From contig CBDBZY010000041.1 of the NCBI GenBank assembly GCA_965213685.1, positions 64,001 through 128,000 of the forward strand: a stretch of 64,000 nt of DNA, read 5' to 3'. This DNA is from a bacterium. Its GTDB lineage: Bacteria; UBA8248. The notes under the pieces were generated by a model, which saw only the letters and a program-made list of their open reading frames with translations, ran no database searches and was not told where the DNA came from. A program made the translations under genes and the position numbers. Below are positions 1-64,000 of the stretch, piece by piece (the stretch's first letter is position 1; each line of letters begins with the position of its first letter).

Positions 1-127
1 TTCATGCTTGCCCAGAGCTCACCGAAGCACGCACAATGAGAGATAAAAGTACATTCTTGTCTTGTTTATCTTCCACTGATCTCAGTAGCACCGATCTCAG
101 GCCGGATATCGTTTTTCACGCGGGAGG

Positions 128-646
128 GGATCAACTTCAATAGACGGACCAAGCGTGTAATCACTTCCGCAATAGGATTTAGCTGTTCCCTAGCCTGTGC
201 CTAGCCTACCCTTAGCCCTTGCCTGTACCTAGCCTACCCCTAGCCCTTGCCCTGTCACACGACTAAATAGTCAGGCGGTGACTATGCTACCGCTCGGCCC
301 ACCGCAGATTGATTTTTCTATGGTCTTGCCGTAACCTAGCCTCTCCTTCCGGGCGTTCTATGGTGTCACACGGTTTGTGTGTCTATAGGTTACAAGAGTA
401 AACACCATTGTTCGGGGCGCAAGCGCCCCTCGGTTGCTAGGCCCTAGCAAGGATCGTGTCTGAATGGTTAGGCTAAGGACCTCCTTGCGCACGCACTTTG
501 CGAGGTGCCGTGTATCCGACCTGATCCCATGTAGGTTAATCGTGTGACGGGGCAAGGGCTAGGGGTAGGCTAAGTACAGGCTAGGGAACAGCTAAAACCT
601 ATTGCGGAAGTGATTACACGCTTGGTCCGTCTATTGAAGTTGATCC
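128..646. mobile_element. Non-autonomous DNA transposon (MITE), GG..CC termini, 8-bp TSD (Merlin- or MULE-like)
   Basis: TIR GGATCAACTTCAATAGACGGACCAAGCGTGTAATCACTTCCGCAATAGG at 128, reverse complement ending 646. GCGGGAGG duplicated at 120-127 and 647-654. Confidence 0.85.
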
Positions 647-1049
647 GCGGGAGGTTTTAGCTGAACTTCATGGTAACTCTGCCATCAATCCGTGATTTTC
701 ACTGCCCTCTAAATATGATGGGAACTTGCGCTTTGAAGAAATCACGGCTGGAGTAACCTTTCACGTTCGAACGACGCTACCGCGCTTTTTTCGGGCGCAG
801 GCGCACATCGTTTTGGGCGTGCACTCGGCCGGGCGCGGCGGCCAAGTGGCAGTTGACCTTGACACAGAAAGCGCGCGATGTGTTGGGAGCCGTGAGGGGC
901 TGTTTCTACACGCATCACTCTGCGATTGCTGGAGGAGACCAGTGAGTTTATAGAGGACTTGCACGTGACGTCATAGGTCATGTGATAAACCGGAAGGCGC
1001 CATCTTTGGGGGCAACGTAGCGGAACGCAGCAGTTAAATTTATACAGAA

Positions 1050-2670
1050 ATGGTGAAGACGTGTTGCGTTTACGGGTGCACCAAGCGTGGAGGACGGGAT
1101 GCAAGCATTTCTTTTTACTCCATACCTGCCGTGATAGAGAACCAAGGGGAGAATACAAAAGAATTGTCGTTTAGACGGCGTCAGGCATGGATAGCAAAGA
1201 TCAATAGAAAGGAATGGGTTCCGTCTTCGTCATCTCGCGTATGTTCGGAACATTTCTTGTCTGGTAAGCATAAATATTTCTTAGATAAATAAGTCTTAAT
1301 AAGTTCACTCCGCAATGAATAGGTAAGCCAGCCTACCTGCATGACTCCACGAGTCCAGACTGGGTGCCCAGTCTGAAAATGGGCTATGCAAACCAGGTAC
1401 CTGATGAGAAACGGCATGCCCGTCTGCGCAAACGAAAAAGACTGGAGGATGCTGATTTGGAGGATACAGTGGAGAATGACGGAAATGCTGAGACTGGTGT
1501 TGCAAGTCAGACTTGTGTGCTTCTAGTGGATGCTGCATGCCAGACTGACAACACAATGGAAGACCTCATGAAAATGGAAGAAGAACTAAAACAACTACGA
1601 CAGGAGTATCAGGATCTGAAGAATGAGAATGCTCAGAAAACAGATGCTTCATTTACTGTAGACGTCCTGAAGACTGATGAGCAGAGGTTGAAGTTTTACA
1701 CAGGTTAAATGAATCACATGATAATTGTCAATGTTCAATTGGTAATAAGTAAGTTGTATAATCTCCTTCATTGTAGGAATATCTGAATGGTGCATTTTCA
1801 ATGCTCTCTTCACTCTTCTTTTGCCGTGTCTTCCCGAAAGTTCCAAACTTTCCAAGATGTCAATGCTTATAATGTTTTTCATGAAGCTTCGACTTAATCT
1901 TTTTGAAGAAGACATTGGCTATAGATTTGGAGTACATCCTTCCACTGTGTCCAGGAATTTCCACCGTGTCTTGGATGTTGTTGCTGCCAGGACAACTCAC
2001 TTGATCAAATGGCCAGATAGGGATACACTATATCAAACAATGCCAATGACATTCAGAAAGTTCTTTAAGAAATGTTGTGTTATAATAGATTGTACTGAAG
2101 TATTTATGGAACGTCCTTCAGACTTACTTGCTCGTAGTTAAGTGTGGAGTAACTACAAGCATCATTCTACCATAAAGTTCTTAATTGGTATAACACCTCA
2201 GGGAACAATATCCTTTGTATCAGAGTGTGTTGGAGGTCGTATGTCAGACAAGGAGATTGTGGAACAGTCTAAACTCTTGGATCACCTCCTTCCAGGTATA
2301 AAATAACTTCGTATTAATTATAATACTGTACTATTTCATTTCTTTAGGTGATGTCATTTTGGCTGACCGAGGGTTCACCTGCAATGATTATGCACAGATG
2401 GCAATGGCCGAAGTGAGATTACCGCCCTTTACCCGAGGAAAGAGGCAGCTTGAGAAAGTGGATATTGATTGGAGCAGAGAATTGTCCATCGTTAGAATAC
2501 ATGTTGAGCGTGTTATTGGTGTTCTGAAGCAGAAGTACACAATACTTCAAGGGGTCTTACCTATTGCTTTAATTGCCGACAATAAAGACACCAAATCCAC
2601 AATAGACAAAATAGTGCAAGTATGTTGTGCAATGGTTAATCTCTGCCCCTCTGTTGTACCTCTAGAATGA
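1050..2670 (+). pseudogene. THAP-domain + HTH + DDE_Tnp_4 (Harbinger-like) transposase, 4 exons, one nonsense codon
   Basis: Exons ~1050-1263, 1323-1703, 1777-2295, 2348-2670 with GT-AG introns. Motifs MVKTCCVYGC..W..RVCSEHF (THAP), IIDCTE, ADRGF, RIHVERVIG. In-frame TAA at 2139-2141 in [12 protein letters not shown]. Confidence 0.85.
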
Positions 2671-2809
2671 GCTGTAAGTACCCTGTAAATGTTGTGTACG
2701 TACCCTGTTAATGTTGTGGTTCATCACCAGTACAAATATAGAAATCATCATTGTAGTATTGGGATACAATCATGTAGCATGACCAATACATGTGGAGAAC
2801 ACTTGACTG

Positions 2810-5068
2810 TCACTTCCTCTTTCTTGCACTAAACTTAGGCAATTTTCTACATGATGGACAATACCATTTTCCTTTAGGAGTACTCAGTATCCGTAAGCAA
2901 TCAAAGTGGAACCATTTTATTGTGCACATCTCATGGTCACATAATATCATGTCTCCATGACTTGGTTCATTGCAATAACACCACAGCTTGGAAAAATCTT
3001 CCTTTTCATCCATCACAGCACTTTGCATATCTGATGTGGGTGTAGCAGTAGATGTAGGAAGTGGTACTCTACCAGCTGTACTGGCAACAGGTTTTCTGGT
3101 ATACCATTTACCCACAATTTCAGGAAGTACACCATAAATAAAGAAGTGTCTAACATCTTCCATTTTACTGTTATAGAATGCATAGTCCACTGTAATTCGC
3201 TCCACTATAACTTCCCCCCTGCTCCACACAACAAAGTCACAGTATGGCAGTTTGCATACTGCTAACTGCATTTGAACTTGATAATAGTAGGTGTGGGTTC
3301 TTTTTAGCTTCCATTTATCGTTATCTTTTGTCAGACAAAACATATTTACTTCTTCTTTGGGAAGACCATCTTTCACACAGTGAGGACACTTTACTTCCAG
3401 CACTCCTTTCCCACAGCAGGTACAACTGACAATGCCATCAGGCGTTGCTCCAATGTAGGGTTGTGACGGGTCAACAAAAAACCCTGTTTTCGATACCTGT
3501 AGCTCAGTATGATGCTTACAAGCTTGATCAGTGTAAGACTTAACTGCATCTTTCTCATGTGTACATCCCCATCTGTAGTTTTGTCAATATAATTATATCA
3601 ATGCATAACTATAATGTTTCATGCACTTTAAATACTTACATAGTGGCTGCTGTCTTAAATTTGAAAGCTTCTGGGTAGCACAGCCTCTTAATCAAGCTTT
3701 GTGATGGCATATATGTATTTGTAGCAGCTGCTGCTTTGAAATTTGATGCTGTAATTCTCCCAGCCCGGTGCAAAAACCACACTTTGCTAGATGCTTGCTC
3801 CCGTGTTGCTTCCTCCAACTTGACTGCCTGTTCCTGAGTCACCTTCAAAATGAAATATGGTGTGTAACAATTACTTTACCATTACCTGTTGGGTACAAAA
3901 TATCATTAAAGCTTGTCATATACCTTAATGGACTCAAATGTCTTTTCACATTCCCTGAGCAAATCTAGATAACCAATGTCTAAGGTGGCTGGATTGTAGT
4001 ACTCAGTCAAGGGCTGTGGAAAAATAGAGAGGCTAAGCCGTGGGATGAATGCCTCTGCAAATGGTGGAGTAATTCTAAGGATGGCAGGCTTGCTCTTAGC
4101 TTTGCTAATTGAGCCATAAAAGGTTTCCAATTCAGTCTCAGTTGGCTGAGAAATCTTCTTCAGTGTGGGGGCACCATCACTGTCAGCTGATCGTTTGCGG
4201 CTGTTATTGCTTGGTTGAACAAATTTGATTTCACTCACTGGAACTGGGACAACCTGTGCACATGTAGTTTATAGAAAAGTAGTGCTACATGTATGTACAA
4301 TGATTATATAAAAACAACCTACATTTCGAGCTGGAGGAAGCCATGTGCATTGCTGGGAGGTGCAGGATTCTACTCCAGACTTATTTCGCATTTCAGTAGC
4401 TCGGACTAAACTTGACAGAATAGCTGCAATATGAGAGCACGCCTCTCCCAGTCTGTGTATGGAAAGCTGAAAATCTTTAAGCATCCTTCTACTTCATTTA
4501 CTTACCCTGCCATGCAAGCACAATGAGCCCCTATAACTTCTCCATTTTTCTCCACAATCACCCATGGTAACAGTGGAGTTGCTGACACCCGCTGGGAGTG
4601 CTTTACCTGCACATTATAGTCAATTGAACAGGTATTTAGTAGTAAATGACCTCCAGAATCGTTATACTTTACCTTTCCCATGATGACATATCTCACATTA
4701 TTAGAGGAAACAAAGCGGTGCAGCCTTAAGTTATGTATCCAGCCAGCCTTAAGGAAACAGTCACCATCAAGCATTCCCTTCCAGGCCTAACATGTAATTA
4801 TACATCAAAAACTATAAAGTTCTTAGGCAGACACTTATACATTTTCTGTCCTACCTTTATCTCCTCTCTAGTGTATGGACTTGGCGTAGAAACCATGTAC
4901 AGCATCATATCACTCCAGTGCACGTCGGGCGCATCCTCGGGCGTCTCAGTCCAGTGCTCAATTGCGTATGGATCTACCCTAAGCCCTGCAGAAACAACCT
5001 TAGCTTCGTATATATCTTTCTTTCGATTGGAAAGAAAGGTTGACGAAGTACTCCGACTTGCGCTCCAT
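2810..5068 (-). pseudogene. SWIM zinc finger + YqaJ (lambda-exonuclease-like) + PHD finger accessory protein of the transposon, ~7 exons
   Basis: Motifs AHCACMAG|LGEACSH (SWIM); WFLHRAGRITAS, WGCTHE, GATPDG, EVKCP, YYYQVQMQL (YqaJ); WCYC..CD..C..WFHFDC..WYCPSC (PHD). Apparent frameshift in a TATATA run at 5009-5014 near the likely start (ATG 5068, MERKSEYF). Confidence 0.8.
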
Positions 5069-5434
5069 TGCATTAGTCACGTACGCGCGATGCGCGCGGA
5101 TGCCCCCAAAGATGGCGGATAGCAACGGTTGCTACGGACACACCCCCAAATTTACTTCCGGTGCAAGTCCTCTATTACTAAGCACTAGTCTTTACCCTCG
5201 CGTAGCCTAATCCCTTCGTATAAAAGGCATGCCGATTTATGTTGTCTAAGTTTGTACCCGTCCGCCATATATGTGACTGTACGGTTGTCAGTCTGATGTG
5301 TTGGACTTTGTGGCAGTGTGACTGTCTGTCTGATATGTTTGCCTTTGTTACTGTCAGTCTGATATGTTAGAGTATCAGTTGTGGCAGTGTGGCTGTGTGT
5401 TGGTCGGATACATTGTACATTGTATGTTTGGCTG

Positions 5435-5815
5435 TGCGGCTGTCAGTCTGACATGTTGGGCTTTGGTGGCCATGTGGCTGTCAGTCTGATATGTTGGGCT
5501 TTGGTGGCCATGTGGCTGTCAGTCTGATATGTTGGGCTTTGGTGGCCATGTGGCTGTCAGTCTGATATGTTGGGCTTTGGTGGCTGTGTGGTTGTCAGTC
5601 TGATATGTTAGGCTTTGGTGGCCATGTGGCTGTCAGTCTGATATATTGGGCTTTGGTGGCCGTGTGGCTATCAGTCTGATATGTTGGGCTTTGATGGCCG
5701 TGTGGCTATCAGTCTGATATGTTAGGCTTTGGTGGCCATGTGGCTATCAGTCTGATATGTTGGGCTTTGGTGGCCATGTGGCTGTCAGTCTGATATGTTG
5801 GGCCTTGTGGCTGAT
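5435..5815. repeat. 38-bp minisatellite, about 10 copies, more degenerate copies back to ~5270
   Basis: Unit GTGGCCATGTGGCTGTCAGTCTGATATGTTGGGCTTTG recurs every 38 bp. Confidence 0.9.
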
Positions 5816-6636
5816 GACCTTTCCTTAGAGTGAATTATATTCTGGTTGGTTCCATGGACTGTATTTTGTTATTAATTATGTGTATTTACACTAATAATAT
5901 CAGCTACATTTGTAAGTTTCAGAAAACACATATAGATCAACGCTAATATGAAAATATACAAAGAAGGCAGAAGGTAAAGTGATAGAGTACAAATCTCTGC
6001 TCCACACTGTGACCCATAACTGATGCCAGACTAATGATCTCACTTCCTCAACCTGCGGAATGTGAGTGCAAAATGCATTTGTATGGCTTATTGTCCTTTC
6101 TCCTTTCTTGTGACTTTTCCCTCATTTCTACAAGCTATTTTCATCCGTAATCTAGCTACCTGGATTTGTTCATTCCAATCTTTGTTCTTAATACTCTCAT
6201 ATGCAGGCTCCATGACACTGAACATATGAATAATACTTCAATTATAGCTGTCAAGGTAGCACATCTTTTGATGGGCAGCTCTCGACTTCATTGTGAACAA
6301 ATCCAGCTCTCATTGGTGTTGCATTCACATTTACTTTCTCACTCCTGTTTGATGAGCTGTTGGTAGTTTTCCTGTAGTGTAACTTTCCTTTTTCTTTTCT
6401 ATAGATTTACAGTATTATATACATTATGTGAATATAATAATTGTTATTATAATTGTTATAATCATGAGACATTACTTTCAATGACCATTGTGTAGTTATT
6501 ATTGCATGATGTTCACATAGGTATAGGTTACATATGGTACCATAGACATCAAAATTGGCAGTGACCCCCTTGTGGGTGCTAACTGAGGGAACGCCGACAG
6601 ACGAGTGCTGCAGAACCAGAGAACGAGGAGCGCACC

Positions 6637-7224
6637 ATGACTCACCGACCGGTAGTTCTACCAGACTCGTATTCTGGAGAAGCGGAGTTCTCTGAGTGGC
6701 ATGATCATTTTGAAAACGTCGCCGCAGTAAACAGGTGGGATGACGATGCTAAGCTGCTGTGGTTGAAGGTGCGACTGACAGGTCGAGCACAGAAGGCGTT
6801 CAAACGACTCCCGCAAGCGACGCAAGGAAACTACCAGCGCACCATGGAAGCACTGAAGGAAAGATTTGAACCTGGAAGCAAGCGTGAGCTGCACGTAGTA
6901 GAGTTCCACGCACGGAGGAAAGGTCGAACCGAAAGTTGGGCGGACTTTGCGGAGGACATTAAGACATTAGCGGACAAGGCCTACCCGGACTTGGAAGACG
7001 CAGCTCGAGAACGCTTGTCTTTAAATCGGTATCTGGAACAACTGGGAGATCCACAAGTAGCGTTTGGTGTGAAGCAAAGCAGACCGAAAAGCCTGGATGA
7101 AGCAGTTACGGCGACGCTGGAATTGGAATCGTATAAAGTCTCTGCACCGACTGCCTCTGTGTCGCAGGTCGCACCGGGCGATGGGGACGTGGAAGCTATC
7201 TCTGAGCCGACTACGCCAGTGTAG
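6637..7224 (+). CDS. Gypsy Gag (capsid-like), C-terminally truncated
   Basis: FSEWHDHFENVAAVNRW..LTGRAQ..LKERF..ESWADFA..LADKAYP is typical Gag. The ORF ends in an inserted inverted LTR fragment. Confidence 0.8.
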   Translation: MTHRPVVLPDSYSGEAEFSEWHDHFENVAAVNRWDDDAKLLWLKVRLTGRAQKAFKRLPQATQGNYQRTMEALKERFEPGSKRELHVVEFHARRKGRTESWADFAEDIKTLADKAYPDLEDAARERLSLNRYLEQLGDPQVAFGVKQSRPKSLDEAVTATLELESYKVSAPTASVSQVAPGDGDVEAISEPTTPV

Positions 7225-7287
7225 CGCACTGAGTTGCACTAGGAGCGACGATCCTGACAACCTCCAAGTCAGACTCAAAGATCTCAA

Positions 7288-10200
7288 ATGCAAGTGGTGG
7301 CAAAGGCTCTGAATGAAGTTGTTCAAAATTGTCAAAACCTCAGTCCAGTAGAAAAGGAGCAACTTTACCAACTTTTGCTTGCTTATTCAGATATATTTGG
7401 CACACAGCAGTCTGATTTGGGGCGCACTGACTGCATCCGGCACAAGATTGACACAGGAAATGCTCCACCAATCAGACAGAGAACCAGAAGACTAGCCCCT
7501 CATCAACACCAGGAAGCCAAGAAACTCGTTGAAGAGATGCTTCAAAAAGACGTGATCCAGCCATCCTCCAGTCCATGGGCAGCTCCAATTGTCCTCGTTC
7601 GGAAGAAAGATGGGTCAAGAAGATTCTGTGTTGATTACAGGAAGATAAATGCAATCACACGGAAGGATGCCTATCCAATACCACGGGTGGATGATGCACT
7701 GGACACTCTCAGTGGTTCACAATGGTTCACAACCCTAGACATGATCAGTGGCTACTGGCAAGTCGAAATGGATCCAGGCGATCGGGAGAAGACAGCTTTC
7801 TGCACACAAGAAGGATTATTTGAATTCAAGGTCATGCCCTTTGGCTTATGTAACGCACCAGCAACATTTCAACGCCTTATGGATGCCGTGCTGGCCGGAC
7901 TGCAATGGAAGACATGTTTAGTCTACCTGGATGACGTGGTGATTCCTGGAAGGGATTTTTTGGAGCACCTCTACAACATGAGAAGTGTGTTTGAACGCAT
8001 TAAACAGGCTGGGCTTAAACTACGCCTAAGCAAGTGCCAGTTCTGCCAAAAGAATGTCACCTTCCTTGGCCACATTGTTTCACCACAGGGAATAGCCACG
8101 GATCCCTCCAAGACAAGTAAAGTTGCAAATTGGCCTGCACCAACCTCCCAAAAAGAAGTACAGCAGTTCTTGGGATTGGCCGGCTACTATCGCCGATTTA
8201 TCAAAGACTTCGCAACAGTTGCTAAACCCCTACACCGACTCTCAGAGAAGACATGTCCATTCGTGTGGAGTGAAGAATGTCAGGTAGCTTTTGCGACACT
8301 CAGAAGGCTGTTGGTGACTTGTCCTGTGCTGGCTTTTCCTGACTACACCAAGCCATTCATCCTGGATACAGATGCCAGCGAACAAGGTATTGGGGCAGTT
8401 CTCTCCCAGGTACATGATGATGCTAAAGAGCATGTATAGTCGCATATGCCAGCCGTCTATTACGGAAACCTGAGACAAAGTATGGTGTTACCCGACGAGA
8501 ATTGCTGGCTGTTGTAGAATTCACGAAGCACTTTCGCCCTTACCTCTTGGGTATAGATCATTCACACTGCGTTCAGACCATGGTTCCCTGATCTGGCTTC
8601 AGAATTTTAAAAACCCAGACGGCCAGTTAGCCAGATGGCTTGAGCAGTTGGTGGAGTATGACTTCACCATTATACACCGAGCAGGAAGCAAACACGGAAA
8701 TGCAGACGCATTGTCACGGATACCCTGCCATCAGTGTGGAAGAGATAACCACTTTGAAGTGGTTGCAGTTGCTACCCCAACTGGTCAACGGCGAGAACAC
8801 CGAGACAAACACACTAGTGAGATGAGGAAGTTACAACTCTCAGACACAGTGATCGGGCCAATTCTGCAGGCAAAAGAAAAGGAACAGAAACCAAGCCTAG
8901 ATGATGTCAAGGTACAACCCCGTAGCACAAGTCGACTAGTGCAGCAATGGGACCAATTAGAGGTCAAAGGTGGCCTACTGTGGAGAGTAATGGAGAATGG
9001 AGGTGGTAATGAAGTACGGCAACTCATCGTTCCCCAAGGACTCAGAACTGAGGTTCTTCAGGAATTGCACTCAGGAGCAGTAGGAGGACACTTGGGAGAA
9101 GAAAAGACCTTGAAAAAACTCAAAGAGAGGTTTTACTGGCCAGGACATGCAAATGATGTGAAAAATTGGTGTCGAGCTTGTCCATCATGTTCAACAAGAA
9201 AAACACCTGCACCTAAGCAACGAGCACCCCTAGGAAGCCTTCAGGCTAGATACCCAATGCAAATTGTATCTGTGGACATTCTGGGGCCCCTACCAATGAC
9301 AGAGACTGGAAACTCTTATATCCTCGTGGTGGGTGACCATTTCACAAAATGGATGGAAGCTTACTCAATTCCAAATCAAGAAGCGAAGACGGTGGCTAAC
9401 AAGCTCATTGATGAATTCTTCTGCCGGTATTCCACACCTGAACAGCTACATTCTGATCAAGGAGCCCAATTTCAATCCAACCTTGTTGCTGAAGTTTGCA
9501 GGATTCTGAAGATTGGGAAATCACGAACAACACCCTACCACCCACAGTGTGATGGTGTAGTGGAACGATTTAATAGAACGCTCTTGGACATGCTGGCAAC
9601 TACCACAGGGAACCATCCTCATGACCGGGAAATACACTTGAGAAAGGTCTGCTTGGCATACAATACCAGTGTGCATTCAACAACAGGCTACTCACCATTT
9701 TACCTCATGTTTGGCCGCCAAGCTAGACTCCCAATTGACATTATGTGTGGCACTACCAAACCCTCAACCAATACAACTTATGGAGACTTTGCAAGCAGAA
9801 TGCAACACACTTTGGAAGAAGCTTATGACACAGCACGTGGTCGCACAAAAGCAAAACATGAACGCCAGAAGGAGATCTATAACAGCAAGTGCCATGGTAA
9901 ACCATTTGAGACAAATGACTTAGTTTGGCTTTATTGTCCTGCAGTTCCAAGGAACAAAGCCAAGAAATTTCATCATCCATGGACCGGACCGTGGAGAGTG
10001 ATAAAACGCCTCTCAGATGCAGTTTATCGCATACAAAGACTCACAGGGCATCGTAAGAGAACTGTTGTGCACTTTGACAGATTGAAGCGATGCCATCCAC
10101 ACTACATAAAGGAGACTCCTGAACAGTCTCAGCGTCTACCACAAACCCAAACAGGCACACCCACTACCCAGCCTGGCCAAAATCTACAGTTAGTGGATGG

Positions 10201-10324
10201 CATCTCAGATGGAGAAGACAGTGAAGTTTCAAGAACATCTCAGCAAGTGGCTAATCCAGGAGCTGCCACACAAAGTGCACAAACTGGAACACAATCACCC
10301 CGCTATCCGACGAGAAACAGATGA
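7288..10324 (+). pseudogene. Gypsy Pol: reverse transcriptase, RNase H, integrase; two +2 frameshifts
   Basis: RT: RFCVDYRKIN, MPFGLCNAPATFQR, YLDD. RNase H: TDAS. Integrase: H..GH..C..C, VDILGP, SDQG, VERFN. Removing TA at ~8437 and ~8554 restores one continuous frame. Confidence 0.92.
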
Positions 10325-10407
10325 CCTCCAGACTGGTATGCTACAGTAATATCGCACTAACTGCTTACATTGGAATCCGAGACGTATTCCTTCAGGAGAG
10401 GGAGTAA

Positions 10408-10666
10408 TGTGACAATGTCATTGTGGCTGTCCTTATGACTCATAGTGTATGGAACAATGGCAAGTGAATGACCTGATAAATCTATTACATATCTATTGTG
10501 TCATATCACTATCATCATGTTGTTTACTCTTGTATCATGCACCTCTTTGTCTGTGTGGCTATATAAGCCAAGACTGTACTGTACTCTGGGCGGCTGTACT
10601 GATGAGATTTCTCTCTTGCCACTGCTCCGAAGGATCGTCGCTCCTAGTGCAACTCAGTGCGCTACA
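10408..10666 (+). repeat. 3' LTR of the Gypsy element
   Basis: Starts TGTGAC directly after the PPT, ends GCTACA, with a TATATAA box at ~10559-10566. Confidence 0.8.
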
Positions 10667-10689
10667 CTAAGATGACCACAGGTGCTGCA

Positions 10690-10947
10690 TGCCTGGACAC
10701 CTGGCATGTTAATGTAACACCCCAGGTATGGGTGTCACAGTGTTGCTGTAACCACCAGGGTGTTCCAAAAGCACTCCTAGCTTTGACACCTGAAATCAAG
10801 GTGCTGAGACAGCACAAGGGGTGCTCCATTAGCACCCTATCGGTGTTATCTTGACAATGGAGTGTTGTGGAAACACTTAGGTGTCTGCATGACACACAGA
10901 AATTTGACACCCCGGTGCTTTGATAACACCCCATTTTTTTTACAGTG
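10690..10947 (-). mobile_element. One terminus of a CACTG (EnSpm/CACTA-like) element
   Basis: The minus strand begins CACTGTAAAAAAAATGGGGTGTT with repeated ACACC/GGTGT subterminal motifs. The other end was not found. Confidence 0.45.
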
Positions 10948-11649
10948 TATCGGCTGACTTACACTCCTAGCATCCCACAACATTTTTGGCATAAGTATGT
11001 CAAACGAAATGCTTAAAGGTGAAGGCTGACTATGTATAGTAGCGAAGCCCCCCATACGCACACCTGACGACCGCAAATGTAGTCGCGTCCGTCGGTCACG
11101 GTATAAAAGGCCCCTGCCCAGGGCACAACCTTTGACCCCTCTTGCACATGGCGGACCGATTCAAAATAGCGAGCAGCAACCAGCGCACTATCCACGTCCA
11201 CCACGGCACCTTACCCTTCGCTATGTACCGCTTTTAGCGCGAATAACGTTCATTCCGCGCGTCTTCGAGCGTTTGTCTGGTCGAAATAGCCCTGAACAGT
11301 TTGCCATGGCAGAATGACATGAGAGAAGCACTGAAGAGGGGAAGCCTGGGATCCAGGTACACAAATAAGTGAATATAGGTACATACAGAAAGATAAAAGT
11401 ACACTGCTACATAGGTACAGGTGCACTATGGTGGTCGTCAGCCTCCTCAGGCCTTTGTAGCTAGGCTGAATAGATTCCTCCAGGAGTCCAGGCCAGTGAG
11501 GCTTTGTCTGTCGATCAAGTGGATGGACGATGAGTGTGTGTGTCCACCACCGAAAAGGAGATGCACATGTATGCAGGAGGTAAACAACTTGACCCTGTAG
11601 CGGCAAGTGAACATGCTTGCACTTACAATTCTTACATTTACATATGCAG

Positions 11650-11880
11650 ACAGATACATAAGGGGGATCACCCCGTTCTGGGTCAACCCACTGACAAACC
11701 CCACTGTCCTCACTGTCTGTGCACACTGTGTGTGGTGGCACAGCCCCCAGACTTTCTGGTTGGCAGTTCAGCTGCCAGTTTCAACAATGTATCCAAGCGA
11801 TACAGCCTGTACAGAAAGTTCTGGGCATTACTATGGCAGTTGGGCGTGTGGGAGCACCCAACATATACTTGGAATAAAAC
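11650..11880 (+). pseudogene. Fragment of a small Cys-rich protein (CPHCLC..C, N..KRY.LYRKFW..LG.W), possibly a P2X7-ballast-like transposon accessory domain
   Basis: Motif pattern in ORF 11534-12118. TATA-like box at ~11102 and ATG at ~11148 upstream. Homology is from recall only. Confidence 0.3.
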
Positions 11881-12819
11881 AAAACAACACCACACACCAA
11901 GTATACCTCACCATCATTTGCATAACTGGCTTTCACTCCTCCACTGCAGCTTCCATAGCAAGTGTAATACATGCTTTCACAACATCTGTGTAGTGCTGCT
12001 TCTTGTACACTACAAATGTGTATATGAACACAGCAAACTAGAACGTTCATGTCTTACACCTAAGAGTAGATCTCTTGACATAGGACAAGAGGAGAAAGGT
12101 TGCAAAGGCATCCACTAGTGCATGAGCTTCTAATGTTCCACTGCCTTTGAAAGTGAATGCAGCACCTGAGGAAGGGCCTCCACAGCCACACCACAGTTGT
12201 AATTGTGGAGGGTGATGAGTGTGTACATGAGAATGATGAAGACAAGAGGGTAGACTGCTGTGATGTAGTCCAGAGAGAGTATCCGCAGCATTGTGGCATT
12301 TGGATGCAGGCAAGATGGAGGATAAACCAAAGTCAAGGTTCCATATGCTCAGATGGGCAATCAAAATATTGGCAGATATTGTACTGAAATTGTGCTAATA
12401 GTGGTGTATGTACCATGCCTCACTAATACATCAAGGTACAGGAGGTGAAGCAACAATCTGACAAAAACAAAAATTAATGATAAGGAAGCTAGTATGTAAC
12501 CACATTAAGTGCACTAGAGCTCTGGCCATGTTTGCATTAAAACCTGACCAACCACAGGGGCTGGTGATTGGCTGGAAGGAACAAGCATATCCAGACATCC
12601 AGCTGTTCTTAACCCACTACATAACATTGTTGCCTTTGTTCAATATACCATTTTCATTGTTTTGACCAATATAGTGAAAGGAGACTCAGTCAAGAAACAG
12701 GTTAATGGTGAATGTCCTGTGTCATTCCTGGTGAAACATGGACTCTGTTTACCCAACATCTGCTTTTTAACAGGATGGTGTTGTAGCAACTAGCTGCCAA
12801 ACTTACCTCTTCTCTTTCT

Positions 12820-13680
12820 CTAAAGCAAGCATAGAATTGAAATTCTGCCTCCAAAGCTCACAACAACAAAAGAAGCCCTCTCAATATTATCTAATACTTC
12901 GAAGTCTTTAAAAGCCTCTCCTATATATAATGTGGACCTGAGCTTAACCATGCACTATTCCCTACTGCTATCCTTGTAAACAGGACACTCCCATAAAACC
13001 TGCACAACACTCTCACACTCATCGCCACATAAAACACACCCAATCCTGCCATTCCTTCCCTTATGCCTACCTAACTCCTCATTCAAACCATGTGTTCCTG
13101 ACCTAAATTTAAACAAGAGTCTAATTCTGGCATCACTAACCCCATGAAGATACCTCTTGAACTCTACTTCCTTACCAAATGTTTCATACAACTCTAACTT
13201 AGCTATCCAATCCTTCCACATACTCCTTACTTTCCTTATTATTTACACATTCATTCACATTCGACAATAACAGGCTTAATGGACATTACCCCTTCCTAAC
13301 AATTCTCCCTTATGCAATCCTAGCACATCTACATACATATTTCAAGGCTTCCTCTGTTTTCCTCTATACGTGGTTTCACCTTGGACACCTCCTTACTGGC
13401 ATAGATGCTAGTTTATACCACCATTTGTCTCTACAACTCTTCAAGGTTCTAAACCCATGTCCCCTCTAACTGCCTCATTATACAGGTCCTAGAAGAGCAT
13501 CCAAGAATTGTTTTGCTCTCCCCAAGAGAATAGATTCTAAGGCACTTGCCTGACATTTATTGCACTCCCAACCTTCACTATATTATATATACTCTATAGA
13601 TAGATGCTAGGTCTAAGGACTGACAGAAACAAAAGTCTTCGGGCACTCACATTTCTATTCCTATTACTAGTAATACTGTG
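12820..13680 (-). mobile_element. Degraded non-LTR retrotransposon 3' region (RT C-terminus + zinc finger)
   Basis: LLFKFRSGTHGLNEELGRH..CVLCGDECESVVQVLWECPVY, with multiple stops upstream. Confidence 0.7.
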
Positions 13681-14876
13681 AATAGAGATAAAGAAGTACT
13701 TTCTAAGAGATTTGACAAGAGAGCCATTTAGAAATTATTATTCCACAAAGGTGGCATTAACGTATGAACAGCTGTCACTGTAGAGAGGCTATATAGCGAT
13801 TATGATGTCCTCCATCTGGACACCAACTGCTTTCACATTAGTGTACATGCAGATAAACACAATCATGCACATACACAAAAACATACACAAAAGCACTATT
13901 GCACACACAGTGAGCAGTATAGTAAGTATGTCCTTTCAACTTCCTCCTCACACTTGTTTGATGGAAAATTGCTGCCATCAATAATGCTGCATTCACTGTT
14001 TGAACATCCAGTGCCCAATCTCTGCACCACAAAGGAGGTTCCTATGGGCTCTCCATGCAGTATCCTCGTGAACATGTGCAACTGATCTCACAGATAAAAA
14101 GCCTTTTCTGATTCTCCCCATGTATCCAATGTCTCAATGCATACAGGAGAGAAAACATACTATTAATTTTATGAGGAAGTGAGGGAGGCACACATTTCTC
14201 TGCTTGAGATCTTCTACTCCACAGGCCACCATTGCAACTCCCCTACTACGCAGCAAATATATTTGTTGGTTTGACAATGATGCTTGTTATGTGGGACTCA
14301 TTGGAAGTTTGGATTTCATTCACCATAAATACCTTTTGTGCTGTCAGATCTGTATATATATATATATATATTACTCAGTTACAACATACAGGGACGTTCT
14401 TGTGCTTCAGGCTGCAACCATACAGTGAATGACCCTGGAACAAGGAAAGGGTACACTCTACTAGTAGTCTAATAATCTATAGGAATCTGTCTGCCCCAGA
14501 TACACACTCTGTTACACAGAATGATTGTTACATGCATTTCTCCTCCTTCTGGCTGCCCTACATTGCAAACAGAAGCACTACTTGTACTCTGGTCTCAACG
14601 GGCAGTATCTCATATGACAATCATGCATTGTTAAAGCAACAGATCCCTTTTGCTGTGCAGTCACAGTGGGATGAAATGAAGAGTGTTAGCAGTTTTAGCT
14701 AAATTGTGGACTGACAAAAGAATTTACAGCTATGTTGCAATGTGAACCTACAGACAAAGTTATTCACTCTTTAATGTAGTTACTGTTGCACCTGTGTACT
14801 GTGCTGATGGTTAGTTTGATATCTGGGGTCACCCCAGAGTACTGAAAACAACCTGGAGAGAATGGCATGCAACCAC

Positions 14877-14994
<118 letters not shown>

Positions 14995-15130
14995 AGTGTG
15001 ACTTTAAATAACATAGCACACTGTGAAATAAAGAATTTGTTGCGTTAAAATTTATTTAATCATGTGAGGCATTGGACACAACTGCATCCTGCAGATGTGT
15101 GGCGTGTTCATGTTGAAGCTATAGCACAAC

Positions 15131-15578
15131 TAGACCTTACGGGACCTTTTGCCAAAACGTGGAATTGAATAACTTTGTGGCACGTGATCAGTAACCGTTA
15201 GCTGAGCAAAGTCCTGAGACTGGTCCTGAGACTATACTGCAGGCAACCCTAGGACGAAATACATGAAAGCTTGTGCTCTAAAATATGGTAAAGTGTATGA
15301 CTACACAATCCCCAGCTTCTCCATGATCAATTACCGCTTAGATCTATACATGAGAAGGTCTAGCCATTGACTAAGCCATTTAGCAATTCAGTTTGTTTAA
15401 CTCTTGGGGCTCGAAAGTCAAACATGTCGTAAAAGGCCTAAACTTTGTTCTGATACTTGTTTAAAGCGAAGATCGTCGGGGCTCGCAGGTGCAAAAACAG
15501 CAAATTATTCTATGGTGGTTTAGTACAGTAAGCATGGATGACGTAATCCCGAATGGAAAAAGGTCACGTAAAGGTTAA
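15131..15578. mobile_element. Degenerate MITE
   Basis: ACCTTACGGGACCTTTT at ~15134 is an imperfect reverse complement of AAAAGGTCACGTAAAGGT at ~15558-15575. Confidence 0.45.
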
Positions 15579-16162
15579 GGGTGGTCAGACATTATGAATA
15601 TTAATGAGGCATGTGGTTGCTATGCTATTATATCTCGCAAAGTACAGTGCCTACCAATGTCGCGTTTGGGCCCTTATAGACACTGCAGACACTGCAACTC
15701 GTATACCAAGTTTCACAGCTCCAGCTTACCTAGTCACCGATAGTTACGGCGGTAAAATCTTGGACTCCTTCTCTATAAAACTTCTTAACCGATTTACCTA
15801 CCTCCCTGAAACTCAGGTACCAGGGCTATTCGAGCAAGCGCTAGCCATTAACGTGGCCGTTTTCACCGTATCTAGTACGCAAGCACGGGTTTTTGAACGT
15901 TTCTCGAATTTGGAGCGTTCAATTCGGAAAAACTCCACGTTACGGTCTGCGGTACCTGCCCACGATGACGCCAACGGAAGGTCGTCCCAATCAGGAAAAG
16001 CGCTACGGAGTTTTACAGAGTTATGCACGCTGCATACTTTAGACGAGCCAGATCTACTACGCTAATGCGAGCAGCTTTGCATATGGCTTCTACTAATTAA
16101 CCACGAAGCCCAGATCTGCGCATTCCTTTAGAGCCGCACAGTATCCATGTCCCCGACCACCC
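15579..16162. mobile_element. Kolobok-type MITE (TTAA TSD, GG..CC termini)
   Basis: TTAA-GGGTGGTC ... GACCACCC-TTAA. An empty-site duplicate lies at ~16211-16320. Confidence 0.75.
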
Positions 16163-16487
16163 TTAACCGTGTCGACCCTGACCTCTGGAACGAGGCTATA
16201 TACCTCACGAAAAAACAGCAAATTATTCTATTGTGAGTACAGTAAGCATGGATGACGTAATCCCTAATTGAAAAGGTCACGTAAAGGTTAATCTTGTCTG
16301 GAACGAGGCTACCTCACGACATACTCCTAGCGGCCTTTGGCCATTGCGTAATCTTTTCCGTTCTAGTATAAAGAAACGAAATTTTTGAGAGTCGCCAATA
16401 TTAAAAACTTTACGGTACTCCACTACCCTCGTACGCGGACGGCTATTCCACCGCCAAAGGGTCGAGGCTAGGTATTCCACGATCCAC

Positions 16488-17357
16488 ATGGCGTACTGCA
16501 GAGTAGACTTTAGCGATCTGGTAGATCTGCGTGAGAGACTGAAGCCAGAATTGCCTAGAGCCGGTTCATTGTGCACTTCCGTCAGGAACGTGATCGAAGG
16601 ACGAGTGGAGGGCCATTTCTACACGGACGGATGGCCAGAGTTCACCACGGTCGTATTCCAGTGCCTCCAGCCCAGACTCTCTGATGAATGTGACCTCCAC
16701 TGCTACACTACCTCCAAACAACGGCTACCCTCTCTCCTGGAGCAGGCTCACCTCGTGACCAGCGGTCAGTGGCAGTACGTGGAAATTGTGGAGGATGATG
16801 CTAACACAGTAACCGATTACTTGGTCCAAAACCTCCAACTTGATGGAAAAGCCAAATTGCTCCCAACCATTGATTACTCAGTAACGGAATATAGAATGTA
16901 TGCCTTGCTAGAACAGCTCCCAACTACCAATACTGAGTGTCCTGAGGGTTACATCCTTGGGAGACTGACAGTTGAACACAGTACATTTCTGTCATTTCAA
17001 GGAGGTCAATGGGTTAACTCCCTGGGAAGGCCTCCTAGTGTGGTAAAGGAGTATTATAAACAATGCATCCAGAGGTTTCCTAGTGCTGCTGCCTACTGTG
17101 ATTCTGATCCTTCCACACTAGTCGCCTGGCAGATGCAACATGCCCACAATGGTGCATTGGGAAACCTCTTCACTGTTGAAGGACATCGAAGGAAAGGGTT
17201 GGCTACTGCTGTCAAGCATGAAGTATGTCAGATGATCTTGGCTCGGGGTGATACTCCAATATCATCAGTACATCCATCATCAGTTCCAAATATCAAAGTG
17301 CATGGCAAACTAGGCTTCAAACATGTTGGCATTGTTAAGGACCTGTACCTGCATTAA
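16488..17357 (+). CDS. GNAT-family acyltransferase, glycine N-acyltransferase (GLYAT)-like, copy 1, intronless, 289 aa
   Basis: N-terminal FYTDGWPEFTTVV. C-terminal GNAT motif A LFTVEGHRRKGLATAV and H.KLGF. Confidence 0.85.
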   Translation: MAYCRVDFSDLVDLRERLKPELPRAGSLCTSVRNVIEGRVEGHFYTDGWPEFTTVVFQCLQPRLSDECDLHCYTTSKQRLPSLLEQAHLVTSGQWQYVEIVEDDANTVTDYLVQNLQLDGKAKLLPTIDYSVTEYRMYALLEQLPTTNTECPEGYILGRLTVEHSTFLSFQGGQWVNSLGRPPSVVKEYYKQCIQRFPSAAAYCDSDPSTLVAWQMQHAHNGALGNLFTVEGHRRKGLATAVKHEVCQMILARGDTPISSVHPSSVPNIKVHGKLGFKHVGIVKDLYLH

Positions 17358-18158
17358 CTGTAATATCATACAGGTTGGCCTATGTACACATGTAGTCTGT
17401 CTATGTAATAATTGTATGTGTACATGCAGTATGCACGTATATAAGTCCATAAGTATTGGCGACACATTTGTACGTGGGCACATGTTTGTACAGATAATTT
17501 TGAGAGAAGCCATACACAGCTACAGCTCTACTAGCGATCGCCCTAGTAATGAAATTGCTCTTCTCAATGCCATGTCTAAATATTATCCACGATAGGCAAA
17601 TTAGCTAAATTAGCACATGCGGATATTTGTTTGCGCACCAATGGATCTTACTTTTATGACACTAGGCTAGTTGGTAGCGTCGATACATATGGAATAACCG
17701 TACTTAGGCTAGAAACCTTTTGATGCCGAAATCGACAGTTCATAGAGCCTTGCGTGAGTGCCGTTACAGCTCGCCCGCATTACGCATGTACATTGAAGCG
17801 GTATTGCTCGGGCAGCGCATAACGGAGAAAGTCTTAGGACTTACAGTCGAGTTACGTCTCCTACGTCTCTAACGAATATTTCTAAGCATTCAGAACAAAA
17901 ATCAACCTTCGTGCCCCAGAGCAAAGGTAGAAACGCATGCTAAAATCGATTAAAAATGCTGAGTCGGCAGTTTCGAACGGCAAGTTGCCGCTTCCTTTGT
18001 AGCGCCTCTGTGCGTTGTATGACGCTACCACGCGATACACGCGTTATTTGATCTTTCTGCTATCATGTATACCAGCTCACCACAATAGAATATTTGTGGC
18101 CAGCAATATAAAATCGTGCCAAATGGCTCACTTACCGGATAAAGGGGATATGCATGCG

Positions 18159-18883
18159 CATAGGCGTATGAGAGGCATAAATATTGGGGAGGCGGCGGGC
18201 AGCCCGCCCGACCCCGGTAGTGTTGTTCTAATTAACTATATATAACTAAGACTAAAATGTGTTTTAGTACACACATTTTCCTTCTAGTAATTGAACTATA
18301 ACCAATAAGGATACCTAGTAACTGAGTAATATGGGAGCTCATGAACTATATATATACTAGGACTAAAACTCTAAAAAGGGTAAAAACTGAAATATTTATT
18401 CCAGGTTTAGTTATAGAAGATCACTTAGCATTTACAAAATATTCTGCATACTGATGCTTGACTCTTTATGAGCGACAGATATGAGTGGGTGATTGGGTAA
18501 ATTCGTACAAGAGAGTATTCCACTGGTATTCAGATTGTACAGAAGTATTATAGGGCATTACTTTGCTGTATTCCAGGAAATTCCCTATAAGTTGAACTTA
18601 AACTAATTTAAGAGTCTGTTGATAACTAGAACTAGAACTAAAACTATCTTGTACATTGGTAACTAAAACTAAACATATTTGTAGAGTTTAACAATAACTG
18701 TAACTAAAACTAAAACTCAAATCACATACTAAAACAACAATTGGGGGGGGGGGGGGGGGGGGCCGACAGAGTGCAAAGCACTTTGGAGAAGAGTTTTTAG
18801 TAACTGTTATATATCAACAAGACATCTAAGAATCAGGCCTAAAATATTGAGGGGGGCTCCAGCCCCCCCTTCCTACACCTATG
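18159..18883. mobile_element. MITE (CATAGG..CCTATG) with a nested AACTAAAACT-rich element at ~18218-18742
   Basis: CATAGGCGTA / TACACCTATG imperfect TIR. No TSD recognised. Confidence 0.5.
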
Positions 18884-19949
18884 ATTAGGCCTTGATGGAT
18901 TATTTTTATTTTTCTACCTATTACTCTATTCTTTTATTCTTGAAAGTCTTACCTATTATTCTTTTCATTATTCTCATTAGAACGTACTACAAAGTTTAAC
19001 CAGAACTGGTCCAGTAGCATCACAAACAATACACATACACACTATAGTGATATAGTTATTCGTGGACTGCAGCATGCACATGTGACCCTGCTGATGCAGA
19101 TGGCAAAAGACACAGGTAGTGGGAAAAATAACTGCCAGCAAGAATAGACCACAGGGTCAAAACCTGGACAGACTGGAATCATTCACATGACTGCAAAAGG
19201 TACCTATTATTCCTTCCTCCCCCCCCAAAACCCTAATCTGCATTTCTGGAAAAATGTTAAACCACCCTCTCCTTGCAGTTATAGCAAAACGATTTGCTTG
19301 CATAAGACCACTTTGTCATAGTGATACAAAGCACCAAAGTGAAGATTCTGTATACCCACCGTAGGTTTTGAAACAGAATCACCTATATGTGTGCTTTAGA
19401 CAAATGGTCCTGTTGCCTCAACATGTACCTGTCACAGATGGAAGTTCTGTGGCTGTTGATACTGTAGTATGTAATGATACCTTTCACTTTAATGCAGTAT
19501 TTTGAAACTCCACTTGAGTATGCACTTAGAAAATGAATATCATCATTACGTATAACAATAAGATGTGCTTGTAGTATCAGTTCAATGAACTTATTATGTG
19601 TGCATGCTGTGCAATGCCAAAGTACACTTGTATAGTAGCAAGCATGAAGCAAAAAACAGATCCTATTTTGCTTTTTTCATTTATTTTGCTTTCTTCATCA
19701 CTTTTTACTACTTAGTAATAACTTTGCTCAGCTAGTTGCTACAACACCATCATTTTTACAAAAGAAGCAACTGTTGGGTAAACAGAGTCCATGGTTTACC
19801 AGCCCACACAGCATGAATGAAAAGAAGTAATAAGTTTAAGACTGCTTCAGTTTACAATTAAATTGCCTACTCTTTACTATGCACGAACATGCATGCATGC
19901 ATGCACACATCTCATTCTTCTTCCTAACTTATTGCTCCTCCATCATCAG

Positions 19950-21200
19950 TTGCCTCCCCTCCAGGCACCCTCTCACTTGCCATGTCATATCAGTCAGGCG
20001 CATTTTTTCAGGTTGCTGAGGACTAGATTATTCCATCATTGTTTCTGACCCCTTACCACTCTGTGGATGGCACATTATATAGGAAGCACTTAGGAATGTG
20101 AGTGTCATTCATCCTCTTCAGGTGGCCTAACCACCTCAACCTCCCCTGCATCACCATGAACTTTACCCTCTTGATACTGGCCTTCACGTGTAGCTTGCAT
20201 GGTATATTTCTCTTCTTGTCTCACCTTGTCACACACAAAATCACACACAGACAACCCATGATGAAGGCCTGCAAGCACTTCGTTGGATGACAGAAGGGAT
20301 CCAGGTCTCAGACCTATACAGTAGGGTGGAGAGGATCACAGTCCTGAACAGGCACAACAAGTGGATGTTTTGAGTCTCTTCCTGCATCATGCGTAACACA
20401 TAGTACAGGGAACTGAAGGAACAAGCAGCTTTGTTGATATGCAAACTGATCCCTCTGTCCAGGGTGCAGTCCTGGGTGATGGTGCTGCCAAGATACCTGA
20501 ACACCCACTACAGCCACTTGCTCCTCATCTGGCTTCAGATGGACAGTGCGGGGCAGGGAAACATGAGAAGTAGAGGGACAGACAGCAAGGATCTTGGTCT
20601 TACTGCTTCATGGAGAGACCAACCCCAGAACAGAGAGTGTTCAATGACCTCGGTACTTCCTCCAAAGCATCCACGACTCACTAATGAGCACCACATGATT
20701 GGTATACTCCTACAGGTTAGAGAACTGCCTCTCATTCTCTTCCTGCTCCTCACCAACGTGTCTCCAAGATCATCTTGGTCCCACTGTGGGGGTGCTGAGC
20801 TAGCATGGCAGCAATGACTTGAGTCAAAGAAAAAATTGAACAGGGTATCCCTCTCTGACTCCAGCGGAGATCTTGAACTCCCCTGAGACCCTGCCATGTG
20901 CCCTCATAGCTCCCCTGGTGCCTGAGTGCAGTGCTCTGAGGATGCATATATATCAGTTTGTCAGGAAGATGTATATGGTACTTTTTCTACAAAGCCATCC
21001 ATAGGGTTCCACAATTCACTGAATCATAAGTTTTCTGCAGGTCCACAAATGAGAAGTACATAGGGGTGTTGCCTTCTCAGCCAGGACTCAAAGCATACCT
21101 GATTGATGCAACCGCAACTTTTGTGGAAGCCACATTGACTTTCTCCTAATAGATGTTCGGCCCTCTCTGCTATCCTCCTCTGGATGACCTTGCATGCAGA
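19950..21200 (-). mobile_element. Degraded RTE-like LINE reverse transcriptase
   Basis: FRYLGSTITQDCTLD..I...INKA..F..L and VILSTLLY.SETW, with many stops and frameshifts. Confidence 0.7.
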
Positions 21201-21479
21201 AGACCTTTCCTGGGACAGAGAGCAAGGCTATGCTTCTGTAGTTGTCACAGTCCTGCATGAGTGGATCCTTTCTTGTGCAGTACTGCCTTAACCAGTCTCT
21301 TGGTACTCATTTGGGAGCCCCATATCCACTTGATACAGTGGTTGTTGACAGGCTCATATCGGAAATGGATCCTGAACTGTGGACCTTCATTCATTCCATT
21401 ACAAGGTCAATCTCAGAGTCTAAGGGGTATGATGTCAAGACAAATGATTCCACGGCACACTTTTGTCATCTCAAGTAGG

Positions 21480-21810
21480 CACGTGGATTGCTTCTATTGG
21501 AAGGCCTGCCAGTGTAGCTGAGAAATACTTTAAAGAGTGTATCGGGAGACTTGATAGCGCTGCCACCTACTGTGAATCAGATTCCACCGCACCAGTGGCC
21601 TGGTGTGTGGAGTTTTGCAATGAGTGATGATGTGAACAATCTCTTCATTCCTGGGAGGCATCAAAAGAAAGCACTAAGGACTGTTGTCAAATTTCTGTGT
21701 CAGACAAAAGTTTCAGTTCTTGTTGATGGTTCACCTGCAAGTATACAGACGTAACTGGCAGACAGAAAACTAGGATGTCAATATATTGGTAGAATGAGAG
21801 CTGTTGATTT
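21480..21810 (+). pseudogene. GNAT/GLYAT-like C-terminal fragment
   Basis: Translates WIASIGRPASVAEKYFKECIGRLDSAATYCESDSTAPVAWC, matching the intact copies, then frameshifts. Confidence 0.75.
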
Positions 21811-22080
21811 ACTCAATCACTGTTACTTGGTGGTCATGGTACATATTCATAAAGCAAAATTACCTGTACGAGGGCTGTCAATTTTTCTCAGGGCCACACT
21901 GCCTCACACTGCAAGGCTTGAGAGTGTTCATGCACATATGCATCTAGAGTTTGTATGTGTAGTAGCATAATTATATTACTGACAGTATTTTTGTATGCAG
22001 CACTGCGCCAGTACGTGGTGGGAAGGTGCACCCCAATCCTTTTGAGCATGCGCACTGATACGCAAGGGTCAGAGGTCGTG

Positions 22081-23034
22081 ATGGCAATGTTCAGTCTGCT
22101 CGCTTGTGTCCGACGCCTTCGTTGGCCGTTATGGACGCGGAAGGTTGTTCAACACCACGCTACCGACACGTCGACACACAGCTGTACCGCTATCCGATTA
22201 GACACCAGTGATCTGGGGCAGCTACGTGCGAAGATGAAGGCAGGACCACCTACAGCTAGTGCATTATGTAATTCACTCAGGAACGTGATCGAAGGACGAG
22301 TGGAGGGACATTTCTACACGGACGGATGGCCAGAGTTCACCACGGTCGTGTTCCAGTGCCTCCAGCCCAGACTCTCTGACGTGTGTGACCTCCACTGCTA
22401 CACTACCTCCAAACAGCAACTGCACTGGGTCTTGGAACAGGCTCGCCTCGTGACCAGTGGTCAGTGGCAGTATATACAAATTGTGGAGGATGATGATGCA
22501 GTAGTTGATTATGTGGTCCAAAACATCCGACCCAATGGACAAACAAGGTTGAGCCGTGGTGATTATGCAGTACATGATAATGGAATGTATGCACTTGTAG
22601 GGCAGCTCCCAACCACCAGTGCCGAGTGTCCTGAGGGGTACAGACTTGGAGAGCTGGCAGCTGAGCACAGCACACTTGTGTCATCTCAAGCAGGCATGTG
22701 GATTACTTCATTTGGACAGGAGAAATTCATGAAAGAATGTATCCAGAATCTTCAAAGTGCCGCTGTCTTCTGTGATTCTGATCCCACCACTCCAGTGGCT
22801 TGGTGCATGCAGTTTGGTGTGAGTGGTGAGGTGGGCAATCTCTACACACTCGAGGAGTACCGAAGGAAAGGTCTAGGCACTGCAGTGAAAAGAGCATTTT
22901 GTCGGAAGCTGTTATCTCAGGGAGATATACCATTTTCAGTTGTTCTAGATGGTGCACCTACTAGTAGTGTTAAGTGGCAAAGCAAAGCTGCATTTCAGCA
23001 CGTTGGCAGAATGAAAGAGTTGATCTTGTTTTAA
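22081..23034 (+). CDS. GNAT/GLYAT-like acyltransferase copy 2, with an Arg-rich N-terminal extension (possible mitochondrial presequence)
   Basis: MAMFSLLACVRRLRWPLWTRK precedes the shared core. Motif A LYTLEEYRRKGLGTAV. The ORF is open from 21955, so the start choice is inferred. Confidence 0.8.
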   Translation: MAMFSLLACVRRLRWPLWTRKVVQHHATDTSTHSCTAIRLDTSDLGQLRAKMKAGPPTASALCNSLRNVIEGRVEGHFYTDGWPEFTTVVFQCLQPRLSDVCDLHCYTTSKQQLHWVLEQARLVTSGQWQYIQIVEDDDAVVDYVVQNIRPNGQTRLSRGDYAVHDNGMYALVGQLPTTSAECPEGYRLGELAAEHSTLVSSQAGMWITSFGQEKFMKECIQNLQSAAVFCDSDPTTPVAWCMQFGVSGEVGNLYTLEEYRRKGLGTAVKRAFCRKLLSQGDIPFSVVLDGAPTSSVKWQSKAAFQHVGRMKELILF

Positions 23035-23468
23035 GCCACTCTTTGTTTGGAGCTCATGTACACAAAACCAAGTGTTTCTATTGGCACTGTCAATGCTTCT
23101 GCAAAGTGACCCTTTCAGAGAACCATGCAGCTGTGTGTAACCATTCATATGTTTTGATCGTTCACACTGTAGGAGTCTGATATTAGCAGAGAAGGGCAAT
23201 TTGCAATGACTTTGGTTTGTCGAGTACATGTTTCCCTTAGACGTATTACATTGCAGGGAGGCAAAACTACACACTTGTGTGGGGGTTTCCCCTGCTTGCC
23301 ACTCCTGCAGTATACTGTAGCCTACTACTTAACCTGGTATGTTATAATAACATACCATGCCAGGTTAAGTAGTGTTTGTAGGTATTATGTTACAAACGTG
23401 CATGTATGTTTCTGCTTGTTAAGCTCTCTGTATACAACAAAACTGCATGAACTGATGTATAATTATTT

Positions 23469-23834
23469 TTAGACCATAGCCACCTCAAATCCTGCAATGT
23501 GATTGGTCAGCAGAAGGGCTCTGAAAACTCATAGATCCCTACAGAATCTACATGAATTGGCTATAGTGCCCTACAACTTTATCAAATTACCCTAACAGTT
23601 TTCTTGTTAAAGTTGTAGACTATATGTTAAAGTTGTAGGGCTCTATGATGTTTACTTGTTAAAGTTGTATAATTGCCAGACTATGGTCTAAACAACTTAG
23701 ATACTGTGTCCAATGGGATCTACGGTATTTAGAAACCCGAGGGCCCTGGGCTGTAGTGTCCCGAGCGCAGCGAGGGCACTACTAAGGGCCCGAGGGTTTC
23801 TAAATACCGTAGATCCCTTGGACACAGTATCTAA
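23469..23834. repeat. Two-module palindromic cassette element (M1+M2)
   Basis: TTAGACCATAG..CTATGGTCTAA, spacer ACAAC, then TTAGATACTGTG..CACAGTATCTAA. Second copy at 31883-32238. Confidence 0.85.
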
Positions 23835-26411
23835 CTGTTATGTATGATGACTCAAGCAAAGATCAAAGTATATAACCACAGCCACTTTAGAAAAATGCTC
23901 TAGCCACATCCTGCCATGTCGATTGCAGATAGAACATGGAAGAGTCTGCACAATTCCCCATACTTTATATGTCAAACTTCTTAGAAAAACCACAGTGGGT
24001 CTATAATGACCGCCACGATATCAGGAGGTAGAAGTACTAAGAAACTATGAACGCACAAGCTGCATACTGTACATGTATATACGCTGCTTTTAAAGTGTCC
24101 AGTCCAGTGGTAATGGATGGTCAGGCAGGTGCTGAGGAGCATATAGACTTATGTAATCAAGATTCCTTTCCTTGCTTCCCCTTTCCCATGAACCTAAGCA
24201 GCTGGCATGGTATTGTCTCAACTGGCAATGGGATAGTGAGAGCACATGCACACTCACTGCGATGGTACTGAGTGGTAACAACCCTCTCCCCTATATATCT
24301 ATTGCACAAGATGTACAATAGGCAGTGAAGTGTGGAGCACTTTGTCACAAAGGACATCATCCCTTAACTGGCATATGAGGAACCATTGTACTATTGTAAC
24401 ATCTCACATGTGTGGTATTGCTACATCAGCAGTAGTAATATAAATTCATTTTAATTGCAGATGACATACAAATAATATGCTTGTACTTGTACATGATGTC
24501 ATACAATTTAAGGGATGAAGTGGAGTGTTCATGAGTGCACAGAACTAAGTTTAAACCTAAAGGACTGTGGGAAAAGTGTGTGGTGTGGAGGAGTGAGATG
24601 TATTTCTTCATGTACATCTGCAGCAGTAATAAATTATGCCTTGTACATGTAGATGACAGCATACAAAGTTGTTTATTGACGACATCATAAAATTAACAAA
24701 AATGAAGATTATCATTCATGAGTCCACAGAATGGCAGTTGAAAAGGTCTTGATGAACTGAGGGTGGATGAGCGGAATGGATGGAAGGAGTAAGATGATGG
24801 ATTTGTGTTGTACTTCGACCTGACTCAGAAAGGCTATGGCATGTGTACTCACATGTACATGTATAGACACATGTATGTGTGCATAACATGTGTCAGTCTT
24901 TTTGTGTACGTGTGTGCTATTTGTAACACGTATGAACAAATTTAATTGAGGAAGAGAGCACAGCGCAGGTGACGTGGCACATGTCACAAGTACACCAGTT
25001 CATAATGAAACAACTGATCATATTCCCTGTCACAATAAATAATCAGTCTAGTCTTTTCTTGGTTGAATGTACATGTGCATCAAATGACAAGAGCTCTCAT
25101 TTAGTGTTTTCACCAGGTGTTCTAGTAGTAACTTGGAAGGTGTATCTTTCCCACACACTTATTTTTGTGTGTTATTTTCTTACAACCTGACTTTTTATTT
25201 CCATAGTCATCTCCCCCCCCCCCCCCACACACACACACTTGACCTTCCCACCACTAACCTCTGTCTCCTCTCTTCCCTTCCCCCTCCTCCCTTTCTCTCT
25301 CCCAGGAGTTTTCCAATGCCTGAAGAGAGAGGAGGGGAAGGTGAGGGAGGAGCGGAGTTGATAATTGTTTCATTTTCTTCACAGGCAGCCAGCCAAGTAG
25401 GTGCTCTGGATACTGGCTACATGCCAGGAGTGACCAAGAAGGACCTGAAGAATGTCAAGTTCCTCTATCTCCTGAGGGAATTAGTTTGAACACCACCTCC
25501 CCTCTCTTCCCCTTCCTTCAATCTCTCTCCCTCTATTTTGCCTCCATCACCTCCTCTGTTCACTTTCCCTCTCTCCACTGACCTCCCCTCTCTACTATCT
25601 CCTTCCTTACTCCCTCCTTAGCCTCCTACTTTCCACCTCTCTTCACCTTCATCTATTCCCCAGGATTCGGGTTATATCACAAGTGTAACTTCTTTGTGAT
25701 GTTATATATAATTACATGACATTGTACATATTTGTAGAGATCATAGTAATGTTAGTGTGTTCAAGCATGTACATTGTCATACATAGCCAGGAAAGAATGT
25801 AATTCTACATTGAGTGTTACTTGCAATGGTCTCTAACATAACTATTCAAATTCTGTCAGTCGCAACTAAAAATGATGTATACAGTACTGTTGAGTAAGAG
25901 TTTTGTCTTCCTAGTCATACATGTACTTTGGCTGAAAATAAGAACCAGCAGCTGAAATGAGCAATACACTAGACAGTTATATACAGCTACTAAAGTTCCA
26001 AAATAGTTGTGATGTCTGGTGTTTGCAACAGGAGTTTTAGGTTAGCATAAGTCATCAATATATAGCTAATTAAAATAGCGTCACAGTATGTATTGCTAGT
26101 GCAATAACTGGGGGGTGTGGCCCTTCCATAGCCATGGGTGACAGCCCCCCCCCCCATCCCCCCTGTATTTCTTACACCAGTGTTGAAGCACATGGCAACA
26201 CCTGAAGGCATAGTGATGACTAGTATGTAACATAAGTACACATGCTGCATCTTCTGTGTGTGAACATAGAGTACTGTCTTCTTGCTACAATTTGGCTGCA
26301 ATAGAAAACTTAAGATTAGCAATACAGTATACACACCACACATAACTTAGTCTGTGACATACAGCATGGTAGAGTGATGTTCTATTGCGATATATTGTGT
26401 ACTGATGTCTC

Positions 26412-28848
26412 ACCGTGGATTGTACTTGCAAAGGACAAGAGTGTCAGTCCAGCTTCCTGATCTGCATTGCTTCACCCCACACCCCACCAGTTCAGTATTG
26501 TCCCAGACAACCTGGAGCAACAAGGACAAAACTATAAAGTAGCAAAGGGTCCAATACCAGGTAGGAACAGTTAATTTACTTTATTAATTTTCTTCATTAA
26601 TTTGAGGCCACCTTATTATTTTTGATTAAAATGGTAACTGACTAATACAGTTATCTTACATGTCACATTGTTGCAAACAAAAGCAAAGTTACACTCCATG
26701 TACCTATCAGCACACTCAGATCAGAGCTGAATTGATAGCACAACTGAAAATAGGGCTAAACAGAGTGGGCGATACTCAAAATGAAGAGTTCATACCCACG
26801 CAGTGAAATTGTGAGGTACTTAAATATTCCTTTACTCCTTCTTTTATTTCCACCAGGCAATTAGCATCTTGTGGGGTAGGGTATTTCAGCTTACACCACA
26901 TTAAGATCTAGGTTTTGTCATGCACATTTTACTAGCAACCTCTTCTGATGCTAACCTGAGTGTAGTGTCCACAGGACTCATCTGGAGGTGCATTGCATCT
27001 ATTGGTGCTGTAGTCATACCACCATTCTTCATCATGCCAAAAGGTTAACATGTCTATAATCCACAGCATTGTCTGTGCTCCCAGATACACTGGATTTGTA
27101 CACATTCTCCCCACTTGGGCGATGGTGGGCAAGTGGACAGCCATTGACATTGTCAAGATAGTTTTGAGCAGAGTTTGCCAATGCCAAGCTCTACCTCTGT
27201 GTGTTCATAGCAAAAGAGCAAATTAAAGTGAATTTCAGCACATGTGACAAAATTGCTACCATGGAAAAAGTAACAAAGTGATACTTCAGCAAAGTACTAA
27301 TATGAGACAAATTGTGTATGTGTATATTAAGTAGTTCTTTTTAAGAGTGTACTGCATCACTGGTACCATTCTTTTCATATTAGCTGCTTGTGGTGATGTG
27401 TTTTTGCGGAATTTATTGTGCTGGTTGACAATTGCACTTCTTTCCTCTGCAGTAATCCGCAGTGGAGAATTGTCTGCATAGCGAATGCAATACTGCATGT
27501 AATTACAATCAACATAATGGCAGCTACTAAAGCTCTGAAACTTGTGACATGTAGTACTTACATATATGCACTATGTATATACTCAAGGTGACCTCAGCAA
27601 TAAACTACACATACACATGTATAAAGGTATGCAATGAACTGATTACCTATCGATGAAGGTGGTGGAGATGGACTTGGTAGGGTAGCCACTGGACTATTTG
27701 TAGAACAAGCTTCCTGTGGCTGCTGGAAGCACACCTTGGCAGGAGACTGCCTGAATGCAGTTGAGATCCAAACAAACATATTGCTATCTGGATCAGGCAC
27801 TCCCAGCCTTGTGCGGGCAGGGATGTCATAACAGATGTTCTGTGATGTGACACTGTAGCACTCAGTCCCTACACGCATGTAGGAGAGGGTAAGAGCTAAC
27901 ACATCAGTGACCTCTCTAGCAGAAGTAACTGTTTCAGTAAAAAGTTGGAGCACTAACAATTATGTGCACATGCAATCAAAGACAGTTTTAGCGACAATAA
28001 ACACAGTCCCTACACCCATGCAGGAGAGGGTAACGATATATAGTAAAAACATATCAGTGACCTCTCTAGCAGAAGTAGCTGTATCAGTTTTTTAAAAATT
28101 GGAGCACTAACGCACTTGTGTGGGCCTATCAAAAGCACCGACAATACAATAAACTCCCGCTACAGGCAGCTGATAATCTGACAACCACTTAGAAATCCAT
28201 AGAAATACTTATCACCTGGCTAGTTTTGACCGGTTCTAACTGTGTTACAAGCCAGTTAAAGTCCCGTTTACGCTCGTATACTACGGATACTATTGAACGC
28301 GGTTGCCGTCTCGACTGAAATCATAATATGTGCTATCATTCTCTCGACCTCATACCCGTAGTACACTCGCACGGTGCGTTAACTAGTACATAAATGTGCA
28401 AAATCAAAGTGATAACAGAGGCAAACCAAATATTAACATTGCAACGAATACAATAGGGCGCTAAGCAGTATTTTGAATATTATAATAAAGTATTGGTTGT
28501 AATTTACTAATTTACCATCACTCCTTTGCCGCTGACAGAGGGTAATTGAAGGATTAGGGGAAATGTTAGGGTAGCGAATGTAGGCAGTCACACAGTCTCC
28601 ATCCACACAAGCCCAAAAGTTGCCATGTCCACTATCTACATCTCTCTGACTGGAGCAAATCTCAACTGATTCAGAAGTATCAAGACATTACAAAATGTGG
28701 TAGTGTAGTAGCTAGCTGCAATTGTGCAGGAGCCATGCAGAACATACTCTGTATACACGTACCTACACAGAGAACGATGCTTACCAGAGAGTGAGGTGGA
28801 AGCAAGAGTGGCAACCATAATAGTGACAATAAAATTGATAGAAGCCAT
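26412..28848 (-). pseudogene. Secreted CAP/SCP (CRISP/PI16-like) protein, at least 6 exons, disabled
   Basis: Signal peptide MASINFIVTIMVATLASTSLS. CAP motifs HNKFRK..P.AANMKRM, GENVY, W.DE...YDY..N.C....CGHYTQ|VVW..T..VGCG...C......CKYNP. TAG at 27193-27191 replaces the conserved Trp, and there is a frameshift near 27055. The 3' end is unresolved. Confidence 0.8.
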
Positions 28849-29734
28849 GGCATTTGCGGGTGTTGAAGGGCGTTCATAAAGCTGTAGGTACTGTTTGGCA
28901 AGTTTCAGAGTTGTGTTTTGTTACGACAGGGATTGCTTCTTTTATTTCTGCCTTAGGACGCTTTTGGCACCTAATGAGATTTTTTACATTATGGCAGCAA
29001 TCCGCCCAGTAACTGTGGTCTCCGGGACAATGTAGTTTTAAAGAGTTAATAGACTTTTCGTAACTAGTCCAAATTTCAGCCCCCTCCCAAAATATTGACG
29101 CCTAAAAAACTTTATTGAGAGGAGTAGATGGAGCATTCTTTCTCCACTGAAAATGTTTTAAGTACTTTCTTCAGTGGAGAAAGAATGTTCCATCCTGTAT
29201 GGTTGTTTTTGGGGGAGGTAATGGGCTTCTATTTGAGGGTATGATAGTTGTATCTGGGGGGTGTATACTTCTATGGATGTATGGTACCGTAGTTTGGGGG
29301 CGGGGGGTATATATGGTACTTCTACCCACTACCATACCCCCCAAATAGAAGTACCATACCCCCAAAATAGTATCCTCCGTTCATACCGTAATTCGCACTT
29401 GTTTTAATTGAGAGAAGTGCATAGCGTAATTTTGACACTAATTTCCCCCCATAATACCTGCGCCCGTATCTCTAATGAACATTCCGACTTAGTGGAGTCT
29501 TATCCAGGGCCTACGTGGACAAGCGACTGTACTTTAGCAGTGAGCGGGCTCATCATAGGCGCTAGATCGAATCACAGGCTATATTCCTTCTGTACTTTTG
29601 TAGCCTCGTTTCCAGTCCACTCGGCGGGAGCACTTGAAAGCCGCGGGTGCCGCCGCGGCAGCTGCGTTCAGTTTGCCAGCCGCGTCGCCGCCACACCTCT
29701 TGTAGACAACCAACTTCCTTCACATTCCACATGC

Positions 29735-30612
29735 ATGGCCTACTGCAGAGTCGAATCTAGTGATCTGGTAGAATTGTGTGAGAGACTATAAAACTAGAAT
29801 TACCGAGAGCCGGTTCTTTGCTCATTTCCGCCAGGAACGTGATTGCAGGACGAGTGGAGGGAAAGGTCTACACGGACAAATGGCCAGGATTTAGTACAGT
29901 CGTGTTCCAGTGCCTCCAGCCCAGACTCTCTGATGAATGTGACCTCTACTGCTACACTACCTCCAAACAACAATTGTGTTGTGTCCTGGAACAGGCTCAC
30001 CTTGTGACCAAAGGTCAATGGCAATATATACAAATTGTAGAGGATGATGATAGTACAGTAACTGATTATGTTGTCCGCAACATTCGATCTGAGGGAGAAG
30101 TGAGATTGATCCATTCTAATGATTACTCAGTACAAGAGTTTGGAATGTACACCTTGCTGGGACAGCTCCCAGCTGCCAGTGCCGAGTGTCCTGTAGGGTA
30201 CAGGCTTGGAAGGCTGGCAGTTGAGCACAGCACATACATATCATCTCAATCAGGGCAATGGGCTTTGGCTTTGGGAAGACCTGCCGGTGTCGTGAAAGAG
30301 TACTTCAAGCATTGCATTCAGAGGTTGCCTAGTATTGCTGTCTACTGTGATTATGATTCTATCACACCAGTGGCCTGGCTGATGCAACATTCACCAAATG
30401 GCACGTTGGGAGGTCTCTTTACTGTTGAGGGGCATCGAAGGAAAGGGTTAGCTACTGTTGCTGCACGTGAAGTATGTGAAGTGATCATTGCTCAAGGTGA
30501 TACTCCAATGTCATGTATTCGAGACGGGTCATCTAGTGTCAAACTGCACAGCAAACTAGGGTTCCTACACGTTGGCAATGAGAAAGATGTGTACTTGCAC
30601 ATCAATGAGTGA
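29735..30612 (+). pseudogene. GNAT/GLYAT-like copy 3, +2 (TA) frameshift near codon 18
   Basis: AGACTATAAAAC here versus AGACTAAAAC in copies 4 and 5. The remainder is open and nearly identical to copy 4. Confidence 0.85.
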
Positions 30613-31882
30613 ATATTGTAGTTACAGACCACAGCATAGTTCATCGTAAGTGTCCTTTCAGTTTGTGTATAGTCTTTATACAGGTGTGTATTATCTTTAT
30701 ACAGGTGAATATGAACCAGTACGTAATTTAGGTATGCATCTTTAATGTACACGAAGCCGATGCCAATTGTAAATCGGTATATATCCCGTTTGCGGCACTG
30801 AACGAGATAACTGTAAACTATTTTCAGAGACGCATGTTCGGTCAGACCCTCACGTGCACGTGCGCCACGGTACGGCCCGCGGGTATGCTGGGCACGAGTG
30901 TTTCCCGGCCATACTTGTATCTCGTGCTTGATGGGAGCCATTGCTGGAATGGTTTTAGATTTATATTCTCTATGATAATAATAAAATGGGATACTCTGAT
31001 AACGTGGAGCCCACAGTATTGCATCATGTGAAGTACAATCATGTGATTTGACTGTGAACAGGTTTGCTTAGCATGATCGATATTCAAACATAATAATATG
31101 AAACCTGCTTGCACCACAGCAGCAGTCTCACAAATCAAAAGCACTGGTGGTATGCAGTTTTTCTCCTAATAGCCTCTGCTTGCATGATGTCATTCAGCTG
31201 CAACTGAGATAACCTTAGCAAGGTTAAAACAACCATCTCTTTTTTGCAGTGTAGGCAAGCTTTCTTATGGTGTATGATAAACTGCAGTGGCCCACAAGAG
31301 GTGAGTGAGTTTCAGCACCAGGTGTATGCCTGAGCTTACAAAAATCAGTTTGGTACGTACAAGAGGGACAGTGCTGTGATACAAAAATGCTACACTACAC
31401 CCACAAGATGCATAACACTAGAAACATACATAAGCGTAGTTTGCCTAGACTCGTTACTACCATACACAACAGTATAGACACAGGTGTTTCCTCTCTGCAA
31501 GCAGAGGGTTGGTGGCTGTGCTAGCTTACCCACTCCAGTCACACTTCCATACCACTCTCCCACAGTCTCCCCTCCATACCCACTTCCAAACCAGTGTCCT
31601 TGTGTGTACTGCTCATGCAGCCCTATCCCCTCACTGCTGCCCCACTCCTGCGTTCTGCAGATGTGTTTCAAAACCTTGCATGTTTGGCCAGACCTTCCCC
31701 TTCTCATTTCACTCATGCACACATGTCACAGAATGTGGTCTGGTTTACAAAATTAGCCAACCACCAAACTAGCAGGAGACTTGATGGAGACACACTCTTC
31801 CTTCTCCTTCCCTGTCCCATCTCCTTGTCCTTTGCTCTACCATACCCCCCAAATAGAAAGTTCATACAGTAAATCCCACTGG

Positions 31883-33410
31883 TTAGACCATAGCCACCTC
31901 AAATCCTGCAATGTGATTGCATGGTCAGCAGCAGGGCTCTGAAAACTCATAGATCCCTACAGAATCTACATGCATGAATTGGCTATATAGTGCCCTACAA
32001 CTTTAACAAATTACCCTAACAGTTTTCTTGTTAAAGTTGTAGGGCACTATGATGTTTACTTGTTAAAGTTGTATAGTTGCCAGACTATGGTCTAAACAAC
32101 TTAGATACTGTGTCCAATGGGATCTATTGTATTTAGAAACCCTCGGGCCCTTAGTAGTGCCCTCGCTGCGCTCGGGACACTATAGCCCAGGGCCCTCGGG
32201 TTTCTAAATACCGTAGATCCCTTGGACGCAGTATCTAAATATAGGTTAGATACCGAGACCATGGGATCTATGGGCTTTAGAAACCCGAAGGCCATGGGCT
32301 GTAGCGTCCCGAGCGCAGCGAGGGCGCTACTAAGGGTCTGAGGGTTTCTAAAGCCCATAGATCCCATTGGTCGAGGTATCTAACCATTTTAGAGTATAGG
32401 CATGTTTTCATGTAGAAGTTGTAATGGAGGTGTCATGTTAGACATGTTTTCATGTACAAGTTGTAATGGAGGTATCCAGTTAGACATGTTTCATGTAGAA
32501 ATTGTAGGAGAGATCATGTTTTCGTGTACAATAGAGATCTGTAATGGACCAATCAAATGCACTCAAGTAGTAATACTATACTCTAACTGTTATTTAGACC
32601 ATTCCATCTGTACGCGTGGAATTCAATTACATGACTTCCGGTCCAGTCAGTGGTGATAAAGATTTTATCATACGCAACCCTTATACACGATTTTATATGG
32701 TGGTATATGGGGACTCTCGCACATATTCGCGGCGCTCTACATACATCTACGTGATACGCAATCGGCACGTGCCCTATACCGCTGTAAAGAGCGAAGTTCG
32801 AACTAGCCGACGGTGAAAGGAGCGAGTTTTTTGACCGCTGCGCTCAGGAGTTAGGTCTGGGTAAGAAGACAATGTTTCCAACCACTTCTTGGTCTGGCGG
32901 ATCGTGAAGAGAGCAGCCTGGTGAGTCTTCCATGGCTCTACCACCTCTGAATGTATGTGTAACTACTTTCCTGGCTGTTTGTAGTGTCAGACTGTGAGTG
33001 GCGTCTAAGGAGCCTGGATACTGGACACCCACGGGGCTACGCCACGACGTATGCGCTGCTCCGACTCCCTAGACGCCCCACACTCACATTCAGAGGTGAA
33101 TATAAGACTCACCAGGCTGCTCTCTTCACGATCTGCCAGACCAAGAAGTGGTTGGAAACATTGTGTCCTTATCCAGACCTAACTCCTGAGTGCAGCGGTC
33201 AAAAAACTCGCTCCTTTCACCGTCGGCTAGCTCGAACTTTGCTCTTTACAGCGGTATAGGGAGGTATATAGTGCGTCGCGAAGATGCGAAGGTCTCCATA
33301 TACCACCATATAGAATCGTGAATAAGCGTTGCAATCTTTATCACCCCAGTGCATTAAAAAGCCAATGAAATATAATTGCATACTCTATGCTCTTAAAGAA
33401 AAGGGCCTAA
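31883..33410. mobile_element. Array of five palindromic cassettes inserted into duplication unit B
   Basis: Modules 31883-32095, 32101-32238, 32246-32383, 32389-32586 and 32594-33410, each TTAGA..TCTAA (last ends CCTAA). Absent at the paralogous sites ~29400 and ~44895. Confidence 0.8.
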
Positions 33411-33550
33411 TAAGAGAAGTGCATAGCGTAATTTTGACACTATAATTTCCTTCATAATACCGGCGCCCATATGATGGCATATCCCGACTTAGTCAGTGGA
33501 GTCTTAGCCACAGGGACTAAGTGGACAAGCGACTGTACTTTGACAGTAAG

Positions 33551-36219
33551 CAGCCGATAGGCCAGCGGTCCTAACATTGCAGATACAGGAAGTCATTACG
33601 TGCTTACATTCCATTGCGCAATTTTCCCATCACTTACATCCTGTTTCTTTTCCTCGTTATATCTTGGCAGCGACTCGACCTGGCGACTTGAGCAAGTACT
33701 AGCACGTAGAGCAGCCCTTTTGCGTTCTACCTGTGTGTAGTACAACACTGTTCGTTACTCAAGCGCCCCACGATGGCGCCGCATCTACACACTATTTGCT
33801 GGCCAGCGCTCGCAGTACCCCACGCAGAAGCTATCTCATTTTGGTTTGCCTGAGCCAATTCTCTCAGTTCGAGCGCTACAAGTCAGGCATGCTGGTAGTT
33901 ATAACATACAGCAAAGTTAACTGGTTCCGCTAAGTTGCAGTGGAGTTACGAGTGGTGAAAATGTAATCAAAAACAATCATTTAACGTAATGAGTAGAGCA
34001 TACATAACAAATACACTAGGATCAGGTTCTCCACTTCTGGGACCTCTAAAAACGTGTTTCACATTAGGGAACATAAGGAAACAGCATGAATCAAGGACAG
34101 AGTTCCACAAATGTAGACGAGCCACATCCTGTCTGGTAGATGTATAAGAAAGTAATACGCGCCTCATTGATATACATGTAGGCTAAAATGAATACCACAG
34201 CAGCACATAAGCACATGCAGGTGGTACTTCTTCATCACACGAAGAATGTGAGGGAAAGCATCTTAAACATCACTCACTGTTGTATCACAAATGTCAGACA
34301 TAAACAATCATTTTCATTCCCATCGTCAGTTTCACTAGTGTCACTCTCAAAATTGTCAACCATGGCAATGTTGTATTTCCACTTAACCATGCTACCAGTT
34401 ACCTCTCGTTCTTCTTGCTCATTCTCATCCATTTCTACTGCTTTACCACAAGGGGTGTTTTGGTAGTTACTACACCTGTTATATTTGGCAGTTACTCCGA
34501 ATAGAGGCCCGGGCCTCTATTTCCTTCGTGACATTCTTTACCCAGCCTCTAAATAGAGCCGGCCTCTATTCGGGGCCCGGCCTCTATTTTTATAGCTTTA
34601 TATGCGTGTGCATGCGACGGGGCACCCAATGGCTTCACTGGTGCCGTGGGTCGTACCAGATGAGTTGACAGGGTATGTATGAAGCCTCATCTTATCGACT
34701 GAATGGAGGCAGTTCTGGACTGTTCTCTACATTGTTTGTGTTTGTGTGTGACAGTAGTTGTGTACAGTGCCATGCCCTAATGGGTCCATGCCATAATGAT
34801 TCTGATTCTGATTCTGATTCTGGCACCTGTGCTCCGTTAAGACTCCTTGTCCGTGCAGCTCACAACTCGAAGCTTGAATGTAATGTCGTAGCACTTTTGC
34901 TTGGACACCATGGCGACTATCACAGTTGTAGACGCTAGATAGCCATAGATTTAGATACACAAAAGTACACACACACGCACGAGGGTTTCAAATTGAGTGG
35001 GCGGGGCGTGAAAGTGGTGGCCTCAAATTGAGATCCGGCCTCTATTTAGTAATTCACTCCGTTTACCCCCGGCCTCTAAACGAGACCAGCTTCTATATAT
35101 TCGGAGCCGGCCTCTATTTGGATAAATACAGTATGTAGTGGCATATCTCTTTCCAGCTTTCATGCAGGCATGAGCATCTGAGTGGACAGGAGCTAGACTA
35201 ACTATCTCTTGCCTCCACTAAAACACCGGAAGAGTCCCAGTCAACCTGCAAGCAGCTATCACTAAGACCTAGCAGCGATCCACCTAAACCTACAGAGCAG
35301 GAAGAGGTATTAGGCGTTCGGACCAAGTGGTATCTTCATCATGCTTACGTTTCACCCCATAGTGTCACTTTTCCTCACATTCTTCATGAAATACACAAGT
35401 TGGTTGTGCTGTGTACATAAGCACAACTGGAGACTAGTACTACACACAATCCTTCCAATACCAACACAAAGCATGCTTGCTAGTTTTAACATCAACTGCC
35501 TCAAAAAATGAAATGCAACACTTTCATTTCCTTCGTCCCATCGAAATCTGAAAGGTTCACCATATCTATGCTTCTTCAGAGAGCGCCTAATGCTACTTTC
35601 ACAAGCTTTGCACATGCACACATGAGTATGGAAGACATAGTAACTCACTTCCTCGTTGAAGAGTGTCTGCAGGGCCTCGTACCACCATTGGACCTTCCAT
35701 AGAACTTGGACGAGCAAAGGGAGGACGTGCTGGAAAGACCCTGACTCTTCCTGCCGTACACACAATGCCACGTGTAGCTGTAATCAACAAGGGTATTCGG
35801 TCCCGTGTATCTCCGTACCTATCGAGCGGAACCTGACTGTTTTTACCATAATTATTGTAGCCCAACGCATGGACTCTACGTCAGCGTCGAACTGTGAATA
35901 TTGCTTCAGGCAAACCACAATGAGATAGCTTCTGCAGAGGGTACCTCGAGCGCTTGCGATTACATAGCGTGTAGAAGCGGGGCCACTGCAACGATTAGAA
36001 ACGCTTTATCTTCATGCCATTTACACTTTTAAAATGTAGAAGGACTAGCCTACAGGAAGCCTTTGCCTCGAGTCCCTAGCTTCAATCGCCTCTAAGATAC
36101 AGCCCGAAATATACTCAGGAAGTATGCGTTGAGAAAATTGCATGATGGAATGCGGGCACGTAACAACTTCCTGTATCTGCAATAACTCTAGTGTTTGTGG
36201 ACCGCTGGCCTACCGACTG
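33551..36219. mobile_element. Non-autonomous DNA transposon with ~340-bp imperfect TIRs and 4-bp TSD (Academ-like)
   Basis: CAGCCGATAGGCCAGCGGTCC / GGACCGCTGGCCTACCGACTG termini, TAAG duplicated. Empty site CAGTAAGCGGG at ~44957. Decayed Cys-rich ORF on the minus strand at 35352-35865. Confidence 0.75.
34489..35131. mobile_element. TcMar/pogo-type MITE nested in the Academ-like element
   Basis: Right end GGCCTCTATTTGGATAAATACAG-TA with repeated GGCCTCTATT motifs. The left end is degenerate. Confidence 0.55.
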
Positions 36220-36402
36220 TAAGCGGGCTCATCTAGGTGCTAGATCGAGTCACAGACTATATTCCTTTTGTAGTTTTGTAGTCTCGTTTCCGGTCCACTC
36301 GGCGGGAGCAAAGCCGCGAGTGCCGCCGCGGCAGCTCTTTCGGTTTGGCAGCCGCGTCGCCGCCACACTTCTTGCAGACAACTTCCTTCACATTCCACAT
36401 GC

Positions 36403-64000: not shown

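Follow-up and report, generated by a model that had tools for sequence, protein, structure and literature searches.

Stacked non-coding elements with terminal hairpins in animal DNA of a mixed bacterial bin, and their possible mobilization by a Crypton-like recombinase

The block of palindromic sequence at positions 31883-33410 of the window (the whole 64,000-nt stretch of DNA analyzed here) raises the question of what its units are and how they came to lie end to end. It had been read as five independent, integron-like cassettes (modules M1 to M5) that accrete by site-specific recombination into each other's ends. Here, we find that the array is three small non-coding mobile elements stacked on one another, designated A, B, and M5, and that these elements are members of an undescribed family. 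We consider this anatomical reinterpretation (three elements, a fixed composite build, insertion without duplication, and a site preference) very likely to be correct.

The window (G000:C41:64001-128000) belongs to an assembly of 7.97 Mb in 71 contigs, in which 22 contigs of 33-54% G+C, 4.9 Mb in total, are mixed with contigs of about 65% G+C. Animal genes and repeats are present on the largest of the 33-54% G+C contigs. It is of practical note that the marker-gene contamination of this "bacterial" species-representative assembly is 3.68%, yet the 33-54% G+C contigs make up 4.9 of its 8.0 Mb. The window itself has few coding regions, among them those of Kelch repeats, five tandem FR47/GLYAT-like ORFs, and both a reverse transcriptase and an integrase of Ty3/gypsy type. 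This content identifies it as animal DNA that was placed in a mixed bacterial bin. The label "sponge metagenome" is attached to several public runs in which this stretch is present, and thus the host is probably a sponge. No RNA run is listed among the public runs containing the window stretch. All element counts given below refer to the 4.9 Mb of contigs from this one host, throughout which other palindromic, MITE-like repeats are also abundant. At Rfam gathering thresholds there was no match in the array block. Elsewhere in the window, Rfam gave two tRNA-like matches near 49 kb and nothing else.

The array runs from A (31883-32238) through an inverted B to A's own tail, and then to M5 (Table 1). 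The TTAGA and TCTAA ends of the original prediction, and its spacers ACAAC, ATATAGG, CCATT, and CTGTTAT, all lie at the positions it had given, and the short version that it reported, M1-ACAAC-M2-CTGTTAT, is present as the solo copy of A. The self-complementarity ascribed to all five modules holds for M2 and M3, which are near-perfect palindromes of 138 nt, belong to one family, and are 82% complementary to each other. It does not hold for M1 and M4, which have only terminal inverted repeats of 11-14 nt enclosing internal or tandem repeats, and in M5 it is confined to the inner palindrome. M1 opens with the 5' inverted repeat TTAGACCATAG, has ATTGG at position 34 as well as internal repeats, and closes with a further, subterminal inverted repeat on its 3' side, CTATGGTCTAA. 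On the minus strand, B consists of the head TTAGAGTATAG, a tandem-repeat body (2.6 copies of a 42-nt unit), CTATACTCTAA, the spacer AATGG, a hairpin, and the tail CCTATAT. M5 begins with TTAGACCAT directly after A's tail and is without terminal hairpin or tail. Its ends are not inverted repeats of each other, and the closing CCTAA is partly flank. Because these ends are single-copy in the 4.9 Mb of host contigs, M5 stays unclassified; its inner arms have one partial relative, at C41:223050-223437. No encoded gene was found in any of the window's elements, and no recombinase gene in or beside the array.

Table 1. Features of the array, its reference sites in the window, and the long H-family member. 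Positions are those of the window unless a contig is named.
Feature	Position	Strand	Remarks
Element A, head and body (M1)	31883-32095	+	7 loci in host contigs, each followed by the hairpin module
Element A, spacer ACAAC and 138-nt terminal hairpin (M2)	32096-32238	+	
Element B (ATATAGG, M3, CCATT, M4)	32239-32586	-	Inserted between A's hairpin and tail
Element A, 7-nt tail CTGTTAT	32587-32593	+	Separated from its own hairpin by B
M5, unclassified foldback of ~0.8 kb	32594-33405	+	Palindrome ~32652-33345 (~690 nt); right boundary uncertain by ~5 nt
Intact solo element A	23469-23841	+	T at -9, A at -8, and T at -1, followed by GTAT, as in the target consensus
Paralogous site lacking the whole block	29330-29545	+	...CACTTG TTTTAAT TGAGAGAAGTGCATAGCG
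H-long, 2.4-kb H-family member	G000:C64:1318383-1320787		Found by head search

Members of the family share one build. An 11-nt head (TTAGAnnATAG) precedes a tandem-repeat body, after which come the head again in inverted orientation, a 5-nt spacer, a hairpin of 110-150 nt, and a 7-nt tail (C-N3-TAT). In BLAST searches of the 4.9 Mb of host contigs, M1 was followed immediately by ACAAC-M2 at 7/7 loci; the copies on C16 and C71 look like duplicates, with decayed tails, and four intact copies of A lack B. The same ACAAC-M2-CTGTTAT module also stands behind an unrelated body, X (TTAGAGCATAG...CCTATGCTCTAA), at six loci. B occurs elsewhere at G000:C64:446780-447549, with an X unit nested in its body, and at C2:49523-49830, and at all three B loci M4 is together with M3. 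Among 16 copies of A, X, and B there was no solo body without a hairpin. Hairpins without a body were seen only in truncated copies, and some copies have lost their 5' side but kept an intact 3' end. In the 4.9 Mb, the hairpin module is preceded by at least six different bodies. A matching 11-nt head (at most one mismatch) was found upstream of 18 of the 21 strictly defined 3' modules, with the correct partner at a distance of 164-641 nt, and this pairing of 3' module and head delimits families A, X, B, D, F, and G. Within each family, spacer (5 nt) and tail (7 nt) do not vary and move with the unit; for example, the tail CTGTTAT ends every A- and X-family unit of the strict set (10/10). Bodies of X vary from 164 to 312 nt by repeat number. 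ATTGG is found at position 34 in 12 of the 18 elements, in four families, and mostly inside CTGATTGGTCAG.

The junction motif on which the cassette interpretation was built is enriched, but not for the reason proposed. In the window, TCTAA-N(5-7)-TTAGA occurs five times against 0.20 expected, a count reached in none of 100 shuffles. In the 4.9 Mb of host contigs the enrichment is at N5 (29 sites vs. about 2.3 expected per spacing), with five sites at N7 and one at N6. The enriched N5 junction is internal to one element, and the 7-nt "spacers" are element tails. The supposedly independent modules thus occur in fixed order as parts of single elements, M1 with M2 and M4 with M3, which is an outcome that the original prediction had itself named as speaking against it, and the gain or loss of M3 and M4 as separate units is replaced by a single insertion of one inverted element, B. 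Two cruder enrichment tests, i.e., TTAGA-ended inverted repeats vs. random 5-mers and a ranking of the outermost 5-mers in exact inverted repeats, were dominated by TACATG-type microsatellites and were uninformative.

Folded as DNA, the uninterrupted A hairpin (23682-23850) has an energy of -62.1 kcal/mol (z = -15.6). The 5-nt spacer pairs with the start of the tail, and the hairpin therefore extends through both. At the base of the stem, double changes preserve pairing across families in 7 of the 20 consensus pairs that were identified. The central ~55 nt of the hairpin are inverted between the two A copies of the window, with their asymmetric arms in the same orientation: the tip at 23469-23841 is in a "flop" state relative to that at 32101-32238, a state seen in 3 of 16 distinct hairpins. 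Summed contig depth in four public runs was about 10 times higher for the hairpin than for any body, although such depth is not a copy number. In run X1 it reached ~170,000-227,000 for the hairpin, 9,000-17,000 for M1, and 36-56 for the flanks, again not to be read as a copy number. This high hairpin depth fits one hairpin type common to many families.

B sits exactly between A's hairpin and A's tail. Comparison of this composite with the four intact A copies agrees only with B being TTAGAG...CCTATAT inserted without duplication, or with shift-equivalent readings. For the whole block, the original prediction had referred to two empty paralogous sites, one of them reading TTCTAA. At the two sites meant, near 38957 and 48040, homology is lost 46 nt before the block. 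The true empty site is at 29330-29545, does not read TTCTAA, and shows ...CACTTG-TTTTAAT-TGAGAG with no visible target duplication. One contig from run X1 is a further empty version, joining 31867 to 33413 via ...TCGTTTTAATTG. The earlier remark that no clear target site duplication can be seen is thus correct for the empty site and for the B-in-A site, and as these alignments show, insertion makes no target duplication.

Flanking positions point to a site preference. On the right flank of 21 ends, +1 is never C, +2 is T in 19/21, +3 is A in 19/21, and +4 is G or T in 18/21; DTA follows 17/21 ends, compared to a background of 0.045 (p ~6e-20). On the left flank of 29 unique heads, T is present at -9 in 17/29, A at -8 in 23/29, and T at -1 in 18/29, and G at -7 never occurs. 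The strongest target signals are TA at +2/+3 and A at -8, with +1 being T in only 8/21. The preferred target is accordingly close to TAH-N5-T^DTAK, which is roughly palindromic (TAH-N6-DTA) and has the joint at one of its edges.

The same preference offers an explanation for the stacks. TTAG comes directly after 3/21 strict ends, vs. a background of 0.0025. A is found directly 5' of M5's TTAGACC and also of an H-family head at C41:53066, an X unit is found directly 5' of the B head at C2:49523, and B entered the joint TCTAA-CTGTTAT-TTAGA at one edge of the 7-nt spacer. Resident heads (TTAGA) mimic the right half of the target, and therefore units abut end to end instead of nesting at random. 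The idea that units insert into each other's ends survives in this form, B being placed at the edge of a TCTAA-N7-TTAGA joint, but what inserts is a whole element and not a cassette.

It had also been suggested that modules enclosing a tyrosine recombinase (Crypton/DUF3504) or HUH gene should be looked for. Rep/helicase loci are present, but without the family's ends, while DUF3504 was found inside H-long, a long member of a sister family, H. The first 139 nt of H-long and of the 0.45-0.49-kb H copies are 91% identical, and their 3' modules are 86% identical. Between these ends, positions 169-741 of H-long are an unrelated nested repeat, and the short H copies have a middle part of 163 nt without match in H-long. 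The head motif and hairpin of H are common to A, X, and B. The interior of H-long contains an antisense, frameshifted ORF with QRICH1-like and DUF3504 matches (DUF3504 E 5.6e-12 and 8.8e-9). DUF3504 is described as the Crypton recombinase domain in the accessible text of Kojima and Jurka (2011; PMC3212892). The motifs FALRSGREHRQLR, NHFLRAT, and SHRS..SYKR are still readable in the broken ORF, with R, HxxR, H, and Y also readable, and the three motifs coincide with invariant blocks (YFALRSG.EHRQLR, KTNHSLRAT, and GHRS..G...YKR) of intact relatives of 430-520 aa. Of the 29 relatives recovered, 27 combine DUF3504 with PF00589.

Besides H-long, DUF3504 occurs at one other locus (C64:1164.7-1165.7k). 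Collinearity with H-long extends there from the ORF across a decayed H-type spacer, hairpin, and tail, and homology between the two stops at the tail. A third, more distant recombinase-like fragment (C18:122987-123325) has a 180-nt palindrome at a distance of ~100 nt and a G-family tail at ~370 nt. By standard practice, non-autonomous elements are paired with partners that share both of their ends. Short H copies share both ends with H-long, and by this standard their partner is the recombinase-bearing element. Searches outside the host contigs gave no match for the N-terminal recombinase piece in public metagenome contigs, for the 31-nt hairpin core in public genome contigs and metagenome contigs, or for the recombinase profile A3 in public genome contigs, viral contigs, and the 41 other genomes of the bin's family (0/41).

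We give an even chance to the explanation that the family is moved by a Crypton-type tyrosine recombinase, and favor it over rolling-circle transposition of the Helentron/HINE type. The elements would then derive from a Crypton-type transposon and be non-autonomous. In a circular form, their tail and head would be joined, creating TCTAA-N7-TTAGA, and this joint would recombine with TTAG-like microhomology in the target. No single-family tail-to-head joint was found in the assembled contigs of public runs, although contigs cannot show absence. The enzyme would recognize TTAG-like and TCTAA-like half-sites, so that resident heads and tail-head joints (TCTAA-N7-TTAGA) would be preferred targets, resulting in end-to-end stacking. 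We favor this explanation because of the H-long link, the rough palindromic target, the microhomology between TTAG and DTAK, and the layout of the circle joint. The Crypton connection of the original prediction is in this respect partly confirmed, with a broken DUF3504 gene between family-type ends and a target of rough twofold symmetry, but no such gene is carried by the window's own elements. Other observations argue against a recombinase. The link comes from two decayed, related copies in sister family H and not from A or B, and H-long could be a non-autonomous element that captured, or was invaded by, a Crypton. A canonical tyrosine recombinase needs identical overlap regions in both partners, while here the 7-nt tail is constant within a family and the 7 nt preceding the head vary. 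The distance between the two TA dinucleotides is 8 nt in the targets, compared to 9 nt in the presumed circle joint. Animal Cryptons are reported to be without terminal repeats, according to the parts of PMC3212892 that are accessible.

The same anatomy could belong to non-autonomous rolling-circle elements of the Helentron/Helitron2 type (HINE-like), a possibility that we regard as real but rather unlikely. In this case, a Rep/helicase would introduce a nick at T|TTAGA, displace a single strand, and stop at the 3' inverted repeat, the giant hairpin, and TAT. Insertion at T|DTAK would be free of duplication, resident heads would mimic the nick site and attract new copies, and the recombinase gene of H-long would be cargo, either captured or nested. 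Elements of this class frequently capture genes. Copies truncated on their 5' side with intact 3' ends, as found here, agree with a rolling circle. The build fits the published definition of HINEs (11-15-bp subterminal inverted repeats, a palindrome after the 3' one, central tandem repeats, and no target modification), as far as the accessible parts of the two comparison papers go (Thomas et al., 2014, PMC4067079; oyster Cg_HINE, PMC7492417). The definition also has T at the boundaries, which is seen at -1 in 18/29 heads but at +1 in only 8/21 ends. The host contigs also contain candidate enzymes, namely a Helitron_like_N + PIF1 + OTU gene at G000:C64:108.2-114.5k and a second Rep fragment at C64:1180.8k, and Helentrons can carry OTU proteases (PMC4067079, in the text available). 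However, in the 4.9 Mb searched no TTAGA head, ATTGG box, or hairpin-tail module lies near either Rep locus, and the palindromes around the Rep gene (palA, palB, and palC) are abundant repeats of other kinds, with BLAST matches that number from tens to hundreds. The Rep/helicase locus was considered as a partner and set aside, as no link was found: the repeat on its 5' side, which in other copies continues further upstream, is not related to the TTAGA family. In addition, the target does not look like TT, given the low frequency of T at +1, and its roughly palindromic form suggests recognition of duplex DNA by a symmetric enzyme, against a rolling circle. The hairpin of 110-150 nt is to be compared with the 5-10-bp palindromes reported for mite HINEs. 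Nor does H-long look like a captured fragment, its ORF being a whole recombinase gene fitted tightly between the ends.

Two further explanations fare much worse against the same evidence. Ordinary DDE cut-and-paste MITEs nested by chance, either PIF/Harbinger with TTA/TAA duplication or Tc1/mariner with TA duplication, would account for small elements with terminal inverted repeats and TA or TTA beside both ends, in a genome rich in palindromic MITE-like repeats. We consider them very unlikely, because at the B-in-A site 4 bases remain in excess once a TA duplication is taken out, and because a TTA duplication requires TTA on the right flank, which is present in only 7/21. Moreover, the T before the left TA is 100% conserved, the flanks are not mirror images, and the ends are asymmetric, with hairpin and tail at the 3' end only. 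Even less probable, and extremely unlikely in our judgment, are the five separately mobile palindromic cassettes that were proposed to be gained or lost by integron-like, site-specific recombination. In favor of this proposal are the uniform TTAGA starts and TCTAA ends, the enriched junction motif, a hairpin module common to different bodies, and the inversion of its tip between copies. It is contradicted by the strict linkage of M1 to M2 and of M4 to M3, by the lack of solo bodies among the A, X, and B copies, by constant spacers and tails that travel with the unit, by an N5 enrichment that is internal to the element, and by an array with no adjoining recombinase gene.

Returning to the Crypton-like recombinase, a more specific and quite unlikely version of it is that the family represents a new animal Crypton-like lineage in which hairpin end, 7-nt tail, and head come together as the recombination site (TCTAA-N7-TTAGA) only after excision as a circle. 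The 140-nt hairpin might be recognized in folded form, like the attC of integrons, its tip might flip between two orientations, and arrays might build inside one another, since each integrated copy would leave new half-sites. The ATTGG/CCAAT box in the head would face the recombinase gene on the other side of the joint, so that a promoter might arise in the circle alone.

The ends and target choice of animal Cryptons are essentially undescribed. If the elements are Crypton derivatives, they provide a defined candidate site (TCTAA-N7-TTAGA), a target consensus, and plentiful short substrates, with which the mechanism would be directly testable. If instead they are Helentron-like, that group comes to include a terminator and a target of a very different type, probably in a sponge; in the portions of the literature open to our search, no paper combined "Helentron" and "sponge". 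With either enzyme, the array is an example of ordered stacks that arise through site mimicry by element ends and resemble cassette arrays.

Among known systems, foldback elements and palindromic MITEs are similar in that M2, M3, and M5 are long palindromes. They differ in that the hairpin of the present family is never independent and constitutes the 3' terminal module of asymmetric elements. Bacterial integron arrays (attC hairpins, IntI) likewise have imperfect hairpins with conserved inverted core motifs at unit boundaries, and a tyrosine recombinase may act in both cases. However, the host here is eukaryotic, each unit is a complete transposon with its own head and body, neither an integrase nor attI lies next to the array, orientations are mixed, copies are dispersed over the genome, and modules are not independent. 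The likeness to HINE and DINE-1-like elements is closer, comprising a 5' inverted repeat, a subterminal 3' inverted repeat followed by a palindrome, variable central tandem repeats, the lack of target modification, and modular 3' ends common to several families. In contrast to them, the hairpin described here is ten times longer, the target is TAH-N5-T^DTAK and does not look like TT, and the ends have no T-runs. The host contigs yielded no Rep/helicase partner that has these ends, a tyrosine recombinase being the one gene found between them.

CryptonA elements are DUF3504-encoding tyrosine-recombinase DNA transposons of animals, as presented in the accessible portions of the reports on them (Kojima and Jurka, 2011, PMC3212892; Glomhopper, PMC13465315). 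The present family departs from them in its inverted repeats of 11-14 nt, ATTGG box, terminal hairpin of 110-150 nt, and fixed 7-nt tail, and in its satellite-like tandem repeats. It resembles them in that H-long encodes a QRICH1-like + DUF3504 + PF00589-type recombinase, although this gene is broken and located in sister family H. It also resembles them in the absence of target duplication together with microhomology between the TTAG of the head and the DTAK of the right flank, which can be compared with the 4-6-bp direct repeats of Cryptons, and in short non-autonomous copies that share both ends with a long copy, comparable to CryptonI-1N1_RPro (PMC3212892 and PMC13465315, in the same portions).

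The terminal hairpin carried by these elements occurs in two states. The solo A copy (hairpin at window 23702-23839) and the A copy within the transposon block (hairpin at 32101-32238) are copies of one element, yet the central ~55 nt of the hairpin are inverted between them despite arms in the same orientation, an arrangement referred to here as "flip/flop". The minority state was found in 3 of the 16 distinct hairpins on the host contigs.

Families A, X, B, D, and H have a conserved box, CTGATTGGTCAG, in their element heads, where its spacing from the 5' end is constant (head positions 29-40); on the opposite strand it reads as a CCAAT box. In another family (TTATACCATGC...), a head-like unit, TTAGACCTCTGA...CTGATTGGTCAG, occurs as a tandem repeat.

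Coordinates of features in the window (C41:64001-128000) and on contigs C18 and C64 of the same assembly.
Feature	Location	Strand	Description
Ty3/gypsy-type retrotransposon interior	window 6637-10324		RVT_1, RNase H, integrase with zinc-binding and C-terminal domains
FR47/glycine N-acyltransferase-like ORFs	window 16488-17357, 21955-23034, 29818-30612, 36403-37278, 44901-45959		five, in tandem
CTGATTGGTCAG examples	window 31911-31922; 23497-23508		in element heads
palB palindromic repeat	window 37609-37826 (C41:101609-101826)		~45 other loci
Weak tRNA-model match	window 49041-49113	-	
Weak tRNA-model match	window 49382-49444	+	
Palindrome, ~180 nt	C18:122632-122810		reversed polarity, TATAA...TTATA
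Helitron-like gene set	C64:108199-114491 (L008 6199-12491)	+	DUF6570, Helitron_like_N, PIF1 helicase, C-terminal OTU protease

The five acyltransferase-like ORFs of the window are intronless in appearance, and the transposon block sits in the spacer behind the third. The two tRNA-model matches may represent SINEs or repeats derived from tRNAs; ARAGORN called one of them as tRNA-Tyr, with an odd anticodon, ATA.

The assembly is filed as a "prokaryote" species representative, with a reported marker-gene contamination of only 3.68%. Nevertheless, 4.9 of its 8.0 Mb (22 of 71 contigs) lie at 33-54% G+C, separate from the contigs of ~65% G+C. Animal genes and repeats are present on the largest of these 22 contigs, which probably come from a sponge.

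The Helitron-like gene set is single-copy and broken across several frames; element ends were looked for around it and were not found. The C18 palindrome lies between the tail of a G-family element and an N-terminal, recombinase-like ORF fragment, whose start faces it.

The palindromic repeat palB is ~390 nt long, with copies 94-98% identical, and the hairpin module at C64:588270 has a palB copy in place of its tail. Its ends (TTAAGGCAGGACGACC.../...GGTCGTCCTGCCTTTAA) suggest that palB is a TTAA-targeting MITE.
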